A stretch of DNA of 40,153 bases, from sequence record OZ335957.1, one strand, 5' to 3'. The translations under genes were made by a program, and so were the position numbers. Origin of the DNA: a phage. The notes below the pieces were generated by a model. That model was not told the DNA's origin and searched no databases. It saw nothing but the letters and a program-made list of their open reading frames with translations. Every line of letters starts with the position of its first letter. Positions within the stretch are counted from its first letter, which is position 1. Positions 1 to 40,153 of the stretch are shown here, one piece after another.

Positions 1-1764
1 TTGAGTAAAGATTTAGTGGCTCGTCAGGCGCTAATGACTGCCCGTATGAAGGCAGACTTCGTGTTCTTCCTGTTCGTCCTGTGGAAAGCTCTGTCACTAC
101 CAGTCCCGACTCGATGTCAGATTGACATGGCGAAGAAACTATCGGCTGGGGACAACAGGCGTTTCATCCTACAGGCGTTCCGTGGTATCGGGAAGTCATT
201 CATTACGTGCGCATTCGTGGTATGGAAACTGTGGAACAACCCAGACTTGAAGTTCATGATTGTGTCGGCCTCAAAGGAACGAGCCGATGCAAACTCCATC
301 TTCATCAAGCGAATCATCGACCTCATGCCTCAGCTTCGGGAACTCAAACCTAAGCAGGGGCAGCGAGATGCGGTTATCAGCTTCGACGTTGGACCAGCCA
401 AGCCAGACCACTCACCTTCGGTTAAGTCCGTTGGTATCACTGGTCAGTTGACTGGTAGTCGTGCTGACATCCTGATTGCCGATGACGTGGAGGTTCCGAA
501 CAACTCAGCGACTCAGGCTGCCCGAGACCGTCTGTCAGAGCTTGTGAAAGAGTTCGACGCTATCCTGAAGCCGGGAGGTACAATCATCTATCTGGGTACT
601 CCTCAGAACGAGATGACCTTGTATCGTGAGCTGGAAGGCCGTGGGTACACCACTACTATCTGGCCTGCTCGTTATCCACGCGACAGGAAGGACTGGCAGT
701 CTTACGGCGACCGTCTGGCTCCAATGCTTCAGGCAGAGCTTGAAGAGGACCCTGAGTCATTCTACTGGCGTCCGACTGATGAAGTACGCTTCGATGATAC
801 GGACCTTAAGGAACGTGAGCTGTCATATGGTAAGGCTGGCTTCGCTCTACAGTTCATGCTTAACCCGAACCTGAGTGATGCCGAGAAGTACCCACTGAAG
901 CTCCGTGACCTTATCGTAGCGGACTTGGACCCAGCGTCCAGCCCAATGGTCTACCAATGGTTACCGAACCCTCAGAACAAGCGTGAGGACGTTCCTAACG
1001 TTGGACTCATGGGTGACTCGTACCACACGTATCAGACTGTAGGTTCTGCCTTCAGCTCATACACCCAGAAGATTCTGGTCATTGACCCTAGTGGTCGTGG
1101 TAAGGATGAAACTGGCTATGCGGTACTGTATCAGCTTAATGGCTACATCTTCGCTATGGAAGTTGGTGGTATGCGTGGTGGTTATGAAGACTCTACGCTT
1201 GAAGCACTGGCTAAGATTGGTCGTAAGTGGAAGGTCAACGAATACGTCATTGAGGGTAACTTCGGTGATGGTATGTACCTTGAGCTATTCAAGCCTGTAG
1301 CGGCCCGTATCCATCCTGCGGCTGTAACTGAAGTGAAGAGTAAGGGTCAGAAAGAACTCCGCATCTGTGACGTTCTGGAGCCTATCATGGGATCTCACCG
1401 ACTTATCGTTAACGCTGCTGCTATCGTCCAAGACTACCAGTCGGCCTCTGATAAGGATGGTGTTCGTAACCCTATCTACTCTCTCTTCTACCAGATGACA
1501 CGTATCTCTCGTGAACGTGGAGCCTTGGCACACGATGACCGACTTGATGCGCTGGCTATCGGTGTACAGTTCTTCGTTGAGTCTATGGCTAAGGATGCCA
1601 ACAAGGGCGAACGTGAAGTAACTGAGGAGTGGCTGGAGGAGCAGATGGAGAACCCACGGAAAGGCTTCGAGTCCATCCACACTGAGTTCTGGGACAATGG
1701 GGTCCGGGTAACTCATAATACTGACGACGAGCTGGGACTAGGGTCCTACGTTACGTTCCACTAG
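1..1764 (+). CDS. 19: Terminase large subunit (T7 gp19-like), apparently full length with TTG as first codon at window position 1
   Basis: 587-aa ORF collinear with T7 gp19 (586 aa): [13 protein letters not shown], [60 protein letters not shown] motifs. Confidence 0.9.
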
Positions 1765-1858
1765 CTGAATGAATAACTATGGGTGAAAGCTGCATGAATA
1801 CGCAGTTAGTAACCTATAGTTACTACCAGTCTAACCTACTGTTTTACAAGGAGTTTGG

Positions 1859-1881
1859 ACTTAACTATCACTATAGGGAAG
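1859..1881 (+). promoter_or_regulatory. Phage single-subunit RNAP promoter (right-end, phiOR-like position), +1 G at 1876
   Basis: ACTTAACTATCACTATA GGGAAG; one of 10 copies of the CTATCACTATAGG core; lies between gene 19 and the terminal repeat. Confidence 0.75.
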
Positions 1882-2060
1882 ACCCCCGGTTACTTATAGT
1901 ATTACTGTAGTGAATATACATATGCAGACTTTATGCAAGACCTTAGGAGGCAGACTCCAAGTTCTTACCTAAGGCTTGCACCGATGGAAGGAGGTGATAT
2001 TAATCATAATACCTCCAATACAGATAGTCACAGACCATAGATACAGGAGGTATGTAGCAT

Positions 2061-2219
2061 ATGGCAAAGACCAAAGCTGTACTTAAAGCTCTGGCGACCA
2101 ATCGAGCTACATACAGGTTTCTTGCTGCTGTTCTACTTGCTGCTGGCGTTACTGCTGGAAGTCAGTGGGTCGGGTGGGTCGAGACTCTCATATGTTCTCT
2201 GGTGTCTGAGTGTCGTTAA
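2061..2219 (+). CDS. Small hydrophobic protein (52 aa) in the gene 19.5 position
   Basis: ATG 8 nt after AGGAGGT; one predicted TM-like segment (FLAAVLLAAGVTAG); position after terminase as in T7 gene 19.5. Confidence 0.35.
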   Translation: MAKTKAVLKALATNRATYRFLAAVLLAAGVTAGSQWVGWVETLICSLVSECR

Positions 2220-2453
2220 CTCCGTAATGGTAACAATCAACGAAAGGAGGTAGTATGGACGAAGAGTCTTACGGTTCGTTCTCTGAAGAGGACTATAAGA
2301 CGGAGTGGGAATACGCCCATTGAAGACCTAAGGTCAGTTCATAGCTGACGCTACTCTACTGACCTTAGCTACTGTAGTCAAGGACTTTAGGTAACACCTT
2401 AAGAGAAGCTCACTTAGGGTCATCCTACTTATTGGTCTATCCTAGTGTCGCCT

Positions 2454-2493
2454 GACCTACGGTCCTTGACCTACAGTGGCTGTGGCCTACAGT
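2454..2493 (+). repeat. Short direct repeats (GACCTACGG / GACCTACAGT / GGCCTACAGT) left of the terminal repeat
   Basis: Three related 9-10 bp copies within 40 bp, directly upstream of the presumed genome terminus. Confidence 0.5.
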
Positions 2494-2531
2494 AGTGACG
2501 ATGAGTTTTGGACCAAAAGTTTGAGACCACA

Positions 2532-2725
2532 TCTCACAGTTCAAGAACCTCAAGTCTCCCCATAGGCCCTCTTTAAGTCCAGACCAAAGGCCCTACCCAA
2601 GTCTATCATAAGGTTAGACCGATGGTCAAGACTTCAGGTCAACGATAGGTGGTGACTATGGCTTAGGGAAGGACGATAGGTGGTGACTATAGGTCTGTCT
2701 TTGAGTCTCTATCTGTATCAGACCT
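2532..2725 (+). repeat. Presumed terminal repeat (collapsed to one copy) beginning at the genome left terminus TCTCACAGT; right boundary approximate
   Basis: ATCTCACAGTTCAAGAACC...CCCCATAGGCCCTCTTTAAG matches the conserved left-end sequence of T7/T3 (TCTCA(C/T)AGT...); region is non-coding and flanked by short repeat arrays as in T7. Confidence 0.45.
2642..2690 (+). repeat. Perfect 18-bp direct repeat ACGATAGGTGGTGACTAT x2 (2642-2659 and 2673-2690)
   Basis: Exact duplication read directly from the sequence, 13-bp spacer. Confidence 0.85.
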
Positions 2726-2734
2726 TGAGTCACT

Positions 2735-2820
2735 AACTACAGTCTAACTACCTACAGTCTAACTACCTACAGTCATCGACCATCGGTAATGCTGATACCT
2801 ACAGTCTAAACCTACAGTTA
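2735..2820 (+). repeat. Array of CCTACAGT(C) short repeats including a tandem 15-bp unit TAACTACCTACAGTC x2
   Basis: Copies at 2737, 2751, 2766, 2798, 2811; analogous in position to the ACCTAAAG-type repeats right of the T7 terminal repeat. Confidence 0.6.
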
Positions 2821-3241
2821 ATAGACACAATGGCTATAGACTTAAGGTCTAAGACATGTTAGTCAAAGACTATATCCTCTTACACCATGGGGCCGACGAT
2901 AGCTTAATCAATATTATTTCAAATTACCTATTGACTATAGGTCCAGACTATGGCCTAATAGCTTCCGTCAACACGACACGGCAACAACCGGATAGTGAAG
3001 ACGCCGGTGTCATCCCGGTTAAGTAGACAGCCTGATAAGTCATACGAACAACAGGCAGATGACAATAAGGTAGTAAGGTCGCTGAGGGCTTCCACTTCAG
3101 CAGGTCGGAAAGGTCCTAAAACCTAACGAGAGTCTGACCAGCTCGCCAAGTCTGCCACTGAGGTGGATAACCAGAGGAGGCAACGTGTCGCCCACTGAGG
3201 GGCTACAGCTCACAGTTTAGGTTAACAGGCTAAACAAATGC

Positions 3242-3271
3242 TTGACAAGATGTAACGATAAGATGTAATAT
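3242..3271 (+). promoter_or_regulatory. Host sigma70-type early promoter (T7 A3-like)
   Basis: -35 TTGACA (3242-3247), 18-bp spacer, -10 TAATAT (3266-3271); flanking sequence resembles the T7 A2/A3 region (..TTGACAA..GTAA..; downstream GCTCTTTAACAATCTGG). Confidence 0.6.
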
Positions 3272-3449
3272 TTACCACATCGAAACAACGGTGATGACCA
3301 ACACTGAAATGGTCTACCTGAAGTCCTCTGACTGAAGGGAATGCTCTTTAACAATCTGGATAAACTCTTAATGTGCGCCGATAGCGACTAACTACAGGGC
3401 CTTTGAGCCTACATCTGAAGGCCCTGACTGATAGTCACTAACTTAACGG

Positions 3450-3704
3450 ATGGACACTATGAAACACTTAAGCACAATCACTAATCGCAATGAAGTATTC
3501 GTGAACACTAAAGGTTATGCGTGGATTCAGCTTAAAGAGATGAGAGGAGCGCGTCACCGTGTGGTAGTGCGCAAGGTATCAAGCAAGCAGTTCAGCAACT
3601 ACAGCGTCGATACTGTGCGTATAGACAACGAGACATACCTGATAGACTCGCAGATAACCGTGAGTACTACAGCGGGCGTCTCAGCTCCTTATTTCGCTAA
3701 CTGA
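3450..3704 (+). CDS. Hypothetical early protein (84 aa), first ORF after the early promoters
   Basis: ORF in early leader position; weak RBS; alternative start at 3459; no recognisable motif. Confidence 0.4.
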   Translation: MDTMKHLSTITNRNEVFVNTKGYAWIQLKEMRGARHRVVVRKVSSKQFSNYSVDTVRIDNETYLIDSQITVSTTAGVSAPYFAN

Positions 3705-3791
3705 GAGTGATTAACTACAGGTCGTTAGACTGATAGCGGCCTGACTGATAGTCACTAACATACACATAATTAACTTTGAGAGGATATAACT

Positions 3792-4295
3792 ATGGAACGT
3801 AATGCTAACGCATACTATGAGCTGCTGGCTGCAACAGTTGAGGCATTTATCGAGCGTATTCAGTACGACCACCTGACTAAAGATGATGACTACAGCGATG
3901 CGCTGCATGAGGTAGTAGACGGTCAGGTTCCACACTATTACCACGAGATTTTTACGGTGATGGCTGCTGATGGTATAGACCACGAGTTCGAAGACTCTGG
4001 GATGATGCCTGAAACCAAGGACGTAACGCGTATACTACAAGCTCGCATCTATGAGGCGCTTTATAACGATGTGTCTAATAGCTTGGATGTAGTCTGGTTT
4101 GAGGATGAAGAGGCAGACGAAGAGGATGAATATTGGGTAGTTGACGCTAAAACAGGCGCAATAATTGTGCAAGCTGTAGCTCTTGAGGTCGCTACTGCAT
4201 GTGCCAAGGTCAACTATGCAATAGGTCGCCACCTGAAGGTGGAAGACATCAATGATAACGTAGTGTTCGATCCTGCGGCTGAGGACTGCGAGTGA
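3792..4295 (+). CDS. ocr: Ocr-like anti-restriction protein (T7 gp0.3 DNA mimic) with about 50-aa C-terminal extension
   Basis: [43 protein letters not shown] closely matches T7 Ocr; acidic tract DEEADEEDE; RBS GAGAGG. Confidence 0.85.
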
Positions 4296-4444
4296 TGGTA
4301 ACTTATGGTATCTGCCAGCACCACGTCGCCAACGCCCGGCTTATGGTCAAGACCGGGCGGTTAACCCATGATGAGACTATGCGTCTCCTGAAGGTGGTCT
4401 ACAAGCGGCGCAAGCGTATTCACGACAGTTTGCACGCTGAGTGA
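4295..4444 (+). CDS. Hypothetical small early protein (49 aa)
   Basis: ATG overlaps Ocr stop (TGATG); basic C-terminus; below the ORF-track size cutoff. Confidence 0.3.
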   Translation: MVTYGICQHHVANARLMVKTGRLTHDETMRLLKVVYKRRKRIHDSLHAE

Positions 4445-4509
4445 TAAACGAGAGGTCACGACTGATAGGTGGCCTCAAAGATTATCACTTAAATTGATAG
4501 AGGTTAACT

Positions 4510-4599
4510 ATGAGTGTTGGACATTGGGTATGCTTATCTCCGGTCATCTTTCTGATAGCTTGGGGGATATACGACTGTATTAAACGGAAATCACTATGA
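4510..4599 (+). CDS. Hypothetical small hydrophobic peptide (29 aa)
   Basis: ATG after AGAGGT; stop overlaps next start (ATGA); hydrophobic core. Confidence 0.2.
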   Translation: MSVGHWVCLSPVIFLIAWGIYDCIKRKSL

Positions 4600-4793
4600 G
4601 TCTTGCACTATTGATAGCCATAGGCTATGGACTTATCGCATACGTGCTTGTGAGAGACATCAACAAAGCGCGTAAAGTCTACAAATTCAACTATGTACGT
4701 CTGGGCCGCTGGACTGTACGTCAACCTAACGGACGATTCATGCGCAACTTAGCGAACGTCTGGGATATAGCAACTATTGGGAGCAAACTGTAA
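4596..4793 (+). CDS. Hypothetical early membrane protein (65 aa)
   Basis: N-terminal hydrophobic helix LALLIAIGYGLIAYVLV; translationally coupled to flanking ORFs. Confidence 0.45.
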   Translation: MSLALLIAIGYGLIAYVLVRDINKARKVYKFNYVRLGRWTVRQPNGRFMRNLANVWDIATIGSKL

Positions 4794-5053
4794 TGAAAAC
4801 CGTATACATTAACAAACCATCTAGCCATAGCCGTGTAGAGCAAATAGAGCGTGACATGTTCTTACATCGCCGCATGAGGGCTGAGGGCCATAAGTACGAA
4901 CTGATGAGTCTGGCGTTTGGTGGACGACCGATCACTGACGATGGTAAACTTTTAGTCTCAGGCTGGAAGGCGATAGACCAACGGTCAACCATCAAGCACA
5001 CGACTCACGGTGACTTCAGCCATCTCCACGCTAACCCACTGATATGCAAGTGA
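4793..5053 (+). CDS. Hypothetical early protein (86 aa)
   Basis: TAATG coupling with upstream ORF; occupies the region where T7 carries gene 0.7, but far too small to be a kinase. Confidence 0.5.
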   Translation: MKTVYINKPSSHSRVEQIERDMFLHRRMRAEGHKYELMSLAFGGRPITDDGKLLVSGWKAIDQRSTIKHTTHGDFSHLHANPLICK

Positions 5054-5058
5054 TTATG

Positions 5059-5081
5059 ACTTAACTATCACTATAGGACTC
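5059..5081 (+). promoter_or_regulatory. Phage RNAP promoter immediately upstream of the RNAP gene, +1 G at 5076
   Basis: ACTTAACTATCACTATA GGACTC; 20-mer identical to the copy at 1859. Confidence 0.75.
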
Positions 5082-5150
5082 AAGGTCTAAGACTCCAAGT
5101 GAAAGACCAAAGAGACTTTAAGTGAAAGACTAATAACAAGGACTTTAAGT

Positions 5151-7832
5151 ATGAGCGTCATCTCTATTGATAAACACGACTTCTCTGATGTGTCTAACGC
5201 CATTGAGCCGTTTAACCTGCTGGCTGACCACTACGGGCAAGACCTTGCAGTCAAACAGCTTCAGCTTGAGCATGAGGCCTACACTGAAGGCGAGCGACGT
5301 TTCATCAAGAACCTTGAGCGTCAGACCGAGCGAGGGGAACTGGCAGACAATCAGGTCGCCAAGCCTTTGATGCAGACTCTGGTTCCTAAGATTGCGCAAG
5401 CCGTCAAGGAGTGGCACGAAGGTCCAGACGGGAAGCTGTCAACCTCACGTCCGAGCGTAGCGTTCACCATGTTAAGCACTGAAGAGAAGGCCGTCAAGGA
5501 CCGCTCTCTTCGCATCTCCTGCGAGTCTGCTGCGGTTATCATACTGAAGGTCATCCTCTCCAAGCTGGTCAAGCCTGAAGGTATACCGATTACACCGATG
5601 GCCTCCGCGATAGGTCGCACACTTGAGGATGAAATCCGATTCGGTCGCATTCGTGACAAGGAGAAGGAGCACTTCAAGAAGGCGATAGCTGATAACCTGA
5701 ACAAGAGAGCCGGGGCATCATACAAGAAAGCCTACATGCAAGCGGTCGAGACATCCATGCTGGAGCAAGGCCAACTAGAAGATGCGTGGGGAACTTGGAG
5801 TCCGACCGAGGCTGTCCACGTTGGAATCAAGATGCTGGAGATTGTCATACAGTCAACACAACTGGTCGAGCTTAAGCGTTACGGTGCTGGCAATGCAACG
5901 GCTGACGTTGAGATGGTCCACCTGTCAGACTTCTGGGTCAAGAAGATGGCACAACGCGGCTTCAGCCTTGCGGGTATCGCTCCAGTCTACCAACCTTGCG
6001 TAGTTCCACCTAAGCCGTGGACTGGTGTCGTAGGCGGTGGGTACTGGGCCAAAGGTCGCAGACCATTACCACTGATTCGCTTAGGGTCTAAGTCTGCGGT
6101 GGCACGTTACGAAGACGTGTATATGCCTGAAGTCTATGACGCTGTTAACATCATCCAGAATACACCTTGGAAAGTGAACAAGAAGGTTCTGGACGTGGTG
6201 AACATGGTCGAGAAGTTGAACAACACGCCTATTGATGACATCCCTCAGATGGAGCCACTGAAGCCTGAAGAATATGCGGGTGAGACTGAAGAGGAACTCA
6301 AGGCGTGGAAGAAAGCGGCTGCTGGTATCTATCGCCGCGAGAAGGCCAGACAGTCACGCAGATTGTCGCTGAGCTTTATCGTTAACCAAGCGAACAAGTT
6401 CTCTCAGTTCAAGGCCATCTGGTTCCCGTACAACATGGACTGGCGCGGTCGCGTCTACGCTGTGCCGATGTTCAACCCTCAGGGTAACGACATGCAAAAG
6501 GGTCTACTGACTCTGGCAGTCGGTAAGCCTATTGGTGCTGATGGTTTCAAATGGCTGAAGGTCCACGGTGCAAACTGTGCGGGTGTCGATAAAGTCACCT
6601 TCGAGGAGCGCATCAAGTGGGTGGAAGACAACCACGACAACATCATGGCTGCTGCTAAGGCACCGATGGATAGCATTGAGTGGTGGGGCAAGTTAGACTC
6701 TCCTTTCTGCTTCCTTGCGTTCTGCTTCGAGTATGCTGGCGTGATGCACCACGGATTGTCTTACTCCTGCTCGCTGCCGATAGCTTTCGATGGGTCCTGC
6801 TCTGGGATTCAGCACTTCAGCGCTATGCTTCGTGACCACATCGGTGGACATGCAGTAAACCTGACGCCTTCCGGTAAGGTCCAAGACATCTACCGCATCG
6901 TTTCTGACCGCATTGAGGAAGAGCTTAAAGTCCTGCTGGTTAACGGCACGGACAACGAGATGGTAACTCACGAGGACAAGAAAACTGGTGAGATTACCGA
7001 GCGTCTCAAGCTGGGGACACGAGAGCTGGCCCGTCAGTGGCTGACCTACGGTATGTCACGCAAGGTTACTAAGCGCTCAGTCATGACTCTGGCCTACGGG
7101 TCGAAAGAGTACGGCTTCGCAGACCAAGTTTACGAGGACATCGTGATGCCCGCGATTGACTCAGGGTCTGGCGCTATGTTCACTGAACCAAGCCAAGCAT
7201 CTCGCTTCATGGCTAAGATGATTTGGGAAGCTGTGAGTGTGACCGTAGTTGCTGCGGTTGACGCGATGAAATGGCTTCAGGGTGCTGCCAAGCTGCTGGC
7301 GGCTGAAGTGAAGGACAAGAAGACTGGCGAAATCCTGAAGCCTTGCCTTCCGGTACACTGGGTCACACCTGATGGGTTCCCGGTCTGGCAGGAATACCGC
7401 AAGAAGGATACCACTCGTCTGAATCTGATGTTCTTAGGGTCATTCAACCTTCAGCCTACCGTCAACAAAGGCACGAAGAAAGAGCTGGATAAGCACAAGC
7501 AGGAGTCAGGCATTAGCCCGAACTTCGTCCACTCACAAGATGGTAGCCACCTCCGCAAGACTGTAGTCCACACGCATCGCAAGTATGGCGTGATGTCATT
7601 CGCAGTGATTCATGATAGCTTCGGGACAATCCCGGCTGACGCTGAATATCTGTTCCGTGGTGTCCGTGAGACGATGGTCGAGACCTACCGCGACAACGAT
7701 GTGCTGCTTGACTTCTACGAGCAGTTTGAATACCAGCTTCACGAGAGCCAGCGCAATAAGTTGCCAGAGCTTCCGAAGAAAGGTAAACTGAATATCGAAG
7801 ACATCTTGTCTTCAGACTTTGCATTCGCTTAA
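5151..7832 (+). CDS. 1: Single-subunit DNA-directed RNA polymerase (T7 gp1-like)
   Basis: 893 aa; collinear with T7 RNAP: PFNLLADHYG, CVVPPKPWTG, WFPYNMDWRGRVYAV, FCFLAFCFEY, IHDSFGT, C-terminal FAFA. Confidence 0.98.
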   Translation: MSVISIDKHDFSDVSNAIEPFNLLADHYGQDLAVKQLQLEHEAYTEGERRFIKNLERQTERGELADNQVAKPLMQTLVPKIAQAVKEWHEGPDGKLSTSRPSVAFTMLSTEEKAVKDRSLRISCESAAVIILKVILSKLVKPEGIPITPMASAIGRTLEDEIRFGRIRDKEKEHFKKAIADNLNKRAGASYKKAYMQAVETSMLEQGQLEDAWGTWSPTEAVHVGIKMLEIVIQSTQLVELKRYGAGNATADVEMVHLSDFWVKKMAQRGFSLAGIAPVYQPCVVPPKPWTGVVGGGYWAKGRRPLPLIRLGSKSAVARYEDVYMPEVYDAVNIIQNTPWKVNKKVLDVVNMVEKLNNTPIDDIPQMEPLKPEEYAGETEEELKAWKKAAAGIYRREKARQSRRLSLSFIVNQANKFSQFKAIWFPYNMDWRGRVYAVPMFNPQGNDMQKGLLTLAVGKPIGADGFKWLKVHGANCAGVDKVTFEERIKWVEDNHDNIMAAAKAPMDSIEWWGKLDSPFCFLAFCFEYAGVMHHGLSYSCSLPIAFDGSCSGIQHFSAMLRDHIGGHAVNLTPSGKVQDIYRIVSDRIEEELKVLLVNGTDNEMVTHEDKKTGEITERLKLGTRELARQWLTYGMSRKVTKRSVMTLAYGSKEYGFADQVYEDIVMPAIDSGSGAMFTEPSQASRFMAKMIWEAVSVTVVAAVDAMKWLQGAAKLLAAEVKDKKTGEILKPCLPVHWVTPDGFPVWQEYRKKDTTRLNLMFLGSFNLQPTVNKGTKKELDKHKQESGISPNFVHSQDGSHLRKTVVHTHRKYGVMSFAVIHDSFGTIPADAEYLFRGVRETMVETYRDNDVLLDFYEQFEYQLHESQRNKLPELPKKGKLNIEDILSSDFAFA

Positions 7833-7846
7833 CAGGAGAGAGAGCT

Positions 7847-8062
7847 ATGAAATATGCACACAAGCATACTGGCGTTAATGGTGGGACTCAAATCGTGACC
7901 GTAACAGAACACAACGGCAAGGGTCTGGTGAAGACCACGGTCATCCCTACCGAGATGTCCAAGCAGCTTAACATCCCGTTCAAGACTCTTGTAGATCTGG
8001 TCGAGTCCAGCCACGAGAAGTACCTGAAGGACGCAGTGTCAAAACTGGAGCAGACCAAATGA
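7847..8062 (+). CDS. Hypothetical protein (71 aa) between RNAP gene and downstream promoter
   Basis: RBS AGGAGAGAGAG; no recognised motif. Confidence 0.5.
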   Translation: MKYAHKHTGVNGGTQIVTVTEHNGKGLVKTTVIPTEMSKQLNIPFKTLVDLVESSHEKYLKDAVSKLEQTK

Positions 8063-8136
8063 CAGACCTACAGTTGCTGGCCTTGTGGCTGGGAGCAATT
8101 GCAGTATTCACTTTAATCCAACGCAGAAGAGGTTAA
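8059..8136 (+). CDS. Hypothetical small hydrophobic peptide (25 aa)
   Basis: ATG overlapping upstream stop; LLALWLGAIAVFTLI helix; stop abuts promoter. Confidence 0.2.
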   Translation: MTDLQLLALWLGAIAVFTLIQRRRG

Positions 8137-8159
8137 CCTAAACTATCACTATAGGATTA
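8137..8159 (+). promoter_or_regulatory. Phage RNAP promoter (phi1.1-like position), +1 G at 8154
   Basis: CCTAAACTATCACTATA GGATTA. Confidence 0.8.
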
Positions 8160-8200
8160 GACTCAAGGTCATGACTCAAAGTCGTGGCCTTCATGATTAA
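8158..8200 (+). promoter_or_regulatory. Conserved hairpin element, copy 1 (RNase III site-like, R1.1 position)
   Basis: TAGACTCAAGGTCAT..GTGGCCTTCATGATTA; stem AAGGTCA/TGGCCTT conserved in three copies (8158, 15524, 39611). Confidence 0.4.
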
Positions 8201-8232
8201 CCCTAAATAAACACTACTGGAGATTTAACCGT

Positions 8233-8412
8233 ATGTATCAGAATACTATCAACTTCGAGCGCATCCGTGAACGTCAGCAGACTGAAGGTTACATTCCTAA
8301 GGGCCGCAAGCTGAACAAGACTAAACGTGGAGGCGGCATCAAAGGTGCTTTCCGTAACGCTGAAGGTAAAGACTCTATGGTCAACCAAGAGAAATACTTC
8401 GTAGGAGCATAA
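8233..8412 (+). CDS. 1.1: gp1.1-like small basic protein (59 aa)
   Basis: KGRKLNKTKR motif as in T7 gp1.1; GGAG RBS. Confidence 0.6.
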   Translation: MYQNTINFERIRERQQTEGYIPKGRKLNKTKRGGGIKGAFRNAEGKDSMVNQEKYFVGA

Positions 8413-8416
8413 CTCT

Positions 8417-8680
8417 ATGGGCCGACTTTATAGTGGCAACCTCAACGCTTTCAGAGCAGCGTGTAACAGGCTTTATCAGTTAGACTTCGCTGTTATATCT
8501 CAGGAGTTTCAAGACCATGTGTCACACCAAGAGTGCATGAAACTCAGGGTGGAGGACAGAACTGGTAACATCTTCGCGCTTGAGTCCTTCGCACACTACG
8601 ATGACGACGTGCTGTATAATACTGCAACCGACTACCTCAACGGTCTCGCTGACCAACTAGACACATGGAGCAAAGCATAA
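8417..8680 (+). CDS. 1.2: gp1.2-like protein (host dGTPase inhibitor in T7)
   Basis: MGRLYSGNLNAFRAACNRLYQLDFAVI...LRVEDRTGN matches T7 gp1.2 N-terminus. Confidence 0.85.
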   Translation: MGRLYSGNLNAFRAACNRLYQLDFAVISQEFQDHVSHQECMKLRVEDRTGNIFALESFAHYDDDVLYNTATDYLNGLADQLDTWSKA

Positions 8681-9720
8681 TGACAACTATCAAAACTAAC
8701 CCGCACCGCGCTGTAGATTACTCTGAGTCTGGCATTAAGAAGGCACTGGAAGCAGCCGGGTCTCTGGAAGCTGAAGTGAAGTACGATGGTGTCCGGCTGA
8801 ACCTTCCGGTGCTGCGAGAAGGTGAGACATACTGGTTAAGCCGTGAGTCTAAACCGCTGCCAGCACTGGAGTGGATGAACTCTGAGTTAGGGAATGCGTG
8901 GACTCAAGCTGACTGGCGATGGTTCCTGCGTCAAGCTGGATACGAAGGCGTGGGACTGATGATTGACGGAGAGGTAATGGTCAAAGGCGTTGACTTCAAC
9001 ACATCATCGGGTCTCATCCGAACGAAGTGGCTGAAGCCTAGCAACGAGGAGTTCGCTGAATGCTATCCGGGACGTGGCAAGAAGGTCCCGTTCTGGGTCG
9101 CCCGGTCACGACTCAAGGTTGTGGTCTACGGTGTCGTCGACATGACGACCATAGCCGACCCGAAAGCAGAAGGTCCTATCCATAGCGTCACACGCCTGAA
9201 GGCCGAAGCTATCGTACCTCTCCTCCAGAAATACTTCCCGGAAATCGACTGGGTTCTGTCTGAGTCACACACGGTCTATGACCTTGAGTCGCTCAACTCC
9301 CTGTACGAACAGAAGCGTCTGGAAGGACATGAGGGTCTGGTGGTCAAGGACCCACTTGGAAAATACAAGCGCGGCAAGAAGTCAGGCATGTGGAAAATGA
9401 AGCCTGAGGAGACAATTGACGGGACCGTGTGTGGACTCGTGTGGGGGACTCCGGGTAAGGCTAACGAAGGTAAGATCATCGGCTTTGAGGTTCTACTGGA
9501 AGATGGCATGGTGGTTAACGCCTGTGGTCTGACTGAGAAGCAGAAGGACGAGTTCACGGAAGCCTGTAACACTGACACATATATCCTTGGTGGTGTCAAT
9601 CCTTACGAGGGCTGGCAGGTTGAAGTCCTCTACATGGAGCGATTCCCTGACGGCTCACTGCGTCACCCTAGCTTCAAGTGCTGGCGCGGGACGGAAGATA
9701 ACCCGACCATTAAGAGCTAA
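8680..9720 (+). CDS. 1.3: ATP-dependent DNA ligase (T7 gp1.3-like); alternative upstream start at 8665
   Basis: MTTIKTNP N-terminus as in T7 ligase; adenylation motif KYDGVR; TAATG coupling at 8680. Confidence 0.92.
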   Translation: MTTIKTNPHRAVDYSESGIKKALEAAGSLEAEVKYDGVRLNLPVLREGETYWLSRESKPLPALEWMNSELGNAWTQADWRWFLRQAGYEGVGLMIDGEVMVKGVDFNTSSGLIRTKWLKPSNEEFAECYPGRGKKVPFWVARSRLKVVVYGVVDMTTIADPKAEGPIHSVTRLKAEAIVPLLQKYFPEIDWVLSESHTVYDLESLNSLYEQKRLEGHEGLVVKDPLGKYKRGKKSGMWKMKPEETIDGTVCGLVWGTPGKANEGKIIGFEVLLEDGMVVNACGLTEKQKDEFTEACNTDTYILGGVNPYEGWQVEVLYMERFPDGSLRHPSFKCWRGTEDNPTIKS

Positions 9721-9731
9721 CTAAATGTCAA

Positions 9732-9768
9732 CCCAGTGGTCTTAGGACTGCTGGGTTTCTTTGCTTTG
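9732..9768 (+). terminator. Intrinsic terminator after ligase gene (T7 TE-like position)
   Basis: 10-bp stem CCCAGTGGTC/GACTGCTGGG (two G-U pairs), loop TTAG, followed by TTTCTTTGCTTTG. Confidence 0.5.
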
Positions 9769-9803
9769 TGCTAGCAAGCTATCGTCTGGGCCACCAGCTC
9801 GAC

Positions 9804-9826
9804 CCTAAGCTATCACTATAGGACAA
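9804..9826 (+). promoter_or_regulatory. Phage RNAP promoter, +1 G at 9821
   Basis: CCTAAGCTATCACTATA GGACAA. Confidence 0.75.
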
Positions 9827-9850
9827 CCATCAACAACCTAAGGAGACTCT

Positions 9851-10111
9851 ATGTCTAAGAACTTAATGTTCAACCGCTATACCAATACATTCCACCTGTC
9901 CAACAACCCGTTCGCTTACATTAAGCGCAACGAGAAGCTGGGCTACTTCGGGAAGGCTGTTAAGTTATCACCTACAGTATTCGCTCTGATTACTCCGGGA
10001 AAAGCTGAAGAGGCTCGCCAAAAGCGTGAGACCAACGTACCTGTGGTCTACACTAAATGGCCTCGCGTTCGTCTGTTTGTTGAGTTCGTGAAGGAGGTGA
10101 TCAATGGTTAA
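9851..10111 (+). CDS. Hypothetical protein (86 aa), gene 1.6 position
   Basis: RBS AAGGAG; position and size only. Confidence 0.55.
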   Translation: MSKNLMFNRYTNTFHLSNNPFAYIKRNEKLGYFGKAVKLSPTVFALITPGKAEEARQKRETNVPVVYTKWPRVRLFVEFVKEVING

Positions 10112-10544
10112 GGTGGGGGATACAGTTGAATATGTTGGACCAGTTGAAGCCTACACGGGACGCTCCTGTGGCAAGGTGATAGTGGTTAAGAATGAGCATG
10201 TAGCTGTTGTTAAGTGGCCCGGTTTATCTGAACCACTCAGTCACTCCATTAGCTCCTTAAGTATTACCAATCAGGCTCAGTCCGAGCCGACAACCATAGA
10301 TCAGGGAGATAGCGTCCGTAAGCCGTCGTACTATCAGGTCTTTGACGGTGTGGAATCCATTGAGATTATCGCCAGGTCCATGACTGTCAGTGAGTTCCGT
10401 GGTTTCTGCATGGGTAACGTCCTGAAGTATCGACTCCGAGCTGGTAAGAAGTCCGAGCTGGCGACTATGGAGAAGGACATGGCGAAAGCTGAGTTCTATG
10501 GTGAACTTTACGAGAAACATAAGGACAAGTGTTATGACGCGTGA
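10104..10544 (+). CDS. Hypothetical protein (146 aa), gene 1.7 position; possibly DUF3310-type
   Basis: Position; C-terminal SYYQVF..IEII..MTVSEFRGFCMGNVLKYRLRAGKK pattern is tentatively recalled as DUF3310-like. Confidence 0.55.
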   Translation: MVKVGDTVEYVGPVEAYTGRSCGKVIVVKNEHVAVVKWPGLSEPLSHSISSLSITNQAQSEPTTIDQGDSVRKPSYYQVFDGVESIEIIARSMTVSEFRGFCMGNVLKYRLRAGKKSELATMEKDMAKAEFYGELYEKHKDKCYDA

Positions 10545-10761
10545 AGAACTTAAAGCTGTAGGGGTGAAGCGTAGAGCGCTCAGTTTTTACCGAGCATACA
10601 AGGCGCTACGTAAGGGTATGTTAGCGTTCTCATTAGGACACAGTGAGTATTGTGACTATGACCTCCTACCGTTTGCTTATATGAAGACTCCTAGTATGAT
10701 TATTAGGGTAGAGGAGTATGACCATTCTGACGACTGTGTAATGGTGAACCGATATGCTTAA
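10534..10761 (+). CDS. Hypothetical protein (75 aa)
   Basis: First ATG after end of upstream gene within a longer ORF-track frame; Cys/His-containing. Confidence 0.4.
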   Translation: MTREELKAVGVKRRALSFYRAYKALRKGMLAFSLGHSEYCDYDLLPFAYMKTPSMIIRVEEYDHSDDCVMVNRYA

Positions 10762-10848
10762 ACCGAGTGAGTGGTGCCGGGAGATGTACGAGAAGACTCT
10801 CAACCCGGACTACATTACGTTATACAACCAATGGAAGGAGCGTGGTCT

Positions 10849-11007
10849 ATGACTGACGTAGAAAAGAAATACATCGTGGAGCTTGAGGGTCGCGTTCAGT
10901 CATTCGAGGTTCCGGTGTACGCAAAGTCTCTTGAAGAGGCTACCCTGAAGTCCCAAGAGTATGAGGACGCTGGGTTTGTGGTCGGACGGATTCGTCCTGA
11001 GACCTAA
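10849..11007 (+). CDS. 2: gp2-like inhibitor of host RNA polymerase (52 aa)
   Basis: [14 protein letters not shown]...[10 protein letters not shown] matches T7 gp2 (SFEVPIYAETLDEA...GFEVTRVRP); AGGAG RBS; internal start of ORF-track 10771 frame. Confidence 0.75.
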
Positions 11008-11025
11008 ACTATCACTGTAGGACAG
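11003..11025 (+). promoter_or_regulatory. Phage RNAP promoter variant (CACTGTAGG), +1 G at 11020
   Basis: CCTAAACTATCACTGTA GGACAG; one mismatch at -3; overlaps gp2 stop codon. Confidence 0.6.
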
Positions 11026-11065
11026 ACGTCCAGTTCGTAACTTTTAAATTAGGAGATTTACACCA

Positions 11066-11758
11066 ATGGCTAAAGAGCAACTGAAGACTTTCACCACTCC
11101 GGTAGCTGGTATCGTTGAGCCTTACGCATGGCTGAACAAAGCAGACACCAAGTTTAACGAGCGTGGTGAGCATAAGGTTAACCTGACATTCGACCTGAAC
11201 GACCAGAAGGTCCGTAAGATGATTGATGTCTTACAGAAGATTCACGACGATGCGTATGCGAAAGCACTTGCAGACCACGAGAAGAACCCACCTCAGGTTC
11301 AGCGTGGCAAGAAGCCTATTGAACCACGAGAAGGCGACATGCCGTGGATTGAGAATGGTGACGGTACTGTTACCATGAAGTTTAAATGCTTCGCGTCTTA
11401 CCTGAAGGATGGTAAGTCAGAGCCTATCGTATTACGGTTCTACGACACCGATGCTAAGTTAATCCGTGACGTCCCGAATATCGGCGCTGGCTCAAAGCTG
11501 AAGGTCAAGTTTAAAGTCCTGCCGTTCAAGTGGAACGCTGCGACTGGTGCAAGCGTTAAGCTACAGCTTGAGTCATGCCTTCTGGTAGAACTGAAGGAGT
11601 GGAAAGGTGATGGTGGCGATGGTGGCTGGGGTGAGGATGAAGACCTCGGTACTGGTTACAAAGCGTCAACTGATGGTGACTTCGGGTCTGATGACTTCGG
11701 TGACGATGGTTCCGAAGGTGGTGACGACTCTGGCTCTGGTGGCGATTACGACTTCTAA
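11066..11758 (+). CDS. 2.5: Single-stranded DNA-binding protein (T7 gp2.5-like)
   Basis: 230 aa, Gly/Asp-rich acidic tail ending DYDF as in T7 gp2.5. Confidence 0.92.
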   Translation: MAKEQLKTFTTPVAGIVEPYAWLNKADTKFNERGEHKVNLTFDLNDQKVRKMIDVLQKIHDDAYAKALADHEKNPPQVQRGKKPIEPREGDMPWIENGDGTVTMKFKCFASYLKDGKSEPIVLRFYDTDAKLIRDVPNIGAGSKLKVKFKVLPFKWNAATGASVKLQLESCLLVELKEWKGDGGDGGWGEDEDLGTGYKASTDGDFGSDDFGDDGSEGGDDSGSGGDYDF

Positions 11759-12210
11759 TGGCCCAATGGTCTGCAAAACGGGGGCACTCTGTGGGTGCCT
11801 ACCGCTCTGGACTTGAAGCCAAGAACCAGCAGTGGCTGGAACAGAACGGCGTCAAAGCGGAGTACGAAAGCCATTATATCAACTATGTGATTCCGGCTTC
11901 CGACCACAAGTACACACCAGATTTTATCCTTCCCAACGGTATCATCGTGGAGACCAAAGGTATCTTCGATAGTGATGACCGTAAGAAGCACCTTCTGGTA
12001 CGAGAACAGCACCCAGAGTTAGACATCCGGTTCGTGTTCTCAAGTTCCCGCTCCAAGTTATACAAAGGGTCTCCGACCACGTATGGCGCATGGTGCGAAA
12101 AGAACGGCTTTAAATTTGCCGATAAATTCATCCCGGTTGAGTGGCTGCGAGAGGCGACTGTACGTCTGCCTTCAGGTATACTCATCCCCAAGAAGAAAGG
12201 AGTTAAGTGA
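11758..12210 (+). CDS. 3: Endonuclease I, Holliday-junction resolvase (T7 gp3-like)
   Basis: YVIPASDHKYTPDF, ETKG, DDRKKHLLVREQHPELDIRFVFSSSRSKLYKGSPTTYG matches T7 endo I. Confidence 0.93.
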   Translation: MAQWSAKRGHSVGAYRSGLEAKNQQWLEQNGVKAEYESHYINYVIPASDHKYTPDFILPNGIIVETKGIFDSDDRKKHLLVREQHPELDIRFVFSSSRSKLYKGSPTTYGAWCEKNGFKFADKFIPVEWLREATVRLPSGILIPKKKGVK

Positions 12211-12665
12211 TGACTACCTGTAAAGACCTTGAAGTTGGAACACGTTACAGATTCTCAAAGAACACCCTGTTGAATAACCCCAGCTTCACTGATGCTGTTT
12301 TCGAAAAGCGAGAAGACCATAGCGTAATTGTGGAGAAGGGGTGGCATCCTGAGGATTATATCGGTGAGACTACCAGCTGGAATGGTCACGAGACCTACAG
12401 TGTAGAAGTTGTTGACCAGCCTCAAGTCCTGCCAGCTTCGAGCGTACCTCCTGTGACTGTGAAGCGTGAAGTCCTGACAATCGACAAGATTGGTGTAGGC
12501 CAGACGTTCATCGTCCATGGAAAGCCTGAAGAAGTTTACGTGAAGATTAGCAACTCACACGTCTTCAACCATAAGCGTCTCCAGATGCACACCACGGACG
12601 CACAACGCTTCACCCAGCACCTGAATCTAGTGGTCGTAGAATTGGTGGTGTACAATGGTAAGTAA
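12207..12665 (+). CDS. Hypothetical protein (152 aa) inserted between endonuclease I and lysozyme genes
   Basis: ORF coupled to both neighbours (overlapping start/stop); no T7 counterpart at this position; no motif recognised. Confidence 0.6.
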   Translation: MMTTCKDLEVGTRYRFSKNTLLNNPSFTDAVFEKREDHSVIVEKGWHPEDYIGETTSWNGHETYSVEVVDQPQVLPASSVPPVTVKREVLTIDKIGVGQTFIVHGKPEEVYVKISNSHVFNHKRLQMHTTDAQRFTQHLNLVVVELVVYNGK

Positions 12666-13113
12666 GGTACAGTTCAACCCACGGTCCCGGACTGACGCTA
12701 TCTTCGTTCACTGTTCGGCTACCAAGCCAGAGATGGACATCGGGGTAGAGACCATCCGTATGTGGCACAAGCAGCAAGGCTGGCTGGACGTAGGCTACCA
12801 CTTTATCATCAAGCGCGATGGTACTGTGGAAGAGGGTCGCCCGGTAAACGTCGTAGGGTCACACGTTAAGGACTGGAACTCACGGTCTGTAGGCGTCTGC
12901 CTTGTAGGTGGAATTGACGCTAAGGGCAAGTTTGAAGCTAACTTCACTCCTGACCAGATGAACTCCCTACGCAACAAGCTGGCTGACCTGAAGTCCCTGT
13001 ATCCTCAGGCAGAAATCAAAGCACATCATGATGTAGCACCAAAGGCGTGTCCAAGTTTCGACTTACAGCGCTGGCTGTCTATTAATGAGCTGGTCACTTC
13101 CGACCACGGTTAA
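12655..13113 (+). CDS. 3.5: Lysozyme / N-acetylmuramoyl-L-alanine amidase (T7 gp3.5-like)
   Basis: DAIFVHCSATKP, WLDVGYHFIIKRDGTVEEGR, HHDVAPKACPSFDL, NELVTSD match T7 lysozyme. Confidence 0.95.
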   Translation: MVSKVQFNPRSRTDAIFVHCSATKPEMDIGVETIRMWHKQQGWLDVGYHFIIKRDGTVEEGRPVNVVGSHVKDWNSRSVGVCLVGGIDAKGKFEANFTPDQMNSLRNKLADLKSLYPQAEIKAHHDVAPKACPSFDLQRWLSINELVTSDHG

Positions 13114-13137
13114 TAAACTCTAAAGGAGAATAACTTA

Positions 13138-13353
13138 ATGATTAAACTTATCGAATTTCTAGGTCGTCTGGTGGTGCGTGGTTATCGTCGTGCTGCGGTA
13201 CTGGAACGAAAGGTAGAAAAGAAGACTGCTGATGGCGCGGCTGATGCGGCTGCTCTGGCTGACAAGCTAACCATCGCGTCACTGGAAGCTGGCATGAAGG
13301 CTCGTCAGGCTGATACCAAAGCTGACCAGTTGGCTCAGTTCTTCAAAGACTAA
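13138..13353 (+). CDS. Hypothetical protein (71 aa)
   Basis: RBS AAAGGAG; Ala-rich helical sequence. Confidence 0.5.
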   Translation: MIKLIEFLGRLVVRGYRRAAVLERKVEKKTADGAADAAALADKLTIASLEAGMKARQADTKADQLAQFFKD

Positions 13354-13391
13354 ACTATCACCTTAGGGATGGGACCATGAGTCCTGTCCCT
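13349..13391 (+). promoter_or_regulatory. Degenerate promoter-like sequence overlapping an 11-bp-stem hairpin (R3.8-like)
   Basis: ACTAAACTATCACCTTAGGG (CTTA replaces TATA at -4..-1); hairpin AGGGATGGGAC-CATGA-GTCCTGTCCCT at 13365-13391. Confidence 0.35.
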
Positions 13392-13421
13392 TTGTTCGCA
13401 TTTGTGACTAAGGAGTGACCG

Positions 13422-13601
13422 ATGGTTACAGTTATTCTAGTTCTAACGCTTATCAGTGGTAGTGGGCAAACTATCAGCCAAGTACCTATAACAGCACCAA
13501 CATTACAGGACGCATTCACAATATGTGACCAGTCCGGCTCAAAGTGGGCCGACAAGTTTGGCGATGTCTCAAACGTTGCAGCAGGGTATGAGTGTATTTA
13601 A
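13422..13601 (+). CDS. Hypothetical small protein (59 aa) with signal-peptide-like N-terminus
   Basis: RBS TAAGGAGTGACC identical to that of the primase gene; MVTVILVLTLISGSG hydrophobic N-terminus. Confidence 0.4.
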   Translation: MVTVILVLTLISGSGQTISQVPITAPTLQDAFTICDQSGSKWADKFGDVSNVAAGYECI

Positions 13602-13608
13602 GGAGTGA

Positions 13609-15312
<1,704 letters not shown>

Positions 15313-15355
15313 TCGGGACATCGCTGACTATAAGAATTTTTACGGAGGACCGTTA

Positions 15356-15520
15356 GTGTTAAAGAAACTTAAAGCTCGATATCACATGTTCATGTACAAA
15401 TGGTGGAGCGATGAAGCAACCTGCCTGTCGAACATTCTGGGAGACCAGCGGTTCAACTCTGAGGCATGGAAGAAAGCTAACCGGAAGTTCATGTATCACT
15501 TCTTGCGTACAGACTTCTAG
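15356..15520 (+). CDS. Hypothetical small protein (54 aa, GTG start)
   Basis: GGAGG 7 nt upstream of GTG; 3' part of ORF-track frame 15041..15520 lying downstream of primase stop. Confidence 0.3.
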   Translation: MLKKLKARYHMFMYKWWSDEATCLSNILGDQRFNSEAWKKANRKFMYHFLRTDF

Positions 15521-15523
15521 GTC

Positions 15524-15566
15524 TAGACTCAAGGTCATTCATAGCGAGTGGCCTTTATGATTAGAC
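15524..15566 (+). promoter_or_regulatory. Conserved hairpin element, copy 2 (RNase III site-like, R4.7 position)
   Basis: TAGACTCAAGGTCATTCATAGCGAGTGGCCTTTATGATTAGACT. Confidence 0.4.
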
Positions 15567-15584
15567 TAAAGCGGAGGATTAACC

Positions 15585-17756
15585 ATGTTTGACCTTAAGA
15601 GTATCTGGGGTTCTGACATCGAGACCAACGGTCTCCTTGATACAGTCTCCCAGTTTCACTGTGGGGTCCTGATTAACGCCGAGTCGAATGAGACCCTTAA
15701 GTATGGGGTAGCTCCGATGGTCGGTATCGTCGGCGGCTTCAAAGAGTATGTTCATAAAGTGGAAGAGATTGCAGCATCACCTGATGGTATGCTGGTATTC
15801 CATAACGGTATCAACTATGACGTCCCGGCTATAGACAAGCTGAAGCGTTTGTACTTTGGGAAACGCTTTAACTTCCCGAAACATAAGATGATTGATACCT
15901 TGGTGCTGGGACGCTTGATGTATCCAAACATTAAGTTCTCAGACATGGGCGCAGTGAAAGCTGGTCGTCTGCCACCTAAGATGATGGGACGCCAGTCTCT
16001 TGAGGCTTGGGGCTATCGTCTCGGTGAGATGAAAGGTGAGTACAAACACGATTACGTTGCCAAGTGCAAGGCTGAAGGTATCGAATATAAGGCTGGGGAC
16101 GAATGGTTGTTCCCGTCTCAGGAGATGCTGGACTATAACGTTCAAGACGTTGTGGTCACACTGGCGTTGTTCAAGAAGTTCCTGACTGACAAGTATTACT
16201 TCCAGTCTGAACAGTTCGCTTTCGACCAGATTTATGCGTTGCGTCTGGAACATGATGCTGCGTGGACCTGTGCGAAGATGGAGCGTAACGGCTATCCGAT
16301 GAACACCGAGATGGTCGAAGGCTTATATCGTGAACTCACTGTCAAACGTGCAGAGTTGCTGGACAAGCTGCGTTCGACTTTCGGTAGCTGGTACGCACCA
16401 AAGGGAGGCAAGGAGTTCTTCAGGCATCCACGGACAGGTAAGGACCTTCCGAAGTATCCGAGGGTCGTGTATCCTAAGGTCGGTGGCATCTTTAAGAAGC
16501 CGAAGAACAAAGCTCAACGCTTAGGTCTTGAACCTTGTGAACGCGATACGCGAGACACGATGGAAGGAGCACCATTCACGCCAATCACTTACGTTGAGTT
16601 TAATCCGGGAAGCGGAGACCACTTAGCGAAAGTCCTGATGGAGCGTGGCTGGGAGCCTGTTGACTTCACTGACACCGGGAAACCTGTAGTCGATGACGAG
16701 ACGTTGGAACACGTTAAGTTACCAGACGCAGAGGCTCAGGCTTGTGTAGAGCTGGTCCGTGAGTATCTGGTAGTCCAGAAGCGCATCGGGCAGGCTGCTG
16801 AAGGTAAGAACGCATGGTTGAAACTTGTAGGTCCAGACGGACGTATGCACGGTTCAATCAACCCTTGTGGAGCAGTAACCGGACGTGCGACCCATAGTTC
16901 ACCAAACATGGCTCAGGTCCCGGCTAACGGTGCTCCATACGGTGAGACTTGCCGTGGTGCTTTCGGTGCAGCGTGGAACAAGAAGGACGGTAAGCCAGAC
17001 CCTTGGATTCAAGTAGGTGTGGACGCTTCAGGTCTTGAGCTTCGTTGTCTGGGGAACCGAGCGGCTCCGTTTGATGGTGGAGACTATGCGAAGACTGTGG
17101 TCGAAGGGGACATCCACTGGGCCAACGCAGTAAACGCTGGGTTAGCACCTAACGTCCCACGCGATAAGTCGAACCATGACCATGATGCTTTCCGTAACAA
17201 CGCTAAGACGTTCATCTATGCGTTCCTGTATGGTGCAGGGGCCGCTAAGATTGGACTGATAGTTGGCGGTGGTAAGAAGGAAGGTGCTACCCTGATGAAG
17301 AAATTCATTGAGGGTACACCAGCTATTAAAGACCTCAGGGAAGCTGTGAGTAATACGTTAATCTCCGAATCCAAATGGGTAGATGGAGAGAACATCGTGA
17401 AGTGGAAACGTCGCTGGCTGAAAGGTCTGGATGGTCGCCGTATCCACATCCGGTCTCCACACTCAGCACTAAACGCATTACTTCAAGGCGATGGTGCGGT
17501 TGTCTGTAAGCACTGGATTGTAGAGACTGAACGTATGCTTGAAGAGGCAGGGTATGTTCACGGCTGGGAGGGAGACTTCGCGTACATGGCCTGGGTTCAC
17601 GACGAATTGCAGATTGCGTGCCGTACTCAGGAGATTGCCGAAGAAGTCGTCAAGATTGCTCAACTTGCTATGCGTAAGGTGGGTGAGTTCTATAACTTTA
17701 AATGTGTCCTTGATACCGAAGGTAAGATTGGACCAACGTGGAAGGAGTGCCATTGA
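15585..17756 (+). CDS. 5: DNA polymerase (T7 gp5-like, family A) with 3'-5' exonuclease domain
   Basis: 723 aa; SDIETNGL (exo I), FHNG.NYDVPA, GSWY.PKGG, KTFIYAFLYGAG (motif B), WVHDELQ (motif C) collinear with T7 gp5. Confidence 0.98.
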   Translation: MFDLKSIWGSDIETNGLLDTVSQFHCGVLINAESNETLKYGVAPMVGIVGGFKEYVHKVEEIAASPDGMLVFHNGINYDVPAIDKLKRLYFGKRFNFPKHKMIDTLVLGRLMYPNIKFSDMGAVKAGRLPPKMMGRQSLEAWGYRLGEMKGEYKHDYVAKCKAEGIEYKAGDEWLFPSQEMLDYNVQDVVVTLALFKKFLTDKYYFQSEQFAFDQIYALRLEHDAAWTCAKMERNGYPMNTEMVEGLYRELTVKRAELLDKLRSTFGSWYAPKGGKEFFRHPRTGKDLPKYPRVVYPKVGGIFKKPKNKAQRLGLEPCERDTRDTMEGAPFTPITYVEFNPGSGDHLAKVLMERGWEPVDFTDTGKPVVDDETLEHVKLPDAEAQACVELVREYLVVQKRIGQAAEGKNAWLKLVGPDGRMHGSINPCGAVTGRATHSSPNMAQVPANGAPYGETCRGAFGAAWNKKDGKPDPWIQVGVDASGLELRCLGNRAAPFDGGDYAKTVVEGDIHWANAVNAGLAPNVPRDKSNHDHDAFRNNAKTFIYAFLYGAGAAKIGLIVGGGKKEGATLMKKFIEGTPAIKDLREAVSNTLISESKWVDGENIVKWKRRWLKGLDGRRIHIRSPHSALNALLQGDGAVVCKHWIVETERMLEEAGYVHGWEGDFAYMAWVHDELQIACRTQEIAEEVVKIAQLAMRKVGEFYNFKCVLDTEGKIGPTWKECH

Positions 17757-17917
17757 TGAAGAAGCAGATCTTTACAAGACAGGAGGTCATAGACCTTATG
17801 AGAAGTGCTTGGTGGAGTGGTCACGAGACCTCTCGCTATTGCCCGAACTTGTCAGGGTCTTGTGCTTCTGACATCCGTGAGCTTCTTACACCTGATGCCG
17901 AAGAGGAGAAAGACTAA
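17756..17917 (+). CDS. Hypothetical small protein (53 aa)
   Basis: ATG overlaps DNAP stop; stop overlaps gp5.5 start; Cys-containing. Confidence 0.4.
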   Translation: MKKQIFTRQEVIDLMRSAWWSGHETSRYCPNLSGSCASDIRELLTPDAEEEKD

Positions 17918-18207
17918 TGGCTATGACCAAACGTATGCGAGTATCGTTCTCGCTGGGTGCTGTGCTGTCTACTGAAGACGTGAAGCAGTTCGAGAAGTCT
18001 CTCTGTGAGCTGAGCCATAAGGTCCTGAACGGTGAGAAAGTCTCAGGGTTCGAGCGTAAGATGGTCGAAGTTGGCGTGACTGAGGGTCTGGAAGCTGTAG
18101 TCGAGCTGGTCTTCAAGAAAGGTATCGTCGATGGCCTGAAAGAGGACCTAAGCCACTACGCCGACCAACCGTCCTTCGGTGACTTCCGAGTGGAGTTCAA
18201 GAAATGA
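17917..18207 (+). CDS. 5.5: gp5.5-like protein (H-NS binding in T7)
   Basis: MAMTKRMRVSF N-terminus matches T7 gp5.5 (MAMTKKFKVSF). Confidence 0.8.
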   Translation: MAMTKRMRVSFSLGAVLSTEDVKQFEKSLCELSHKVLNGEKVSGFERKMVEVGVTEGLEAVVELVFKKGIVDGLKEDLSHYADQPSFGDFRVEFKK

Positions 18208-18413
18208 GTGAATACTTACGGGTCCTAGCGGCCCTTAAGTCCTGCCCGAAGACCTTCCAGTCCAACTATGTGCGCAACAACGCTGCACTGGTGGCTGAGG
18301 CTGCGAGTCGTGGACATCTAAGCTGCCTGTCTATGGATGGGCGTAACAACGGTGCGTGGGAGATTACCGCTGCTGGCACCAAGTTCCTGAACCAACATGG
18401 AGGCTGTCTATGA
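18204..18413 (+). CDS. 5.7: gp5.7-like protein
   Basis: KSCPKTFQSNYVRNNAALVAEAASRGHLSCL...GAWEITAAGTKFL nearly identical in pattern to T7 gp5.7. Confidence 0.85.
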   Translation: MSEYLRVLAALKSCPKTFQSNYVRNNAALVAEAASRGHLSCLSMDGRNNGAWEITAAGTKFLNQHGGCL

Positions 18414-18865
18414 AGATACCTGAAAGTCTGAAAGAGCTGGTCCTTGACATAGGTGAGTGTGAGTGCGAGAAGGAGCACCGCAAGTACGCTGAGTTCTACG
18501 CATCTTGGTCATACACCTTGACAGAGAATGACGTTGAGTCATATACCGAGTCTCCCGCTGAGGCCTATGAGTGGCGTCAGTTCATCGGGCTGACCATCGT
18601 AGCCAGTGGTATGTGGAATGACAGCTACGGTTCAGAGGTAAATGACTGGGGAGTATATCGCCAGGTTGAGAAGGAGACTGAGATGTCTTCAAACTTCTGG
18701 AACCTGATGTCCCACCTCAACTCAGATGACAACGACATGGCACATGAGTTCGCCAACAAATGGCTGAAGCCTGAGGTGACTCTGGAACGTATTGAGGAGC
18801 CTAAAGTTCCCTTGATGCCATATGCAGTCGCTATGGCTACAGGAGGTCTGGACGATGGGTGCTGA
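18410..18865 (+). CDS. Hypothetical acidic protein (151 aa) in the gene 5.9 position
   Basis: Internal ATG of ORF-track frame 18356 that overlaps gp5.7 stop; CECEKEH motif; Glu/Asp-rich; T7 gp5.9 is only about 52 aa. Confidence 0.6.
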   Translation: MKIPESLKELVLDIGECECEKEHRKYAEFYASWSYTLTENDVESYTESPAEAYEWRQFIGLTIVASGMWNDSYGSEVNDWGVYRQVEKETEMSSNFWNLMSHLNSDDNDMAHEFANKWLKPEVTLERIEEPKVPLMPYAVAMATGGLDDGC

Positions 18866-19724
18866 GAAGAAGATAGCTCTTGTTCTTGATGGCGATTACC
18901 TAGTATTCTCTTCTATGGCTGCTGCCGAGGACGAGACAGACTGGGGTGATGACATCTGGACCCTTATCTGCGACCACGAGAAGGCTCGCCGTATCCTTGA
19001 TAACACCATCGCTGAAATCGTTAAGAAGCGCAAGGCGTGGAAAGACGCTAAGATTGTGATGTGCTTTACTGATGATAACAACTGGCGTAAGGACGTTTTG
19101 CCTACCTATAAGGCCAACCGTAAAGGTTCTCGCAAGCCTGTAGGTTACAAGAAGTTCGTAGCCGAAGTGATGGCTGACCCACGGTTCAACAGCTTCCTGC
19201 GTCCAACGCTTGAGGGTGATGACTGTATGGGTATCATCGGGACCAGACCTCAGATTGTCGGATGCGACCATGCGGTGCTGGTGTCCTGCGATAAGGACTT
19301 CAAGACCATCCCGAACTGTGAGTTCTTCTGGTTAACCACTGGTGAAATCCTGAGTCATACGACTGCTGAGGCAGACTACTGGCACATGGAGCAAACCATC
19401 AAGGGTGACACTACAGATGGCTACGGTGGCATTCCGGGGATGGGTGAGGACACCACTCGTGCGTTCCTTGACGAGCCGTACTACTTCGTGCAGGAGAGAC
19501 GTGAGCTTAAGACTGGTAAGAACAAAGGCCAGATTAAGACTGAGTGGAAGAAGTATCCAAAGCGTGAAGACATGACGCTGTGGGACTGCATGGTGACTCT
19601 GGCTGCTAAAGCGGGGATGACCGAGGAGGAACTTCTGGTCCAAGCTCAGGTCGCTCGTATTTGTCGAGCCTCTGACTACGACCCTAAGTCAAAGGAGGTC
19701 ATCCTGTGGACACCATCCATGTAA
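18855..19724 (+). CDS. 6: 5'-3' exonuclease (T7 gp6-like)
   Basis: VLDGDYLVF, CDHEKARRIL, YKANRK, SCDKDFKTIPNC, TIKGDTTDGY, LWDC..AKAGMTEE match T7 gp6; AGGAGG RBS. Confidence 0.93.
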   Translation: MGAEKKIALVLDGDYLVFSSMAAAEDETDWGDDIWTLICDHEKARRILDNTIAEIVKKRKAWKDAKIVMCFTDDNNWRKDVLPTYKANRKGSRKPVGYKKFVAEVMADPRFNSFLRPTLEGDDCMGIIGTRPQIVGCDHAVLVSCDKDFKTIPNCEFFWLTTGEILSHTTAEADYWHMEQTIKGDTTDGYGGIPGMGEDTTRAFLDEPYYFVQERRELKTGKNKGQIKTEWKKYPKREDMTLWDCMVTLAAKAGMTEEELLVQAQVARICRASDYDPKSKEVILWTPSM

Positions 19725-19798
19725 TTTACTGGGCCGGACTTCTGGCCCTTTACTGCATGTACAAGTGGTTCGGGTCGAACAACCGCCCTAAACACTGA
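19706..19798 (+). CDS. Hypothetical small hydrophobic peptide (30 aa, GTG start)
   Basis: AAAGGAGG 7 nt upstream of GTG; overlaps 3' end of exonuclease gene; gene 6.3 position. Confidence 0.25.
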   Translation: MDTIHVIYWAGLLALYCMYKWFGSNNRPKH

Positions 19799-19850
19799 GT
19801 CTAACCGATAGTCATATCCTATCAATCCAACAGTCATCCATAGGTAAAAT

Positions 19851-19873
19851 ACTAAACTATCACTATAGGGACT
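19851..19873 (+). promoter_or_regulatory. Phage RNAP promoter (phi6.5-like), +1 G at 19868
   Basis: ACTAAACTATCACTATA GGGACT. Confidence 0.8.
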
Positions 19874-19934
19874 TTAGGACCTAAGATATGACTATAAGAT
19901 AGACTTTAGTCTTAACTTAAAGAGGAGATTCAAG

Positions 19935-20207
19935 ATGGCTCTTAATGCTATTGAAAACGTTGTTAAGCAGTTACAGGAAGAAAGACTCGATGTCCCTAAC
20001 ATCTCCCAGTCTGCCATCCAGTTCCTGCACGTATTGTTCAACGCAAGCTATGCTGAGAAGATGGGAGCTATCAGTCTCCTCAAGCAGCAAGGCTACAGCG
20101 ATGCGTTCATTGCCGGGTTCATCAAGGGTCTCCAGTATTGTTCTGACACTCTCGACTCTGCGATTGCTATGCGTCGTGAGCTGAAAGATACCGTTCAGTT
20201 CGATTAA
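19935..20207 (+). CDS. Hypothetical protein (90 aa), gene 6.5 position
   Basis: RBS AAAGAGGAG; first gene after promoter. Confidence 0.6.
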   Translation: MALNAIENVVKQLQEERLDVPNISQSAIQFLHVLFNASYAEKMGAISLLKQQGYSDAFIAGFIKGLQYCSDTLDSAIAMRRELKDTVQFD

Positions 20208-20221
20208 CTGTAGGAGGGACT

Positions 20222-20446
20222 ATGTGTTTCAGTCCAAAGATTAGCACTCCGAAGCCTTCGGTCCAAGCACCTGAACCAGCACCTCTGAGTGAGGAAGTTG
20301 CGTCAGTTGACATAGGGGCTGAATCGGATGTTGACACCAACGAGACCAAAGGTATCAAAGACCTGAAGGTCAAGAAGGAGTCTGCACCTAAAGATAAATC
20401 GTCAGTTAGCCGCGCTATGCGAGCCTCTGGCGTCAACATGGGGTAA
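20222..20446 (+). CDS. 6.7: gp6.7-like virion protein
   Basis: MCFSPKISTPKP...EPAPL N-terminus matches T7 gp6.7 (MCFSPKIKTPK...EPAPL). Confidence 0.8.
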   Translation: MCFSPKISTPKPSVQAPEPAPLSEEVASVDIGAESDVDTNETKGIKDLKVKKESAPKDKSSVSRAMRASGVNMG

Positions 20447-20450
20447 GACA

Positions 20451-20873
20451 ATGCTACCATATCTCAACTCACGCGAAGGTCGCCACATGTGCGCTTGTCG
20501 CCTCTGGGAAGACGGGCAGTCTAACTTCAAGTCATTCGAGGACTTCAAGGCTCATACTTACCGTATGGCTGACGAGTTCGACGGTGAAGAATACACAATC
20601 TACGATGTCTCAGGTCAACCAGTAGCGTATCTCTACATGCTGGCTACCGCATCTTGGCACAGACCGACTCCCGGTCTTGACCTTTCAATAGTCGCTATTC
20701 GTCGTGACTCGCAGTCCTCCCGCAAGGTTCTTGAGACTGTCAGACACATCATAGACGAAGAGTGCAAGCGTTGGGGTCTTGGCTGGTATTCTCGTGTCAA
20801 GCATGTTTCTGGGTCGGTAGACATCGTAACAACCAAGTGCGTTAGCACGAACAAGGAGATTAACCGTGGGTAA
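20451..20873 (+). CDS. Hypothetical protein (140 aa) in gene 7 position
   Basis: Synteny and size only (T7 gp7 is 133 aa); identity not verified. Confidence 0.55.
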   Translation: MLPYLNSREGRHMCACRLWEDGQSNFKSFEDFKAHTYRMADEFDGEEYTIYDVSGQPVAYLYMLATASWHRPTPGLDLSIVAIRRDSQSSRKVLETVRHIIDEECKRWGLGWYSRVKHVSGSVDIVTTKCVSTNKEINRG

Positions 20874-21114
20874 ATCAATCAGTAAGGCTTTCAAGAAAGT
20901 GGTGAAAAGTACGTTAGGGACAGTGGGTATTGGCTCTGACGATGCACCTAAGGTTGTTGAGGCTCAGACCCCAGCAGCACCAGTGGAAGTACCGAACGAT
21001 AAAGTGGAAGATGTGGATACCGAAGCAACCGCATCTGACGAGAAGAAAGTGAAGCGTTCAGGTAAGCGTAGCCTTCAGGTCTCTCGCACCTCTGGTGGTG
21101 GTATTTCTATTTAA
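20866..21114 (+). CDS. 7.3: gp7.3-like tail-associated protein
   Basis: MGK..KKVVK N-terminus and C-terminal KRSGKRSLQVSRTSGGGISI match T7 gp7.3. Confidence 0.8.
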   Translation: MGKSISKAFKKVVKSTLGTVGIGSDDAPKVVEAQTPAAPVEVPNDKVEDVDTEATASDEKKVKRSGKRSLQVSRTSGGGISI

Positions 21115-21125
21115 GGAGGTGACGA

Positions 21126-22694
21126 ATGGCTGAACGTGAAGGGTTCGCTGCTGAAGGAGCCAAAGCGGTCTATGACCGACTGAAGAACGGTAGACAGCCA
21201 TATGAGACACGCGCTCAGAATTGTGCTGCTGTCACTATCCCGTCACTGTTTCCTAAGGAGTCCGACAACTCGTCTACTGAGTACACCACTCCGTGGCAAG
21301 CTGTAGGTGCTCGATGTTTGAACAACTTGGCTGCAAAGCTGATGTTGGCATTATTCCCTCAGTCACCGTGGATGCGACTTACAGTCTCCGAATATGAGGC
21401 TAAGACCTTGAGTCAGGACTCAGAGGCTGCTGCTCGTGTGGACGAGGGGCTTGCTATGGTCGAGCGTGTGTTGATGGCCTACATGGAGACAAACAGTTTC
21501 CGTGTGCCATTGTTCGAAGCTCTGAAGCAGCTTATAGTCTCCGGTAACTGTCTGCTCTACATTCCAGAGCCTGAACAGGGAACCTACAGTCCTATGCGAA
21601 TGTACCGCTTAGTGTCCTACGTTGTTCAACGTGATGCTTTCGGTAACATCTTACAGATTGTGACTCTCGACAAGGTAGCGTTTAGTGCTCTACCGGAAGA
21701 CGTGAAGTCTCAACTCAACGCAGACGACTATGAGCCTGACACCGAGCTGGAAGTGTATACGCACATCTACCGTCAGGACGACGAGTATCTGCGCTACGAG
21801 GAAGTGGAAGGCATTGAGGTAGCAGGGACCGATGGTTCTTACCCACTGACTGCCTGTCCATACATCCCGGTACGAATGGTTCGACTGGACGGTGAAGACT
21901 ATGGTCGCTCTTATTGCGAGGAGTATCTGGGAGACCTGAACTCGCTGGAGACGATTACAGAAGCTATCACCAAAATGGCTAAGGTAGCCTCCAAAGTGGT
22001 GGGCCTCGTTAACCCGAATGGTATCACGCAACCTCGTCGTCTGAATAAGGCGGCTACAGGTGAGTTCGTGGCTGGACGCGTTGAGGACATCAACTTCCTG
22101 CAACTGACGAAAGGTCAGGACTTTACGATTGCTAAATCGGTGGCTGACGCTATCGAGCAACGTCTAGGTTGGGCCTTCCTTCTTAATAGTGCTGTTCAGC
22201 GTAATGCCGAGCGAGTCACTGCCGAAGAGATTCGTTATGTTGCTGGCGAACTGGAGGCGACCTTAGGTGGCGTGTACTCAGTACAGTCACAAGAGCTTCA
22301 GTTACCTATCGTACGTGTGCTGATGAACCAACTTCAGTCTGCTGGCATGATTCCTGACCTTCCGAAAGAAGCGGTAGAGCCTACTGTCTCAACTGGTCTG
22401 GAAGCTCTGGGCCGTGGTCAGGACTTGGAGAAGCTGACTCAGGCGGTTAACATGATGACTGGTCTTCAGCCGCTATCTCAGGACCCGGACATCAATTTGC
22501 CGACCCTTAAGCTGCGACTCCTGAACGCTCTGGGTATCGACACCGCTGGCCTACTCCTGACGCAAGACGAGAAGATTCAGCGCATGGCTGAGCAGTCGTC
22601 TCAACAGGCAGTTGTCCAAGGTGCTAGTGCTGCTGGTGCTAACATGGGTGCTGCTGTAGGTCAGGGAGCTGGTGAGGACATGGCTCAAGCCTAA
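21126..22694 (+). CDS. 8: Portal (head-tail connector) protein (T7 gp8-like)
   Basis: 522 aa; PYETRAQNCA..IPSLFPKESDNSSTEYTTPWQAVGAR nearly identical in pattern to T7 gp8 N-terminus. Confidence 0.97.
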   Translation: MAEREGFAAEGAKAVYDRLKNGRQPYETRAQNCAAVTIPSLFPKESDNSSTEYTTPWQAVGARCLNNLAAKLMLALFPQSPWMRLTVSEYEAKTLSQDSEAAARVDEGLAMVERVLMAYMETNSFRVPLFEALKQLIVSGNCLLYIPEPEQGTYSPMRMYRLVSYVVQRDAFGNILQIVTLDKVAFSALPEDVKSQLNADDYEPDTELEVYTHIYRQDDEYLRYEEVEGIEVAGTDGSYPLTACPYIPVRMVRLDGEDYGRSYCEEYLGDLNSLETITEAITKMAKVASKVVGLVNPNGITQPRRLNKAATGEFVAGRVEDINFLQLTKGQDFTIAKSVADAIEQRLGWAFLLNSAVQRNAERVTAEEIRYVAGELEATLGGVYSVQSQELQLPIVRVLMNQLQSAGMIPDLPKEAVEPTVSTGLEALGRGQDLEKLTQAVNMMTGLQPLSQDPDINLPTLKLRLLNALGIDTAGLLLTQDEKIQRMAEQSSQQAVVQGASAAGANMGAAVGQGAGEDMAQA

Positions 22695-22712
22695 ACTATC
22701 ACTATAGGAACA
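22690..22712 (+). promoter_or_regulatory. Phage RNAP promoter (phi9-like), +1 G at 22707
   Basis: CCTAAACTATCACTATA GGAACA; overlaps portal stop codon. Confidence 0.8.
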
Positions 22713-22802
22713 ACACAACTTGAGTGAGTGAACGCATAGCCAGCCGTAACTGGAGGGCAGGTTGTTGTGTTTCCTATTAACGACTTAAAGGAGAATGACT
22801 TA

Positions 22803-23687
22803 ATGTCTCAATCAGTTTATGCCGAGTTCGGCGTTAGCTCTAATGCAATCACTGGTTCCGTTGAGGACCTGAACGAACATCAGAAGTCTATGCTTGAACA
22901 GGACGTAGCTGTTCGTGATGGCGATGACGCTATTACCTTCAAGCAACTGGAAGCCGAAAACGAAGAGGAGACCGAAGAAGACGAGAACGTCGAAGAGACT
23001 GAGGGTACTGAAGACAACGAGTCAGATGACGAAGAGTCTGAGACAGATGGTGAGCAACCTGAGTTCGTAGAACTTGGTGATGCACCGAAAGAGCTGACCG
23101 AAAGTGTCACCGCTCTGGATGAAAACGAAGCTGCATTCGACGACATGGTGTCTTCTGCTGTGGAAGCTGGCAAGGTCACTGCTGATGAAATTACCGCTAT
23201 CAAGGCTGAATACGCCAAGGACGGTAAGCTGTCTGACGCATCCTACGCTAAGTTGCAGGAAGCAGGTTACACCAAGCGTTTCGTAGATTCGTTTGTTCGC
23301 GGTCAGGAAGCTCTGGCTGAACAGTACGCTGCTGGTGTGGTTCGCTACGCAGGTGGCGCTGACCAGTTTAATCGCATCCTGTCACACCTTGAGTCAAACG
23401 ACCCGTCAACTCGTGAAGCACTTGAAGCTGCTATCGTTCGTAAGGACATTGCGACTACCAAAGCTCTGCTGAATCTGGCTGGCAAGACTCTGGGTAAAGC
23501 TGTTGGCGTTAAACCTCAGCGTACCATCACCACTCAGGCTAAACCTGTGGTCGCACCTAAGGCTCCTCAGACCGAAGCATTCAGCTCCAAGGCTGACATG
23601 ATTAAGGCTATGAGTGACCCGCGATACCTGCGTGACGATAAGTACACGATGGAAGTTCGCGCTAAGGTAGCTGCCTCAAGCCTGTAG
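22803..23687 (+). CDS. 9: Capsid assembly (scaffolding) protein (T7 gp9-like)
   Basis: Highly acidic; VYAEFGV, RDGDDAI, GYTKRFVDSFVRGQEALAEQY, MIKAMSDPRY match T7 gp9; start at internal ATG with AAAGGAG RBS. Confidence 0.9.
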   Translation: MSQSVYAEFGVSSNAITGSVEDLNEHQKSMLEQDVAVRDGDDAITFKQLEAENEEETEEDENVEETEGTEDNESDDEESETDGEQPEFVELGDAPKELTESVTALDENEAAFDDMVSSAVEAGKVTADEITAIKAEYAKDGKLSDASYAKLQEAGYTKRFVDSFVRGQEALAEQYAAGVVRYAGGADQFNRILSHLESNDPSTREALEAAIVRKDIATTKALLNLAGKTLGKAVGVKPQRTITTQAKPVVAPKAPQTEAFSSKADMIKAMSDPRYLRDDKYTMEVRAKVAASSL

Positions 23688-23688
23688 G

Positions 23689-23711
23689 ACTAAACTATCA
23701 CTATAGGGAGA
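23689..23711 (+). promoter_or_regulatory. Phage RNAP promoter (phi10-like, best consensus match), +1 G at 23706
   Basis: ACTAAACTATCACTATA GGGAGA; immediately upstream of capsid gene. Confidence 0.85.
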
Positions 23712-23814
23712 CCAAGAGACAGACTCAAGGTTTCCCCTATTACTTCAGTCCATACGGATTGGGCGTACAGTAAGTAATAAACTTTATCTTTCAATTGAAT
23801 AGGAGAATTATCAT

Positions 23815-24864
23815 ATGGCAAACGTTCCGGGTCAGAAAGTTGGTACAGACCAAGGTAAAGGCAAATCTGGTTCCGACGCTCTGGCGTTGTTCCTGAAGGT
23901 CTTTGCTGGTGAAGTCCTGACTGCATTCACTCGCCGCTCTGTAACCGCTGACAAGCATATTGTCCGTACCATTCAGAACGGTAAGTCTGCTCAGTTCCCG
24001 GTCATGGGTCGCACCTCTGGTGTGTATCTGGCTCCGGGTGAGCGACTGTCCGATAAGCGTAAAGGTATCAAACATACCGAGAAAGTGATTACCATTGATG
24101 GTCTGCTGACTGCCGATGTGATGATTTTCGACATTGAAGACGCGATGAACCACTATGACGTGGCTGGCGAGTACTCCAACCAGTTGGGCGAAGCTCTGGC
24201 TATCGCTGCCGATGGTGCGGTACTGGCTGAGATGGCTATTCTGTGTAACCTACCGGCTGCATCTGATGAAAACATCGCTGGTCTTGGCAAAGCGTCTGTG
24301 CTGGAAGTTGGTACTAAAGCCGACCTGAACACTCCGGCTAAGCTGGGTGAAGCAATCATCGGTCAACTGACCATTGCTCGTGCGAAGCTGACATCCAACT
24401 ACGTTCCTGCTGGCGACCGTTACTTCTACACCACGCCGGACAACTACTCTGCAATCCTCGCGGCTCTGATGCCGAACGCTGCTAACTATGCTGCGCTGAT
24501 TGACCCAGAGACTGGTAACATCCGTAACGTAATGGGCTTCGTGGTTGTTGAAGTTCCACACTTGACTCAGGGTGGTGCTGGGGAAACTCGTGGTGACGAT
24601 GGTATCACTATTGCGACTGGTCAGAAGCATGCCTTCCCAGCTACTGCTACTGGTGATGTTAAAGTTGCTCTGGACAACGTTGTGGGCCTGTTCTCTCACC
24701 GTTCTGCTGTAGGTACTGTTAAGCTGCGTGACTTGGCGCTGGAACGTGACCGTGACGTCGATGCTCAGGGCGACCTGATTGTTGGTAAGTACGCTATGGG
24801 TCACGGAGGTCTGCGTCCAGAAGCGGCAGGAGCACTGGTTTTCACAGCGGCGTCAGCGGGTTAA
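23815..24864 (+). CDS. 10A: Major capsid protein (T7 gp10A-like)
   Basis: 349 aa; KLALFLKVF.GEVLTAF, KSAQFPV.GRT, HTEKVITIDGLLTADV, AALMPNAANYAALIDPE, HRSAVGTVKLRDLALER, YAMGHGGLRPEAAG match T7 gp10A. Confidence 0.98.
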   Translation: MANVPGQKVGTDQGKGKSGSDALALFLKVFAGEVLTAFTRRSVTADKHIVRTIQNGKSAQFPVMGRTSGVYLAPGERLSDKRKGIKHTEKVITIDGLLTADVMIFDIEDAMNHYDVAGEYSNQLGEALAIAADGAVLAEMAILCNLPAASDENIAGLGKASVLEVGTKADLNTPAKLGEAIIGQLTIARAKLTSNYVPAGDRYFYTTPDNYSAILAALMPNAANYAALIDPETGNIRNVMGFVVVEVPHLTQGGAGETRGDDGITIATGQKHAFPATATGDVKVALDNVVGLFSHRSAVGTVKLRDLALERDRDVDAQGDLIVGKYAMGHGGLRPEAAGALVFTAASAG

Positions 24865-25127
24865 CGACCTTTAAGGCCCTCTCTACAGAGGGTCCTACCT
24901 TAGAGACGTATAGTTCTACGGTGGGGACCAGCTTGAAGGTTGACTTCCAGGAGCTTTCAGATGTGACCGATTGGTCGCTTCTTGAGGTGACTACGCCTGA
25001 TGGTGTTAGCTACTCCCGTAGAACCAACAGTCTCTACTTCAAGGCCACCTCTGGCGTGGAAGGTCTGGTGATTGTTGGGTATGACGGTTCGCCTGTGCGT
25101 TCCTTCAACGTATCTTTCACAAACTAA
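24837..25127 (+). other. 10B: Programmed -1 ribosomal frameshift site (G GTT TTC) and 94-codon extension giving a minor capsid protein (gp10B-like)
   Basis: Heptamer G GTT TTC in the 10A frame 7 codons before its stop; -1 frame open from 24843 to TAA at 25125-25127; 8-bp hairpin at 24875-24894. Confidence 0.6.
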
Positions 25128-25133
25128 TTGAAA

Positions 25134-25170
25134 CCCCTTGGGTGCCTTCGGGTGCTTGAGGGGTTTTTTG
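25134..25170 (+). terminator. Intrinsic terminator for phage RNAP (T7 Tphi-like)
   Basis: CCCCTTGGGTGCCTTCGGGTGCTTGAGGGG hairpin followed by TTTTTT; close to T7 Tphi (AACCCCTTGGGGCCTCTAAACGGGTCTTGAGGGGTTTTTTG). Confidence 0.9.
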
Positions 25171-25190
25171 CTTAATGATGAGGAGGGACT

Positions 25191-25280
25191 ATGTTCCTTA
25201 TTTACACATGGTTAGTACTATTCGTCTTATTCTGGTCGTACCTGCTGCCAAGCTCACCGTCCAGCCCATATGACCGTTAA
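25191..25280 (+). CDS. Hypothetical small membrane peptide (29 aa)
   Basis: GAGGAGGG RBS 5 nt upstream; FLIYTWLVLFVLFWSYLL hydrophobic. Confidence 0.3.
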   Translation: MFLIYTWLVLFVLFWSYLLPSSPSSPYDR

Positions 25281-25291
25281 GGAGTAAACCT

Positions 25292-25858
25292 ATGCCTCAA
25301 TACATTCCACTGAATGCTAACGATGACTTAGACGCCATCAACGATATGTTAGCTGCTATCGGTGAACCAGCAGTCCTACAGCTTGACGAAGGTAACGCTG
25401 ACGTCTCGAACGCTCAACGTATCCTGCATCGTGTTAATCGTCAGGTCCAAGCTAAAGGCTGGAACTTTAACATCAACGAAGCTGCTGTCCTGACGCCTGA
25501 TGTCCAAGACAACAGGATTCGATTCCTGCAGTCTTACCTTCGGGTCATGACTGCTGGTGCTACCAGTTACTACAGCAACATGGGGGGCTATCTCTATGAC
25601 CTGTCCACTCAGTCCACGACCTTCACTGGACCAATTACAGTCGAACTGGTGGAGATGAAACCGTTCGCTGAGATGCCTGTAGTATTCCGTGACTACATCG
25701 TTACCAAGGCTAGCCGTGAGTTCAACGCTAAGTTCTTCGGTAGCCCAGAGTCTGAACTGTACCTTCGTGAGCAGGAAGCAGAACTCTACCAGCAGGTGAT
25801 GGAGTACGAGATGGACACTGGTCGCTACAACATGATGTCCGACATCGGGAGGGACTAA
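25292..25858 (+). CDS. 11: Tail tubular protein A (T7 gp11-like)
   Basis: 188 aa; position and size match gp11; RBS AAGGAG. Confidence 0.9.
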   Translation: MPQYIPLNANDDLDAINDMLAAIGEPAVLQLDEGNADVSNAQRILHRVNRQVQAKGWNFNINEAAVLTPDVQDNRIRFLQSYLRVMTAGATSYYSNMGGYLYDLSTQSTTFTGPITVELVEMKPFAEMPVVFRDYIVTKASREFNAKFFGSPESELYLREQEAELYQQVMEYEMDTGRYNMMSDIGRD

Positions 25859-26085
25859 TGGCTAGTCACAACCTGAAGATTCACCGCCAGCACTTTGGTC
25901 CGGTACAACTAGGTCTAAAGACAGCAGAGCTGAGACTTAACGACCGGGACTTTAAGGTTGGCGACTGGCTTATCCTGAATGAGTGGGACAACGGGTATAC
26001 TGGACAACAGGTAGCACGTAAGGTTGTCCACATTGCTGACGTTGGTGACATCGCTGAGGGATACGTCCTAATGAGTATGATTTAA
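25858..26085 (+). CDS. Hypothetical small protein (75 aa) between tail tube genes; ASCH/DUF3850-like fold suspected
   Basis: TAATG coupling to gp11; KTAELRLNDRDFKVGDWLILNEWD resembles DUF3850/ASCH-type motifs (from memory); T7 has no gene here. Confidence 0.6.
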   Translation: MASHNLKIHRQHFGPVQLGLKTAELRLNDRDFKVGDWLILNEWDNGYTGQQVARKVVHIADVGDIAEGYVLMSMI

Positions 26086-26094
26086 GGAGGGCCT

Positions 26095-28452
26095 ATGCCA
26101 CTAATTACTCAATCAATCAAGAACCTTAAAGGTGGTATTAGCCAGCAGCCAGACATACTGAGGTTCTCAGACCAAGGCGAGGCACAGGTTAACTGCTGGT
26201 CATCCGAGAGTGATGGCCTCCAGAAGCGCCCACCTACAGTCTTCAAGAGACGTCTTAACATCGACGTTGGGAGTAACCCTAAGTTCCACCTGATTAACCG
26301 TGACGAGCATGAGCAGTATTACATCGTGTTCAATGGGTCCAACATTCAGGTAGTGGACTTGAGTGGTAATCAATACTCAGTTTCCGGTGCGGTAGATTAC
26401 GTTAAGTCCTCCAACCCACGAGATGACATCCGTGTCGTTACCGTTGCAGACTATACGTTCATCGTGAACCGTAAGGTTGTCGTTAAAGGTGGAAGCGAGA
26501 AGTCACACTCTGGTTATAATCGTAAAGCACGTGCTTTAATTAACCTGCGTGGTGGACAGTATGGTCGCACCCTTAAGGTAGGAATCAACGGAGGAGTTAA
26601 GGTTTCGCATAAGTTGCCAGCAGGTAATGATGCCGAGAATGACCCTCCTAAGGTTGATGCTCAGGCTATCGGTGCAGCTCTAAGAGACCTTCTTGTTGCT
26701 GCTTACCCTACCTTCACGTTCGACCTTGGGTCTGGATTCCTGTTAATCACTGCCCCTTCAGGTACTGACATTAACTCAGTGGAGACGGAGGATGGATACG
26801 CTAACCAGCTAATCAGCCCAGTCCTCGACACGGTGCAAACAATCTCTAAGTTGCCTCTTGCAGCTCCAAATGGGTACATCATTAAGATTCAAGGTGAGAC
26901 CAACAGTAGCGCCGATGAATATTACGTGATGTATGACTCCAACACTAAGACGTGGAAGGAGACAGTAGAGCCGGGAGTTGTCACTGGGTTCGATAACACC
27001 ACAATGCCACACGCTCTGGTACGACAATCTGATGGCTCCTTTGAGTTCAAGGCTCTGGACTGGTCTAAGCGTGGTGCTGGTAATGATGACACAAACCCTA
27101 TGCCTAGCTTCGTGGATGCTACGATTAACGATGTGTTCTTCTACAGGAACAGGCTAGGGTTCTTGTCAGGCGAGAACGTAATCATGAGCCGTTCAGCCAG
27201 CTACTTTGCGTTCTTCCCTAAGAGTGTGGCGACACTGAGTGATGATGACCCTATTGATGTAGCTGTAAGTCACCCTCGAATCTCAATCCTTAAGTATGCC
27301 GTTCCGTTTAGCGAGCAGCTACTACTTTGGTCGGATGAGGTTCAGTTCGTGATGACAAGCTCTGGTGTCCTTACCTCGAAGTCTATCCAGCTTGATGTAG
27401 GCTCAGAGTTTGCCTTAGGAGATAATGCCCGACCGTTCGCTGTAGGACGCTCAGTCTTCTTCTCAGCGCCTCGTGGGTCATTCACCAGCATTAAGCGATA
27501 CTTCGCTGTAGCAGATGTGTCTGACGTGAAGGATGCCGATGATACCACAGGCCACGTACTGTCCTATATTCCTAACGGGGTGTTTGATATTCAAGGTACA
27601 GGGACTGAGAACTACATCTGCGTCAACTCTACAGGTGCATACAACCGAATCTACCTCTACAAGTTCTTGTTTAAGGACGGAGTACAGCTTCAAGCCTCTT
27701 GGTCTCACTGGGAGTTCCCTAAAGCTGATAAGATTCTGGCGTCTGCGTCGATTGGCTCTACCATGTTCATTGTTCGTCAGCACCAAGGCGGCGTGGACCT
27801 TGAGCACCTTAAGTTCATCAAGGAGGCAACTGACTTTCCGTCAGAGCCGTATAGACTCCACGTTGACTCCAAGGTGTCTATGGTCATCCCAATTGGCTCG
27901 TTTAATGCTGACACATATAAGACTACGGTTGACATTGGTGCTGCTTATGGTGGTAATGCTCCGTCTCCCGGTCGGTACTATCTGATTGACAGTCAGGGTG
28001 CTTATTTGGACCTTGGGGACTTGACCAGTATCTCTACTGTGATTACCCTCAACGGCGATTGGTCAGGACGTACAGTGTTCATCGGGCGGTCCTATCTGAT
28101 GTCCTACAAGTTCTCACGGTTCCTGATTAAGATTGAAGATGATAGTGGCACTCAGTCTGAAGACACTGGTCGTCTACAGCTTCGTCGGGCTTGGGTCAAC
28201 TACAAGGACACTGGCGCTCTGAGGCTCATTGTCAGAAACGGTGAGCGAGAGTTCGTTAACACCTTTAATGGGTACACCCTTGGTCAGCAAACCATAGGGA
28301 CTACTAACATTGGTGACGGGCAGTATCGCTTCGCTATGAATGGTAACGCATTAACCACGAGTCTAACCTTAGAGTCCGACTATCCTACCCCAGTGTCAAT
28401 CGTTGGATGTGGCTGGGAGGCGTCATACGCTAAGAAAGCTCGTTCCGTCTAA
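26095..28452 (+). CDS. 12: Tail tubular protein B (T7 gp12-like)
   Basis: 785 aa; MPLITQSIKNLKGGISQQPDILR start typical of gp12; position. Confidence 0.95.
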   Translation: MPLITQSIKNLKGGISQQPDILRFSDQGEAQVNCWSSESDGLQKRPPTVFKRRLNIDVGSNPKFHLINRDEHEQYYIVFNGSNIQVVDLSGNQYSVSGAVDYVKSSNPRDDIRVVTVADYTFIVNRKVVVKGGSEKSHSGYNRKARALINLRGGQYGRTLKVGINGGVKVSHKLPAGNDAENDPPKVDAQAIGAALRDLLVAAYPTFTFDLGSGFLLITAPSGTDINSVETEDGYANQLISPVLDTVQTISKLPLAAPNGYIIKIQGETNSSADEYYVMYDSNTKTWKETVEPGVVTGFDNTTMPHALVRQSDGSFEFKALDWSKRGAGNDDTNPMPSFVDATINDVFFYRNRLGFLSGENVIMSRSASYFAFFPKSVATLSDDDPIDVAVSHPRISILKYAVPFSEQLLLWSDEVQFVMTSSGVLTSKSIQLDVGSEFALGDNARPFAVGRSVFFSAPRGSFTSIKRYFAVADVSDVKDADDTTGHVLSYIPNGVFDIQGTGTENYICVNSTGAYNRIYLYKFLFKDGVQLQASWSHWEFPKADKILASASIGSTMFIVRQHQGGVDLEHLKFIKEATDFPSEPYRLHVDSKVSMVIPIGSFNADTYKTTVDIGAAYGGNAPSPGRYYLIDSQGAYLDLGDLTSISTVITLNGDWSGRTVFIGRSYLMSYKFSRFLIKIEDDSGTQSEDTGRLQLRRAWVNYKDTGALRLIVRNGEREFVNTFNGYTLGQQTIGTTNIGDGQYRFAMNGNALTTSLTLESDYPTPVSIVGCGWEASYAKKARSV

Positions 28453-28476
28453 CTTATTGAAGGGCCTATAGATTTA

Positions 28477-28499
28477 CCTTAACTATCACTATAGGGACT
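28477..28499 (+). promoter_or_regulatory. Phage RNAP promoter (phi13-like), +1 G at 28494, bracketed by an 11-bp perfect inverted repeat
   Basis: CCTTAACTATCACTATA GGGACT; AGGGCCTATAG (28461-28471) / CTATAGGCCCT (28497-28507). Confidence 0.8.
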
Positions 28500-28528
28500 A
28501 TAGGCCCTTAAGGTTATAAGGAGACTTT

Positions 28529-28999
28529 ATGTATATTCGCAAGGCTACGGAACCAGATGTCCACTACTTTCTGTGGCATCTTTCAGCAGATGATGTTAAT
28601 GAGTGCAAAGCAAACTATGGGTCAACCGTTGGTATCTCTGAAAGACTGCTTAAGCACCTATCTCCGTCATCTGTGGTTTTAACGAACGGTGTAGGCGAAG
28701 TGTTTGCCTATGGTGGAAACCAAGGGGATAACGTATGGTTCTTGACTTCCGGTCTTGTCTATAAGCTGAGACCTAAAGAGAAGCGAGAGTTCATGAAGCG
28801 TATCTCTGAGTACAGGGACTTAATGTTAGACCAATACGGGACCATCTGGAACTACGTGTGGTCAGGCAATAAGTCTCACATTAAATTCTTGAAGTTGCTT
28901 GGGGCTAAATTCCATGATGATTGGACTGTAAGCCCAGTAACTGGTGAGCGTTTTCAACTATTCACTATCTCTAAGGAGGACGTATGTGCGAGCCAGTAA
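28529..28999 (+). CDS. 13: Internal virion / head assembly protein (gp13 position)
   Basis: 156 aa; synteny between tail tube B and gp14; RBS AAGGAG. Confidence 0.7.
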   Translation: MYIRKATEPDVHYFLWHLSADDVNECKANYGSTVGISERLLKHLSPSSVVLTNGVGEVFAYGGNQGDNVWFLTSGLVYKLRPKEKREFMKRISEYRDLMLDQYGTIWNYVWSGNKSHIKFLKLLGAKFHDDWTVSPVTGERFQLFTISKEDVCASQ

Positions 29000-29571
29000 G
29001 TATCGGCATGGGTATTATGGCTGTAGCTGGTGCCACTATGTCCGCATCACAACAGGCCAAGGCTGAAGGAGCAGCAATTGACGCTCAGAACCGTCAGGCT
29101 CAGGAGATGGTTAAGCAGATGAACTACTCTGACGCCAACCTGAGGATGCAGGAGCGAGACCTGAAGGAGCAGCAGATGGCTGAACTGACAGAGACCACTC
29201 TAAACGGTATCCGCAATCAGGGTATGGTACGAGCTGCGGTGGCTGAGTCAGGTCTGGAGGGTAACTCTATGGACAGGATTGAACGTCAGGTCGCAGGAGA
29301 TACCGTCAAGGAGCGAGCAGGGATTACCGAAAGCTACAACCGTGACTATGCGGCTATCTTCGGGAACCGTATCGCCAACATTGAGAATACCAAGTCTGCT
29401 ATCCGTGGTCAGGGTAAAATCATCAAGACCAGCCCACTGGCTCATGCACTTAATGTTGCTAACGCCGGGATGCAGGGGTACGCTGCTGGTAAGTCAATAT
29501 CTGGGGCATCAAGCTCTGGTGGTGCTGCACCGATTAGTGCTGCTAAAGGCACACCTACAAGTCATAGCTAA
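28984..29571 (+). CDS. 14: Internal virion protein B (T7 gp14-like)
   Basis: 195 aa; QQAKAEG...Q.....NYSDANL....R..L.E..........GSMDRI pattern matches T7 gp14. Confidence 0.9.
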   Translation: MCEPVSIGMGIMAVAGATMSASQQAKAEGAAIDAQNRQAQEMVKQMNYSDANLRMQERDLKEQQMAELTETTLNGIRNQGMVRAAVAESGLEGNSMDRIERQVAGDTVKERAGITESYNRDYAAIFGNRIANIENTKSAIRGQGKIIKTSPLAHALNVANAGMQGYAAGKSISGASSSGGAAPISAAKGTPTSHS

Positions 29572-29582
29572 GAGGAGGACTA

Positions 29583-31865
29583 ATGGCTAGTAATATTGAA
29601 TCAGCTCTGGCTAATCGGACTATGGGTCGTGGCAGAGCGCCGGGTAAAACCATCGCCGTCAACTATCAAGCAGCCAGCGTTCAGGCTCCGACTGGTGACT
29701 CCGGTCTTGCTCGTGCGTTAACCAACTTCGTTGAGTCTGGGACTGGATTGTACAAGCAGTTCAAGGACGAGGAGAAGACCAGAGCTGACGAGCGGTCTAA
29801 CGAGATTATCCGTAAGCTGACACCTCAGCAAAGACGTGAGGCTATCCAGAACGGCACATTGCTGTATCAGGATGACCCTTACGCTATGGAAGCACTTCGA
29901 GTCAAGACAGGTCGTAACGCTGCCTTTGCGGTGGATGACGAGATTAACGTTAAGATTCAGAACGGTGAGTTCCGTACACGTCAGGACATGGAAGAGTATC
30001 GACACCAGCGACTTCAGGACGCCGCTAAGTCCTATGCTGAAGAGGCGGGTATTAACCCTACAGACGAGTTCTTCCAGCGTGGGTTCAACGATAACATCAC
30101 AGACCGCAACATCGCTATCTATGGGTCTTTCAATAAGTATTTCAGTAAGCAGTCTGAAGAGACAGCAATGTTGAATACTCGTATTGAGATGAACTCATTC
30201 CTGAACGATGGCGACCTGATGCGTTCACCTGAGTCTGGCAAGACCTTCATGGCCTACCTTCGTGATGGACTAACTACTGCTGCTATCCCTTCGGACCAGC
30301 GAGCACGGGAGGTAATTACCCAGACGGTCCGTGACGCAATCCAGAAGTCAGGCGGCTCCAACTTCCTACAGCAAGTACGAGGCGAGCGAATCACCCTTAA
30401 CGGTGTGGATGCTACAGTCGAAGAGATTGTAGGACCTGATGTCTTCAACGCTGCTATTGTTGAGGCGCAAGGAACTGAGTACAAGCTGGTGGCTAAGTAT
30501 CAGGAAGACTTATCGTTAGGCGTTCAGTCTGCGATTCTTCAGGACGACCCAACCATCGGTCTGGCCCAGATTCAGAAACTCAAGGAGCAGAACAACCTGC
30601 TTCAGCCGGGTGAAGAACTCACTCCTCAGCGTCAGATGCTTATTAATGCCGAAGCCAGCTTACTGGAAGCGGTCAAGCGTAAGTCCGCTGAACAGGCGAA
30701 GGAGAACACTACGTTAATCCAGACTCAGAACAAGCAACTGGTCATCGACCAAGTGTATCAGCGACGTCTGGCTGGGGACAACGTGTCCACCAACTATGAG
30801 GACCTTCCGGTATCAGATGCTACAGGCGAGTTCAAGCGTTCGGACATGAACAACTATGCGTCTGCCAAGCTACAGCAGATTGACCAGATGGACATCCCTG
30901 AGGCTGCTAAAGACGCACAGAAGGTGGCATTGTTAAGGGCTGACACTAACAATGGTCCGTTCCGTAATGCCTTCCAGACGCTGACTCAGGACGCTGCTAG
31001 CGAGTGGCAAGCTGCGGTCATCCGTGGGCAGTACGACCCAGACAAGATGCAACGCTTCGAGTCTCTTCGTCGTGCCTACACTCAGGACCCTTCAAGTTTT
31101 GCTGCTCTATATCCTGACCAATCTCAGTTGTTCTCTACGTTCGACCAGATGGACAAGATGGGTCTGGACCCTCAGACGATGATTGAAGCTGATAAGCAAG
31201 CTGCAAGTCAAAGCCGTGAGATGCGCATGGAGTCAGACAAGGCGTGGCAGGAGTTGAAGAACGACTCTCGGAATAAGGACCTTTCGCGTCTTCCTACGTC
31301 TCTGGACTCAAGTGCTCGTAAGGTCTGGGACTCATGGTACTATCGTACAGGTAACGCTGACGCTGCAACGCAGCAGACTCAACGCTGGCTGAATGAGAAC
31401 ACCGTAACGTTCCAATCTGAAGGTTCGGACGGTAAGTCCATCGGCATGGTGTCCAAACACCAGCTTATGGTCGGGGATAACCCAGAGTCGTGGCAGGTGG
31501 GTCGAGACATTATCGACACAGCTCGTCAGCAGCTCATTAAGGCCCACCCTTGGGTAGTGAACTCTCAGTTGTCCGTTGTTGAACAGAACGGCTCTATCTT
31601 CCTCCAAGACGCTACGGGGACTATTCGTATTCGCTACGATAAAGAACTTGTAGGTAAACTCTACCGCGAACAACAGCAGAAGGCACAAGATGCCGCATAT
31701 GCTCAGGCAGAACGTGACGCTAACAAGCGAGCGCGTATCGTCGGGACTAAAGCTGCTGGTGACAAACGTCGAGCTGACCGAGAGGCCAACATCGAGAAGC
31801 GTGGTGGGATGTACAATGACGTCTCACTGGAGGGTATCGCAAACGTACTAATCGGTAAGGAGTAA
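29583..31865 (+). CDS. 15: Internal virion (core) protein C (T7 gp15-like)
   Basis: 760 aa; ADERSNEIIRKLTPQQRREAIQNGTLLYQDDPYAMEALRVKTGRNAA nearly identical to T7 gp15 segment. Confidence 0.92.
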   Translation: MASNIESALANRTMGRGRAPGKTIAVNYQAASVQAPTGDSGLARALTNFVESGTGLYKQFKDEEKTRADERSNEIIRKLTPQQRREAIQNGTLLYQDDPYAMEALRVKTGRNAAFAVDDEINVKIQNGEFRTRQDMEEYRHQRLQDAAKSYAEEAGINPTDEFFQRGFNDNITDRNIAIYGSFNKYFSKQSEETAMLNTRIEMNSFLNDGDLMRSPESGKTFMAYLRDGLTTAAIPSDQRAREVITQTVRDAIQKSGGSNFLQQVRGERITLNGVDATVEEIVGPDVFNAAIVEAQGTEYKLVAKYQEDLSLGVQSAILQDDPTIGLAQIQKLKEQNNLLQPGEELTPQRQMLINAEASLLEAVKRKSAEQAKENTTLIQTQNKQLVIDQVYQRRLAGDNVSTNYEDLPVSDATGEFKRSDMNNYASAKLQQIDQMDIPEAAKDAQKVALLRADTNNGPFRNAFQTLTQDAASEWQAAVIRGQYDPDKMQRFESLRRAYTQDPSSFAALYPDQSQLFSTFDQMDKMGLDPQTMIEADKQAASQSREMRMESDKAWQELKNDSRNKDLSRLPTSLDSSARKVWDSWYYRTGNADAATQQTQRWLNENTVTFQSEGSDGKSIGMVSKHQLMVGDNPESWQVGRDIIDTARQQLIKAHPWVVNSQLSVVEQNGSIFLQDATGTIRIRYDKELVGKLYREQQQKAQDAAYAQAERDANKRARIVGTKAAGDKRRADREANIEKRGGMYNDVSLEGIANVLIGKE

Positions 31866-31869
31866 CATA

Positions 31870-34800
31870 ATGGCGACTCGTGGTATTCGCAATAACAATC
31901 CGGGTAACATCCGGGTAAGTAAGGACAAATGGGAAGGAATGACTGGAGATGATGGCGCATTCGTCACCTTCGATAGTCCAGAGTCTGGCGTCCGAGCTTT
32001 AGGTAAAAACCTGCTGTCCTACGGTCGCCAAGGTTATGACTCCATCGAGAAGATTATAAACCGATGGGCACCTCCTAACGAGAACGACACTAAGGCTTAT
32101 ATCGACTCAGTGGTGGCTGCAACTGGTATTCCAGCTACCCAGAGTCTCGACCTATCGGACCCTGACACCCTGTCTTCTCTTGCTCAAGCTATCAGCTTCC
32201 ATGAGACAGGCTCCCGGTACGACCCTGAAGTCTATCAGAAGGGAGTCGCACGAGCACTCAATGGCATTAGCCCAAAGACTCCACCAGTAAGCGCTAACGT
32301 ATTTGACGCACTCACGGAAGGACTCAAGGCTAAACCTAAAGTAGCTCTGGGCGAGAACCTTCCGACCGCTGCTGGTCTAAACATTGAGGGTCAAGCACCT
32401 GAAGCTCCCAACGAATCGTTCGGTGAGATGTTCTATAAGTCTACTGGCGAGACCATGCAGGAACGAGAGGATCGCTCTACGTGGTTCGGTTTCGGCTCGG
32501 CTACAGAAGCTGAAGTGAAGAACTCTATGGTCGGCGTGGCTATCCGCGCTGGTCAGACCGAGGACTCACTTGATGTCATTGGCGATGTGTTCAACCCTAC
32601 CCGCTGGAACAACCATAAGTGGACTCGTGAAGAGCTTGACCAGATTCGTAACGCTGGGGTTCTGCCTCAGTATTACGGAGTAATTACTGGCGGTTCTCCT
32701 CAGAATCTGACAGAGCTGATCAACTTGGCGTTGGAGAACCAGAAGTTGGACCAAGAGAAGGCCAAGGCTGGGACTGGTGCTAAGTTAGCTGCTGGTGTGA
32801 TTGGCGCTGGTGTGGATCCTCTGACCTACGTTCCTATAGCTGGACAGATTGGTAAGGGTGGCAAGCTGGTCAACAAGATGTTCACCGTGGCTGCTCAATC
32901 TGGAGCACTTGCTGGTGTATCAGAGATGTCCCGTACCTCAGTGGCTGGTGGTGATGCTCATGTGGCTGAGGCTATCCTTGGCGGTGCTCTCTTCGGCGGA
33001 GGTATGACTGCTATCGCTGATGGTTTAGGCAGAGCCTTAGGTCGCAACACTAATGAGTTCGCTGGCCCAGCTACACGTCTGGAAGCTCGTGAGACCGCTC
33101 GTAACATTGATGGTCAGGACCTGTCTCGTCTCCCTATTCAGGAAGGTGAGCAGACCTTTAGTCATCAAGGCGTTAAGTTCGCCGACGTTCCGAATGAGCC
33201 TGGTAGTGTGCGGCTGGAGGATGGTTCAATCCTGATTGGTGAGAACCCTCTGAACCCTAAGACACGTAAGGTCTTTGACGAAGTGATTGAGCCTGAACGG
33301 GCCGCTGCTGGTGTGAACCTTGGTGGTCTGACTGAGATTGGCCTGAAGCTGCTTCGGTCTGAGAACCCTGAGATTCGTGGAGTAGCTGCTGACTTAGTGC
33401 GTTCACCGACTGGTATGCAGTCTGGGGCCTCAGGTAAAATCGGGACCACTGCGTCTGACGTATTCGAGAGACTTCGTGCTGTGGACCATCGGTTCTACAA
33501 TGACATCGACGATGCGGTTACTGAGGCCCTAAAGGACCCGTACTTCCAGACAGCATTCTGGCGAGACTCTGGAGCATTCCGTCAGGACATCTACCAGCGT
33601 GTGTCTATGGCTATCGAAGATGGTAGCGGAAACCTGAAGGCTGAACTGACTCCGGGAGAACTGAAAGTCTATGACCTGCTGAAGAACCAGTTTGACGCCA
33701 AGCGTGAGATGATGGAGAACCCGGCTATGTTTGGTCGTCCAGACGCTCAGTCTATCTTTCCGGGCAGCCGCTTCAAGGGAACCTACGTCCCGCATGTGTA
33801 TAGCAACCAGATGAAGGAGCTGTACATCAAGGAGCTTGGGAGTCCAGAGGCACTACAGGAGGCCATCAAGAAGTCATGGTTGACCAGCTATGCGTCTCGA
33901 CCTGAGGTCAAGAAACGTGTGGACGAGGCACTCTTAGAGGCTGACCCTACGTTGACTCCAGAAGGACTTGCGGCTGCGGTCGATAAGTACGCCAACGATA
34001 AGGCTTATGGTATCTCTCACACCGAGCAGTTCGAGCGTTCATCCGTAATGGAAGAGAACATCAATGGTCTGGTGGGTCTGGAGAACAACAGCTTCCTTGA
34101 GGCTCGTAACCTGTTCGATAGCGATATGTCAATCGTCCTACCTAACGGTCAGACCTTCAGTGTCAACAACCTGCGTGAGTGGGACATGGACAAGATTGTC
34201 CCGGCCTACAACCGTCGAGTTAATGGCGATATTGCTATCATGGCTGGTACAGGCAAGACCACGAAGGACATGAAGGACTTGGTTGAGACCATGATGAACA
34301 AGGCTGGGGATGACGGTAAGTTGAAAGGTGAAGTATCTACCTTACGTGACACCTTGAAGATTCTAACTGGTCGTGCTCGACGTGATGGTGCTGATGATGC
34401 AGCCTTCGCTACCGTGATGCGCACAATGACAGACCTATCGTTCTTCGCTAAGAATGCCTACATGGGTGTTCAGAACTTAACGGAGATTGGTGGAATGCTG
34501 GCTCGTGGCAACGTTCGTGCAATGCTGCATGGAGTCCCAATTTTCCGTGACCTAGCCTTCCGTAACAAGAAGGTTGGGGCCTCAGAGATTAAGGACCTGC
34601 ACAATGTTATCTTCGGTAAGGAACTGGATGACTCAATCCGTCCGTCTAAACAGGATGTCATTGACCGTCTGCGATCTTACAGTGACCTCGGTCGTGGTAC
34701 AGCTACAGCTCTGGGGACTGCCAAGTATTACACTGGCGAACTTGCAGTACGCTCTCCGTTCACTAAAGTCCTCAACGGTACGACCAACTACCTGTTAGAT

Positions 34801-35757
34801 GCTGGACGTCAAGGCTTCCTGTCTGACATCGTGGAGCATAGCCTGACTGGTAGTAAGCGTAAGTTCGATGACCGCTGGCTTAAGACCGCTGGTATCTCTG
34901 ACGAGCAGTGGAAGGGCATTAAGTCCCTCATCCGTGAGTCAGTGACGCGTGGTCCAGACGGGAAGTACACCATCAAGGATAAGAAGGCGTTCAGTCAGGA
35001 CCCAAGGGCTATGGACCTCTGGCGTATGGGTGACACCATCGCTGATGAGACACTGCTCCGTCCCCACAAGCTGAGCAACATGGACGCCAAGGCTTATGGT
35101 CCTCTCGCTAAGACTGTCCTTCAGTTTAAGAACTTCGTTATCAAGTCTATCAACGGTCGAACCATGCGTACCTTCTACAACGCCACCAAGAACAACCGAG
35201 CTATTGATGCTGCACTGTCCACGGTTATGTCTATGGGTCTGGCTGGGATGTACTACATGGCTCAGGCGCACATCAAGGCTTACGCTATGCAGGACGGTCG
35301 TGACCGTGAGTACCTGAAGCAAGCCCTGAACCCGACGATGATTGGCTATGCGGCCCTGTCCCGTAGTTCACATCTAGGTGGACCACTTGGGGTCGCTAAC
35401 ATTCTTGGTGGTATCGCTGGGTATGAGGACACTAAGATGCTCCGTTCGTCTATCCTCCCGCGTTCACCTACAGAGAAGCCCGAACGTGCCATCTCATATG
35501 GTGCGGCTACAAGTGACCCTGTGATGAATGTCGTTGGTAACTTCTTGGAGCAGGTCCCGGCTTTCGGCTATGCTGCTAACGTTGGCGCTTCGGCATACAA
35601 CTTGGCTGGCTACCTCAAGGCTGATACCCGTGTCAACGAGCGAGACTACATGACCGGGATGTATAACACGTTCCGTGAACTTGTACCGAATGACCCGATT
35701 ACCCAGAAGTTGCTGCTTGGGACGTTTGAGGAGCAAGGCATCCACATCAAGGACTAA
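31870..35757 (+). CDS. 16: Internal virion protein D (T7 gp16-like) with divergent N-terminal domain
   Basis: 1295 aa; body collinear with T7 gp16 (PTRWN, VDPLTYVP, RLEARETARN, DLVRSPTGMQSGASGK, VPNDP.TQ); N-terminal 190 aa lack the T7 transglycosylase signature. Confidence 0.93.
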   Translation: MATRGIRNNNPGNIRVSKDKWEGMTGDDGAFVTFDSPESGVRALGKNLLSYGRQGYDSIEKIINRWAPPNENDTKAYIDSVVAATGIPATQSLDLSDPDTLSSLAQAISFHETGSRYDPEVYQKGVARALNGISPKTPPVSANVFDALTEGLKAKPKVALGENLPTAAGLNIEGQAPEAPNESFGEMFYKSTGETMQEREDRSTWFGFGSATEAEVKNSMVGVAIRAGQTEDSLDVIGDVFNPTRWNNHKWTREELDQIRNAGVLPQYYGVITGGSPQNLTELINLALENQKLDQEKAKAGTGAKLAAGVIGAGVDPLTYVPIAGQIGKGGKLVNKMFTVAAQSGALAGVSEMSRTSVAGGDAHVAEAILGGALFGGGMTAIADGLGRALGRNTNEFAGPATRLEARETARNIDGQDLSRLPIQEGEQTFSHQGVKFADVPNEPGSVRLEDGSILIGENPLNPKTRKVFDEVIEPERAAAGVNLGGLTEIGLKLLRSENPEIRGVAADLVRSPTGMQSGASGKIGTTASDVFERLRAVDHRFYNDIDDAVTEALKDPYFQTAFWRDSGAFRQDIYQRVSMAIEDGSGNLKAELTPGELKVYDLLKNQFDAKREMMENPAMFGRPDAQSIFPGSRFKGTYVPHVYSNQMKELYIKELGSPEALQEAIKKSWLTSYASRPEVKKRVDEALLEADPTLTPEGLAAAVDKYANDKAYGISHTEQFERSSVMEENINGLVGLENNSFLEARNLFDSDMSIVLPNGQTFSVNNLREWDMDKIVPAYNRRVNGDIAIMAGTGKTTKDMKDLVETMMNKAGDDGKLKGEVSTLRDTLKILTGRARRDGADDAAFATVMRTMTDLSFFAKNAYMGVQNLTEIGGMLARGNVRAMLHGVPIFRDLAFRNKKVGASEIKDLHNVIFGKELDDSIRPSKQDVIDRLRSYSDLGRGTATALGTAKYYTGELAVRSPFTKVLNGTTNYLLDAGRQGFLSDIVEHSLTGSKRKFDDRWLKTAGISDEQWKGIKSLIRESVTRGPDGKYTIKDKKAFSQDPRAMDLWRMGDTIADETLLRPHKLSNMDAKAYGPLAKTVLQFKNFVIKSINGRTMRTFYNATKNNRAIDAALSTVMSMGLAGMYYMAQAHIKAYAMQDGRDREYLKQALNPTMIGYAALSRSSHLGGPLGVANILGGIAGYEDTKMLRSSILPRSPTEKPERAISYGAATSDPVMNVVGNFLEQVPAFGYAANVGASAYNLAGYLKADTRVNERDYMTGMYNTFRELVPNDPITQKLLLGTFEEQGIHIKD

Positions 35758-35775
35758 ACTATCACTATAGGAAAC
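35753..35775 (+). promoter_or_regulatory. Phage RNAP promoter (phi17-like), +1 G at 35770
   Basis: ACTAAACTATCACTATA GGAAAC; overlaps gp16 stop codon. Confidence 0.8.
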
Positions 35776-35822
35776 GGGAGGCGCTACCATAGGTCTCCCT
35801 TTAATTCATAACAGGAGGCATA

Positions 35823-38800
35823 ATGTCCACGATTACACAATTCCCTTCAGGAAACACTCAGTACAGGATTGAGTTCGACTACCTAGCCAGAACGTTTGTT
35901 GTTGTTACGCTGGTGAATAACTCTAACCCTACCCTGAACCGTGTACTGGAAGTTGGTCGAGATTATCGATTCCTTAATCCAACGATGATTGAGATGTTGG
36001 TTGACCAATCAGGTTTCGACATCGTTCGCATTCACCGTCAGACTGGAACTGACTTAGTGGTAGACTTCAGGAATGGCTCAGTGTTGACGGCTAGTGACCT
36101 GACAAATTCAGAGCTTCAGGCTATCCATATTGCAGAAGAAGGTCGAGACCAAACGGTTGACTTAGCGAAGGAATATGCCGATGCTGCTGGTAGCTCTGCT
36201 GGCAACGCTAAGGATAGCGAGGACGAAGCACGCCGAATCGCTGAGAGTATCAGGGAAGCTGGTCTAATTGGCTATATGACCCGTCGCTCCTTCGAGAAAG
36301 GCTACAACGTTACAACATGGAGCGAGGTCCTGCTATGGGAAGAGGATGGTGATTATTACCGCTGGGATGGTACGCTTCCAAAGAACGTTCCTGCTGGTTC
36401 AACTCCTGAAACTTCCGGTGGGATTGGATTAGGTGCGTGGGTTAGTGTTGGTGATGCTGCTTTAAGAAGTCAGATTTCAAACCCGGAAGGGGCAATACTC
36501 TACCCTGAATTACATAGAGCACGCTGGCTTGATGAAAATGATGTTCGTGGTTGGGGTGCTAAAGGGGATGGTGTCACTGATGATACAGCAGCGTTAACGA
36601 GCGCATTAAACGACATACCGGTTGGACAAAAGATTAATGGCAATGGGAAGACATATAAGGTCACATCCCTGCCTGACATTAGTCGCTTCATCAACACTCG
36701 TTTCGTTTATGAGCGCATTCCCGGACAACCTCTTTATTATGCCTCTGAAGAATTTGTTCAGGGTGAGTTGTTCAAAATAACGGACACCCCTTATTACAAT
36801 GCGTGGCCTCAGGATAAAGCGTTCGTATATGATAATGTGATATATGCACCTTACATGGGTAGCGATCGTCATGGTGTTAGTCGTCTGCATGTGTCATGGG
36901 TTAAGTCTGGTGATGATGGTCAAACATGGTCTACTCCAGAGTGGCTAACTGATCTGCATCCAGATTACCCTACAGTGAACTATCACTGTATGAGTATGGG
37001 TGTATGTCGCAACCGTCTGTTTGCCATGATTGAAACACGTACTTTAGCCAATAACGCATTAACCAATTGTGCATTGTGGGATCGCCCCATGTCTCGTAGC
37101 CTGCATCTTACTGGTGGTATCACTAAAGCTGCAAATCAGCGATATGCAACAATACATGTACCAGACCACGGACTATTCGTGGGTGATTTTGTTAACTTCT
37201 CTAATTCTGCGGTAACAGGTGTATCCGGTGATATGACTGTTGCAACCGTAATAGATAAGGACAACTTCACGGTTCTTACACCCAACCAGCAGACTTCAGA
37301 TTTGAATAACGCTGGAAAGAATTGGCACATGGGTACTTCTTTCCATAAGTCTCCATGGCGTAAGACAGACCTTGGTCTAATCCCTCGTGTCACAGAGGTG
37401 CATAGCTTTGCTACTATTGATAACAATGGCTTTGTTATGGGCTATCATCAAGGCGATGTAGCTCCACGCGAAGTTGGGCTTTTCTACTTCCCTGATGCTT
37501 TCAATAGCCCATCTAGTTATGTTCGTCGTCAGATACCATCTGAGTATGAACCAGATGCGTCAGAGCCGTGCATCAAGTACTATGACGGTGTATTATACCT
37601 TATCACTCGTGGCACTCGTGGGGATAGACTAGGTAGCTCTTTGCATCGTAGTAGAGACATAGGTCAGACTTGGGAGTCACTGAGATTTCCACATAATGTT
37701 CATCATACTACATTACCTTTTGCTAAAGTAGGGGATGACCTTATTATGTTTGGTTCAGAACGTGCAGAAAATGAATGGGAAGCAGGTGCACCAGATGATA
37801 GGTACAAGGCATCTTATCCTCGCACCTTCTATGCACGCTTGAATGTAAACAATTGGAATGCAGATGATATTGAATGGGTTAACATCACTGACCAGATTTA
37901 TCAGGGCGGAATAGTTAACTCAGGTGTAGGTGTTGGTTCGGTAGTTGTGAAGGATAATTACATCTACTACATGTTTGGTGGAGAGGACCATTTTAACCCA
38001 TGGACATATGGAGATAACTCAGCGAGGGACCCATTCAAATCAGATGGTCATCCCTCAGATTTGTATTGCTACAAAATGAAGATTGGCCCAAGCAATCATG
38101 TTTCCCGTGATTTCAGGTATGGTGCTGTACCTAACAGAGCTGTTCCCGTGTTTTTTGATACGAATGGGATTCGCACTGTTCCTGCGCCAATGGAATTTAC
38201 AGGGGATTTGGGTTTAGGTCATGTGACCATTAGAGCCAGCACCAGTAGTAACATTCGCTCTGAAGTTTTAATGGAAGGTGAATATGGGTTTATCGGGAAA
38301 TCTATACCGACTGATAACCCGGCAGGGCAGCGCACCATATTTTGCGGGGGTGAAGGCACCAGTTCAACGACTGGCGCACAGATTACGCTTCATGGTGCAA
38401 ATAGCACCGACTCAAGGCGAATAGTTTACAATGGTGATGAGCATCTGTTCCAGACTGCTGACGTTAAGCCTTATCACGATAACGTCACTGCGCTTGGTGG
38501 ACCACGTAACCGTTTCACAACTGCATATCTCGGAAGCAACCCTATTGTTACTTCTAATGGGGAGAGGAAAACAGAGCCGGTAGTTTTTGATGATGCTTTC
38601 CTAGATGCCTGGGATGACGTTCACTACATCATGTATCAATGGTTAGACGCTGTTCAACTGAAAGGCAATGATGCTCGTATTCACTTCGGGGTTATTGCTC
38701 AGCAAATTCGTGATGTATTCATTGCACACGGTCTGATGGATGAAAACAGTACGAATTGTCGTTATGCAGTTCTGTGCTATGACAAGTATCCACGGATGAC

Positions 38801-39017
38801 TGATACGGTATTTTCGCACTATGAAATCATTGAACACACTGACGAGGAGGGTAATGTCACTACTACGGAAGAGCCTGTATTCACTGAGGTGGTTATCCAT
38901 GAAGAGGGTGAGGAGTGGGGTGTTCGGCCTGACGGAATTTTCTTTGCTGAAGCCGCTTATCAGAGAAGAAAACTGAAAAGAATCGAAGCCAGACTTTCTG
39001 CTCTTGAACAGAAGTAA
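35823..39017 (+). CDS. 17: Tailspike endosialidase (endo-N-acetylneuraminidase) with T7 gp17-like N-terminal adaptor and C-terminal intramolecular chaperone domain
   Basis: 1064 aa; N-terminus FDYLARTFVVVTL like T7 gp17; Asp boxes SGDDGQTW (36906-36929) and SRDIGQTW (37650-37673); C-terminal 153 aa after Ser911 with S74-type chaperone motifs. Confidence 0.93.
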   Translation: MSTITQFPSGNTQYRIEFDYLARTFVVVTLVNNSNPTLNRVLEVGRDYRFLNPTMIEMLVDQSGFDIVRIHRQTGTDLVVDFRNGSVLTASDLTNSELQAIHIAEEGRDQTVDLAKEYADAAGSSAGNAKDSEDEARRIAESIREAGLIGYMTRRSFEKGYNVTTWSEVLLWEEDGDYYRWDGTLPKNVPAGSTPETSGGIGLGAWVSVGDAALRSQISNPEGAILYPELHRARWLDENDVRGWGAKGDGVTDDTAALTSALNDIPVGQKINGNGKTYKVTSLPDISRFINTRFVYERIPGQPLYYASEEFVQGELFKITDTPYYNAWPQDKAFVYDNVIYAPYMGSDRHGVSRLHVSWVKSGDDGQTWSTPEWLTDLHPDYPTVNYHCMSMGVCRNRLFAMIETRTLANNALTNCALWDRPMSRSLHLTGGITKAANQRYATIHVPDHGLFVGDFVNFSNSAVTGVSGDMTVATVIDKDNFTVLTPNQQTSDLNNAGKNWHMGTSFHKSPWRKTDLGLIPRVTEVHSFATIDNNGFVMGYHQGDVAPREVGLFYFPDAFNSPSSYVRRQIPSEYEPDASEPCIKYYDGVLYLITRGTRGDRLGSSLHRSRDIGQTWESLRFPHNVHHTTLPFAKVGDDLIMFGSERAENEWEAGAPDDRYKASYPRTFYARLNVNNWNADDIEWVNITDQIYQGGIVNSGVGVGSVVVKDNYIYYMFGGEDHFNPWTYGDNSARDPFKSDGHPSDLYCYKMKIGPSNHVSRDFRYGAVPNRAVPVFFDTNGIRTVPAPMEFTGDLGLGHVTIRASTSSNIRSEVLMEGEYGFIGKSIPTDNPAGQRTIFCGGEGTSSTTGAQITLHGANSTDSRRIVYNGDEHLFQTADVKPYHDNVTALGGPRNRFTTAYLGSNPIVTSNGERKTEPVVFDDAFLDAWDDVHYIMYQWLDAVQLKGNDARIHFGVIAQQIRDVFIAHGLMDENSTNCRYAVLCYDKYPRMTDTVFSHYEIIEHTDEEGNVTTTEEPVFTEVVIHEEGEEWGVRPDGIFFAEAAYQRRKLKRIEARLSALEQK

Positions 39018-39151
39018 TAAACAAAAACCTTTTGCCATTAAGTTGGTGGGGTAGATGTTAGAAGGTTGTGGAGGTAGAGGCTAACTACACGCTAAACAAC
39101 ATAGGGTAACAACTTTGGGTCACGGACGACCCGCTTTAAACTGGAGGTTTT

Positions 39152-39346
39152 ATGATTGAGTTAGACTTCAAGAATGAGGTCCTTAAAGCCTCTCCTATAG
39201 TCGGGACCGCTGCGGCTGATGGTGCCAGTCGGTTCTTCTTCGGACTCACACTTAACGAATGGTTCTACGTTGCAGCTATCGCGTACACCGTTGTCCAGAT
39301 TGGTGTGCTAGTCTACAAAACGATTAAAGGAGGTGGTAAAACATGA
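39152..39346 (+). CDS. 17.5: Holin (T7 gp17.5-like)
   Basis: 64 aa; LNEWFYVAAIAYTVVQIG transmembrane segment nearly identical to T7 gp17.5. Confidence 0.85.
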   Translation: MIELDFKNEVLKASPIVGTAAADGASRFFFGLTLNEWFYVAAIAYTVVQIGVLVYKTIKGGGKT

Positions 39347-39606
39347 CGCAGATGGACTTAGAGAAGTTCCTCTTGATGCTAGATACTGAACGTGCTCGAC
39401 TCATGCTGCAAGACCTGCGGGATGACACTAAGCGTTCACCTCAGCTTTACAACGCCATTGAGAAGCTACTGGCTCGTCACAACTTCGTGCTAAGCAAGGT
39501 GTCTGTAGACGAGAAGACTCTGGCTGATATGGAGGCCCTGAACGCAGAGTACGATAAGGTTCTTTCAGCGACTGAGGATAATGACACAGGGTATGGTGTT
39601 CAATAA
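39343..39606 (+). CDS. 18: Terminase small subunit (T7 gp18-like)
   Basis: 87 aa; LLMLDTERARLMLQDL...RSPQLYNAIEKLLARH matches T7 gp18. Confidence 0.88.
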   Translation: MTQMDLEKFLLMLDTERARLMLQDLRDDTKRSPQLYNAIEKLLARHNFVLSKVSVDEKTLADMEALNAEYDKVLSATEDNDTGYGVQ

Positions 39607-39610
39607 GTGT

Positions 39611-39655
39611 TAGACTCAAGGTCATTACTATATGTAGTGGCCTTTATGGTTAACA
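39611..39655 (+). promoter_or_regulatory. Conserved hairpin element, copy 3 (RNase III site-like, R18.5 position)
   Basis: TAGACTCAAGGTCATTACTATATGTAGTGGCCTTTATGGTTAAC. Confidence 0.4.
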
Positions 39656-39707
39656 CTAACTAGTGGAGGAGACTCTACGTGAAATCTGATAAACCGGGAG
39701 GGCAACT

Positions 39708-40153
39708 ATGCTCGAATTTTTAAAGAGAGCGGCTCCGTGGTTACTTGCAGCAGTGATGTTTGCTGGTGGCTACCACACCGCTAACAATAAGTGGGAGGCT
39801 AAGGTCAATGAAGAATACACCTCGAATCTTAAGGCATCGGAAGATACAAGGCTTGCTGTCCAAGCTGAAGTCAACAAAGTGTCCAAACGGTTTCAGGACG
39901 AAATGTCCTCGCTGGAAGGCAGCACTGATAGGATTATTGCTGACCTTCAGTCTGACAATAAGCGGCTGCGCATCCGAGTCAAACCAACGAGTGGAACCAC
40001 GCAAAGTGACGGTCGATGCGTCATTGATGGTTACGCCGAACTTGACGAACGAGATGCTAAACGTCTTATCGCCATCGGAGTGAAAGGAGACAAGTGGATT
40101 AAGGCCCTTCAGGACACTGTGAGAGCCTTGCAGCAAGATAAGGAGGTGACGCA
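39708..40153 (+). CDS. 18.5: i-spanin (Rz-like, T7 gp18.5-like), 3' end truncated by window edge
   Basis: MLEFLKRAAPWLLAAVMFAGG N-terminal TM; EGSTDRIIADLQSDNKRLRIRVK and DERDAKRLIA match T7 gp18.5; GGGAGGG RBS. Confidence 0.85.
   Translation, partial: MLEFLKRAAPWLLAAVMFAGGYHTANNKWEAKVNEEYTSNLKASEDTRLAVQAEVNKVSKRFQDEMSSLEGSTDRIIADLQSDNKRLRIRVKPTSGTTQSDGRCVIDGYAELDERDAKRLIAIGVKGDKWIKALQDTVRALQQDKEVT
39808..40083 (+). CDS. 18.7: o-spanin (Rz1-like lipoprotein, T7 gp18.7-like) nested in +1 frame inside i-spanin gene
   Basis: Lipobox LTISGC; PRWKAALIGLLL and SLMVTPNLTNEMLNV match T7 gp18.7; GGGAGG RBS. Confidence 0.8.
   Translation: MKNTPRILRHRKIQGLLSKLKSTKCPNGFRTKCPRWKAALIGLLLTFSLTISGCASESNQRVEPRKVTVDASLMVTPNLTNEMLNVLSPSE

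Follow-up and report, generated by a model that had tools for sequence, protein, structure and literature searches.

A probable T7-type concatemer junction in the circularly assembled genome of a K1F-like phage

We analysed a phage DNA of 40,153 nucleotides (sequence record OZ335957.1; called the window below, meaning this whole stretch at its full length) and conclude, with a probability of about 0.9, that positions 2322–2820 are the concatemer junction of a K1F-like (Kayfunavirus) phage of the T7 group, whose two genome ends met through circular assembly. Virion DNA would run from 2532 to 2710 and carry a 179-bp repeat at both ends, whereas concatemers, like the assembly, would hold one copy. 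We observed what the parts are and where they lie, and list them here in their order along the window; polymerase pausing, hairpin formation, recognition by the terminase and a role of the repeat arrays are what we infer from them, and each is discussed with the part concerned.

1–1764: TerL, 587 amino acids, 66% identical to T7 gp19.
1859–1881, plus strand: phiOR, a phage-RNA-polymerase promoter (ACTTAACTATCACTATAGGGAAG), identical at 23 of 23 positions to phiOR of EcoDS1 (EU734172).
2061–2219, plus strand: gene 19.5, 52 amino acids, the last conserved gene before the junction, its product near-identical to EcoDS1 gp19.5.
2322–2531, plus strand: conserved non-coding block of right-end unique DNA, defined by conservation across 21 related junctions.
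2328–2368 (arms 2328–2338 and 2358–2368): perfect 11-bp inverted repeat, CTAAGGTCAGT / ACTGACCTTAG, with a 19-nt loop, from a repeat search (100% complementarity).
2454, 2468 and 2484, plus strand: short-repeat copies before the terminal repeat, GACCTACGGT, GACCTACAGT and GGCCTACAGT, respectively, read from the sequence.
2532–2710, plus strand: direct terminal repeat of 179 bp, present as a single copy, identical at 178 of 179 positions to the Vec13 repeat.
2642–2696 (2642–2665 and 2673–2696), plus strand: internal direct repeat, ACGATAGGTGGTGACTAT twice with 31-nt spacing, from a repeat search (duplicated 14-mers).
2711–2717, plus strand: ATCTGTA, the first bases past the terminal repeat, in the position of ATCTGTT in T7 and T3.
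2732–2774, plus strand: tandem 15-mer of the post-repeat array, 2.9 copies of ACTACCTACAGTCTA, TRF score 79.
2798 and 2811, plus strand: post-repeat copies of CCTACAGT; the whole post-repeat array spans 2732–2818.
2931–2967, plus strand: first host-RNA-polymerase early promoter (A1 type), the right bound of the junction region, identical at 34 of 37 positions to EcoDS1 469–505.

The region 1800–3500 matched 390 phage records, nearly all of them Kayfunavirus (K1F-like, Studiervirinae), with identities of up to 97%. Many Kayfunavirus records matched it at 90–97%, and similarity together with synteny, over this region and across the join between the end and the start of the window, assigns the phage to that genus. 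The window encodes a T7-type terminase and a single-subunit RNA polymerase: in addition to TerL, we found a small terminase, gp18, with 52% identity to T7 gp18 over 62 aligned residues, and an 893-amino-acid polymerase with 62% identity to T7 gp1. The TTG start codon of TerL is position 1, the window closes with the ribosome-binding site of this gene, and the end-to-start join aligns without a gap to Vec13 36800–37300 at 99.6% identity. Taken together, these observations indicate a complete genome that was circularised by the assembly and rotated to TerL. Thus, judged by its sequence, the window is a complete genome of a Kayfunavirus (K1F-like, T7 group) in circularised form. A first-pass annotation, made from the letters alone, had proposed that the assembly was circularly closed and contained the terminal repeat once; the gap-free join confirms the closure, and no second copy of any 14-mer from 2532–2710 was found in the window, the internal direct repeat aside. 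Two of the records that hold this Kayfunavirus junction, at 86–87% identity, are labelled as an Acinetobacter phage (PV615262.1, vB_Aba_01KA; 92% identity over window 1800–3500) and an Enterococcus phage (MT350292.1, EFA-1), and these host labels look doubtful.

We located the genome ends by comparison with relatives. Counting both strands, the window has a single copy of the left-end motif TCTCACAGTTCAAGAACC, which begins at 2532 on the plus strand; it agrees with the left end of T3 at 17 of 18 bases and with that of T7 at 14 of 18. We searched with positions 2531–2720 and aligned the first bases of the records found to window 2532. Position 2532 (TCTCACAGTT...) proved to be base 1 of Vec13, K1F, EcoDS1, Peacock, SH3, SH4 and other records with defined ends; Penshu1, HC13 and both GenBank versions of K1F also begin at the equivalent base, as do at least 11 related records or contigs in all. 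A scan of IMG/VR with the left-end motif returned 31 loci, among which are several contigs that begin with the motif or stop 179–191 nt past it. Run-off sequencing of virion DNA had fixed the ends of SH3, SH4 and SH5 (PMC4925675), and in the records of Peacock and Penshu1 the direct terminal repeat was predicted from reads by PhageTerm. The T7/T3-like left-end sequence on which the first-pass annotation had placed a physical end, at about 2532, is therefore the place at which relatives' records begin. The comparison with the K1F and T3 ends that it had suggested gives the same answer, as base 1 of K1F is window 2532 and the T3 boundaries align base for base.

The extent of the repeat follows from the same relatives. 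Vec13 (99.5% identical) carries an annotated 'long terminal repeat' at 1–179 and 39569–39747, and EcoDS1 a 'terminal repeat' at 1–178 and 39075–39252; the K1F repeat has been reported as 179 bp (PMC4925675). When we measured the exact repeat shared by the two ends of a record, we obtained 179 bp for Vec13, 178 bp for EcoDS1, 178 bp for K1F (where it is unannotated), 160 bp for T7 and 231 bp for T3. The repeats of K1F, EcoDS1, Peacock and EPr2 are 178–179 bp long, and lengths among relatives range from 166 to 231 bp. A single substitution separates window 2532–2710 from the Vec13 repeat, and it is by this homology that the segment is recognised as a short exact repeat (about 160–240 bp) expected at both virion ends and once per junction. 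The left and right genome ends of this isolate would accordingly be 2532 and 2710, as far as homology with its relatives can tell. Since the repeat occurs once in the 40153-bp circle, the virion genome would be 40153 + 179 = 40332 bp long. For annotation, the record can be re-oriented to 2532 and the 179-bp repeat added at its right end, which gives the 40332-bp form.

Some observations concern the repeat and its records in other respects. The internal direct repeat sits in the variable half of the terminal repeat, its least conserved part. The record of the Providencia phage EPr2 (OM256482.1) has a 179-bp repeat at 1–179 and again at 501–679, with right-end unique DNA between them; because the repeat is duplicated within 1–679, this record appears to hold a junction near its left end and not the true termini. 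PP328844.1 (41264 bp), with four matching places, looks like a similar case. A leftward sigma-70-like site lies inside the window's terminal repeat at 2629–2600 on the minus strand (TTGACC, 18 nt, TAGACT, plus an upstream TG). Identified by its pattern alone, the site recalls A0, a leftward promoter annotated within the repeat of T3. The sigma-70 scan yielded weak matches in the arrays besides this one leftward match in the repeat, and we gave these matches no evidential weight.

Both edges of the repeat align base for base with those of T7 and T3, as ...A/TCTCAYAGT on the left and ...CT/ATCTGT on the right (a slash marks the cut here and below):

Window: left cut AAAAGTTTGAGACCACA/TCTCACAGTT; right cut GAGTCTCT/ATCTGTATCAG.
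T7: left cut AAAAATCTGAGTGACTA/TCTCACAGTG; right cut GTGTCCCT/ATCTGTTACAG.
T3: left cut AAAAATCTGAATGGGTA/TCTCATAGTT; right cut GTGTCCCT/ATCTGTTAG.

In this alignment, the window, T7 and T3 share TCTCAYAGT and, before it, AAAA..T.TGA......A; both boundaries are conserved across three genera. The repeat ends directly before ATCTGT in T7, T3, Vec13, EcoDS1, SH4 and two IMG/VR genomes, and relative to this boundary the right end of the record is one base short in K1F and four bases over in SH3. When we rebuilt junctions from Vec13, K1F and EcoDS1 by joining the right end, one repeat and the left end, the products were collinear with window 2200–3040 from end to end. This shows directly that the genome ends are present in the window in their concatemer form. 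A phage that packages by the headful mechanism from a pac site, with permuted ends, would also assemble as a circle, and its T7-like end sequence could be a relic. Circularity is all that recommends such an account, which has to contend with a TerL 66% identical to T7 gp19, with close relatives whose ends are fixed at the same base, by experiment or by reads, and with boundaries conserved across genera; we consider it extremely improbable and retain the reading of 2322–2820 as a junction between fixed ends.

Across the 21 related junctions, non-coding positions 2322–2600 are conserved at 0.8–1.0 per base, a level equal to that of coding DNA and higher than that of the neighbouring small ORF. 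The final 33 nt of the pre-repeat block (CGATGAGTTTTGGACCAAAAGTTTGAGACCACA, 2499–2531) are nearly invariant and contain the palindrome TTTTGGACCAAAA at 2506–2518. Positions 2699–2718, around the right boundary, are likewise conserved, whereas the right half of the repeat (2600–2690) and about 2720–2750 are variable. The terminase recognition sequence most likely lies within the block 2322–2531. Other records call small ORFs across the junction region, which can almost certainly be discounted as genes. The window has a 22-codon acidic ORF, MDEESYGSFSEEDYKTEWEYAH (2255–2323, plus strand), located between gene 19.5 and the inverted repeat, with a strong ribosome-binding site, AAAGGAGGT; this ORF is present in K1F and Vec13 and missing from most relatives (conservation about 0.2).

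Transcription by the phage polymerase would approach the junction from the left. phiOR reads rightward through gene 19.5, whose product shares the motif TYRFL with T7 gp19.5, towards the junction, and its core, AACTATCACTATAGG, recurs at nine further sites of the window that resemble phage promoters. Elsewhere, two phage promoter cores (ACTATAGGGACTATAGG) overlap, at 28488 and 28497, within 28470–28510 on the plus strand. On the other side of the junction, we looked for a counterpart of phiOL in 2711–3450, from the repeat to the first early gene, and found no phage-polymerase promoter there, only host-type promoters. A second promoter of the host type follows the A1-type promoter, with TTGACA and TAATAT separated by 18 nt at 3242–3271.

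The inverted repeat at 2328–2368 may correspond to the M-hairpin of T7, an assignment that draws on its position. It lies next to gene 19.5, and its centre is 184 nt to the left of the terminal repeat, compared with 190 nt in T7 and 184 nt in T3, where the inverted repeats are imperfect. We take the T7 hairpin to lie at about nucleotide 39,587. Folded as single-stranded DNA, the window's inverted repeat is more stable than shuffled sequences (z of −3.3 to −3.4). Its arms are invariant in all aligned Kayfunavirus junctions, and the loop occurs in three unrelated versions; invariant arms with differing loops argue for a constraint on the arms. As the arms never vary, covariation offers no means of assessing the structure. 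In T7, the M-hairpin adjoins gene 19.5, and its deletion has been linked to defects in concatemer processing in PMC2680503 and the references given there. The title of Kim & Chung (1996), with which that of Kim et al. (1997) is also cited, describes the T7 hairpin region as non-essential, and that of Chung, Nardone & Hinkle (1990) presents the proposal of a hairpin intermediate.

The stem could alternatively act in RNA, as a 3′ stabiliser or processing site of transcripts of phiOR and gene 19.5, rather than as a DNA hairpin. Its location just downstream of the last ORFs, where it would be transcribed from phiOR, and the strength of the stem fit that role. The inverted repeat has no T-run; a scan for intrinsic terminators was negative from phiOR to the junction, and an Rfam search of 1700–3600 (E ≤ 1) returned no known RNA family, only a chance microRNA match that scored 20 bits, the gathering score being 58. 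Moreover, T7 and T3 have their inverted repeats at the same distance from the terminal repeat, a position for which the literature describes a DNA hairpin. We therefore regard a function in RNA as unlikely and prefer the DNA-hairpin counterpart. The scan also disposed of the separate idea that the inverted repeat is itself an intrinsic terminator.

The first seven bases past the repeat recall ATCTGTT, the 7-bp sequence known as the class II signal, at which T7 RNA polymerase pauses or terminates (PMC11617373; bioRxiv 10.1101/2021.01.11.426313). Its sole natural copy is at the T7 concatemer junction, or CJ (PMC11617373; bioRxiv 10.1101/2021.01.11.426313; bioRxiv 10.64898/2026.02.12.705533). According to PMC3276506, citing Zhang & Studier (2004), the complex of polymerase and lysozyme pauses at CJ and interacts with gp18/gp19, leading to maturation and packaging. 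ATCTGTT lies directly past the repeat at 161 in T7, where this is the only plus-strand copy and begins at the first base after the 160-bp repeat, and at 232 in T3. In the window, the position is exact and six of the seven bases agree, the seventh being A. Of the Kayfunavirus junctions with a located boundary, all 19 have ATCTGTA, and the sequence annotated as 'concatemeric junction' in EcoDS1, CTATCTGT, is identical at 8 of 8 bases to window 2709–2716. As a check for avoidance, we counted the two heptamers on the plus strand of the window: ATCTGTA occurs once, against an expectation of about 1.5, and ATCTGTT three times. The three canonical copies lie inside genes, at 7648, 13814 and 38443, whereas T7 has ATCTGTT at the junction alone.

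In vitro, termination by the T7 polymerase is reportedly lost when any base of the 7-mer is changed (bioRxiv 10.1101/2021.01.11.426313). Because the seventh base differs and ATCTGTT occurs in genes, we only infer that a K1F-type polymerase pauses at 2711. The motif might instead be part of the right-end cutting site of the terminase alone (...CT/ATCTGT), with no polymerase pausing in this genus: ATCTGT abuts the right cut exactly, the seventh base of ATCTGTA departs from the strictly required T7 signal, and canonical ATCTGTT is tolerated within genes of the window. That account sits less easily with the conservation of the seven motif positions across three genera whose terminases differ and with the pause function that has been demonstrated experimentally for the T7 site (bioRxiv 10.64898/2026.02.12.705533; PMC3276506). 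A cutting site without pausing is in our view rather unlikely, and we continue with ATCTGTA as a putative pause signal.

If the mechanism of T7 and T3 is transferred to these parts, the phage RNA polymerase would start at phiOR (1859–1881) and move rightward across the junction, pausing at the class II-type signal ATCTGTA (2711–2717). The paused polymerase would help the terminase (gp18/gp19) and the prohead to engage the DNA, and the terminase would cut at the conserved boundaries ...CACA/TCTCACAG and ...TCTCT/ATCTGT. DNA synthesis would then duplicate the single repeat, providing one copy for each of the neighbouring genomes, and the upstream inverted repeat at 2328–2368 may serve in this last step as the hairpin intermediate.

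Short repeats flank the terminal repeat on both sides. Before it, octamers of the form CCTAC(G/A)GT stand at 2456, 2470 and 2486, at the same positions as in most relatives; after it, there are about five copies. These arrays had been noticed in the first-pass annotation, together with a tandem 15-mer after the repeat and a likeness to the arrays that flank the T7 repeat. All three points stand: three copies precede and about five follow the repeat, the tandem at 2732–2774 has a period of 15 with 2.9 copies and 96% matches, and copies of CCTAAAG could be counted beside the T7 repeats. The window contains 15 copies of CCTACAGT, compared with a mean of 1.74 and a maximum of 6 in 100 shuffles, which excludes chance as the source of the repeats, and six of the 15 fall within the 349 bp of 2470–2818. 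Among relatives, the post-repeat array holds 2–7 exact copies of CCTACAGT in differing unit structures, and such free variation, in spacing as in copy number, would be expected if the arrangement were under little or no constraint. The CCTACAGT arrays are this genus's counterpart of the CCTAAAG arrays of T7, and their involvement in processing is a hypothesis. To our knowledge, the function of the T7 arrays has been open ever since the T7 genome was sequenced.

The octamer is also dispersed over the rest of the genome. With the junction masked, CCTACAGT still occurs 9 times against about 1.2–1.7 expected, ranking 16 of 19417 8-mers, and there are 22 copies of CCTACAG where about 5 would be expected, 11 on each strand and mostly within genes. 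Examples of these dispersed copies lie at 168, 8067, 9971, 12394, 21583, 26233 and 36969 on the plus strand and at 1036, 11014 and 20207 on the minus strand. We looked for a context common to the dispersed copies of CCTACAGT and found none, the copies being mostly in genes and on both strands. The interior of T7 has no comparable excess of CCTAAAG (9 versus 5.5).

The flanking arrays may be slippage-prone, largely neutral spacer in a gene-free leading end, or sites for an unrelated DNA-binding factor, and no packaging signal. Close relatives differ in how many copies the post-repeat array has (2–7), in the length of its unit and in its spacing; other array units (AACCATAGGTCTCAAC, CCTCAAGTCAT) are gained and lost among them; variable-number repeats adjoining terminal repeats have also been recorded in Yersinia T7-like phages (PMC5923468); and the heptamer and octamer are in excess elsewhere in the genome, within genes. 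Against this, the octamer is exact within every Kayfunavirus array, its three pre-repeat copies keep fixed, conserved positions, and T7 and T3 have kept equivalent arrays, built on a motif of their own, on both sides as well. We think a neutral or unrelated array a real possibility, if the less probable one, and keep a part in processing as the working hypothesis. A more specific proposal, that the octamer arrays are sequence-specific sites for a phage protein of packaging or genome entry, one co-evolved with the genus and binding CCTACAGT here and CCTAAAG in T7/T3, is speculative and in our estimate rather improbable. Were it true, the genome-wide excess of CCTACAG(T) would reflect the same array-binding factor, and the genus-specific switch of motif would offer a handle on array function through swaps of array and protein between genera.

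The junction is already known as a standard feature of the T7 group and is annotated in close relatives; that of the window matches those of K1F, Vec13 and EcoDS1. The value of the present description is therefore in annotation, and biologically it adds one more T7-type junction and nothing new. In phages of this kind, terminal repeats join the genomes in concatemers and need to be duplicated at packaging (PMC5923468). K1F, Vec13, EcoDS1, Peacock and SH3–SH5 have the same first base and left-end sequence as the window, and the pre-repeat block, the CTATCTGT boundary, the CCTACAGT arrays and phiOR are all found in the K1F genus as they are here. The differences from the genus are at the level of the isolate only: one base of the terminal repeat is substituted, the tandem 15-mer has 2.9 copies in the window, three exact copies in Vec13 and five in SH3, and most relatives lack the ORF at 2255–2323.

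T7 shares with the window the order phiOR, gene 19.5, inverted repeat, short repeats, terminal repeat, ATCTGT, array and host promoters, and the contexts of the cut sites at both edges of the repeat are conserved between the two. They differ in the array motif, which is CCTACAGT in the window and CCTAAAG in T7, and in its placement, as the terminal repeat contains three copies of it in T7 and none in the window. Of the 22 plus-strand copies of CCTAAAG in T7, 13 lie in or beside the terminal repeats, at 17–332 and 39671–39837: three in each copy of the repeat, eight at 175–332, and those at 39671 and 39700 to the left of the right repeat. In addition, the CJ motif ends in A in the window and in T in T7, T7 has phiOL at 405, after the array, where the window has none, and the inverted repeat is a perfect 11-bp stem in the window but imperfect in T7. 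T3 is set apart from the window by its 231-bp repeat, its arrays of CCTAAAG/CTTAAAG, a phiOL at 366–388 and the leftward A0 promoter annotated in its repeat; its left end, TCTCATAGTTCAAGAACC, nevertheless agrees with that of the window at 17 of 18 bases, and its right boundary reads ...CCCT/ATCTGTT.

What the first reader, a model, noticed from the sequence alone, without database searches (positions are those of the whole stretch)
3395..3760. Extra ORF ahead of the Ocr gene, with a duplicated 20-bp leader and a hairpin
The 20-mer CCTGACTGATAGTCACTAAC occurs just upstream of the 84-aa ORF (3423-3442) and again upstream of the Ocr-like gene (3739-3758). A 7-bp-stem hairpin (CAGGGCC/GGCCCTG, 3395-3426) precedes the first copy. 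This looks like a duplicated processing or translation-initiation leader, so the 84-aa ORF may have been inserted ahead of the original first early gene.
Basis: seen in the sequence. Interest (0 to 1): 0.45.

Follow-up and report, generated by a model that had tools for sequence, protein, structure and literature searches.

The report
Paired RNase III hairpins bracketing gene 0.2
The repeated 20-mer is the shared 3' arm of two T7-type RNase III processing hairpins that bracket a small accessory early gene (K1F gene 0.2) ahead of the anti-restriction gene ocr in a K1F-like phage. This is an ordinary feature of T7-like phages, but these hairpins also mark the points where single-gene cassettes are gained, lost and reordered among relatives.

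Summary
The window is a circularly permuted Kayfunavirus (K1F-like, T7 family) genome. It is not a free-standing leader. It is the 3' arm of two ~60-nt bipartite hairpins (A 3380-3444, B 3703-3761), and a third lies at 4437-4494.

A covariance model built only from Kayfunavirus hairpins finds four of T3's five curated RNase III stem-loops at E<=4e-4 and the fifth only weakly (E 0.61). It likewise hits the positions I recall for T7's five mapped sites. The hairpins are therefore T7-group RNase III sites. Inferred cuts at 3429|3430, 3746|3747 and 4479|4480 would release a 317-nt gene 0.2 mRNA and a 733-nt ocr-0.35 mRNA, both starting GAUAGUCACUAAC.

The ORF (probably 81 aa, start 3459) is K1F gp0.2. 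It is conserved under purifying selection, its function is unknown, and it also occurs in unrelated phages.

Relatives show A|ocr, A|0.2|B|ocr, A|0.2|B|X|B|ocr and A|X|B|0.2|B|ocr, and homology breakpoints pile up at the hairpin edges. The feature is an unannotated member of a known kind and of modest interest. Cleavage and translation are untested.

The parts
3242..3271 (+). Sigma-70-type early promoter (TTGACA, 18 nt, TAATAT) that would drive the early transcript carrying the hairpins
   Evidence: 10 of 12 consensus match, the best in 2600-5200. This is a consensus match only.
3380..3444 (+). Hairpin A, the predicted RNase III site ahead of gene 0.2 (I call it R0.2). It contains 20-mer copy 1 (3423-3442). 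Inferred cut between 3429 and 3430.
   Evidence: fold, z -4.1; model R1, 73 bits, E 3e-15; cut position transferred from T7 model position 45.
3459..3704 (+). Gene 0.2 (81 aa; an alternative upstream ATG at 3450 gives 84 aa). Small conserved protein of unknown function, with an all-beta structure prediction.
   Evidence: phrog_10124, 8.7e-40; K1F gp0.2 annotation; 119 phage records; 25 invariant columns in the alignment; dN/dS 0.18-0.46; pLDDT 67.
3703..3761 (+). Hairpin B, the predicted RNase III site ahead of ocr (R0.3 equivalent). It overlaps the last two bases of the gene 0.2 stop codon and contains 20-mer copy 2 (3740-3759). Inferred cut between 3746 and 3747.
   Evidence: z -4.2; 76 bits, E 5e-16; plus strand -23.3 vs minus strand -10.7 kcal/mol, 3 G.U pairs.
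3792..4295 (+). Ocr-like anti-restriction gene, long form (167 aa). Residues 8-94 match the Ocr domain. The C-terminal ~55 aa are a variable extension.
   Evidence: PF08684, 1.3e-29; phrog_2568; short 110-114 aa forms break at about 4113-4126 and resume at 4281.
4295..4444 (+). Gene 0.35 (49 aa), predicted to be co-transcribed with ocr on the same processed mRNA, like T7 0.3-0.4
   Evidence: phrog_5058; K1F gp0.35.
4437..4494 (+). Hairpin C, the predicted RNase III site closing the ocr-0.35 mRNA (T7 R0.5 equivalent). Inferred cut between 4479 and 4480.
   Evidence: z -3.5; 66 bits, E 1e-13.
8150..8209 (+). Further member of the same hairpin family, after gene 1 and overlapping a phage promoter at 8139-8157 (T7 R1.1-like position)
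   Evidence: (31 bits, E 3e-5).
15517..15572 (+). Further family member, lying between a 566-aa ORF and a 723-aa ORF that by size and order I take to be the primase-helicase and DNA polymerase genes (not checked by homology); T7 R4.7-like position
   Evidence: (23.6 bits, E 0.002).
39603..39662 (+). Further family member, after an 87-aa ORF near the right end of the genome (T7 R18.5-like position)
   Evidence: (39.5 bits, E 3e-7).

Best explanation
The two 20-mers are the 3' arms of two paralogous T7-type RNase III processing hairpins on the early, host-polymerase transcript of a K1F-like phage.

Each hairpin has a lower stem of about 8 bp, an asymmetric internal loop and an upper stem of about 10 bp. 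By homology with T7, host RNase III would cut once, on the 3' side of the internal loop. That leaves the hairpin as a protective 3' end on the upstream RNA and creates a new 5' end, GAUAGUCACUAAC, for the downstream RNA.

The polycistronic transcript from the promoter at 3242-3271 would thus be cut into three pieces: a leader; a 317-nt monocistronic gene 0.2 mRNA (3430-3746); and a 733-nt ocr-0.35 mRNA (3747-4479).

At the DNA level, the same ~60-bp repeats serve as homology patches. Through them, single-gene cassettes (an ORF plus its downstream hairpin) are inserted, deleted and reordered among related phages. Gene 0.2 is one such accessory cassette sitting in front of ocr.

What is shown: the repeat, the structure, its covariation, its homology to known RNase III sites, the cassette polymorphism and the breakpoint clustering. 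What is inferred: actual cleavage, the exact cut positions, the stabilising role, the recombination mechanism and the function of gp0.2.
For: - Repeat beyond chance.
- Both copies fold into the same bipartite hairpin as T7 R0.3.
- Across 15 Kayfunavirus hairpins, 97.5% of cells are paired against at most 49% for slid controls, and 7 pairs have compensatory changes.
- Model R1, built without T7 or T3 sequences, places its five best plus-strand hits in T7 1-6500 at 851-905, 1426-1483, 3099-3153, 5846-5902 and 6411-6457.
- In T3 the model recovers the curated 'RNase III recognition site' stem-loops R0.3, R0.5, R1 and R1.1 at E<=4e-4, and gives only a weak partial hit inside R1.3 (E 0.61).
- The T7 cleavage coordinates 890, 1468, 3138 and 5887 (Dunn & Studier 1983, recalled from memory) all fall on model position 45.
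- All six window hits are on the transcribed strand. Five of the six fold much better as plus-strand RNA because of G.U pairs.
- Internal loops restricting RNase III to one cut, which leaves a protective 3' hairpin, is established (PMC1540722).
- Cassette evidence: maps; three perfect copies around two cassettes in PM129; reversed cassette order in Vec13.
- IME177's single hairpin aligns to both A and B of the window.
- 62 of 169 interior alignment ends lie within 10 nt of a hairpin against 18 expected, with modes at 3442, 3740 and 3759.
- A Klebsiella T7-like phage also has gp0.2 bracketed by two model hits.
Against: - No experimental data exist for this phage: cleavage, cut positions and translation of gene 0.2 are all untested.
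- T7 grows without RNase III (PMC6938266), so processing may matter little for fitness.
- K1F-like phages appear to lack the T7 0.7 kinase that boosts RNase III activity.
- The breakpoint statistic treats related genomes as independent, so the p-values are overstated.
- Breakpoints would also pile up at any conserved intergenic block flanked by variable genes, so clustering alone does not prove that recombination occurs within the hairpins.
- Hairpin A folds equally well on both strands.
- The Shine-Dalgarno sequence of gene 0.2 is weak (GGAUGGA, 4-nt spacing).
Confidence: 0.8

Rival explanations
1. The hairpins act mainly at the DNA level, as palindromes that form cruciforms or single-strand hairpins (replication or recombination signals, or targets or decoys for host defences). 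The RNA-level resemblance to RNase III sites would then be secondary.
For: T7 RNase III-site palindromes act as DNA signals that trigger the DdmABC/Lamassu defence (PMC11707656). Hairpin A folds equally well on both strands. Recombination breakpoints map to the hairpins.
Against: All six family members are on the transcribed strand, with model scores of 24-76 bits against 9-16 bits for the opposite strand. Two to four G.U pairs per hairpin make the minus strand much weaker for B, C and the two distal sites at 39603 and 15517, and somewhat weaker for the site at 8150. Compensatory changes include G.U intermediates. The model recovers sites in T3 that are curated as RNA processing sites.
Confidence: 0.08
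2. The repeat is a promoter or a terminator: either a phage-RNA-polymerase or sigma-70 promoter duplicated before each gene, or an intrinsic terminator or attenuator after each gene.
For: A weak sigma-70-like match overlaps copy 2 (CTGACT, 18 nt, CATAAT at 3741-3770, 9 of 12). The 3' arm (AGTCACTAAC) loosely resembles the core of T7-type promoters.
Against: The phage promoter consensus (TAAACTATCACTATAGGA) occurs 10 times in the window and never at the 20-mer. The 20-mer has no further match within 3 mismatches. The number of sigma-70-like matches equals the shuffle expectation, 5 against 4.2, and no terminator-like site (no U tract) is found in 2600-5200.
Confidence: 0.04
3. A recent local tandem duplication with no function of its own. 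The 20-mer identity would simply reflect a young duplication that happened to trap an ORF, and the ORF would be non-coding.
For: Perfect identity over 20 nt; the 5' arms are also similar.
Against: The apical halves of A and B are quite different, so the duplication is not young. The arrangement is conserved in dozens of genomes, including a Klebsiella T7-like lineage whose gp0.2 is 67% identical. The ORF shows purifying selection, has 25 invariant columns in the alignment of diverged homologues, and has homologues in unrelated phage families.
Confidence: 0.03

Closest known systems
RNase III processing sites of coliphages T7 and T3 (R0.3, R0.5, R1, R1.1; Dunn & Studier 1983; curated as stem_loop features in NC_003298)
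   Same: Same bipartite hairpin with an asymmetric internal loop. Same conserved motifs (5' ..ACU.AAGG.., 3' ..CCU...UGAU.AUCACU). Same intergenic positions on the transcribed strand, including one about 35 nt before gene 0.3/ocr. They are recovered by one covariance model.
   Different: There are two tandem sites ahead of ocr instead of one, enclosing an extra gene that T7 and T3 lack. The 3' arms of the two sites are identical over 20 nt. The model finds no site directly upstream of gene 1 (no R1 equivalent). The sites are not annotated in the K1F records and are absent from Rfam. Cleavage is not demonstrated for this phage group.
PeSL (promoter-early stem-loop) mobile regulatory cassettes of T4-type phages (Arbiol et al. 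2010, PMC2839356; PMC4122927)
   Same: Short repeated regulatory stem-loop motifs flank small non-essential ORFs in a hypervariable early region. Insertions, deletions, replacements and reorderings between close relatives have their junctions at the motifs.
   Different: PeSLs combine a sigma-70 promoter with a terminator stem-loop. The elements here have neither and are RNA processing sites. Mini-circle intermediates are not tested. In the ~150-kb myovirus phiWec188, the gp0.2 homologue is flanked by a repeated promoter-plus-GC-stem-loop motif that does resemble a PeSL.
Gene 0.2 of coliphage K1F (CAJ29341, record AM084414)
   Same: 95% identical protein at the same position, between the early promoter region and gene 0.3.
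   Different: It is only a name: no function, family or structure is attached, and the other K1F record (DQ111067) does not annotate it at all.
Phage accessory regions holding counter-defence genes next to ocr (Silas et al., bioRxiv 10.1101/2023.04.06.535777)
   Same: A hypervariable cluster of small, horizontally mobile genes adjacent to a known anti-restriction gene.
   Different: That work does not mention RNase III sites, K1F or this gene. A counter-defence role for gp0.2 is only guilt by association.

Membership tests
T7-group RNase III processing sites | About 50-65 nt hairpin with lower and upper helices separated by an asymmetric internal loop | tested here: met
   A, B and C share the dot-bracket architecture of T7 R0.3; 19 pairs, 97.5% of cells paired.
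T7-group RNase III processing sites | Structure maintained by compensatory substitutions across homologues | tested here: met
   7 pairs with changes on both sides; covariation score 0.433 against 0.186 for shuffles (0 of 500 reach it); slid controls at most 0.14.
T7-group RNase III processing sites | Homology in sequence and structure to experimentally defined or curated sites | tested here: met
   Model R1 was built from Kayfunavirus hairpins only. It hits T3's curated R0.3, R0.5, R1 and R1.1 (E 5e-7 to 4e-4), with a weak partial hit in R1.3. It also hits T7 at the five expected positions.
T7-group RNase III processing sites | Intergenic position on the transcribed strand, downstream of the early promoters and between translation units | tested here: met
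   All six hits are on the plus strand and sit in gaps between ORFs or overlap their ends by only a few bases.
T7-group RNase III processing sites | Single cleavage by host RNase III within the internal loop | not testable with these tools
   The cut position is only transferred by alignment (model position 45). It needs rnc+/rnc- end mapping or an in vitro assay.
T7-group RNase III processing sites | No antideterminant base pairs in the proximal and distal boxes (Zhang & Nicholson rules) | not tested
   The rules are described in PMC1540722. I did not map the box positions onto these internal-loop substrates.
PeSL-type mobile regulatory cassettes | Repeated motif flanking accessory ORFs, with indel and replacement junctions at the motif | tested here: met
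   cassette maps, and 62 of 169 alignment ends at hairpins against 18 expected.
PeSL-type mobile regulatory cassettes | The motif consists of a strong sigma-70 promoter plus a terminator stem-loop | tested here: not met
   no terminator-like site and no above-chance promoter at the hairpins. So this is not a PeSL, although it may work like one in recombination.
PeSL-type mobile regulatory cassettes | Excised mini-circles formed by recombination between neighbouring motifs | not testable with these tools
   Needs outward-facing PCR or long-read data from infected cells.
K1F gp0.2 / PHROG 10124 | Full-length sequence similarity to the family | tested here: met
   8.7e-40, residues 4-84 against profile 1-77; 95% identity to K1F gp0.2.
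Ocr DNA mimic (PF08684) | Match above the Pfam gathering score | tested here: met
   103 bits against a cutoff of 25, residues 8-94. The C-terminal ~55 aa lie outside the domain.

The most novel reading that the evidence does not exclude
In K1F-like and other T7-like phages, the RNase III hairpins may double as portable recombination junctions. Each accessory early gene would travel as an 'ORF plus 3' hairpin' cassette. On insertion, the cassette brings its own mRNA-stabilising end and regenerates an identical 5' leader for the next gene. That would give a PeSL-like or integron-like exchange system for first-injected genes. On this reading gp0.2, which enters and is expressed even before Ocr and is shared with N4-like and rV5-like phages, would be an unrecognised counter-defence or host-takeover factor.
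Probability: 0.4. Interest if true: 0.55.

Novelty: new member of a known kind. Interest (0 to 1): 0.33.

Why it matters
RNase III punctuation of T7 early mRNA is textbook, so the core finding is ordinary. It does correct the annotation of a therapeutically used phage group: the K1F records carry no RNase III sites, and one of them omits gene 0.2.

Two things have modest wider value.

First, the comparative maps show that these processing hairpins are the seams along which the first-injected genes are shuffled. If confirmed, that gives a simple rule for finding accessory, probably anti-defence, genes in T7-like phages. It also gives natural, expression-neutral landing sites for engineering payload genes into K1F-type therapeutic phages.

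Second, gp0.2 is a conserved, horizontally mobile protein positioned ahead of Ocr with no known fold or function, which makes it a reasonable candidate for counter-defence screening.

T7-type RNase III palindromes are also known triggers of Lamassu/DdmABC, so carrying extra copies may have a cost.

Tried and rejected
- **Rfam**: no family matches in 2500-5300 at E<=1. T7 RNase III sites are not in Rfam.
- **T7 GenBank records** V01146 and NC_001604: the tool shows no RNase III features, so I used the curated T3 record instead.
- **K1F genome paper**: not held in the library, so I could not check whether it described these sites.
- **Literature on gp0.2**: no paper among the hits listed used the term.
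- **Function of gp0.2**: Pfam gives only a sub-threshold DUF2113 hit (15 bits against a cutoff of 27). An exhaustive profile search found only 17 clusters. The AlphaFold model has pLDDT 67. Foldseek against PDB and BFVD gave nothing at E<=0.001. Function remains open.
- **Promoter and terminator readings**: rejected.
- **Chance or young-duplication reading**: rejected.
- **IMG/VR scan for the exact 19-mer**: only 17 loci. It was useful for maps but too small for statistics.
- **Pfam on alternative cassette genes**: no family for the 174-aa, 92-aa, 62-aa and 58-aa proteins, and only a weak helix-turn-helix signal for the 115-aa one.
- **Origin of the 167-bp insert at 3075-3241**: not from E. 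coli.

Full report
**What the window is.** The 40,153-bp window is a circularly permuted genome of a K1F-like phage (genus Kayfunavirus, Autographiviridae). Region 3200-4300 is 98.6% identical to Escherichia phage 216Ecol046PP and 92% identical to K1F. The large terminase gene lies at 1-1764. The early region spans about 2900-5150 and the phage RNA polymerase gene is at 5151-7832.

**Checking the observation.**
- The 20-mer CCTGACTGATAGTCACTAAC occurs exactly twice, at 3423-3442 and 3740-3759.
- No further match exists at up to 3 mismatches, and none in 100 shuffles.
- The 7-bp stem at 3395-3401/3420-3426 is real.
- The ORF 3450-3704 is real, and the next gene is Ocr-like (PF08684, 1.3e-29).
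- The description is incomplete. Each 20-mer is the 3' arm of a ~60-nt bipartite hairpin with a lower stem, an asymmetric internal loop and an upper stem: 3380-3444 (-26.5 kcal/mol, z -4.1) and 3703-3761 (-23.9 kcal/mol, z -4.2).
- The 5' arms are also related.
- A third hairpin of the same design lies at 4437-4494, after the ocr-0.35 gene pair.

**What the hairpins are.**
- T7's R0.3 region upstream of gene 0.3 folds into the same dot-bracket architecture, and its 3' arm is similar: UGAUAUUCACUAA against UGAUAGUCACUAA here.
- I aligned 15 hairpins from the window and six Kayfunavirus relatives. For the proposed 19-pair structure, 97.5% of cells are standard pairs, against at most 49% when the partners are slid. 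Seven pairs carry compensatory changes, and the covariation score is 0.433 against 0.186 in shuffles.
- A covariance model built from these sequences alone was then tested on phages that were not used to build it.
- In T3, its four best plus-strand hits are the four stem-loops that the RefSeq record curates as 'RNase III recognition site' R0.5, R0.3, R1.1 and R1. A weak partial fifth hit (E 0.61) lies inside R1.3.
- In T7 1-6500, the five best plus-strand hits are 851-905, 1426-1483, 3099-3153, 5846-5902 and 6411-6457.
- The cleavage coordinates I recall from Dunn & Studier 1983 are 890, 1468, 3138 and 5887. They come from memory and could not be checked in a held paper. All four fall on the same model position, U45, just before a conserved GAU. 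That is a strong internal consistency check.
- In the window the model finds six plus-strand sites: the three above plus 8150-8209, 15517-15572 and 39603-39662. Their positions parallel T7's R1.1, R4.7 and R18.5.
- The opposite strand scores only 9-16 bits. Five of the six hairpins fold much better as plus-strand RNA because they contain 2-4 G.U pairs. This points to function in the transcript rather than in DNA.
- Rfam has no family for these sites.

**Mechanism.**
- One good sigma-70 promoter (TTGACA, 18 nt, TAATAT at 3242-3271) lies about 110 nt upstream of hairpin A. No terminator-like site occurs in 2600-5200.
- By homology, host RNase III would cut once on the 3' side of each internal loop, at 3429|3430, 3746|3747 and 4479|4480.
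- Internal loops are known to restrict RNase III to one cut, which leaves a 3' hairpin that protects the upstream RNA from 3'-5' exonucleases (PMC1540722).
- The predicted products are a leader RNA, a 317-nt gene 0.2 mRNA (exactly the repeat period) and a 733-nt ocr-0.35 mRNA. The last parallels T7's 0.3-0.4 mRNA.
- Both mRNAs would begin with GAUAGUCACUAAC.
- The 20-mer is not a ribosome-binding element. The Shine-Dalgarno regions downstream differ: GGAUGGA for gene 0.2 and GAGAGGA for ocr.

**The ORF.**
- It is K1F gene 0.2, at 95% identity. It is annotated in AM084414 but not in DQ111067. It belongs to phrog_10124, of unknown function.
- Most annotations and the PHROG alignment start at the second ATG (3459), giving 81 aa.
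- It is a real gene. There are 25 invariant columns in the alignment across homologues down to 67% identity. dN/dS is 0.18-0.46 against five relatives.
- The family is small: 17 clusters among 1.8 billion representatives.
- The AlphaFold model is a small all-beta protein of moderate confidence (pLDDT 67), with no significant structural neighbour in PDB or BFVD.
- Homologues occur outside Kayfunavirus: Klebsiella T7-like phages (67%), phiKT, Phapecoctavirus myoviruses of about 150 kb (71%), and the left-end early region of N4-like Gamaleyaviruses (35-50%). It therefore behaves as a horizontally mobile early gene.

**Was it inserted?** Cassette maps of 17 loci (hairpins) show these arrangements:

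| Arrangement | Phages or loci |
|---|---|
| A \| ocr | IME177, SH3, Ro45lw and three IMG/VR genomes |
| A \| 0.2 \| B \| ocr | the window, K1F, 216Ecol046PP, L023 |
| A \| 0.2 \| B \| X(92 aa) \| B \| ocr | PM129 |
| A \| X(92 aa) \| B \| 0.2 \| B \| ocr (same two cassettes, opposite order) | Vec13 |
| A \| Y(58 aa) \| B \| ocr | L022 |
| A \| 0.2 \| B \| non-ocr genes | U8, Cronobacter B1 |

- PM129 has three perfect copies of the 19-mer.
- IME177's single hairpin aligns with both A and B of the window.
- Of 169 interior ends of blastn alignments between the window's early region and 25 relatives, 62 lie within 10 nt of a hairpin, against 18 expected. The modes are at 3442, 3740 and 3759, which are the edges of the two 20-mers.
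- Genomes are related, so the nominal p-values overstate significance.
- In a Klebsiella T7-like phage, gp0.2 is again bracketed by two model hits.
- In the myovirus phiWec188, the gene is instead flanked by a repeated promoter-plus-GC-stem-loop motif.
- So gene 0.2 is an accessory cassette bounded by hairpins. Whether this particular lineage gained it, or its relatives lost it, cannot be decided here.

**Comparison with known systems.**
- As RNA elements, the hairpins pass every membership test for T7-group RNase III sites that sequence analysis allows. Cleavage itself is untested.
- As recombination seams, they work like the PeSL cassettes of T4-type phages (PMC2839356). They are not PeSLs, because they lack both the promoter and the terminator.
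- T7 RNase III-site palindromes are also known DNA triggers of the DdmABC/Lamassu defence (PMC11707656). That is a possible cost of carrying extra copies.
- Variable regions next to ocr are known to hold counter-defence genes (bioRxiv 10.1101/2023.04.06.535777), but nothing links gp0.2 to such a role yet.

**Verdict.** The feature is a pair of unannotated but conventional RNase III sites around a known, function-less accessory gene, which makes it a new member of a known kind. The hairpin-bounded cassette shuffling and the position of gp0.2 ahead of Ocr add moderate interest.

Noticed in passing
window 3075-3241: A 167-bp non-coding segment immediately upstream of the -35 box of the early promoter is absent from most Kayfunavirus relatives: 15 alignments end at 3074 and 14 resume at 3242. 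It is conserved in 70 T7-like phage records (Klebsiella, Salmonella, Escherichia, Yersinia, Erwinia) and has no match in E. coli genomes. It contains a repeated CCACTGAGG motif, is unannotated everywhere, and has no Rfam hit. Phage 216Ecol046PP carries it twice.
   Followed up: partly
window 4114-4280: The Ocr-like protein is a long form (167 aa). The C-terminal ~55 residues lie outside the Pfam Ocr domain and correspond to a 167-bp indel. Relatives with short Ocr (110-114 aa) break at about 4113-4126 and resume at 4281. The function of the extension is unknown.
   Followed up: partly
window 4510-4599: A 29-aa hydrophobic ORF (MSVGHWVCLSPVIFLIAWGIYDCIKRKSL), with a GAGG Shine-Dalgarno sequence, follows hairpin C and overlaps the start of the next gene by ATGA. 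It replaces K1F gene 0.36 (55 aa, also hydrophobic); alignments break at about 4510 and resume at about 4594.
   Followed up: no
window 4495-8149: The model finds no RNase III-type hairpin directly upstream of the RNA polymerase gene (no T7/T3 R1 equivalent). A phage-promoter consensus sits there instead, at 5061-5079.
   Followed up: no
window 8139-8209: A phage promoter (8139-8157) overlaps the 5' arm of an RNase III-type hairpin (8150-8209), resembling the T7 phi1.1A / R1.1 arrangement.
   Followed up: no
L004 (PM129) 2141-2205: PM129 has an extra type A hairpin (one mismatch in the 19-mer, which weakens the lower stem) at the position where other phages have the type C hairpin. This indicates that hairpin types themselves get exchanged between slots.
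   Followed up: partly
L032 (phiWec188) 1425-1500 and 1760-1830: In this ~150-kb Phapecoctavirus, the gp0.2 homologue (71% identical) is flanked on both sides by a repeated motif of TTGACA-type promoter plus GGGCGGC...GCCGCC stem-loop. This resembles the PeSL cassettes of T4-type phages.
   Followed up: no
L009 2534-3058, L011 1310-1834, L010 2757-3281: In U8, ZG49 and Cronobacter phage B1, a conserved 174-aa protein with no Pfam match occupies the slot where ocr normally sits, directly after a hairpin. It is a candidate alternative anti-restriction or anti-defence gene.
   Followed up: partly
L010 2140-2227, L012 819-906 (also L014, L017, L020, L029): In several relatives, hairpin A carries an apical insertion of about 23 nt (88 nt instead of 65 nt) while keeping the lower stem, the internal loop and the 20-mer.
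   Followed up: no
GenBank records MZ398247, LT594300, OR594182/OR594184: The Ocr-like gene or its neighbours are annotated as 'protein kinase' or 'N4-like RNA polymerase' in some records. This conflicts with the Pfam Ocr match and looks like annotation error.
   Followed up: no

Follow-up and report, generated by a model that had tools for sequence, protein, structure and literature searches.

The early region of a K1F-like coliphage: a T7-type layout without the gene 0.7 kinase, with a diverged Gp0.4-family protein and RNase III-type hairpins at a variable slot

The window analysed here, the whole stretch of 40,153 nucleotides (OZ335957.1), is the genome of a K1F-like (Kayfunavirus) coliphage, with 97.8% identity to Escherichia phage 216Ecol046PP and 93% to K1F, and the block at 3792-5150 holds its ordinary early genes. 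We regard it as very probable that this is the class I block of such a phage, in the layout of T7 minus an optional kinase cassette. A broader and more tentative proposal, to which we give a little under an even chance, joins two points. The 49-aa protein gp0.35 may be the means by which K1F-like phages inhibit FtsZ, as a variant of Gp0.4 with an invariant His in place of a critical Trp; and the repeated RNase III-type hairpins may act as recombination boundaries at which related phages gain and lose early genes one at a time, the anti-defence kinase among them.

Between the stop codon of the ocr gene and the start of the RNA polymerase gene lie 855 bp, where a sequence-only reading of this DNA had given about 850 bp. 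As that reading had described, the only ORFs they carry are four small ones on the plus strand, of 49, 29, 65 and 86 aa. No frame of the interval holds a longer ORF than the last of these, and none is thus large enough to be the roughly 360-aa kinase of T7, as had also been noted. The further description of the small ORFs as coupled applies to the junctions that overlap, namely ocr with the 49-aa ORF (1 nt, TGATG), the 29-aa with the 65-aa ORF (4 nt, ATGA) and the 65-aa with the 86-aa ORF (1 nt, TAATG); the 49-aa and 29-aa ORFs, on the other hand, are uncoupled, with 65 nt between them that fold as a strong hairpin (z = -4.1). Each of the four is a conserved gene; they occur in about 95-225 deposited phage genomes, and K1F records name the early block gp0.35-0.38, the ORFs of 49, 65 and 86 aa being gp0.35, gp0.37 and gp0.38. 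An Rfam search of window 1700-10200 matched no family. The features are as follows.

3383..3440, plus strand: predicted RNase III-type processing hairpin, 5' of an 84-aa gene 0.2-like ORF (HMM E 9e-7; z = -3.8; repeat families D6 and D8)
3705..3757, plus strand: RNase III-type hairpin 5' of ocr, analogue of R0.3 (HMM E 5.8e-12; -23.9 kcal/mol, z = -3.7)
3792..4295, plus strand: ocr-like anti-restriction gene (gene 0.3), 167 aa (Pfam ocr E 1.3e-29, residues 8-94; phrog_2568 E 1.8e-53)
4295..4444 (from ATG), plus strand: 49-aa ORF, K1F gp0.35, diverged Gp0.4-family protein and candidate FtsZ inhibitor (profile match, position, residues)
4438..4490, plus strand: RNase III-type hairpin, analogue of R0.5, at the variable cassette slot (HMM E 5.5e-12; -21.4 kcal/mol, z = -4.1)
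4510..4599, plus strand: 29-aa hydrophobic micro-ORF with a KRK tail, at the position of T7 gene 0.5 (conservation, codon bias, ribosome-binding site)
4596..4793, plus strand: 65-aa predicted single-pass membrane protein, K1F gp0.37, homologue of T3 gp0.6 (BLASTP, phrog_2385)
4774-5001, minus strand: 75-aa ORF, antisense to the 86-aa gene
4793..5053, plus strand: 86-aa gp0.38-family protein, helical and basic (phrog_7066 E 1.5e-40)
5058..5080, plus strand: phage-RNAP promoter consensus immediately 5' of gene 1, fitting the consensus of the window's other CACTATAGG sites
5151..7832, plus strand: gene 1, single-subunit RNA polymerase, 893 aa (ORF; RNA polymerase annotation in all relatives)
9730..9757, plus strand: intrinsic terminator 3' of the ligase gene, TE analogue that closes the early unit (T run after a 12-bp stem; position as T7 TE)
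10771..11007, plus strand: candidate gp2-like inhibitor of host RNA polymerase (phrog_1307 E 1.8e-24)

The closest described counterpart of this arrangement is in K1F (AM084414 / DQ111067), which has genes 0.3, 0.35, 0.37, 0.38 and 1 in the same order and likewise no gene 0.7, with gp0.35, gp0.37 and gp0.38 being 90%, 98% and 84-88% identical to those of the window. K1F differs in an unrelated 55-aa hydrophobic gp0.36 in place of the 29-aa ORF, which we read as a cassette swap because the flanks are nearly identical. The absence of gene 0.7 has already been published for CR44b, and a kinase-less early region, rather than being a peculiarity of the present genome, is what members of the K1F lineage usually have; being already documented for that lineage, it constitutes no discovery in itself. 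The class I region of T7 reads 0.3, 0.4, R0.5, 0.5, 0.6, 0.7, R1, 1, and its order recurs in the window: ocr is followed by a gene of the 0.4 family whose start overlaps the ocr stop by 1 nt, and then come an RNase III-type hairpin, a gene for a small hydrophobic peptide, another small gene and gene 1. A terminator 3' of the ligase gene is likewise common to both. Unlike T7, however, the window lacks the 0.7 kinase and the R1 hairpin (before gene 1 the fold is not significant, z = -1.0, and there is no HMM match), it encodes an Ocr of 167 rather than 117 aa, its 29-aa and 65-aa ORFs are without sequence similarity to T7 0.5 and 0.6, and a phage promoter precedes gene 1 where T7 has the E. coli promoter C. 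The sequence of this phage promoter is identical in K1F, and the annotations of CR44b and CR8 list it as a predicted promoter.

The small ORFs had been called unrecognised, which is right only in part and does not hold for those of 49 and 65 aa, a Gp0.4-family protein and a T3 gp0.6 homologue, respectively. The sequence-only reading had itself named clear homologues of known T7 class I genes as evidence against it, and through these two homologies such evidence is thus present for two of the four ORFs. Its observation of two membrane-like N-termini is borne out by the 29-aa and 65-aa ORFs, with maximal Kyte-Doolittle hydropathies (15-residue window) of 2.13 and 2.49. The 29-aa ORF, although often unannotated, is intact in 94 of the 95 phage records matched by tblastn, at 65-100% amino-acid identity; it is preceded at 7 nt by a GAGG ribosome-binding site, and its substitutions relative to EP1 number 7, 5 and 15 by codon position, a third-position bias. 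Compared with T7 gp0.5 (phrog_16572), it gave no PHROG match and a best BLAST alignment of 9 residues (E 36), and it is an analogue of that protein in position and physicochemistry only. The 65-aa ORF is 41% identical to T3 gp0.6 (BLASTP E 2e-10; phrog_2385 E 5e-32) and 82% identical to CR8 gp0.71, with 28 synonymous and 11 nonsynonymous codon changes, and others have annotated a transmembrane helix in proteins of this type in CR8 and Pipis. T3 gp0.6 (NP_523298) is likewise a protein of 65 aa with an N-terminal hydrophobic helix, encoded just 3' of R0.5; in length, predicted N-terminal transmembrane helix and similarity, the 65-aa ORF thus has the attributes of the T3 gene 0.6 family. In T3 this gene is followed by 0.65 and the kinase, whereas in the window gp0.38 follows.

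Much the same genes stand before gene 1 in relatives. EP1 (an Enterobacter phage, Kayfunavirus) shares the 29-aa ORF with the window and also has a gp0.6-like gene of 64 aa and one like gp0.38; CR8 (a Citrobacter phage, Caroctavirus) has the gp0.6-like 0.71, 0.38 and the promoter, with an unrelated 34-aa hydrophobic ORF (0.705) at the position of the micro-ORF; and in IMM-002 (an Escherichia phage, Kayfunavirus) an endonuclease VII gene separates a gp0.6-like gene from a gp0.38 match. EP1 and IMM-002 carry a SAM hydrolase where the window has ocr. The gp0.38 gene itself is found in 224 phage records, and in K1F, CR44b, CR8 and EP1 too it lies immediately 5' of gene 1 with the promoter between; its family has only 13 representatives among 1.84 billion proteins. 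An initial AlphaFold2 model had a pLDDT of 47, which a broader alignment raised to 78.7, with helices at residues 11-31, 34-41 and 49-71. Foldseek searches of this model against PDB and BFVD returned family members only, and neither a PDB profile search nor comparisons with Pfam, NCBIfam and PADLOC found anything. As far as sequence and model indicate, gp0.38 is a small, lineage-restricted helical protein without detectable relatives.

Similarity searches indicate, in agreement with the earlier reading, that the gene 0.7 kinase is absent from the window, be it whole, split or frameshifted. T7 gp0.7, searched by tblastn against the whole window in all frames, gave a best E of 0.73, outside the region in question, and the kinases of T3, EP1, CR8 and IMM-002 gave a best E of 0.53; none of the five queries had a six-frame tblastn match in 4295-5150, whereas on kinase-bearing loci, taken as positive controls, the same queries reach 1e-31 to 1e-173. 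The gp0.7 family (T7K; PHROG 2828 and related) is characterized by a kinase domain (GFKKEDSGAAY box, DPV motif) and by an ORF of at least ~240 aa between genes 0.3 and 1, and the window offers no kinase match and interval ORFs of at most 86 aa. A frameshifted or split kinase reconstructable from the small ORFs, which the earlier reading had named as a finding that would speak against it, was looked for by tblastn and hhalign and not found. That a degraded, split or frameshifted kinase gene lies hidden within the four ORFs is extremely improbable: the sole point for it is that they occupy the position of T7 gene 0.7, and it faces not only the negative searches and their positive controls but also the fact that all four ORFs are intact, belong to conserved families of their own and show substitution patterns of the coding type, as well as an hhalign probability of 0.14% for gp0.38 against an 8-member gp0.7 alignment. 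We thus reject it, at the sensitivity of tblastn and hhalign.

It is improbable too, if less extremely so, that gp0.38 is a non-homologous functional stand-in for gp0.7. It might then be, for instance, an independent module for host shutoff or DNA binding, comparable to the C-terminal domain of T7 gp0.7. The kinases of Kayfunavirus phages and CR8, of 242-244 aa, are without a shutoff domain, so that a separate shutoff module is conceivable, and a basic (pI 9.7), helical protein encoded directly 5' of gene 1 would suit the part. However, gp0.38 occurs together with a kinase in CR8, EP1, IMM-002 and B1 and is thus no replacement for the kinase domain; furthermore, it has no profile similarity to full-length gp0.7, shutoff domain included, and its model has no structural match to any DNA-binding protein (Foldseek, PDB and BFVD). 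As a detached gp0.7 shutoff domain it is rejected at sequence level by the same hhalign comparison. A resemblance of gp0.38 to the 'SGDF' of T7 was also discarded, the motif not being conserved among other gp0.7 proteins. Depletion of Ser/Thr/Tyr as a footprint of the kinase fared no better: the content is 0.128 in T7 early proteins and 0.151 in the window, and it is uninformative within the genus because kinase-bearing EP1, at 0.150, is close to the window.

The kinase-bearing relatives carry the kinase at a slot marked by hairpins. Those at 3383, 3705 and 4438 match the R-site consensus of the T7 group and are predicted processing sites; the annotated R0.3 and R0.5 sites of T3 align with hairpin 3705-3757, and T3 R0.5 aligns with 4438-4490. 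The hairpin HMM, trained without T7, has five matches in the T7 early region (854-901, 1428-1478, 3102-3149, 5848-5894 and 6418-6451 of locus L003). These, which the T7 record does not annotate, we take to be the RNase III sites R0.3, R0.5, R1, R1.1 and R1.3 (Dunn and Studier 1983). Homology with PM129, 01KA, Mt1B1_P3 and ASO2B breaks at window 4436-4449; PM129 and Mt1B1_P3 have other cassettes in the slot, and 01KA has extra slot ORFs that are not each bracketed by hairpins. CR8, EP1 and IMM-002 differ from the window in a gp0.7 homologue of 242-244 aa, consisting of the kinase domain only, directly 5' of the shared genes, with a hairpin at either end.

CR8: kinase 1875-2603; hairpins 1806-1856 and 2598-2649
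IMM-002: kinase 1725-2459; hairpins 1654-1704 and 2454-2504
EP1: kinase 1700-2434; hairpins 1627-1678 and 2429-2479

This two-hairpin cassette sits in the same slot as the single hairpin 4438-4490 of the window. The kinase is polymorphic in the group, being present in some Kayfunavirus phages (EP1, IMM-002) and in CR8; counted at >=60% identity to the EP1 kinase, the Kayfunavirus-type kinase is found in roughly 44 records, as against about 224 for gp0.38. We propose that the kinase is a dispensable single-gene cassette between two RNase III-type hairpins, which recombination between the repeated hairpins would add or remove, and that it is absent from the window for this reason. Host RNA polymerase would make one long early RNA, ending at the terminator 3' of the ligase gene, and the hairpins would let this RNA be cut into units, in the order hairpin, ocr (a restriction/BREX decoy), 49-aa Gp0.4-family gene, hairpin, coupled trio of 29, 65 and 86 aa, promoter and gene 1. 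Translation of the 49-aa protein would start via the 1-nt stop/start overlap with ocr.

The 49-aa ORF (50 aa if started at GTG 4292) can be assigned, on profile evidence, to the family of T7 Gp0.4, the FtsZ inhibitor, as a diverged member. Alignments of the K1F type and the T7 type match in hhalign with a probability of 90% (E 1.5e-6), and PHROG cross-matches between the two subfamilies are reciprocal (9e-5, 4.6e-3 and 0.09), the first being that of T7 Gp0.4 to phrog_5058, the PHROG of the 49-aa ORF. Pfam PF26807 (precomputed annotation) is common to both, and the sequences P0111 and P0097 bridge them, with identity between the subfamilies at about 31-33% over ~40 residues. The TGATG overlap with gene 0.3, at 4293-4297, is the same in T7 at 1278, and hairpin 4438-4490 then follows. 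In T7 Gp0.4, alanine substitution at V15, V22, W28, M32, L35 and Y39 each abolishes toxicity, and both W28L and W28A abolish activity (PMC13423816). Five of these six residues are identical in the 49-aa ORF (V11, V18, M29, L32 and Y36, for T7 V15, V22, M32, L35 and Y39), and W28 is replaced by H25, a His that is invariant across the K1F-type subfamily, as are L32 and Y36.

Most probably the 49-aa protein acts like T7 Gp0.4, binding FtsZ and so blocking division, which would explain the mislocalisation of FtsZ reported for K1F. Infection by that phage gives multi-ring filaments with mislocalised FtsZ, and the published study, in which K1F is without gene 0.4, ascribes this to an unknown peptide (PMC9372555); the 49-aa ORF is a direct candidate. 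The exchange of W28 for an invariant His means that FtsZ binding may be altered or lost, and together with an identity to T7 Gp0.4 of only ~33% it would fit a protein that is a Gp0.4 homologue by descent with a changed target, the FtsZ effect of K1F then coming from another early protein. We consider this unlikely, though a more serious contender than those weighed above for the kinase, since the other five tested contact residues are retained, two of them invariant, position and translational coupling to ocr are as in T7, the phenotype seen in K1F is Gp0.4-like, and none of the region's other candidates looks like a known inhibitor of division. If the protein does act on FtsZ, as we favour, the change from Trp to His may alter its engagement of FtsZ, or its recognition by defences that sense Gp0.4-FtsZ, such as CapRel(Ebc).

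The T7 kinase is now seen as a broad anti-defence weapon, and here it appears, within a single genus, as a cassette between hairpins, present in some phages and absent from others, so that kinase-plus and kinase-minus congeners form a natural comparison set for its cost and benefit. Furthermore, K1F-like phages are used in therapy and engineering, and correct annotation of their early genes is therefore of practical value. Shutoff of host transcription would still be possible in a phage of this constitution via gp2, the candidate gp2-like protein at 10771..11007 being one that can provide such a route without the kinase.

Our comparisons show that the interval between ocr and the RNA polymerase gene is correctly described as lacking a gene 0.7 protein kinase and that it corresponds to the early region already known as typical of K1F-like phages. 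The window (40,153 bp) covers the complete genome of a T7-like podophage in circularly permuted form, starts within the terminase large-subunit gene and carries all of its genes on the plus strand. Over 3400-5200, identity is 97.8% with Escherichia phage 216Ecol046PP, 97.5% with phage Pipis and 93% with K1F, and all close relatives are classified as Kayfunavirus (Studiervirinae). Three Kayfunavirus genomes that are near-identical to coliphages in this region (PV615262, MT350292 and OR786095) are recorded with Acinetobacter, Enterococcus and Staphylococcus as hosts, probably reflecting wrong host labels or contaminated isolates.

Features of the early region and related elements elsewhere in the window
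3383-3440, hairpin, RNase III-site profile (HMM) match
3705-3757, hairpin, HMM match
3792-4295, plus strand, ocr (Pfam ocr, E 1.3e-29)
4295-4444, plus strand, 49-aa ORF with ATG start (phrog_5058, 6.9e-25)
4438-4490, hairpin, HMM match
4510-4599, plus strand, 29-aa ORF
4596-4793, plus strand, 65-aa ORF, T3 gp0.6 homologue
4793-5053, plus strand, 86-aa ORF, K1F gp0.38 family (phrog_7066)
5058-5080, phage promoter directly upstream of gene 1, agrees in full with the consensus of phage RNA-polymerase promoters, cttaactatCACTATAGGa
5151-7832, plus strand, RNA polymerase gene (gene 1)
8157-8204, hairpin, HMM match
9730-9757, terminator 3' of the ligase gene
15524-15563, hairpin, HMM match
39606-39658, hairpin, HMM match

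The gap measures 855 bp and holds four plus-strand ORFs, the same ones (49, 29, 65 and 86 aa) that the sequence-only reading had placed in about 850 bp. Its description of them as coupled holds for the three junctions at which stop and start overlap (TGATG, ATGA and TAATG) but not for the 49-aa and 29-aa pair, which is separated by a 65-nt spacer that folds into a strong hairpin (-21.4 kcal/mol, z = -4.1). The two membrane-like N-termini it reported correspond to hydrophobic stretches in the 29-aa and 65-aa products, and other annotators predict a single transmembrane helix in homologues of the latter. The Ocr-like protein upstream has 167 aa versus 117 aa in T7; its Pfam ocr domain spans residues 8-94 only, so that about 70 further residues, with an acidic run among them, form a C-terminal extension.

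Six-frame tblastn of the window with T7 gp0.7 gave a best E of 0.73, with no match inside the region, and the T3 kinase together with the short EP1, CR8 and IMM-002 kinases reached only 0.53, whereas the same queries reach 1e-31 to 1e-173 on kinase-bearing loci. A hidden, split or frameshifted kinase among the small ORFs is thus excluded at that sensitivity. Both K1F records carry gp0.35-0.38 alone between genes 0.3 and 1, no kinase is annotated in this interval in any of the 30 best relatives, and the CR44b genome paper states outright that a gene 0.7 homologue is absent (PMC4038870). Judged from these comparisons, the lack of the kinase is the normal, already known state of the K1F lineage. 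A gp2-type host RNA polymerase inhibitor gene lies at 10771-11007, so that host shutoff can proceed without gp0.7. Depletion of Ser, Thr and Tyr has been reported for kinase-encoding Autographiviridae; the fraction of these residues in early proteins is 0.128 in T7, 0.151 in the window and 0.150 in its kinase-bearing congener EP1, and the depletion is thus not evident in either Kayfunavirus genome.

The ORFs had also been called unrecognised, which is partly wrong, since for two of the four there are clear homologues among T7/T3 class I genes. The 49-aa ORF is a member of the family of Gp0.4, the T7 FtsZ inhibitor. It scores 6.9e-25 against phrog_5058 and weakly against phrog_25044 (4.6e-3) and phrog_7202 (0.09), while T7 Gp0.4 scores 4.6e-33 against phrog_7202, 9e-7 against phrog_25044 and 9e-5 against phrog_5058; direct alignment gives 33% identity over the full peptide. 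In hhalign, the K1F type and the T7 type, aligned independently from 21 and 16 sequences, match with a probability of 90% (E 1.5e-6, 39 columns), and intermediates such as P0111 and P0097 exist. Searching a database with a mixed alignment retrieved both subfamilies, every member of which has the precomputed Pfam assignment PF26807. Furthermore, the setting is shared with T7, where the start likewise overlaps the gene 0.3 stop by one base and an RNase III-type hairpin follows, and the annotators of CR44b had already called its version '0.4'.

K1F infection yields multi-ring filaments, as T7 does, and the same study reported from BLAST that K1F 'lacks the 0.4 genes' and called its inhibitor unknown (Dhanoa et al., PMC9372555). 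The 49-aa ORF, 90% identical to K1F gp0.35, is an obvious and testable candidate for that inhibitor and may be expected to bind FtsZ. In T7 Gp0.4, V15A, V22A, W28A, M32A, L35A and Y39A each abolish toxicity alone, and W28L and L35P lose FtsZ binding (2026 study, PMC13423816). In the hhalign register, the window protein has V11, V18, H25, M29, L32 and Y36 at these positions; five of six are identical, and L32 and Y36 do not vary across the K1F-type alignment. The Trp, on the other hand, is replaced by an invariant His across the K1F-type subfamily, which is a real caveat for the predicted FtsZ binding, and because of this change it is possible that the homologue has switched target.

The 65-aa ORF matches T3 gp0.6 (41% identity, E 2e-10), as the Pipis record notes too, and is 82% identical to CR8 gp0.71; the codon changes relative to the latter (28 synonymous, 11 nonsynonymous) imply strong purifying selection. 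No family in PHROGs, Pfam or NCBIfam covers the 29-aa ORF, which is often left unannotated (for example, in EP1, Mt1B1_P3, Dev2 and ZG49). Even so, 94 of the 95 phage records that match it, with listed hosts from several enterobacterial genera, have it intact at 65-100% amino-acid identity, with substitutions skewed toward the third codon position. T7 gp0.5 is its positional and physicochemical analogue, with no detectable homology, and in K1F an unrelated 55-aa hydrophobic gene takes its place between nearly identical flanks. The gp0.38 family is confined to this phage group (224 phage records), and a set of 1.84 billion proteins yields only 13 representatives. AlphaFold2 with a widened alignment predicts a confident helical core (pLDDT 78.7; helices 11-31, 34-41 and 49-71), and fold and sequence searches match nothing outside the family. 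Its C-terminal half (…DDGKLL…HTTxGDFSHL…) is almost invariant, while the N-terminal half (4793-4920) varies in length, homologues with extensions reaching 108-139 aa, and among close relatives has an excess of nonsynonymous over synonymous changes; against K1F, the whole gene has 10 and 3, respectively. That gp0.38 is a detached gp0.7 shutoff domain is unsupported (hhalign probability 0.14% against an eight-member gp0.7 alignment) and is also disfavoured by its co-occurrence with the kinase.

The kinase is polymorphic in this group. Citrobacter phage CR8, of the sister genus Caroctavirus, has 0.3, 0.31, 0.4, a 242-aa kinase, a 34-aa hydrophobic ORF, a 64-aa gp0.6-like gene, 0.38, a promoter and gene 1, and the Kayfunavirus phages EP1, IMM-002 and B1 carry a 243-244-aa kinase at the same position. 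That of EP1 shares 32% identity with the T7 kinase domain (E 1e-33) and keeps the DPV motif but has no shutoff domain. About 44 phage records hold a kinase at least 60% identical to it versus about 224 with gp0.38, several accessions being common to both among the entries listed, so the kinase-less state appears commoner in this group. An RNase III-type hairpin lies on each side of the kinase gene in CR8, IMM-002 and EP1, and the window has a single hairpin at the corresponding slot. Homology to PM129, 01KA, Mt1B1_P3 and ASO2B stops at 4441-4449 and restarts at 4436-4437, the hairpin edge, around inserts of other sequence of about 280-490 bp, bracketed by hairpins in PM129 and Mt1B1_P3 but not in 01KA. 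The simplest reading, we infer, is that recombination between repeated hairpins would swap or delete early accessory genes, the kinase included, which could usefully be viewed as an optional, hairpin-bounded cassette. In Mt1B1_P3 (1379-1726) and ASO2B (1879-2226), a 115-aa ORF occupies the slot that follows the Gp0.4-like gene, and its N-terminus resembles a helix-turn-helix of transposase or regulator type.

The six listed hairpins form a related family, of which the first three align with R0.3, R0.5 and R1.1, RNase III sites annotated in T3. The HMM, trained on these three together with CR8, PM129 and T3 hairpins and on no T7 sequence, matches the T7 early region at 854-901, 1428-1478, 3102-3149, 5848-5894 and 6418-6451, which we take to be R0.3, R0.5, R1, R1.1 and R1.3 from the site positions of Dunn and Studier 1983. 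These T7 matches support reading the window hairpins as putative RNase III-type processing sites. The HMM found no R1 analogue before gene 1 of the window; in T7 and T3 this place is taken by E. coli promoter C and R1, whereas the window has the phage promoter and no detectable R1-type hairpin. K1F has an identical promoter at this position, and CR44b and CR8 are annotated with a predicted one; its location just 5' of the polymerase gene implies self-amplifying gene 1 transcription. The left-end promoter region (1826-1877) and the gp0.38 end plus gene 1 promoter (5026-5077) share a 52-nt direct repeat (79% identity), the similarity running about 30 nt past the promoter itself, and a tandem pair of overlapping promoter cores lies at 28487-28504 (CACTATAGGGACTATAGG).

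Follow-up and report, generated by a model that had tools for sequence, protein, structure and literature searches.

We have found that gene 0.3 of a K1F-like phage encodes a real two-domain variant of a known anti-restriction protein, in which a core of the Ocr type is joined through an acidic linker to an extra domain that is undescribed. Ocr, a textbook DNA mimic, is central to a many-layered arms race: it blocks type I restriction-modification (R-M) and BREX systems, and PARIS, Ronin and a type III R-M system sense it. The present variant, natural and conserved and with its folded domain on a tether, lends itself to testing how a mimic is retargeted or escapes detection, and nature already provides control constructs in the form of truncations, deletions and domain swaps. 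Neither gene nor length is new, because gp0.3 of phage K1F (169 amino acids (aa), one coding sequence) was deposited in 2005; in a full-text literature search, no paper was found that describes or tests the additional domain of K1F-type proteins. K1F-like phages are therapeutic candidates against Escherichia coli K1 and UPEC, and thus the role of their anti-restriction protein has practical value.

The whole stretch of DNA analysed (OZ335957.1, 40,153 nucleotides; hereafter the window) is a complete, circularly permuted K1F-like genome (Autographiviridae, Studiervirinae, Kayfunavirus). Its first positions fall within the large terminase gene (1..1764, PHROG 38), after which ~1 kb of the ORF list holds no open reading frame (ORF) of ≥150 aa; this ORF-poor stretch presumably represents the genome ends. 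The early region precedes the T7-type RNA polymerase gene (5151..7832, from the ORF list), and no 0.7-type kinase or SAM hydrolase was found among the ORFs of the window from ~2850 to that gene. The arrangement in K1F is the same, with terminase, genome ends and early genes that include neither a 0.7-type kinase nor a SAM hydrolase. Over the 1.1 kb around gene 0.3, identity of the window is 98% with Escherichia phages 216Ecol046PP and Pipis and 91.6% with K1F.

Gene 0.3 is a long-form Ocr-like coding sequence on the plus strand (3792..4295, in the ORF list), with an ATG start, 167 codons and a TGA stop, and both these coordinates and the peptide quoted for the extension in the first-pass annotation were correct. 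Reading of the sequence places a Shine-Dalgarno element, GAGAGGA, 7 nt before the ATG at 3792 (3778..3784, plus strand), where the annotation of Pipis also has a ribosome-binding site. The product is 99.4% identical to the 'protein ocr-like' of 216Ecol046PP and 82% identical over its full length to K1F gp0.3. Two RNA hairpins on the plus strand flank the 0.3-0.35 gene pair, both long and imperfect and with similar GUGAU(U/A)AA...CUGAUAG sequences. The upstream one (3706..3757; the fold of 3700-3795 has a minimum free energy of -24.8 kcal/mol and a z of -3.8 against shuffles) is possibly an RNase III processing site of the T7 type, comparable to T7 R0.3. The other (4440..4489), a long stem in the fold of 4440-4580 that is weakly supported with a z of only -1.5 across the whole 141 nt, is a possible RNase III site ending the 0.3-0.35 unit. 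An Rfam scan of the early region, hairpins included, gave no family match.

Residues 1-104 (3792..4103, plus strand) constitute the DNA-mimic core, which is helical, 21% acidic and ends with a DVVWFE segment. The Pfam ocr profile (PF08684) matches residues 8-94 with 103 bits (cut-off 25, E 1.3e-29), PHROG 2568 ('ocr-like anti-restriction') covers residues 1-142, and phmmer aligns residues 11-113 with residues 11-116 of the T7 Ocr chain (1s7z, E 4.9e-25), at ~60% identity across residues 17-94. By homology, the gene 0.3 product belongs to the Ocr DNA-mimic family (PF08684), and its fold is the helical one of Ocr. The first 115 residues had initially been aligned with T7 Ocr; the homology holds to about residues 94-104, whereas beyond that point the T7 alignment pairs only acidic low-complexity runs, and the Pfam match ends at residue 94.

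The likeness to T7 Ocr (T7 gp0.3; PDB 1S7Z; complexes 2Y7C, 6R9B and 8Q56) thus covers the first 94-104 residues in the same numbering, and extends to F54, a pI near 4, the helical fold and a place among the first early genes. The whole protein has a pI of 4.10, with 40 D+E against 10 K+R, and the net charge of residues 1-98 is -15, against -16 for residues 1-98 of T7 Ocr. F54 aligns with F54 of T7 Ocr and is invariant in 58 long-form sequences. The last helix of T7 Ocr reaches ~residue 106 and is followed by a short acidic tail, whereas in the AlphaFold2 (AF2) model of the full-length window protein the last core helix ends at residue 94, ahead of the DVVWFE segment, and residues 95-113 are low-confidence coil. 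T7 Ocr, at 117 aa, also differs in having neither the polyacidic linker nor the 47-residue beta-beta-alpha-beta-beta domain found here. In T7 Ocr, F54 is a dimer-interface residue needed for dimerisation and full activity (PMC9122126).

The extension runs from about E113/Y114 to E167 (54-55 aa) and, as originally proposed, is absent from T7 Ocr. It is preceded by a polyacidic linker of variable length (residues 105-113, DEEADEEDE; 4104..4130, plus strand), within a stretch (residues 99-113) that is 67% acidic and has low pLDDT. The lineage-specific module itself (residues 114-160; 4131..4271, plus strand) is a compact beta-beta-alpha-beta-beta unit. Structure prediction, which had been suggested as a check, gave a compact domain with a pLDDT of 90.2 when the extension was modelled alone with AF2 (strands at extension residues 6-10 and 16-21, a helix at 23-35, and strands at 40-43 and 49-51), and the module kept a pLDDT of 81-87 in the full-length model. 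The full-length model has a pTM of 0.42 and a low-confidence linker, and the module is not confidently docked on the core. The module is only 13% acidic with a net charge of -2, against 21% acidic residues in the core and 67% in the linker, and is thus unlikely to extend the DNA-mimic surface.

Conservation within the module follows its predicted fold. The buried face of the helix is most conserved (L131, A134, C137, A138, Y142 and G145), and the strand-turn-strand at 147-161 is nearly invariant across at least 120 clusters (H147, E151, D152, N154, D155, D160 and P161). The exposed helix face varies (132, 133, 135, 140, 141, 143 and 144) and sets several allelic types. At sites where the long-form consensus has E, S and D-H, the window protein has V126, A130 and V140-N141, an allelic difference, and K1F gp0.3 has a diverged exposed helix face, LYEAIACAKELYEEGFH. 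Production of a separate module from an internal start was rejected, as the wild-type extension has no in-frame methionine, and the ATGs that occur in the linker's GAGGATGAA stretch (4102-4104 and 4126-4128) lie in another reading frame.

The protein ends in a conserved acidic tail, PAAEDCE, which with its stop codon occupies 4272..4295 on the plus strand (with the overlap, to 4297). This DNA holds a GAGGA Shine-Dalgarno element (4281-4285) and the TGATG stop/start overlap of gene 0.35, and thus gene 0.35 appears to be translationally coupled to gene 0.3; the Pipis annotation likewise has a ribosome-binding site within the tail region of gene 0.3. Synonymous divergence collapses in the last seven codons (dS 0.077, against 0.29-0.59 elsewhere), suggesting constraint at the nucleotide level from the GAGGA site and the gene 0.35 start. 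The acidic tail is kept in the module-less proteins of IME278 and PRF-SP5. As far as sequence can tell, the EDCE tail and its cysteine may be conserved through the gene 0.35 signals rather than through protein function. Gene 0.35 is a small ORF of 49-50 aa (4292/4295..4444, plus strand, from the ORF list; PHROG 5058, E 7e-25) in the same position as K1F gp0.35. Its homologues carry PF26807 (Phage_T7_GP04) in precomputed annotation, our local Pfam copy gave no such match, and the protein may be related to T7 gp0.4.

The window gene has all parts of the long form in one ORF (core, acidic linker, module and DP..EDCE tail), followed by an overlapping gene 0.35. K1F gp0.3 (CAJ29342, 169 aa, PHROG 2568 group) shares the two domains, the 0.2-0.3-0.35 gene order and the stop/start overlap, and identity to it and to other long-form Kayfunavirus proteins is 82-99% over the full length; the window protein is a member of the K1F gp0.3 orthologue group. 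The fused architecture, 162-179 aa long, occurs in at least 120 clusters at 90% identity, comprising every match listed, of 499. A tblastn search with the extension alone matched 72 of 50,697 phage records; the matches listed are genomes of ~39-41 kb, most of them named or classified as Kayfunavirus, and in the annotated records listed the match always lies within a gene at the Ocr position. Alignment of Ocr homologues, a comparison that the first-pass annotation had called for, showed the extension to be missing from most: Ocr matches were present in 574 phage records, and only 74 of these reached ≥80% query coverage. The experimentally characterised Ocr proteins, T7 Ocr and SP6 Gp5 (PMC11341690), also do not have it.

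A codon alignment of twelve diverged long-form genes, which differ by in-frame indels only, gave pooled pairwise dN/dS values of 0.20 for the Ocr core, 0.17 for the linker, 0.34 for the module and 0.08 for the last seven codons. The module is under purifying selection (dN/dS ~0.34), and its nonsynonymous divergence is 2.5 times that of the core (dN 0.143 vs 0.056).

Natural variants show that the C-terminus is modular. Short K1F-type Ocr proteins from Przondovirus, Vectrevirus and some Kayfunavirus have the same core (79-91% identity over residues 1-97) and share the 'NDVSNSSDVVW[FY]E' segment and an acidic run, after which they stop without the module. Their lengths are 110 aa in Klebsiella Przondovirus VLCpiA3d, 109 aa in Vectrevirus mutPK1A2 and 111 aa in Enterobacter phage IME278. 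The IME278 protein (L003 801..1136) ends '...DVVWFDPEEEDCE', that is, DVVWF/DPEEEDCE, and when its DNA is compared with window positions 4092-4295, linker and module are exactly missing between GTCTGGTT(T/C)GA and GTGTTCGA, with the gap flanked by the similar octamers TGGTTCGA / TGTTCGA. This sequence comparison suggests that the short form of IME278 arose by in-frame deletion of linker and module, from VVWF to VVFDP. IME278 also codes for a protein kinase of the 0.7 type and for a SAM hydrolase, two enzymes for which no gene was found in the early region of the window.

Other phages have altered the same region in different ways. In Salmonella phage PRF-SP5, the protein continues into a C-terminal helix like that of T7 and then ends in the same 'VVFDHAAAEDCE' tail. 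In Kayfunavirus CLBP1 (L011, 162 aa) the linker is nearly absent ('VVWFEGEYWVVD'), and in Mt1B1_P3 (L013 241..771, 176 aa) it is tandemly duplicated (EEEDEKAEEEDEKAEYW); thus, linker length does not seem critical. The Ocr of vB_EcoP_IMEP24 (L016 362..922, 186 aa) has the core and the linker but only the first half of the module, which gives way to a different small domain, GDTYHLAGKDFKSKDEAIRYAVELAGG..., with the chimera joint at the shared peptide DAIA/VSR. This foreign C-terminal domain also ends an HTH protein of VLCpiA3d (A3d_00001, L004 428..766), whose gene lies directly upstream of Ocr in that Przondovirus. A further protein (P0095) has a truncated module fused to the end of gp0.35.

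In three Logan assemblies (SRR33193082-84; L018 2167..2680, L019 and L020), an extra G in a TGGG within the first module codons breaks the gene in two: a 117-aa Ocr whose C-terminus reads ...EEDEYWGS, and a 59-aa ORF (P0123) that overlaps it. The insertion is identical in the three samples, which belong to a single study, and is either a natural module truncation or a shared error. The split is derived, because a single G is inserted relative to all other genomes. With deletions, a chimera, splits and linker changes all present in nature, we conclude that the Ocr C-terminus is a hotspot for recombination and indels. Judged from these natural sequences, the Ocr core can do without the module, which is an add-on.

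Searches for relatives of the module found none that were credible. Pfam and PHROGs gave no match. When 1.84 billion representative proteins were searched exhaustively with a profile, the only matches were two repeat proteins, judged spurious. The long-form Ocr family itself was missing from the output, which suggests that its 50% representative probably lacks the module; this search could therefore have overlooked fused copies represented by module-less proteins. A word-indexed search of 5.8 billion proteins recovered nothing but two short pieces of this gene, and was not exhaustive, because full-length long-form proteins were not returned. Profile matches in the PDB were at chance level only (botulinum toxin at E 0.02, a cadherin DINDN motif and TFIIH p8), and structural matches among the predicted viral structures of BFVD were weak ones (best E 9e-3), to small phage proteins that are uncharacterised. 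The downstream ORFs of short-form phages were rejected as a source of the module, as BLASTP of the extension against the neighbours in IME278, A3d, PK1A2, PRF-SP5 and Proteus phage 309 showed similarity to the shared tail only.

Two segments of the module recall known motifs. VEDINDN (4239-4259) resembles the cadherin calcium-binding DxNDN motif, and the PDB matches to cadherin-17 and BoNT/C are at chance level. VDAKTGAI (4140-4163) resembles, below threshold, the last hairpin of PepSY domains. Homology to PepSY (PF03413) was rejected: only three of 34 members matched, with a best E of 0.0018 and scores, where shown, below the 24-bit cut-off, and the match is limited to the 'VDAKTGxI' hairpin. 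A circular permutation of PepSY was likewise discarded, as permuted sequences did not extend the match and reached 21 bits at best. The idea of a DUF2188/YegP-like domain was pattern-based and found no Pfam support.

We consider it slightly more likely than not that the module is an accessory protein-binding domain that tunes which defences Ocr blocks or triggers. We read it as a protein-protein interaction domain, and neither as mimic surface nor as structurally necessary, because it is near-neutral, occurs only in gene 0.3 of Kayfunavirus, and is attached to a core that is widespread without it. Reasoning from T7 Ocr, the core would dimerise through the conserved F54 interface and mimic bent B-DNA, and we infer that it would block type I R-M and BREX by filling the DNA clefts of the type I methyltransferase/endonuclease complexes and of the BREX methyltransferase. 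The floppy polyacidic linker (residues 105-113) would tether the independently folding 47-residue module. The C-termini of T7 Ocr face away from the dimer interface; if those of the window protein do the same, the two modules would sit at the outer ends of the dimer. The tethered modules could then touch a second surface, be it on that defence complex itself or on a different host factor. Such a second contact may shift which defences are neutralised, or may allow Ocr to escape or blunt its sensors (PARIS, Ronin and EcoR22I).

Published experiments on T7 Ocr bear on this reading by analogy. Ocr stays functional with a C-terminal Strep tag, and a fusion of T7 Ocr(1-110) to gp0.7C keeps its activity against EcoKI and is ~10-fold worse against BREX (PMC7261183). 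Thus, the Ocr C-terminus tolerates additions, and an added domain can change the target spectrum (PMC7261183). A second function, or a changed anti-restriction or anti-BREX specificity, as the first-pass annotation proposed for the extension, is plausible. Sensing of Ocr by PARIS, Ronin and EcoR22I (PMC9122126; bioRxiv 10.1101/2023.04.06.535777) means that a selective pressure on Ocr variants exists. The T7 '0.3-0.7 fusion' (Studier deletion H1) resembles the long form in joining an Ocr core to a foreign C-terminal domain; it differs in being the spontaneous product of a laboratory deletion, in that the added part is a gp0.7 fragment of 121 aa and no conserved domain from nature, and in that the addition is detrimental to anti-BREX activity. 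Selection on BREX+ hosts removes the added part of this fusion (PMC7261183). By this precedent, the T7 fusion suggests that a bulky C-terminal addition can harm anti-BREX activity.

The repeated loss and truncation of the module in nature could equally mean that it contributes little. It may be a passenger, the remnant of a separate small early gene or a captured fragment, kept by linkage and mild constraint and functionless for Ocr, and this we think unlikely. The orphan status of the module, its repeated loss, splitting and replacement, its 2.5-fold faster nonsynonymous divergence, and the fact that the short-form core is far commoner (the long form being in only 74 of 574 records) are all consistent with a passenger. 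However, a dN/dS of 0.34 reflects clear purifying selection, AF2 predicts a well-folded module, the exposed polar and acidic strand-turn-strand is near-invariant across at least 120 clusters, and no stand-alone module was found except the derived frameshift form. If the module is inert, it would be a mere annotation detail of a known gene family.

A structural role, in which the module caps or stabilises the K1F-type core, mediates higher-order assembly or, with the linker, lengthens the mimic, would leave the function of Ocr the same but improved, and seems to us a little less plausible again. Consistent with it, the last core helix ends in the model at residue 94, ahead of low-confidence coil, where the T7 helix goes on to ~106, and the linker is polyanionic. 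In the predicted fold, the four-stranded sheet under a single helix would leave one face free for docking or pairing, and the conserved aromatics Y114, W115 and F159 could form a docking patch. However, many proteins have the same core without a module and presumably function (A3d, PK1A2 and IME278), a linker that can be nearly absent (CLBP1) or doubled (Mt1B1_P3) is contrary to a fixed geometry, and AF2 gives no confident docking of module on core.

Far less probable is a ClpS-like adaptor mimic, in which the module would imitate the core of the ClpS / ribosomal L7-L12 C-terminal domain fold and bind the N-domain of an AAA+ unfoldase of the host (for example, ClpA), whereby restriction or BREX proteins trapped by Ocr would be handed over for degradation, or the host protease would be jammed. 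The structural resemblance is partial: three strands and one helix of the module superpose on ClpS at 1.1-1.8 Å. In size and alpha/beta character the module is also comparable to small phage inhibitors such as T4 Dmd and AcrIF9. The ClpS core comprises three strands and three helices, two of which build the N-degron pocket, and the superposition covers only half of ClpS, the module having one helix. Homology to ClpS was rejected, as an hhalign comparison between the module profile and E. coli ClpS gave a probability of 0.2%, and ClpS is absent from the PDB profile matches (E up to 10) and from the Pfam matches. If the docking reading did hold, the protein would be more than a simple plug, namely a bifunctional anti-defence factor of the 'bind-and-degrade' kind. 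A weaker version, likelier than docking of the ClpS kind, is that an abortive-infection system that senses Ocr (PARIS, Ronin or EcoR22I) is specifically blinded by the module.

A sequencing or assembly frameshift that joined Ocr to a downstream ORF, raised in the first-pass annotation as what might undo the claim, is almost certainly not the explanation: one metagenomic lineage does have the gene split (117 + 59 aa), but it provides nothing for this window and is a derived insertion of one nucleotide, and a merger is ruled out by twelve diverged phages in one frame with in-frame indels only, by a codon-level selection pattern (dN/dS <1) that fits the gene 0.3 frame, and by K1F, for which two independent sequences agree on the 169-aa ORF.

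Ocr-like genes carry the label 'protein kinase' in MZ398247 (IME177), OM355495 (ZH4), OM937123 (CY1), LT594300 (LM33_P1) and MG004687 (mutPK1A2), which is evidently an annotation error that has been propagated.

Follow-up and report, generated by a model that had tools for sequence, protein, structure and literature searches.

It is likely that the element at 5059–5081, directly ahead of the RNA polymerase gene (gene 1), is a functional promoter for the phage's own RNA polymerase, that no other promoter of this kind precedes it on the physical genome of K1F-type phages, and that gene 1 would feed its own expression through it. The function of this element as a cognate promoter is well supported by comparison of promoter and polymerase sequences, and positive autoregulation of gene 1 through it is possible and, from the arrangement of signals in the region, plausible. 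The element itself is already known, as it is annotated as a phage promoter in the genomes of phages EcoDS1, CR44b and CR8. The reading given in a preliminary description of this DNA, that of a phage-specific promoter, agrees with these annotations as well as with the intergenic position of the element, its conservation, and its covariation with the specificity loop of the polymerase. Since the whole genus shares it and public records already annotate it, the promoter can be considered an ordinary one.

The window, that is, the whole stretch of DNA that was analysed, is a complete, circularly permuted genome of 40,153 bases from a K1F-like coliphage (Autographiviridae, Studiervirinae, Kayfunavirus), and represents another isolate of the same genus as EcoDS1, K1F, and CR44b. 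In the region 4500–8000, its nucleotide identity is 98.5% to Escherichia phage 216Ecol046PP and 96% to K1F. Gene 1 alone is 96–98.5% identical to its counterparts in these two phages, and the specificity loop of the encoded polymerase has exactly the K1F sequence. In the alignment, window position 2532 corresponds to the physical left end of K1F and EcoDS1, and the terminal repeat (~180 bp) is present once in the window (region 1–2710, left end 2532). Gene 1 is preceded by two predicted host sigma-70 promoters, the second of which, found by the consensus scan, is also consistent with the annotated host promoters of EcoDS1. A Tphi-like site was found only at 25145. The features discussed below are listed in Table 1.

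Table 1. Features of the window relevant to the promoter ahead of gene 1 (positions refer to the whole window).
Feature	Position	Strand	Remarks
Terminase gene 19	1–1764		Pfam Terminase-T7 domain; the window opens inside the gene
Sister promoter copy, phiOR analogue downstream of terminase gene 19	1859–1881	+	~670 nt before the physical genome end
Predicted host sigma-70 early promoter, TTGACT...	2932–2968	+	Homologue of the annotated EcoDS1 host promoter 469–505
Predicted host sigma-70 early promoter, TTGACA-18-TAATAT	3242–3271	+	Consensus scan
ocr	3792–4295
Phage RNA polymerase promoter (−17 to +6), ACTTAACTATCACTATAGGACTC	5059–5081	+	Exact match; 'phi1' promoter of the K1F lineage
Possible composite hairpin, ~64 nt, irregular	5065–5128	+	UCACU (5068–5072, promoter core) pairs with AGUGA (5121–5125)
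Leader of the predicted phage-polymerase transcript, 75 nt	5076–5150	+	A-rich (43% A, 63% A+T); repeated GACTnnAAGT words
GACTCAAGGT motif and weak hairpin (CUC / GGUCU ... AGACC / GAG)	5077–5114	+
Gene 1, single-subunit T7-type RNA polymerase, 893 aa	5151–7832	+	Pfam RNA_pol (1.2e-106) and RPOL_N
Early terminator TE for host polymerase, after the ligase gene	9730–9767	+	12-bp stem, then a T run; homologous to the TE annotated in EcoDS1
Gene 2, host RNA polymerase inhibitor	10849–11007	+	Pfam RNA_pol_inhib (1.9e-20)
Gene 3.5, amidase/lysozyme	12655–13113	+	Pfam Amidase_2 (4.6e-16)

The promoter is intergenic, beginning 5 nt past the stop codon of gene 0.38 (which ends at 5053) in a gap of 97 nt. 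It had been placed 75 bp ahead of the polymerase start codon, and this holds: the sequence ACTTAACTATCACTATAGG occupies 5059–5077, with the predicted +1 at G5076, a leader of 75 nt, and the ATG at 5151–5153. Like promoters of the T7 group, the element spans ~23 bp (−17 to +6), contains the CACTATAG core, places initiation at a G, and is one of many copies that are intergenic and co-oriented with the genes. A search with the promoter pattern, allowing up to three mismatches, gave 11 matches in the window, all on the + strand, against 0.02 expected. In the position-weight scan these 11 sites scored 30.8–37.2 bits (25–36 bits in the leave-one-out test), and the next best site reached 14.7 bits. 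The copy at 5059 had a leave-one-out score of 31.9 bits, which is inside the 25–36 bit range of the other ten. Its start, GGAC, is shared with the early/middle promoters at 8137, 9804, and 11003, while the late promoters start with GGGA.

An element of 176 nt containing this region was found in 222 phage records. Within a set of 80 IMG/VR loci encoding related polymerases, a cognate promoter is located 82–109 nt before gene 1 in all 21 of the 21 loci whose polymerase is at least 79% identical. Loci of the T7, T3, and KP32/K11 types (polymerase 58–64% identical) have no phage promoter directly before gene 1; the relatives of the T7, T3, and KP32 types have the canonical hairpin of RNase III site R1 directly before this gene. 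Phage promoters inside the early region of other relatives were found at −629, −996, and −1402 from gene 1. A pattern scan of IMG/VR for further variants of the leader added almost no diversity.

Three lineages differ from each other at about −12 to −8, where AACTAT, ACCCT, and GGTA are found, and in each of them the copy before gene 1 follows the other promoters of its own phage. The K1F type has the promoter AACTATCACTATAGG, with the specificity part AACTATCAC, and a polymerase with the loop RLNLMFLGSFNLQ. Cronobacter GW1-like phages have the promoter TAAACCCTCACTATAGG, with the specificity part AACCCTCAC (ACCCT), and the loop RLDLMFLGTFRLQ, which carries a T3-like Asp. The position of this Asp, as carried by T3, sets the −10/−11 preference in the T7/T3 pair. 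Citrobacter phage CR8 has the promoter AAGGAAGGTACACTATAGG, with the specificity part GGTACAC, and a different loop. The match between specificity region (about −12 to −8) and polymerase loop that is expected of promoters of the T7 group is therefore seen here as well. According to the literature, the K1F specificity loop acts on K1F-consensus promoters in vivo (PMC3458549), and the K1F polymerase drives such promoters in vivo (PMC12218169).

A departure of a different kind was observed in the Pisces-type sub-lineage of Kayfunavirus, which comprises two IMG/VR loci (L013 and L015), LET1 (L174), Pisces (L175), and L176. Here the copy before gene 1 is CACTAAAGG, compared with CACTATAGG for the other promoters of the phage, and the difference is at −2. 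Given this departure, high promoter strength may not be what selection keeps at this site.

Among the closest relatives, EcoDS1 (NC_011042) has an identical 23-bp promoter, annotated as promoter 'phi' at 2244–2266, and an identical leader; in K1F, the promoter is identical and the leader nearly so, and CR44b carries the same element. In EcoDS1, K1F, and CR44b the promoter is again found in the gap that separates gene 0.38 from gene 1, phiOL is missing, and only a few substitutions in the flanks distinguish them from the window. In CR8 (Caroctavirus), the predicted promoter (3356–3378) is likewise located after gene 0.38, ~100 nt before gene 1, but it differs from that of the window in the specificity sequence, the specificity loop of the polymerase, and the leader.

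The preliminary description contrasted this arrangement with that of T7, the polymerase gene of which was said to be transcribed only by the host enzyme. This is a simplification, and the contrast was overstated, since in both T7 and T3 the promoter phiOL lies upstream of gene 1. Both phiOL and the element at 5059 are promoters for the phage polymerase, lie ahead of gene 1 in the same orientation, and come before every other phage promoter of the physical genome. Unlike the element at 5059, phiOL precedes the host promoters A1–A3 (at 405 in the T7 record and at 366–388 in that of T3) and is ~2.7 kb away from gene 1, and the only signals immediately ahead of gene 1 in T7 and T3 are the minor host promoter C and the RNase III site R1. 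The case of phiOL in these two phages illustrates that an upstream position alone is no proof of a role in feedback. We know of no notable autoregulation that has been ascribed to T7 or T3 phiOL.

No analogue of phiOL was found in the window, as the weight-matrix scan gave nothing above 14.7 bits outside the 11 sites. In K1F, EcoDS1, and the window, no phage promoter is present from the left end (window position 2532) to the promoter of gene 1, so K1F-type genomes lack phiOL. To judge from these genomes, it is the missing phiOL together with the promoter directly before gene 1 that sets the K1F lineage apart. The whole lineage combines a cognate promoter directly before gene 1 with the lack of phiOL, which shows that even close coliphage relatives do not all obey the textbook T7 rule of a polymerase gene that is early and transcribed by the host enzyme.

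The promoter of gene 1 has a sister copy at 1859, and the preliminary description reported the two as sharing an identical 20-mer. The identity itself was confirmed, while the string quoted for it has 19 letters; with the preceding G included, the identical stretch is 20 nt long (5058–5077 and 1858–1877). Over 5031–5077 and 1831–1877, 39 of 47 positions match (83%), and the homology of the two copies takes in the 28 nt that precede the promoter, reaching the 3′ end of gene 0.38. Because the promoter at 5059 and its upstream flank resemble the phiOR analogue at 1859, the comparison suggests that one of the two copies arose by duplication of the other.

A self-transcribed polymerase gene should have a cognate promoter on the same strand, no terminator between the two, a usable ribosome-binding site, and an independent host-polymerase route to the first polymerase molecules, and each of these features is present here. 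No terminator-like sites were found between 5076 and 9237, and a Shine-Dalgarno sequence, AAGGA, is located at 5138–5142, 8 nt ahead of the ATG. Folding of the stretch 5076–5165 was no better than that of shuffled sequence (z +0.68). The leader was also considered as a regulatory RNA; this was rejected on the same z value and on that obtained for the 126-nt stretch 5040–5165 (z −0.28). An unstructured leader with AAGGA at this distance from the ATG should permit translation of the RNA, and gene 1 could in this way amplify its own expression; taken together with the lack of a terminator, these features make self-transcription of gene 1 possible.

Under the arrangement proposed, the host polymerase would start at the sigma-70 promoters near 2932 and 3242 and transcribe the early genes, including ocr, gene 1, and the ligase gene, as far as TE at 9730. 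These predicted promoters must be the independent host-polymerase route to the first gene 1 product. The newly made phage polymerase would then initiate at G5076 and produce an RNA with the A-rich, weakly structured leader of 75 nt and a good ribosome-binding site, encoding gene 1 followed by genes 1.1–1.3 and beyond. Gene 1 would thereby exert a positive feedback on itself, the size of which we infer, and its transcription would persist after gp2 shuts off the host enzyme. By analogy with the class II promoters of T7, the gp3.5 lysozyme would presumably damp the loop later in infection; T7 lysozyme (the gene 3.5 protein) is a natural brake on the phage polymerase. A search of the literature for a transcriptome of K1F or of any Kayfunavirus found none.

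Promoters before a polymerase gene have been described in more distant phages. For the promoter phi-A8 of Vibrio phage phiA318, autoregulation was proposed by the authors (PMC4099482), and the promoter phi1 of Pseudomonas phage LUZ100 was read as a part of a positive feedback loop (PMC10134795); in both cases, the loop is primed by host transcription according to the authors (PMC4099482, PMC10134795). Both phages are distant members of Autographiviridae. In phiA318, a kinase gene is inserted between the promoter and the polymerase gene, and the loop of LUZ100 is tied to a MarR-type lysogeny switch, unlike the K1F type. The idea of autoregulation is already published for these two phages and the arrangement itself is annotated in public records; therefore, the window adds no new kind of element. 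As a synthetic counterpart, the T7 'autogene' couples the polymerase gene to a promoter that its own product recognises, which makes its expression self-amplifying. The autogene is engineered, whereas the K1F-type arrangement is natural and would be primed by host promoters. The arrangement could matter for models of infection timing, for phage engineering, and for synthetic circuits built with parts from the K1F polymerase and its promoters.

The direct repeats that had been noted in the leader were both recovered: AAGTGAAAGAC occurs in exact copies at 5097 and 5120, and GACTTTAAGT at 5114 and 5141. Combined, they amount to three to four copies of a GACTnnAAGT-type word, spaced by 14, 23, and 27 nt. 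The motif GACTCAAGGT, described as recurring, indeed has 10 exact occurrences in the window, and 30 occurrences when up to one mismatch is allowed, against 3.85 expected. Of the exact copies, four are found on the − strand. Words of the CTnnAGGT / ACCTnnAG form (CTTCAGGT, CTGAAGGT, CTGTAGGT, CTCAAGGT, and others) are among the commonest 8-mers of the window; they are found on both strands and also within genes, and RNase III sites account for only a part of their excess.

The segment 5077–5114, in which this motif is accompanied by a weak hairpin, is by its sequence a putative degenerate copy of the T7-type RNase III hairpin (R1) that is found at this place in T7 and T3. In T7-type RNase III hairpins, the motif GACTCAAGGT makes up the 5′ arm, and its copies at 8160, 15526, and 39613 form canonical hairpins of the form ACUCAAGGUCAU...GUGGCCUUUAUGAUUA. 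A site of the R1 kind is an irregular hairpin of ~50–60 nt with the upper stem AGGUCAU...GUGGCCU and a bulge on the 3′ side, and of this the leader has only the 5′ arm, ACUCAAGGUC. A larger, composite hairpin (5065–5128) is possible, in which a part of the promoter core would pair with the leader; it is predicted with an MFE of −16.8 kcal/mol (z −2.35, with 5 of 200 shuffles as good), and would be limited to read-through transcripts made by the host polymerase. Comparable hairpins are predicted for the GW1 type (z −2.42) and also for the Pisces type (z −2.99), where the upper part is not the same. In the leader of the Pisces type, 11 nt (CTTTAGTGATA) repeat the promoter core perfectly in inverted orientation, and the promoter-leader pairing in the Pisces and LET1 types is a perfect one of 11 bp, which none of 1000 shuffles equalled. 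For the K1F type, the arm-to-arm duplex alone was not significant (207 of 1000 shuffles as good). The promoter-leader duplex was accordingly discarded as a proof of the hairpin, as it lacked significance in both of the types K1F and GW1. In the MAFFT alignment, the AGTGA box is out of place. An antisense promoter formed by the inverted core of Pisces-type leaders was also considered, and it was rejected on inspection, as the specificity positions mismatch.

A reading that competes in part with that of a self-feeding promoter, and is compatible with it, holds that the region is chiefly an element of RNA processing or structure, the counterpart of R1. The hairpin at 5065–5128 in read-through RNA would then be cut or would stabilise the RNA, the RNA made by the phage polymerase would lack the 5′ arm, and the fate of a gene 1 mRNA would therefore depend on the polymerase that made it. 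The reading draws on the canonical R1 hairpin at the equivalent place in T7-, T3-, and KP32-type relatives, on the use of GACTCAAGGT as the 5′ arm of the three canonical hairpins of the window, on the z values of the composite hairpin in three types (−2.35, −2.42, and −2.99), and on the perfect pairing in Pisces and LET1 (0 of 1000 shuffles). In addition, a box AGTGA(A/T)AAGAC is retained in all lineages despite the divergence of the leader between the promoter and the box. However, the consensus of the 3′ arm of canonical sites, GUGGCCUU(U)AUGAUU, is missing from the leader, the promoter-leader duplex is at the level of chance in the K1F and GW1 types (207–499 of 1000 shuffles as good), and the predicted upper structure varies between lineages. 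The changes seen between lineages were one-sided improvements of the pairing, with no compensatory double changes among them, and an Rfam scan of the whole window gave no match. On balance, we consider this reading rather unlikely. It appears improbable that the K1F-type promoter lies within the 5′ arm of an R1 hairpin that has diverged, as a switch of mRNA fate coupled to the hand-over between the polymerases; if this were true, gene 1 mRNA made by the host enzyme would carry the full element, and that made by the phage enzyme would start inside it and escape.

It is also conceivable, albeit distinctly improbable, that the promoter is a relocated phiOL with a main role related to DNA, either priming at a secondary replication origin or polymerase-driven entry of the genome. 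The lack of any phage promoter between the left end (2532) and 5059, i.e., of phiOL, would fit such a role, and the similarity to the phiOR analogue at 1859 (20 nt identical, 83% over 47 nt) recalls the phiOL/phiOR pair of T7. The leader is A+T-rich (63%) and has one primase-type site (TGGTC, − strand) at 5105, but the A+T content is inside the 52–64% range of promoter leaders, an extended AT-rich tract is absent, and the promoter is 2.5 kb away from the left end of the genome. No origin-specific features were found in the region, and an origin-like signature of the phiOL/phiOR type was rejected, as the A+T content is ordinary among the 11 promoter leaders and the primase-type site is a single one. 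That the promoter match is a non-functional relic or a product of chance is hardly credible: the chance expectation is only 0.02 matches, the element is conserved in 222 records, and it has changed together with polymerase specificity in three lineages. Because of this covariation, such a reading is effectively refuted. The functional promoter for the phage's own polymerase, feeding gene 1, remains the preferred interpretation.

Several minor observations were made in the course of the analysis. Four canonical T7-type RNase III-like hairpins, with an AGGUC...GGCCU upper stem and a bulge on the 3′ side, are located at 3718–3760, 8160–8205, 15526–15570, and 39613–39655, that is, ahead of ocr, behind the phi1.1-type promoter, ahead of the DNA polymerase gene, and behind gene 18. 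The four have z values from −2.7 to −5.3, and the arm GACTCAAGGTCAT is common to three of the four. Between the two predicted host promoters, ~170 nt (3075–3241) have no counterpart in K1F, the alignment to which stops at 3074 and restarts at 3242. Two database entries, MT350292 (Enterococcus phage EFA-1) and PV615262 (Acinetobacter phage vB_Aba_01KA), are 94–97% identical to this coliphage region, and their non-enterobacterial host labels look doubtful. Finally, short tandem repeats adjoin the genome end at 2732–2774 (ACTACCTACAGTCTA, 2.9 copies) and at 2412–2444 (a 17-nt unit, 2.1 copies). These arrays are similar to the arrays of short repeats near the ends of the T7 genome, and relatives have other repeat units at the same place.

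Follow-up and report, generated by a model that had tools for sequence, protein, structure and literature searches.

Six hairpins in a K1F-like phage genome are probable RNase III processing signals of the T7 type

Six hairpins in the genome of a K1F-like phage are, when read as RNA on the + strand, very probably RNase III processing signals of the type known from phage T7. The window, by which we mean the whole 40,153-nucleotide (nt) stretch of sequence record OZ335957.1 that was analyzed, is the genome of a Kayfunavirus (K1F-like) in permuted form, with its start inside gene 19. The first 25 kb share 93-97% identity with K1F-like coliphages (genus Kayfunavirus, Studiervirinae), and gene identities were assigned from a list of open reading frames (ORFs), the K1F record, and PHROG profiles. 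Our interpretation is built on homology to proven T7 sites, on the fold, covariation, and strand specificity of the elements, and on their intergenic position and synteny. Cleavage itself, the exact phosphodiester that is cut, and the effects on RNA stability and translation would follow from this homology.

A first-pass annotation of the window had described a recurring element at 8158, 15524, and 39611, and both of its arms are indeed exact at all three places, far above chance. The left arm, the 15-mer TAGACTCAAGGTCAT, occurs in exact form on the + strand at these three positions and nowhere else (~0.07 expected). With two or fewer mismatches allowed, there are four matches to TAGACTCAAGGTCAT where 0.08 are expected, and as many were seen in 0 of 100 shuffles. 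The right arm, GTGGCCTTYATGRTTA, has exactly three copies (8184, 15548, and 39637; 0.06 expected), and the sequence between the arms differs among them, as expected of what had been called a variable loop. The 7-bp stem AAGGTCA/TGGCCTT on which the annotation had focused is conserved, but it is merely the base of an upper stem of 10-12 bp and not the full stem. The gene context is as had been claimed: one copy follows the promoter in the RNA polymerase region, one precedes the DNA polymerase gene, and one occupies the gap between the small terminase and spanin genes. Likewise, the proposed match to T7 sites R1.1, R4.7, and R18.5 is borne out, since sequence, fold architecture, and synteny all agree.

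Folding of each copy, which the annotation had put forward as a check, yielded a T7-like two-helix structure in all three cases. Sites 1-3 share a common plan, in which a 4/5-nt internal loop (ACUC/YAUGR) separates upper and lower stems of 10-12 and 7-9 bp, respectively; the lower stems vary in sequence among the sites and keep their complementarity. Site 1, at the R1.1 position (8151-8207, + strand; 47.4 bits, E = 1.1e-9 with the covariance model described below), lies 3' of the RNA polymerase gene (gene 1, 5151-7832) and 5' of gene 1.2, which encodes the dGTPase inhibitor gp1.2 (8417-8680). It starts at the +1 of a phage RNA polymerase promoter whose core, TAAACTATCACTATAGG, spans 8139-8155 on the + strand, the +1 G (8154) falling within the lower stem. 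In this hairpin, positions 8152-8160 pair with 8197-8205 to form the lower stem, positions 8165-8176 pair with 8180-8191 to form the upper stem, and ACUC (8161-8164) stands opposite CAUGA (8192-8196), with a fold energy of -20.2 kcal/mol (z = -4.38). Site 2, at the R4.7 position (15517-15570, + strand; 47.7 bits, E = 9.5e-10), ends 15 nt 5' of the start codon of gene 5, the DNA polymerase gene (15585-17756). Its lower stem joins 15520-15526 to 15561-15567 and its upper stem 15531-15540 to 15546-15555, around an internal loop of ACUC (15527-15530) opposite UAUGA (15556-15560); the fold energy is -21.4 kcal/mol (z = -2.59). Site 3, at the R18.5 position (39604-39660, + strand; 55.2 bits, E = 9.6e-12), starts at the stop codon of gene 18, which encodes the small terminase (39343-39606), and lies 48 nt 5' of gene 18.5, an Rz-like spanin gene identified by PHROG that extends from an ATG at 39708. 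Here, the lower stem is formed by 39605-39613 with 39650-39657, the upper stem by 39618-39628 with 39634-39644, and the internal loop by ACUC (39614-39617) opposite UAUGG (39645-39649), for a fold energy of -23.4 kcal/mol (z = -4.22).

The count of three copies was accurate as far as it went, but three more copies of the same class in the early region had been overlooked. The first of these, a CAGG/CCUG variant at 3381-3442 (+ strand; 35.1 bits, E = 2.1e-6), lies 5' of a gp0.2-like ORF (3450-3704), folds with -26.5 kcal/mol (z = -4.12), and has orthologous matches in K1F, SH4, and GA2A. The second, at 3704-3759 (+ strand; 41.6 bits, E = 4e-8), is the positional equivalent of T7 R0.3; it is located directly 5' of the ocr-like gene 0.3 (3792-4295, PHROG) and has a fold energy of -23.9 kcal/mol (z = -4.51). 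The third, at 4438-4492 (+ strand; 35.7 bits, E = 1.5e-6), is the positional equivalent of T7 R0.5 and falls between gene 0.35 and an ORF at 4596-4793, with a fold energy of -24.3 kcal/mol (z = -4.89). A strong sigma-70-like promoter (TTGACA-18-TAATAT, 3242-3271) is found just 5' of the first early site.

The six sites were identified with a covariance model that was trained on T7 R0.3, R0.5, R1, R1.1, R1.3, R4.7, and R18.5 only, using an RNAalifold consensus structure, and that was run over the whole window with filters off. The model returned six matches of 35-55 bits, all of them on the + strand and all intergenic, and the next-best score in the window, which we treat as the background ceiling, was 16.6 bits. 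On the opposite strand, the true sites reached only 10-15 bits owing to G-U pairs in the RNA structure, and this strand bias is evidence against a DNA-level palindrome. For the three copies that the annotation had already read as T7 RNase III sites, the T7-trained model lends clear support (47-55 bits, E of about 1e-9 to 1e-11), and we infer their cleavage by homology. When checked against phiYeO3-12, the same model recovered 8 of the 10 stem-loops annotated as "putative RNase III site" at matching coordinates, and it also recovered T7 R6.5, which was outside the training set. In K1F there are six matches, orthologous to the six sites of the window; elsewhere, SH4 and GA2A have 5-6 matches, and a Pektosvirus has 3. 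The R1, R1.3, and R6.5 positions of the window gave no covariance-model match, and for this reason the processing map differs from that of T7. A scan of the whole window against Rfam returned no family at or above the gathering threshold.

RNase III processes both early and late transcripts of T7, with cleavage of just one phosphodiester in R1.1 (PMC4858673, PMC6121014). Signals of the T7 type are cut once owing to their internal loop, which restricts cleavage to one bond and leaves a protective 3' hairpin (PMC1540722). Furthermore, R0.5 and R1.1 can be used as portable processing sites (PMC3643576), and R4.7 and R18.5 are strong sites (bioRxiv 10.1101/106799). The elements in the window resemble the T7 sites in sharing the consensus core ACUCAAGGUC...GGCCUUUAUGAUU, in being intergenic and on the transcribed strand, and in their synteny with R0.3, R0.5, R1.1, R4.7, and R18.5; in addition, T7 R0.5, R1.1, R4.7, and R18.5 have the same two-helix fold with a 4/5-nt internal loop when folded identically. 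The likeness is especially close for site 2, which shares 37 of 40 nt (92.5%; BLAST, T7 1434-1473) with T7 R0.5 (TAGACTCAAGGTCGCTCCTAGCGAGTGGCCTTTATGATTA), and whose ten upper-stem pairs (AAGGUCAUUC/GAGUGGCCUU) and internal loop (ACUC/UAUGA) are identical to those of T7 R1.1. All of the internal-loop variants in sites 1-3 are known from cleaved T7 sites, with UAUGA occurring in R1.1 and R0.5, the C of site 1 in R4.7, and the G of site 3 in R18.5. Judged by this agreement with cleaved variants, the internal loop and its adjoining pairs (the proximal-box region) are compatible with cleavage.

The T7 cleavage coordinates that served as our reference (Dunn & Studier 1983) we take to be 890, 1468, 3138, 5887, 6448, 11203, 13892, 18563, 27281, and 36856. 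These values are supported in that seven of them land on one position of the motif CCTTTA-T-GAT in the T7 sequence. The feature tables of the T7 RefSeq and V01146 records list no RNase III sites, and the GenBank records of K1F, SH4, and GA2A carry no RNase III-site annotation. A full-text literature search, outside of which the K1F genome paper fell, returned nothing relevant that links K1F or Studiervirinae to RNase III sites.

The window also departs from T7 in several respects. There are eight canonical sites in T7 as opposed to six in the window, and sites 1-3 of the window, with their exact 15-nt and 16-nt arms, are far more alike than the T7 copies are mutually. While T7 R1.1 starts ~15 nt and is cut ~39 nt 3' of the phi1.1A start, site 1 begins at the promoter +1. 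Unlike T7, the window lacks the gene 0.7 kinase, a conclusion that we draw because the ORF list contains no ORF longer than 167 amino acids (aa) between 1764 and 5151, and it has a phage promoter directly before gene 1. The gene 0.7 kinase of T7 is a stimulator of RNase III, and the fact that this phage group has no such gene counts against our reading. The closest layout is found in phiYeO3-12 (AJ251805), a T3-like Yersinia phage. There, R1.1 starts at the promoter +1, the promoter at 6321-6343 overlapping a stem-loop at 6340-6391 just as the promoter and site 1 do in the window; R4.7 is immediately followed by gene 5, and gene 18 immediately by R18.5. The T7-trained model gives these sites 46-62 bits. 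A feature of this genome labeled "putative RNase III site R0.45" underlies one of the BLAST matches of site 2. Yet phiYeO3-12 belongs to another genus (Teetrevirus) and differs in having R1, R1.3, and a canonical R6.5, and its sites are predictions, too. Cellular and lambda substrates (rRNA operon stems, the lambda N leader, and sib) are recognized by the same enzyme and likewise present about two turns of double-stranded RNA, but they are mostly fully paired, are cut on both strands, and are unrelated in sequence.

Among close relatives, the three repeated sites are retained almost without exception. With gene 18 as the anchor, all 23 relatives had site 3; with gene 5, site 2 was present at 22 of 23 loci, and with gene 1.2, site 1 was present at 10 of 11. 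Compensatory changes were seen in these close relative sets in the distal upper stem and the lower stem; for site 3 they fall in the distal upper stem, and for site 2 five pairs had changed on both sides. Covariation across wider alignments supports both helices. In an alignment of 70 sites from diverse viral contigs, which was fitted to and selected by the covariance model so that pairing is inflated, 93.6% of cells were paired compared to 74.6% in shuffles, pairing fell to 28-48% when the partner was slid, and 16 of 19 pairs had changed on both sides. Because that alignment favors pairing, we added an alignment made by MAFFT independently of structure, which comprised the 6 sites of the window and 10 known sites, and here 94.1% of cells were paired, compared to 74.3%, with 13 of 19 pairs covarying.

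Beyond the genus, the 54-nt sequence of site 2 has BLAST matches in 403 phage records that include enterobacterial and vibrio T7-like phages, and across genera its 40-nt core shows higher conservation than the flanks do. In contrast to the close relatives, 12 distant gene 18 relatives (51-56% identity) gave no model match at E <= 0.01, and the element is thus not universal among gene 18-bearing podophages. We also observed that, in five relatives (loci L049, L054, L055, L057, and L061), homology to the window begins at 15524, precisely the left edge of site 2. Two others (L051 and L052, 70-507) carry a 145-aa ORF, with an HNH-like motif recognized by eye, inserted between site 2 and gene 5, and in one relative (L021, 1464-1946) the gap from the stop codon of gene 18 to site 3 contains an inserted 160-aa ORF. 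Within the window, a 49-aa ORF (15411-15560) overlaps both the end of the ORF at 15041-15520 and the site 2 hairpin; it corresponds to gp4.4 of K1F (AM084414, 12743-12892), and a "hypothetical protein" coding sequence is drawn over the hairpin in several records among the site 2 BLAST matches listed. Most likely, an RNA element has been miscalled here as a coding sequence, gp4.4 in K1F included.

If the elements act as their T7 counterparts do, each of them would fold within a polycistronic phage transcript into two coaxial helices around an asymmetric internal loop, with 10-12 bp in the upper stem, which begins AAGGUC.../...GGCCUU, 7-9 bp in the lower stem, and ACUC facing YAUGR between them. 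RNase III of the host (Escherichia coli) would bind this helix of roughly two turns and, because of the internal loop, would cut one phosphodiester only, on the 3' side of the loop. The cuts, of the form CCUUYAU^G, are predicted to fall at U8194/G8195 in site 1, U15558/G15559 in site 2, and U39647/G39648 in site 3, positions that were placed by alignment with the T7 sites. The upstream RNA would keep a 3'-terminal hairpin that may shield it against 3'-to-5' exonucleases. The downstream RNA, meanwhile, would start with a short leader in which the following gene (1.15/1.2, 5, or 18.5) has its ribosome-binding site; the leaders are expected to measure 38 nt for gene 1.15, 26 nt for gene 5, and 60 nt for gene 18.5. 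Three or four of the canonical sites would be contained in the early transcript made by the host polymerase, with the others in transcripts made by the phage polymerase.

An argument can be made that the hairpins remain uncut and control RNA stability or translation, either by blocking exonucleases or RNase E or by hiding or exposing a downstream ribosome-binding site, such that RNase III is uninvolved. The hairpins are stable and lie just 5' of Shine-Dalgarno sequences, and their cleavage in this phage is predicted from homology. Nevertheless, the parts that are conserved are the internal loop and its adjoining pairs, which are identical to those of T7 R1.1 and R0.5 and include the phosphodiester that has been cut experimentally, and a plain stability hairpin would have no need of an asymmetric loop whose sequence is conserved across genera. 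We therefore consider an uncut role very unlikely. There is even less to be said for transcription terminators or pause signals that act on the host or the phage polymerase, which we regard as having next to no likelihood even though the elements are G+C-containing intergenic hairpins on the transcribed strand. None of the six sites has a T-run after the hairpin, where YAUGRUUA follows instead, and none was matched in a terminator scan that does detect a TE-like terminator 3' of the ligase gene (9730-9757; a 12-bp stem and a T-run) and a Tphi-like terminator 3' of the capsid gene (25145-25162). With neither a U-run nor a terminator-scan match at any of the six sites, the intrinsic-terminator reading was rejected; moreover, the near-identical elements of T7 are processing sites, not terminators.

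It is also conceivable that the elements function as DNA, in which case they would be conserved linkers that promote recombination or module exchange among T7-like phages, or remnants of small mobile repeats. Some observations point in this direction, including the breakpoints and insertions at the edges of the elements in relatives, among them the five alignments that begin at 15524, the ORFs inserted just after site 2 and just before site 3, and a 40-nt core that outlasts its flanks across genera. However, all six copies are on the transcribed strand, with the opposite strand held to 10-15 bits owing to G-U pairs, and compensatory changes preserve pairing in the RNA. Furthermore, in compact genomes insertions are to be expected in intergenic gaps anyway. 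A DNA-level function thus strikes us as extremely improbable, and recombination or module exchange would be at most a secondary consequence and not the primary function. RNase III processing of the transcript remains the reading that we favor.

The promoter core that overlaps site 1 is itself a recurrent feature of the window. The 17-mer TAAACTATCACTATAGG has 11 near-consensus copies (0-2 mismatches) on the + strand where 0.02 are expected, and a twelfth match with 3 mismatches is located inside gene 17. One consensus promoter (5061) sits directly 5' of the RNA polymerase gene, a place taken by R1 in T7 and phiYeO3-12; the leader that follows (5061-5150) contains the left-arm motif only, along with repeated GACTTTAAG/AAGTGAAAGAC units, and its folding is not better than that of shuffles.

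Three other hairpins are linked to promoters in the manner of the noncanonical T7 sites R3.8, R6.5, and R13, which start at or enclose a phage promoter. These candidates are outside the reported repeat family and have a weaker status, and only the R3.8-like one shows sequence homology. It is a 5' hairpin at 13365-13400 (+ strand), right after the promoter at 13351, which we propose with lower confidence (fold z = -2.31). The 15-mer CCCTTTGTTCGCATT that lies 3' of it is identical in T7 R3.8 and one base off in R3.8 of phiYeO3-12, and the hairpin has no match with the canonical covariance model. The R13-like candidate, also held with lower confidence, is found at 28460-28509 (+ strand), where a 12-bp stem (AAGGGCCUAUAG/CUAUAGGCCCUU) surrounds the promoter at 28479 (z = -3.01); R13 of T7 and phiYeO3-12 overlaps promoter phi13, and the resemblance is one of arrangement only, as the sequences are not homologous. 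In the remaining case, an 11-bp stem at 19808-19897 encloses the promoter at 19853.

The first-pass annotation had also placed a shorter motif, GACTCAAGGT, after promoters at 5076 and 23706. The motif is present, at 5077 and 23722, but position 23706 is the end of the promoter. Its implied role as a further RNase III hairpin did not hold up, as the regions after the promoters at 5061 and 23691 gave no covariance-model match. As a degenerate RNase III site, the copy at 5077 was rejected, being without a right arm and in a segment (5075-5150) that folds with z = -0.17 versus shuffles. The copy at 23722 was likewise rejected, for it falls in a leader hairpin of the phi10 type (GGGAGACC/GGUUUCCC), where it is part of the loop and 3' arm. 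That hairpin, GGGAGACC...GGUUUCCC at 23706-23736, forms the 5' leader of the capsid-gene transcript and is, in its form, a homolog of the phi10 leader of T7; another strong hairpin comes after it (z = -3.84 for 23704-23790).

As the left-arm 10-mer, GACTCAAGGT has 10 occurrences in the window, whereas an order-2 Markov model predicts 0.22; no 10-mer is more frequent, and the promoter core equals it. Seven copies are outside the hairpins: three on the + strand (5077, 9110, and 23722) and four on the - strand (2722-2731, 9281-9290, 21405-21414, and 23386-23395), of which three are within genes 1.3, 8, and 9 and one is in the noncoding left-end region. K1F, SH4, and GA2A have a similar surplus of the motif, mostly at orthologous places, but T7, phiYeO3-12, and a Pektosvirus do not. 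In the ligase gene, the antisense copy is an island of 10/10 identity between two 78%-identical haplotypes whose flanks differ at ~40%. Even so, it is unlikely that GACTCAAGGT has a second sequence-specific role in Kayfunavirus genomes that is independent of local hairpins. If it does, the motif could be a protein-binding DNA site or, as ACCUUGAGUC in mRNA, could pair with the hairpin arms at long range or in trans. With regard to long-range pairing between sense and antisense 10-mers, the 9110/9281 pair is not conserved, since K1F, SH4, and GA2A lack the sense copy, and the 23386/23722 pair amounts to just 10 bp. A separate repeat, ACCTACAGT, has 10 copies on the + strand and 1 on the - strand. 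Five form a short-repeat array in the noncoding left end (2469-2818), a position that matches that of the T7 repeat arrays adjoining the terminal repeat, and the others are at 8066, 9970, 12393, 21582, and 26232; the pattern recurs in K1F, SH4, and GA2A, whereas T7 and phiYeO3-12 lack it.

Since the 1970s it has been known that RNase III processes the transcripts of the T7 group, and its sites there are conserved throughout the subfamily. The hairpins described here are new, unannotated members of this well-known class of RNA processing signals. For general biology, our findings are of little consequence, and they concern an ordinary and already understood feature of this phage group. Their value is for annotation, given that the elements are missing from the K1F, SH4, and GA2A records and from Rfam. 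The T7-trained model separates true sites cleanly from background, and it provides a processing map for K1F-like phages, a group with members in use for phage therapy and engineering, with none of the canonical sites at the R1, R1.3, and R6.5 positions and six elsewhere in the genome.

Follow-up and report, generated by a model that had tools for sequence, protein, structure and literature searches.

The window analysed here is the whole 40,153-nt stretch of phage DNA in sequence record OZ335957.1, and the gene under study lies between the genes for endonuclease I and lysozyme. The features at this locus are:

11003..11025, + strand: phage-RNA-polymerase promoter of the phi2.5 type, which heads the unit 2.5-3-3.2-3.5-3.7
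11758..12210, + strand: gene 3 (ORF), endonuclease I, 150 aa, the upstream neighbour of gene 3.2
12196..12202, + strand: Shine-Dalgarno sequence AAAGGAG of gene 3.2, read from the sequence, within the end of gene 3
12210..12665, + strand: coding sequence of gene 3.2, 151 aa plus TAA; its ATG overlaps the gene 3 stop codon by 1 nt
12655..13113, + strand: gene 3.5 (ORF), lysozyme/amidase, 152 aa; its first 11 nt overlap the end of gene 3.2

The ORF listing for the window places this gene at 12207..12665 on the + strand, with a GTG start and a product of 152 aa, and the original prediction described it as a 152-aa ORF coupled to both of its neighbours. The ORF and the overlaps are confirmed, but the start is to be moved: the real start is most likely the in-frame ATG at 12210 rather than the GTG at 12207, giving a product of 151 aa (one codon below 152), since all of the homologues found in databases (120 out of 120) begin with the methionine of this ATG (MTTCKDL...), and the annotation of phage Pipis has a 151-aa CDS with a ribosome-binding site. 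The sequence AAAGGAG is found 7 nt ahead of this ATG (the spacer is ttaagtg), and the arrangement of AGAAAGGAG, spacer and ATG is retained in 39 out of 40 distinct relatives, regardless of which N-terminal module (see below) follows.

In relatives with 99% identity across a 1.5-kb stretch, the upstream gene carries the annotation endonuclease I. The stop codon of this gene (TGA, 12208-12210) has one base in common with the ATG of gene 3.2 (a TGATG overlap). At the other end, the TAA of gene 3.2 (12663-12665) closes an 11-nt overlap with the lysozyme gene (ATG at 12655). The overlap between gene 3 and gene 3.2 is -1 or -4 in all 21 loci in which gene 3 was recognised by our script, and the overlap between gene 3.2 and the lysozyme gene is -11 in 29 out of the 34 relatives in which the lysozyme gene was recognised by the script.

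The promoter at 11003-11025 is identical to the annotated phi2.5 promoter of EcoDS1 (CCTAAACTATCACTGTAGGACAG). The following phage-type promoter is at 13349-13371 and there is none between the two, so genes 2.5, 3, 3.2 and 3.5 and the small ORF after the lysozyme gene form one middle-class transcription unit. We searched gene 3.2 itself for a promoter or terminator and found none, nor any notable sigma-70-like or terminator-like signal.

Over the whole window, 12 23-mers on the + strand (with at most five mismatches) match the EcoDS1-type phage RNA-polymerase promoter (consensus about CTAAACTATCACTATAGGA), at positions 1859, 5059, 8137, 9804, 11003, 13349, 19851, 19880, 22690, 23689, 28477 and 35753; together these matches outline the transcription map of the phage. 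The window resembles a whole, circularly permuted genome, with a 587-aa ORF starting from base 1 (1-1764), an 893-aa RNA polymerase (5151-7832) and a 1064-aa ORF near its end (35823-39017). From their sizes and the T7-type gene order, we would guess that the 587-aa and 1064-aa ORFs encode the terminase and the tailspike.

The 1.5-kb stretch matches 248 phage records, mostly of the genus Kayfunavirus (Autographiviridae, Studiervirinae); it is 99.6–99.7% identical to Escherichia phages PhiNW-B1 and Vec13, and 99.0% identical to Pipis. At the protein level, both halves of the gene product are 100% identical to those of Vec13 and PhiNW-B1, and the N half is also 100% identical to those of Pipis and LNA3 (the entire Pipis protein is identical). 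The gene is annotated as '3.2, gp3.2' in EcoDS1 and as '3.2, gp3.2 protein' in one K1F record (AM084414), as 'unknown' in the other K1F record (DQ111067), and as 'hypothetical protein' elsewhere. Two PHROG profiles match the protein, phrog_16385 over aa 66-151 (E 3.4e-51) and phrog_15211 over aa 82-151 (E 4.9e-40), and both carry no functional label. The sequence profile, the locus with its coupling and the invariant core motif (see below) all place the product in the gp3.2 family (PHROG 16385/15211). On sequence evidence, the ORF is gene 3.2, a genus-wide gene of the K1F-like (Kayfunavirus) phages that is present in almost all of them. The original prediction had taken it for an unrecognised extra 'cargo' gene; since it is a genus-wide gene annotated, function-less, in the K1F and EcoDS1 records, that view has to be abandoned, and as a sequence feature gene 3.2 is already known and already catalogued. 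In T7, gene 3.5 comes directly after gene 3, and to our knowledge T7 and T3 are both without gene 3.2.

A frameshift close to the 3' end of gene 3.2 distinguishes the two K1F records: the product in DQ111067 ends with ...HTTGRTTLHPAHESSGRRIGGVQW, versus the conserved ...HTTDAQRFTQHMNLVVVELVVYNGK in AM084414. This is probably a sequencing error in one of the two records.

The constant part of the protein was found by tblastn in 220 out of 50,697 phage records (one place in each, always after endonuclease I), and the genomes are all 37–41 kb in length. A word-indexed search of 5.8 billion proteins collected 254 relatives, nearly all of them on contigs of up to about 40 kb, and HMMER, run exhaustively over 1.84 billion cluster representatives, returned 14 clusters only, with none outside T7-like phage contigs. 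We also scanned one genome per species for 185,579 species of bacteria and archaea with a sequence pattern and found no relatives, so that a host origin of gene 3.2 and prophage relatives are both rejected. The family is thus found in phages only, and it appears to be restricted to lytic T7-like phages. It includes a divergent subfamily in Providencia-phage-like Studiervirinae, which shares 31–43% identity in the constant part and is likewise encoded directly after endonuclease I. One record that carries the gene, MT350292.1 ('Enterococcus phage EFA-1', labelled Enterococcus faecalis and UNVERIFIED_ORG), has the genome of a typical Kayfunavirus, and its gene 3.2 is of type B (see below); the host label is probably wrong or derived from contamination.

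An alignment of 25 diverse members has 58 invariant columns, of which 56 fall in the C-terminal 76 residues, and the N termini are unalignable. The gene has two modules, which in the window are arranged as follows:

12210..12413, + strand: N-terminal variable module, type A (aa 1-68), a predicted SH3-like barrel
12414..12452, + strand: Pro-rich linker DQPQVLPASSVPP (aa 69-81), the recombination breakpoint between the modules
12453..12662, + strand: C-terminal constant module (aa 82-151), a predicted SH3-like barrel and the core of the family
12537..12611, + strand: invariant motif Y110-x-[VM]-SNSH-x-FN-x4-QMHTT-x3-RF134, from alignments across both subfamilies

The motif is invariant across the Kayfunavirus and Providencia-phage subfamilies despite their low overall identity, the residues of the window's protein between Y110 and F134 include every invariant one, and hhalign matches the C module of one subfamily to that of the other at 98.5%. 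Among the N termini of the Kayfunavirus proteins, inspection and profile–profile comparison distinguish at least four types (A, B, C and D): type A is the one found in the window, and type B, the commonest, is found in K1F and EcoDS1. No two of these four types are related in sequence (hhalign probability <10%), and types D and D' are related (98%). A shared origin of the N types was considered and is rejected by hhalign at the sequence level.

There are 27 phage records with type A and 56 with type B, in every case at the gene 3.2 locus and at one place per genome, and the linker is kept in all Kayfunavirus forms that have an N module. Many genomes (e.g. Dev2, the SH phages and loci L013-L019 of our collection) encode C-only forms of 74–76 aa, and tandem N modules are found in the combinations B+A+C, D+A+C and C+A+C. 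In PSTCR2, a free-standing N-like ORF of 117 aa (L020 2729-3082) follows the gene 3.2 homologue; the same module makes up the N-terminal part of a metagenomic protein (P0196), where it is fused to the constant module, which points to a gene fusion or fission event within the gene 3.2 family. We found no description of this constant-plus-cassette organisation in the literature searched, and it may be described elsewhere. In another protein (P0044, 157 aa, on a 39.7-kb contig), the first 60 residues look like an out-of-frame type-B N module, with the frame restored before the linker; either a frameshifted allele or a faulty assembly could account for this.

Selection acts differently on the two modules. 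Pairwise dN/dS values were calculated by the Nei–Gojobori method, with the last 74 codons taken as the C module. For the C module, dN/dS is 0.02–0.11 (at dS of 0.08–0.93) in comparisons with relatives that have an N module and 0.15–0.29 in comparisons with the more distant C-only forms; the values of the adjoining lysozyme gene (0.06–0.18) are comparable. When 16 type-B genes were placed on a neighbour-joining tree, 108 synonymous and 40 nonsynonymous changes were counted in the C module, for a dN/dS of 0.11. Gene 3.2 is a real, constrained gene and not a chance ORF.

The selection analysis of the N module concerns type B, and the window's type A varies less. Pairwise dN/dS for the type-B N module is 0.32–0.48, versus 0.0–0.33 for the rest of the same genes, and on the 16-gene tree it has 170 synonymous and 314 nonsynonymous changes (dN/dS 0.50, about five times that of the rest of the protein); on this tree there are 3.5 synonymous changes per synonymous site for the N module, compared with 1.9 for the C module. 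Out of the 76 codons of this module 27 have no amino-acid change and a few loop codons change many times, and hypervariable positions are also apparent among 39 type-B proteins. For the 16 type-B genes, per-site tests based on the synonymous count of the individual site reach no significance; when a module-wide synonymous rate is used, three loop codons change at 2.3–2.6 times the rate and one of them passes Bonferroni correction. The evidence for diversifying selection on the type-B N module is suggestive, and we do not claim it as proven, because one site is robust, and in the shared-dS test only; the loops could be unconstrained rather than positively selected.

The N modules are exchanged between phages. 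Between the window and PH1061, dS rises from 0.08 in the N module to 0.89 past the linker, a jump that shows recombination between the modules. The conserved flanks (the end of gene 3 with the Shine-Dalgarno sequence on one side, and the linker and C module on the other) would supply the homology for such an exchange.

An AlphaFold2 model of the full-length protein, made with 24 sequences, has pLDDT values of 87–93 for residues 1-70 and of 31–61 for the C-terminal half; modelled alone (with 28 sequences, including the distant subfamily), the C module has a mean pLDDT of 79, with about 90 in its core. The linker has low pLDDT. Both modules are predicted to be SH3-like barrels, with scores that support the fold class and not a family or a function. 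The SH3-like barrel is a fold that typically serves binding. The closest structural neighbours are FeoA and the C-domains of DtxR, both from metal-handling systems, and in BFVD the matches are limited to the gp3.2 family itself and many uncharacterised phage proteins of 70–85 aa. No profile match to the FeoA family (PF04023) or to another SH3-type sequence family was found, so the predicted likeness is one of fold class only.

Searches of family databases agree with the original prediction in that the protein has no recognised motif (HNH or nucleotide-binding): Pfam gives nothing for the window's protein at E≤10, and nothing for 10 diverse relatives at E≤1 except two sub-threshold chance matches. 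NCBIfam and PDB sequences gave nothing usable for the window's protein, its relatives or the family profiles, and there is no nuclease or HNH match to the gene 3.2 product in Pfam, PHROG or NCBIfam. None of the five family members searched against PADLOC has a match, and with the family also absent from the genomes of the 185,579 species, the product does not appear to be a component of bacterial defence. The original prediction had named homology to a T7-group gene of established function as evidence against it; the homologues that we found are without established function. We found no functional study of gp3.2 in the literature on K1F, Kayfunavirus and accessory-gene screens, and according to the BASEL paper the molecular biology of Kayfunavirus has scarcely been studied (PMC11990801).

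Comparison with known proteins shows what is shared and what varies within the family. The gp3.2 proteins of K1F (CAJ29361.1) and EcoDS1 (YP_002003755.1) are encoded at the same locus between genes 3 and 3.5, with the same coupling, and their C modules are 96–100% identical to that of the window; their type-B N module, however, is unrelated in sequence to the type A of the window, and they too have no described function. Cronobacter phage Dev2 and the Citrobacter SH phages encode, at the same locus, a gp3.2 of 74 aa with a homologous constant module (about 80% identity) and without an N module, the minimal form of the family. The subfamily of Providencia phage PSTCR2 (QPB11931.1) has the same site after endonuclease I, the two-module plan and the SNSH-FN-QMHTT-RF core, but differs (besides its 31–43% identity) in its own N modules (PN1-3), a different linker and two more ORFs before the lysozyme gene. 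With FeoA, the DtxR/IdeR C-terminal domain, KapB and KOW/Tudor domains the predicted likeness is of fold class only (no Pfam match, 4–15% identity), and, unlike the FeoA/DtxR-type barrels, gene 3.2 has no iron-transport or transcription context.

Several small T7 proteins (Ocr, gp2, gp5.5, gp5.7 and gp1.2), encoded by early or middle genes, are non-enzymatic binders of host proteins. gp3.2 has no homology to any of them, and relatives of the window phage carry homologues of them (Ocr-like, gp1.2, gp2, gp5.5 and gp5.7). We know of none among these five with a constant module and exchangeable partner modules.

Two further observations concern small ORFs in these genomes. In the close relatives PH1061 (L003 2456-2827) and SD6 (L059 1056-1427) an ORF of 372 nt, separate from gene 3.2, is found between gene 3.2 and the lysozyme gene; it is annotated as an HNH endonuclease in PH1061, and it starts at the ATG that corresponds to the overlapping lysozyme ATG at 12655 of the window. 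From these inserts, the 3.2/3.5 junction appears to be an insertion site for homing endonucleases. Elsewhere, a hypothetical ORF of about 150–170 aa is found between the gp5.5/5.7 homologues and the exonuclease (15590-16039 of the Pipis locus, L035, and about 18356-18865 in the window), a position at which T7 has gp5.9, a RecBCD inhibitor of 52 aa. Like gene 3.2, this ORF is an unassigned middle gene of the genus.

We tentatively propose, as a possible reading, that gp3.2 is a cytoplasmic two-barrel adaptor or inhibitor, with one barrel, the constant one, for a conserved partner and the other, exchangeable one for a strain-variable host protein. According to this model, gp3.2 would be a small binding protein of the cytoplasm, in which a Pro-rich linker connects two SH3-like beta-barrels. 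It would be produced from the phi2.5 transcript during the middle (DNA-metabolism) period, with its translation coupled to that of endonuclease I and lysozyme. The invariant polar SNSH/QMHTT/RF patch of the C-terminal barrel would bind one conserved partner and carry the core function, and this barrel may be self-sufficient in about a third of the relatives. The N-terminal barrel would be an exchangeable specificity cassette for another partner, which would vary from strain to strain and most likely is a host protein. With the constant barrel holding its conserved partner and the N cassette recognising a variable host partner, the protein as a whole could serve host takeover or counter-defence, as an adaptor or as an inhibitor. 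We infer that gp3.2 binds rather than catalyses, and likewise what its partners may be and that host defence is involved; the exchangeable, fast-evolving N module fits, as circumstantial evidence, a host-interaction role such as the host takeover or anti-defence suggested by the original prediction. Against this reading, the N type does not track the receptor, as phages of K1-capsule hosts have type A (PhiNW-B1 and Pipis, the host of the latter being UTI89, which we take to be a K1 strain) or type B (K1F).

The placement in a DNA-metabolism operon would fit a replication/recombination accessory role just as well. A somewhat doubtful reading is that gp3.2 is an accessory factor of phage DNA metabolism or of lysozyme/RNA-polymerase control, whose constant barrel binds DNA or a protein from the same transcript (gp2.5 SSB, endonuclease I or gp3.5 lysozyme), with the N modules acting as modulators. 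In every relative, gene 3.2 shares a transcript and translational coupling with genes 2.5, 3 and 3.5, and even the distant Providencia-phage subfamily has it placed after endonuclease I; its C module is constrained as much as the adjoining enzymes, and SH3-like barrels of the KOW, Tudor and L2 kinds often bind nucleic acids. Yet T7 and T3, neither of which is known to carry it, manage without, and a purely internal partner would leave unexplained why there are four or more unrelated N modules that can be exchanged and have hypervariable loops. Those modules could also be independent morons, fused in frame at the gene 3/3.2 junction to a C module that alone is gene 3.2 proper, with no joint mechanism. 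This would account for the common C-only forms, the tandem stacking of N modules, the N-like module that is free-standing in PSTCR2 and fused in P0196, and a junction that is an insertion hot spot (HNH genes are inserted beside gene 3.2 in PH1061 and SD6). We consider it unlikely, however, as every Kayfunavirus N module is found fused through the same conserved linker (PQVLPASSVPP) and never as a separate ORF, and types A and B are found at one place per genome, always this locus; such a persistent fusion of the N and C modules argues for a joint function.

An enzymatic role would take another form: the constant module could be a small enzyme or a metal- or ligand-binding protein, with a site of Ser-Asn-Ser-His, Gln-Met-His-Thr-Thr and Arg residues that acts on, e.g., a nucleotide signal or a host small molecule. 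The chance of this seems quite small, as some 70 residues in a plain SH3-like barrel are little for an enzyme and no family match is found in Pfam, NCBIfam or PDB sequences, although the motif is unusually polar and kept strictly invariant at 31–43% identity, and the nearest structural neighbours (FeoA and the DtxR C-domains) are metal-handling. It is hardly credible that gene 3.2 is a chance or decaying ORF with no function. The protein has no known domain and no published function that we could find, but the selection data (dN/dS of about 0.1 with abundant synonymous change) contradict the idea, and so do the Shine-Dalgarno sequence and coupling conserved across 40 relatives, the presence of the gene in 220 genomes and the confident AlphaFold2 folds.

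What sets gene 3.2 apart is that, in one of the best-conserved small proteins of the genus, a cassette is replaced by unrelated modules, stacked or dropped. In phages, a swapped and fast-evolving cassette usually marks a host interface, and this modular pattern makes gene 3.2 a fair candidate for anti-defence screens. The adaptor/inhibitor reading can be extended to a plug-and-play counter-defence adaptor, in which the constant barrel would dock on one conserved machine (an enzyme of the phage, for instance, or a protease, nuclease or polymerase of the host) and stackable N barrels would capture strain-specific host immunity proteins. This extension is speculative and on balance improbable; if it were true, phages would change or widen their counter-defence range by exchanging cassettes at a single locus. 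Kayfunaviruses such as K1F, LM33_P1 and CLB_P1 serve in therapy-oriented work, and there has been little study of their molecular biology (PMC11990801); the gene 3.2 locus may tune their strain-specific success.

Follow-up and report, generated by a model that had tools for sequence, protein, structure and literature searches.

The phage genome analysed here (40,153 nucleotides, hereafter the window) carries on its + strand a promoter-like sequence fused to an RNA hairpin, located between the gene for gp3.7 and a 59-aa ORF. This element is real and conserved but ordinary: it is a K1F-type version of a known T7 element, with no new mechanism at present. With modest confidence, we consider it to be the Kayfunavirus counterpart of the T7 phi3.8 promoter/R3.8 site, that is, probably a weak class II-type promoter whose transcripts would begin with a protective 5' stem-loop, the same structure acting as a processing or 3'-stabilising signal in read-through RNA.

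Genomic context of the element

The 1.6 kb surrounding the element shared 99.7% identity with Escherichia phages Vec13 and PhiNW-B1 and about 95% with K1F and EcoDS1, and on the basis of these identities the window was assigned to the Kayfunavirus genomes (K1F-like, T7 supergroup). The functions of the local genes, all located on the + strand, were assigned by PHROG matches (Table 1). The initial annotation placed the element before the primase region; the immediate downstream gene is in fact an inserted 59-aa ORF, and the primase/helicase gene lies one gene further. This ORF belongs to a 190-bp module (13409-13614) flanked by direct repeats of the form TAAGGAGTGACC(G/A)ATG (13409-13424 and 13599-13614). 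The module is missing from K1F, EcoDS1 and ASO2B, where the promoter and hairpin directly adjoin the primase gene, and a phrog_6794 ORF is annotated with one transmembrane domain in phage Pipis. Elsewhere the same slot holds other genes, such as the gene 3.8 HNH endonuclease in T7 and others in three of the loci compared (L012, L015, L020), and it looks like a recombination hot spot exploiting the conserved ribosome-binding sequence. A weak second hairpin was also noticed in the 5' UTR (13399-13424), where CAUU (13399-13402) pairs with GAUG (13421-13424); the last three bases of GAUG are the start codon, and the Shine-Dalgarno AAGG lies in the loop. K1F and T7 show a comparable CATT...AATG complementarity, and this hairpin may be a translational element or may have arisen by chance.

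Table 1. Coordinates of the promoter-hairpin element and of its neighbourhood in the window
Feature	Position	Strand	Remarks
Canonical promoter	11008	+	TGTA at -4 to -1; nearest upstream promoter to the element
gp2.5-like SSB	11066-11758	+	PHROG match
Endonuclease I	11758-12210	+	PHROG match
gp3.2	12207-12665	+	PHROG match
Amidase/lysozyme gp3.5	12655-13113	+	PHROG match
gp3.7	13138-13353	+	phrog_1950
Stop codon TAA of gp3.7	13351-13353	+	within promoter positions -15 to -13
Promoter and hairpin element	13349-13391	+	between gp3.7 and the 59-aa ORF
Promoter-like site ACTAAACTATCACCTTA	13349-13365	+	positions -17 to -1; -17 to -5 as in the canonical promoters
Deviating bases in the unwinding region	13362-13363	+	C at -4 (consensus T), T at -3 (consensus A)
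Predicted start GGG	13366-13368	+	+1 at 13366, predicted from the promoter register; +1 of T7 phi3.8 (11180) aligns
RNA hairpin	13365-13391	+	11 bp in read-through RNA; 10 bp from the 5' end of RNA started at 13366
5' arm AGGGATGGGAC	13365-13375	+	hairpin
Loop CATGA	13376-13380	+	hairpin
3' arm GTCCTGTCCCT	13381-13391	+	hairpin
Conserved 3' flank CCCTTTGTTCGC	13388-13399	+	little or no variation across K1F-like to T7-like phages
Shine-Dalgarno and start of the 59-aa ORF, TAAGGAGTGACCGATG	13409-13424	+	16-mer recurs at 13599-13614 before the primase/helicase gene
59-aa ORF	13422-13601	+	phrog_6794; first gene served by the element
Primase/helicase	13612-15312	+	PHROG match
DNA polymerase	15585-17756	+	PHROG match

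The promoter half

The 20-mer ACTAAACTATCACCTTAGGG (13349-13368) agrees with the phage promoter consensus at all positions from -17 to +3 except -4 and -3. The sequence and coordinates first given for this site proved exact, as did the replacement of TATA by CTTA at -4 to -1, in which the actual mismatches are the C at -4 and the T at -3. The window contains 10 canonical promoters, all on the + strand, of the form (A/C)CT(A/T)A(A/G)CTATCACT(A/G)TAGG(G/A), with TATA at -4 to -1 in nine of them and TGTA in the remaining one (11008). Using a weight matrix built from these 10 promoters, the element scored 24.5 bits and ranked 11th over the whole window, below the canonical sites (32.7-35.6 bits) and above the next candidates (16.9 and 16.3 bits) and the background (<9 bits). 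Penalties were incurred only at -4 (-3.3 bits) and -3 (-3.4 bits). A search for 20-mer matches with up to three mismatches returned five, compared with none expected in shuffles. Among the lower-scoring candidates of the weight matrix, the 16.3-bit site (CCTAAGATATGACTATAAGA, 19880-19899) is a degenerate promoter-like sequence 29 nt downstream of the canonical promoter 19851, and the 16.9-bit site (AGTGAACTATCACTGTATGA, 36974-36993) carries a G at -3 and, where +1 is expected, a T.

The recognition half (-17 to -5) matches the canonical promoters of the window at 13/13 positions, including the specificity block ACTATC at -12 to -7. The T at -4 is invariant in 27 reference promoters (10/10 in the window and 17/17 annotated in T7), and the element has C instead. 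Since CTTA departs from the TATA type with T at -4, we classed the site as promoter-like, a candidate weak promoter and not a canonical one. Downstream of it, GG(G/A) is present at +1 to +3 on the + strand, in an intergenic position 56 nt before the next start codon. The weight matrix detected no further promoter-like site above 8.7 bits between 11003 and 19851, so the primase/helicase and DNA polymerase genes rely on the element or on read-through across it. A scan with the sigma-70 consensus found no host-type promoter on the + strand.

The sequence argues for a promoter half that would be weak rather than dead. Its recognition half is a perfect match of K1F type, not of T7 or T3 type as in other phage groups, suggesting that it co-evolved with the polymerase. 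In grafting experiments, the -12 to -7 block confers K1F specificity (PMC3458549). High-activity variants of the T7 promoter retain the base at -4 in 89.8% and at -3 in 81.6% of cases, compared with about 99% at -9 to -7 (PMC5937735, S1 Table), indicating that changes at -4 and -3 are better tolerated than changes in the recognition core. K1F-group relatives also have CACTTTAGG, with T at -3, at another promoter. The transcription bubble opens from -4 (PMC11053036), and a promoter with both C at -4 and T at -3 might not initiate at all. A literature search for Kayfunavirus transcriptome or transcript-mapping studies found none.

The hairpin

The 11-bp stem with a CATGA loop described by the initial annotation was confirmed, two of its pairs being mid-stem G·U wobbles, and it starts at -1/+1 of the promoter. 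The 27-mer 13365-13391 had a minimum free energy of -17.0 kcal/mol. Extended to the 33-mer 13362-13394, the fold reached -17.5 kcal/mol, with a dinucleotide-shuffle z-score of -3.4 (2/200 shuffles folded as well). Only one other 27-nt fold on the + strand of the whole 40-kb window is more stable. That fold (AACCCAGTGGTCTTAGGACTGCTGGGT, -18.2 kcal/mol) lies at 9730-9770, is followed by TTTCTTTGCTTTG and is located about 50 nt upstream of the promoter 9809; this hairpin (9730-9756) looks like the counterpart of the T7 early terminator TE.

The complementary strand of the element folded less well (-14.0 compared with -17.5 kcal/mol) because the G·U wobbles turn into A×C mismatches, and this difference between modelled folds points to a structure that would act at the RNA level on the + strand. 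At 11 bp in read-through RNA, the stem reaches the length of about one helical turn (about 11 bp) of double-stranded RNA that E. coli RNase III needs as a minimum. The T-rich stretch thought to follow the hairpin does hold some T, but it amounts only to TTTGTTCGCATTTG, with no U-run. We also considered whether CTTA is present to lengthen the stem and rejected this idea, as the consensus TATA would pair with the UUUG flank at least as well. An Rfam scan of 12800-14000 at a permissive threshold found no relevant family and returned only two chance-level snoRNA matches (E about 7-9), upstream of the element.

Relationship with T7 phi3.8/R3.8 and other T7 sites

In the T7 annotation (NC_001604), phi3.8, a weak class II promoter, occupies the same slot as the element, after the lysozyme gene and before the gene-3.8 slot and gene 4. 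The order in the window is SSB, endonuclease, gp3.2, lysozyme, gp3.7, site, primase/helicase and DNA polymerase. The T7 site reads TAATTGAACTCACTAAAGGGAGACCACAGCGGTTTCCCTTTGTTCGCATT, with the promoter +1 at 11180. Written with a slash at the transcription start, TAATTGAACTCACTAAA/GGGAGACCACAGCGGTTTCCCTTTGTTCGCATT in T7 corresponds to ACTAAACTATCACCTTA/GGGATGGGACCATGAGTCCTGTCCCTTTGTTCGCATT in the window. The two sites are homologous in sequence and structure: in both, the hairpin begins at the first transcribed base and is followed by CCCTTTGTTCGC, the -4 to -1 region is non-consensus, a central G·U is present, and the 15-nt 3' flank (CCCTTTGTTCGCATT) is identical. Moreover, a covariance model built from K-type sequences only recovered the T7 site (25.4 bits, E 1.4e-4).

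The two sites also differ in several respects. The recognition half is of K1F type (ACTAAACTATCAC) in the element and of T7 type in phi3.8. The promoter deviates at -4/-3 in the element (CTTA, including the otherwise invariant T at -4), whereas it deviates at -2 in phi3.8 (TAAA). The stem has 10-11 bp and a different sequence in the element, compared with 8 bp plus AAA/UUU in T7. A lower stem (GAAC/GUUC) forms in the minimum-energy folds of T7-type orthologues; a lower stem of this kind, extending the hairpin, was not found in K-type folds. Departure from TATA at -4 to -1 is common among T7 class II promoters, with TAAA in phi1.5, phi1.6, phi3.8, phi4c and phi4.3 and TATT in phi2.5, whereas all T7 class III promoters have TATA (T7 annotation).

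A promoter with a hairpin at +1 is found in T7 at phi3.8, phi10 and phi17, the stems of phi3.8 and phi10 being nearly identical and that of phi17 different. The stem-loop of the phi10 leader (GGGAGACCACAACGGUUUCCC, the pET-vector leader), which is known to stabilise RNA, starts at the first transcribed base as in the element. However, phi10, a strong promoter of class III, has a perfect TATA and precedes the capsid gene, whereas the element is of a weak type with CTTA. The window has its own site of this design, a canonical promoter at 23694-23740 with a hairpin (GGGAGACC...GGTTTCCCC, -15.9 kcal/mol) from +1; it is the closest analogue of the element within the genome and has the same design as the phi10 leader. 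Like the element, RNase III signals of the R1.1 type (...GACUCAAGGUC...GGCCUUUAUGAUU...) are intergenic hairpins on polycistronic phage mRNA, often shortly after a promoter, but their canonical motif and long two-stem architecture are absent at 13365.

Conservation across related phages

The element was compared with 43 IMG/VR loci, collected through the lysozyme gene, and with GenBank relatives. The three parts (promoter half, hairpin and flank) were found in almost all compared loci, and the hairpin and the CCCTTTGTTCGC flank were kept with compensatory changes in the 33 related loci tested. As MAFFT misaligned stems of unequal length across phage groups, we used per-sequence folding and a covariance-model alignment. 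The model, built from nine K-type sequences, gave exactly one match in the window and found the site in all of the 35 related loci searched, T7 among them, except L038, L040 and L043. A total of 18 distinct versions of the hairpin were observed, each folding into a single hairpin of 8-11 bp with z-scores from -3.3 to -6.4; examples of arm pairs are GGGAUGGGAC/GUCCUGUCCC, GGGAUGAGAC/GUCUUGUCCC, GGGAUGACC/GGUUGUCCC, GGGAGACC/GGUUUCCC and GGGAGGACC/GGUUUCUCCC. In the covariance-model alignment, which was fitted to the structure and holds three weak minus-strand or spurious rows, so that pair counts lean towards the structure, 96.3% of cells were paired compared with 46-61% in slid controls. Compensatory changes from G-C to A-U were seen in the stem, three pairs showed double-sided changes, and the covariation score was reached by 0/500 shuffles; given the fitted alignment and the relatedness of the sequences, we read these figures as supportive and not as proof.

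The flank CCCTTTGTTCGC is kept even where the lysozymes are only about 70% identical, and the promoter half follows the general promoter type of each group. Nowhere does the element vary more than at positions -4 to -1 of the promoter, with TAAA in T7, TATA in L042/L047, CTTA in the K1F group, CTAA in L048, TTAA in L025 and TATT in L041. All K-type relatives seen have C at -4, and all but L048 have the full CTTA; the CTAA of this Ro45lw-like locus is a 1-nt deletion variant. The sequence ACTATCACCTTAGGGATG is carried by 16 IMG/VR contigs, and roughly 220 GenBank genomes match the site. No relative with a repaired TATA was found: a 66-nt query with TATA restored reached at most 97% identity to any phage record, the shortfall being the same two mismatches, and the repaired ACTATCACTATAGGGATG had three matches in IMG/VR, all at other promoters. 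A motif scan of IMG/VR with CCCTTTGTTCGC...AAGGAG returned mostly contigs already collected and a few chance matches in unrelated large contigs.

A few loci separate the parts of the element. In the T7-promoter-type group L027-L040 (e.g. L029, 1955-2010), which has its own consensus TAATACGACTCACTA(A/T)TGGGAGA, the orthologous site reads TAATAGAACTCACTAT-GGGAGG, with a 1-nt deletion in the unwinding region and no change in the hairpin or CCCTTTGTTCGC. L038 has its hairpin 24 nt after the promoter start and not at +1. On the contig of L017/L063 (IMGVR_UViG_3300045988_000160), three promoters located elsewhere are of K1F type (CTAAACTATCACT...), and the phi3.8-type site is GW1/T3-like (AAACACTCACTAAAGGG; TTAAACACTCACTAAAGGGATGACC..., L063 about 10380-10445), mismatched at -10 and -9 with an intact hairpin. 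A good promoter is thus not required for the hairpin to persist, and this mosaic suggests that the element may travel by recombination independently of polymerase specificity.

Proposed mechanism

With its polymerase-recognition half (-17 to -5) intact, the element would act as a weak promoter of the class II kind for the phage RNA polymerase, the C at -4 and the T at -3 making melting and initiation inefficient but not impossible. We infer initiation at 13366 from the promoter register. RNA started there would open with a 10-bp 5'-terminal stem-loop and could thereby be shielded from 5'-end-dependent decay, in the manner of the T7 phi10 leader; mRNAs of E. coli and T7 are stabilised by a stem-loop placed right at their 5' end. 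Read-through RNA from upstream promoters, the nearest being that at 11008, would contain the same hairpin internally, with 11 bp, and by homology with T7 R3.8 it would be cut by RNase III of the host at about 13391-13394, close to where the stem ends on its 3' side. After such a cut, the gp2.5-lysozyme-gp3.7 message would end in the hairpin, which would protect its 3' end, and the replication genes would have a message of their own that decays separately.

Dunn and Studier reportedly placed the T7 R3.8 cut in 1983 at position 11203, in CCCUU^U, a region which we take to fall within the conserved flank CCCTTTGTTCGC. RNA-seq of T7 shows a fall in coverage lasting at least 500 bp beyond R3.8, an RNase III site located shortly past the start of phi3.8 (PMC6938266). 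The canonical T7-type RNase III motif (GACTCAAGGTC...GGCCTTTATGATTA) is absent at 13340-13430 and is present in the window at about 8160, 15526 and 39613. Because this motif is missing, the case for RNase III cleavage at the element is the homology with R3.8, which makes it plausible but not secure.

Alternative explanations

The initial annotation had offered three possibilities: a weak promoter, a decayed one turned processing or attenuation site, or the two combined. The composite reading is supported by comparative evidence, namely the phi3.8/R3.8 counterpart, the intact -17 to -5 region and the covarying hairpin. Decay finds no support in a CTTA that is fixed in every K-type genome seen except L048 or in T7 class II promoters, which also vary in this region. 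A related explanation, less probable but one that we take seriously, is that only the RNA element matters: the promoter half would be a dead relic or a polymerase-binding site, and the hairpin with CCCUUUGUUCGC would be selected as a processing or stability signal on read-through RNA. The hairpin and the 3' flank are indeed the invariant parts across Studiervirinae, in line with this explanation, as are the variability at -4 to -1 (TAAA, CTTA, CTAA, TATT, TTAA and the deletion CACTAT-GGGAG of L027-L040), the loss of a T that is otherwise invariant at -4, the non-cognate site on the L017/L063 contig and the displaced hairpin of L038. However, the recognition half of the K1F group matches the K1F-specific consensus at 13/13 positions and has thus tracked polymerase specificity, the window has no alternative promoter before genes 4 and 5, and T7 phi3.8, which carries three deviations of its own from the consensus, is accepted as an active promoter (PMC2952870). 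The opposite simplification, a promoter with a stabilising 5' hairpin similar to the phi10 leader that is not an RNase III substrate in K1F-like phages, seems unlikely to us. The hairpin at +1 is a design common to T7 phi10, T7 phi17 and the window promoter 23694, none of which is to our knowledge an RNase III site, and the K-type versions have neither the lower stem nor the canonical RNase III motif. Yet few transcripts from a weak promoter would benefit from a hairpin that is the best-conserved part of the element, L038 does not have it at +1, and a cap-like role at the 5' end leaves the strictly conserved single-stranded flank CCCUUUGUUCGC unexplained.

It is more doubtful still that the element is an intrinsic terminator or attenuator, in which the hairpin and its T-rich tail would halt some polymerases before the replication genes. 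Such a role is what the GenBank record of ASO2B conveys, annotating the orthologous hairpin as a rho-independent terminator (TransTermHP/WebGeSTer predictions), and as in rho-independent terminators of the T7 TE and Tphi types, a very stable G+C-rich hairpin (-17.0 kcal/mol) is followed by some T. The sustained drop of T7 RNA-seq coverage past the homologous site (PMC6938266) also agrees with it. Nevertheless, the tail UUUGUUCGC has only three consecutive U, short of the at least 5-6 U expected, and a terminator scan made no call; by comparison, the likely true early terminator-like site at 9730-9756 has the tail TTTCTTTGCTTTG. The T7 class II pause/termination signal ATCTGTT is also absent, as read from the sequence. 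Termination is further disfavoured by the genes downstream, as the essential primase/helicase and DNA polymerase genes have no other promoter-like site before them, and the authors of the T7 study stated that R3.8 has no terminator and ascribed the coverage drop to cleavage and decay (PMC6938266). Altogether, an efficient or true terminator is unlikely here, and partial attenuation is possible. The attenuation suggested initially, understood as termination, is disfavoured on the same grounds. The weak promoter combined with a protective and processed hairpin is thus the explanation we retain.

Significance

No other promoter-like sequence precedes the primase/helicase and DNA polymerase genes, and the amount of replication proteins is therefore probably governed by how strong the element is and by what happens to RNA that extends across the hairpin. 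Several Studiervirinae lineages seem to have altered the unwinding region of this one promoter independently, with base changes in T7, the K1F group, L041 and L025 and 1-nt deletions in L048 and L027-L040, and the recognition half, the +1 hairpin and the CCCUUUGUUCGC flank are fixed across these lineages. One could imagine that selection favours a site to which the phage polymerase binds but from which it starts transcription inefficiently, serving as a throttle, a polymerase sink or a lysozyme-sensitive valve at the entry of the replication genes, a speculation to which we attach little probability. From the sequences compared, two features would be specific to this lineage: C and T are fixed at -4 and -3, and the T7-type lower stem has been lost. 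The element leaves the current view of T7-group transcription unchallenged. The homology with T7 phi3.8/R3.8 does reconcile conflicting labels in public records, where the orthologous site is a predicted promoter in two relatives (EcoDS1 and CR44b) and a terminator in one (ASO2B). For phage engineering, where K1F serves therapy research and its polymerase/promoter pair serves synthetic biology, the element is a candidate low-strength variant of the K1F promoter that occurs naturally and brings its own stabilising hairpin at the 5' end.

Canonical RNase III motifs elsewhere in the window

Canonical RNase III motifs (AGACTCAAGGTCATTCA...GTGGCCTTTATGATTAGAC) were observed in the window at 15519-15575 and also at about 8155-8215 and 39606-39665. 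In a related locus (L059, about 6540-6620), the promoter AACTATCACTGTAGG precedes this signal. At the copy at 15526, the window lacks this promoter, and an ORF (15041-15520, phrog_5140 plus phrog_13039) extends up to the copy.
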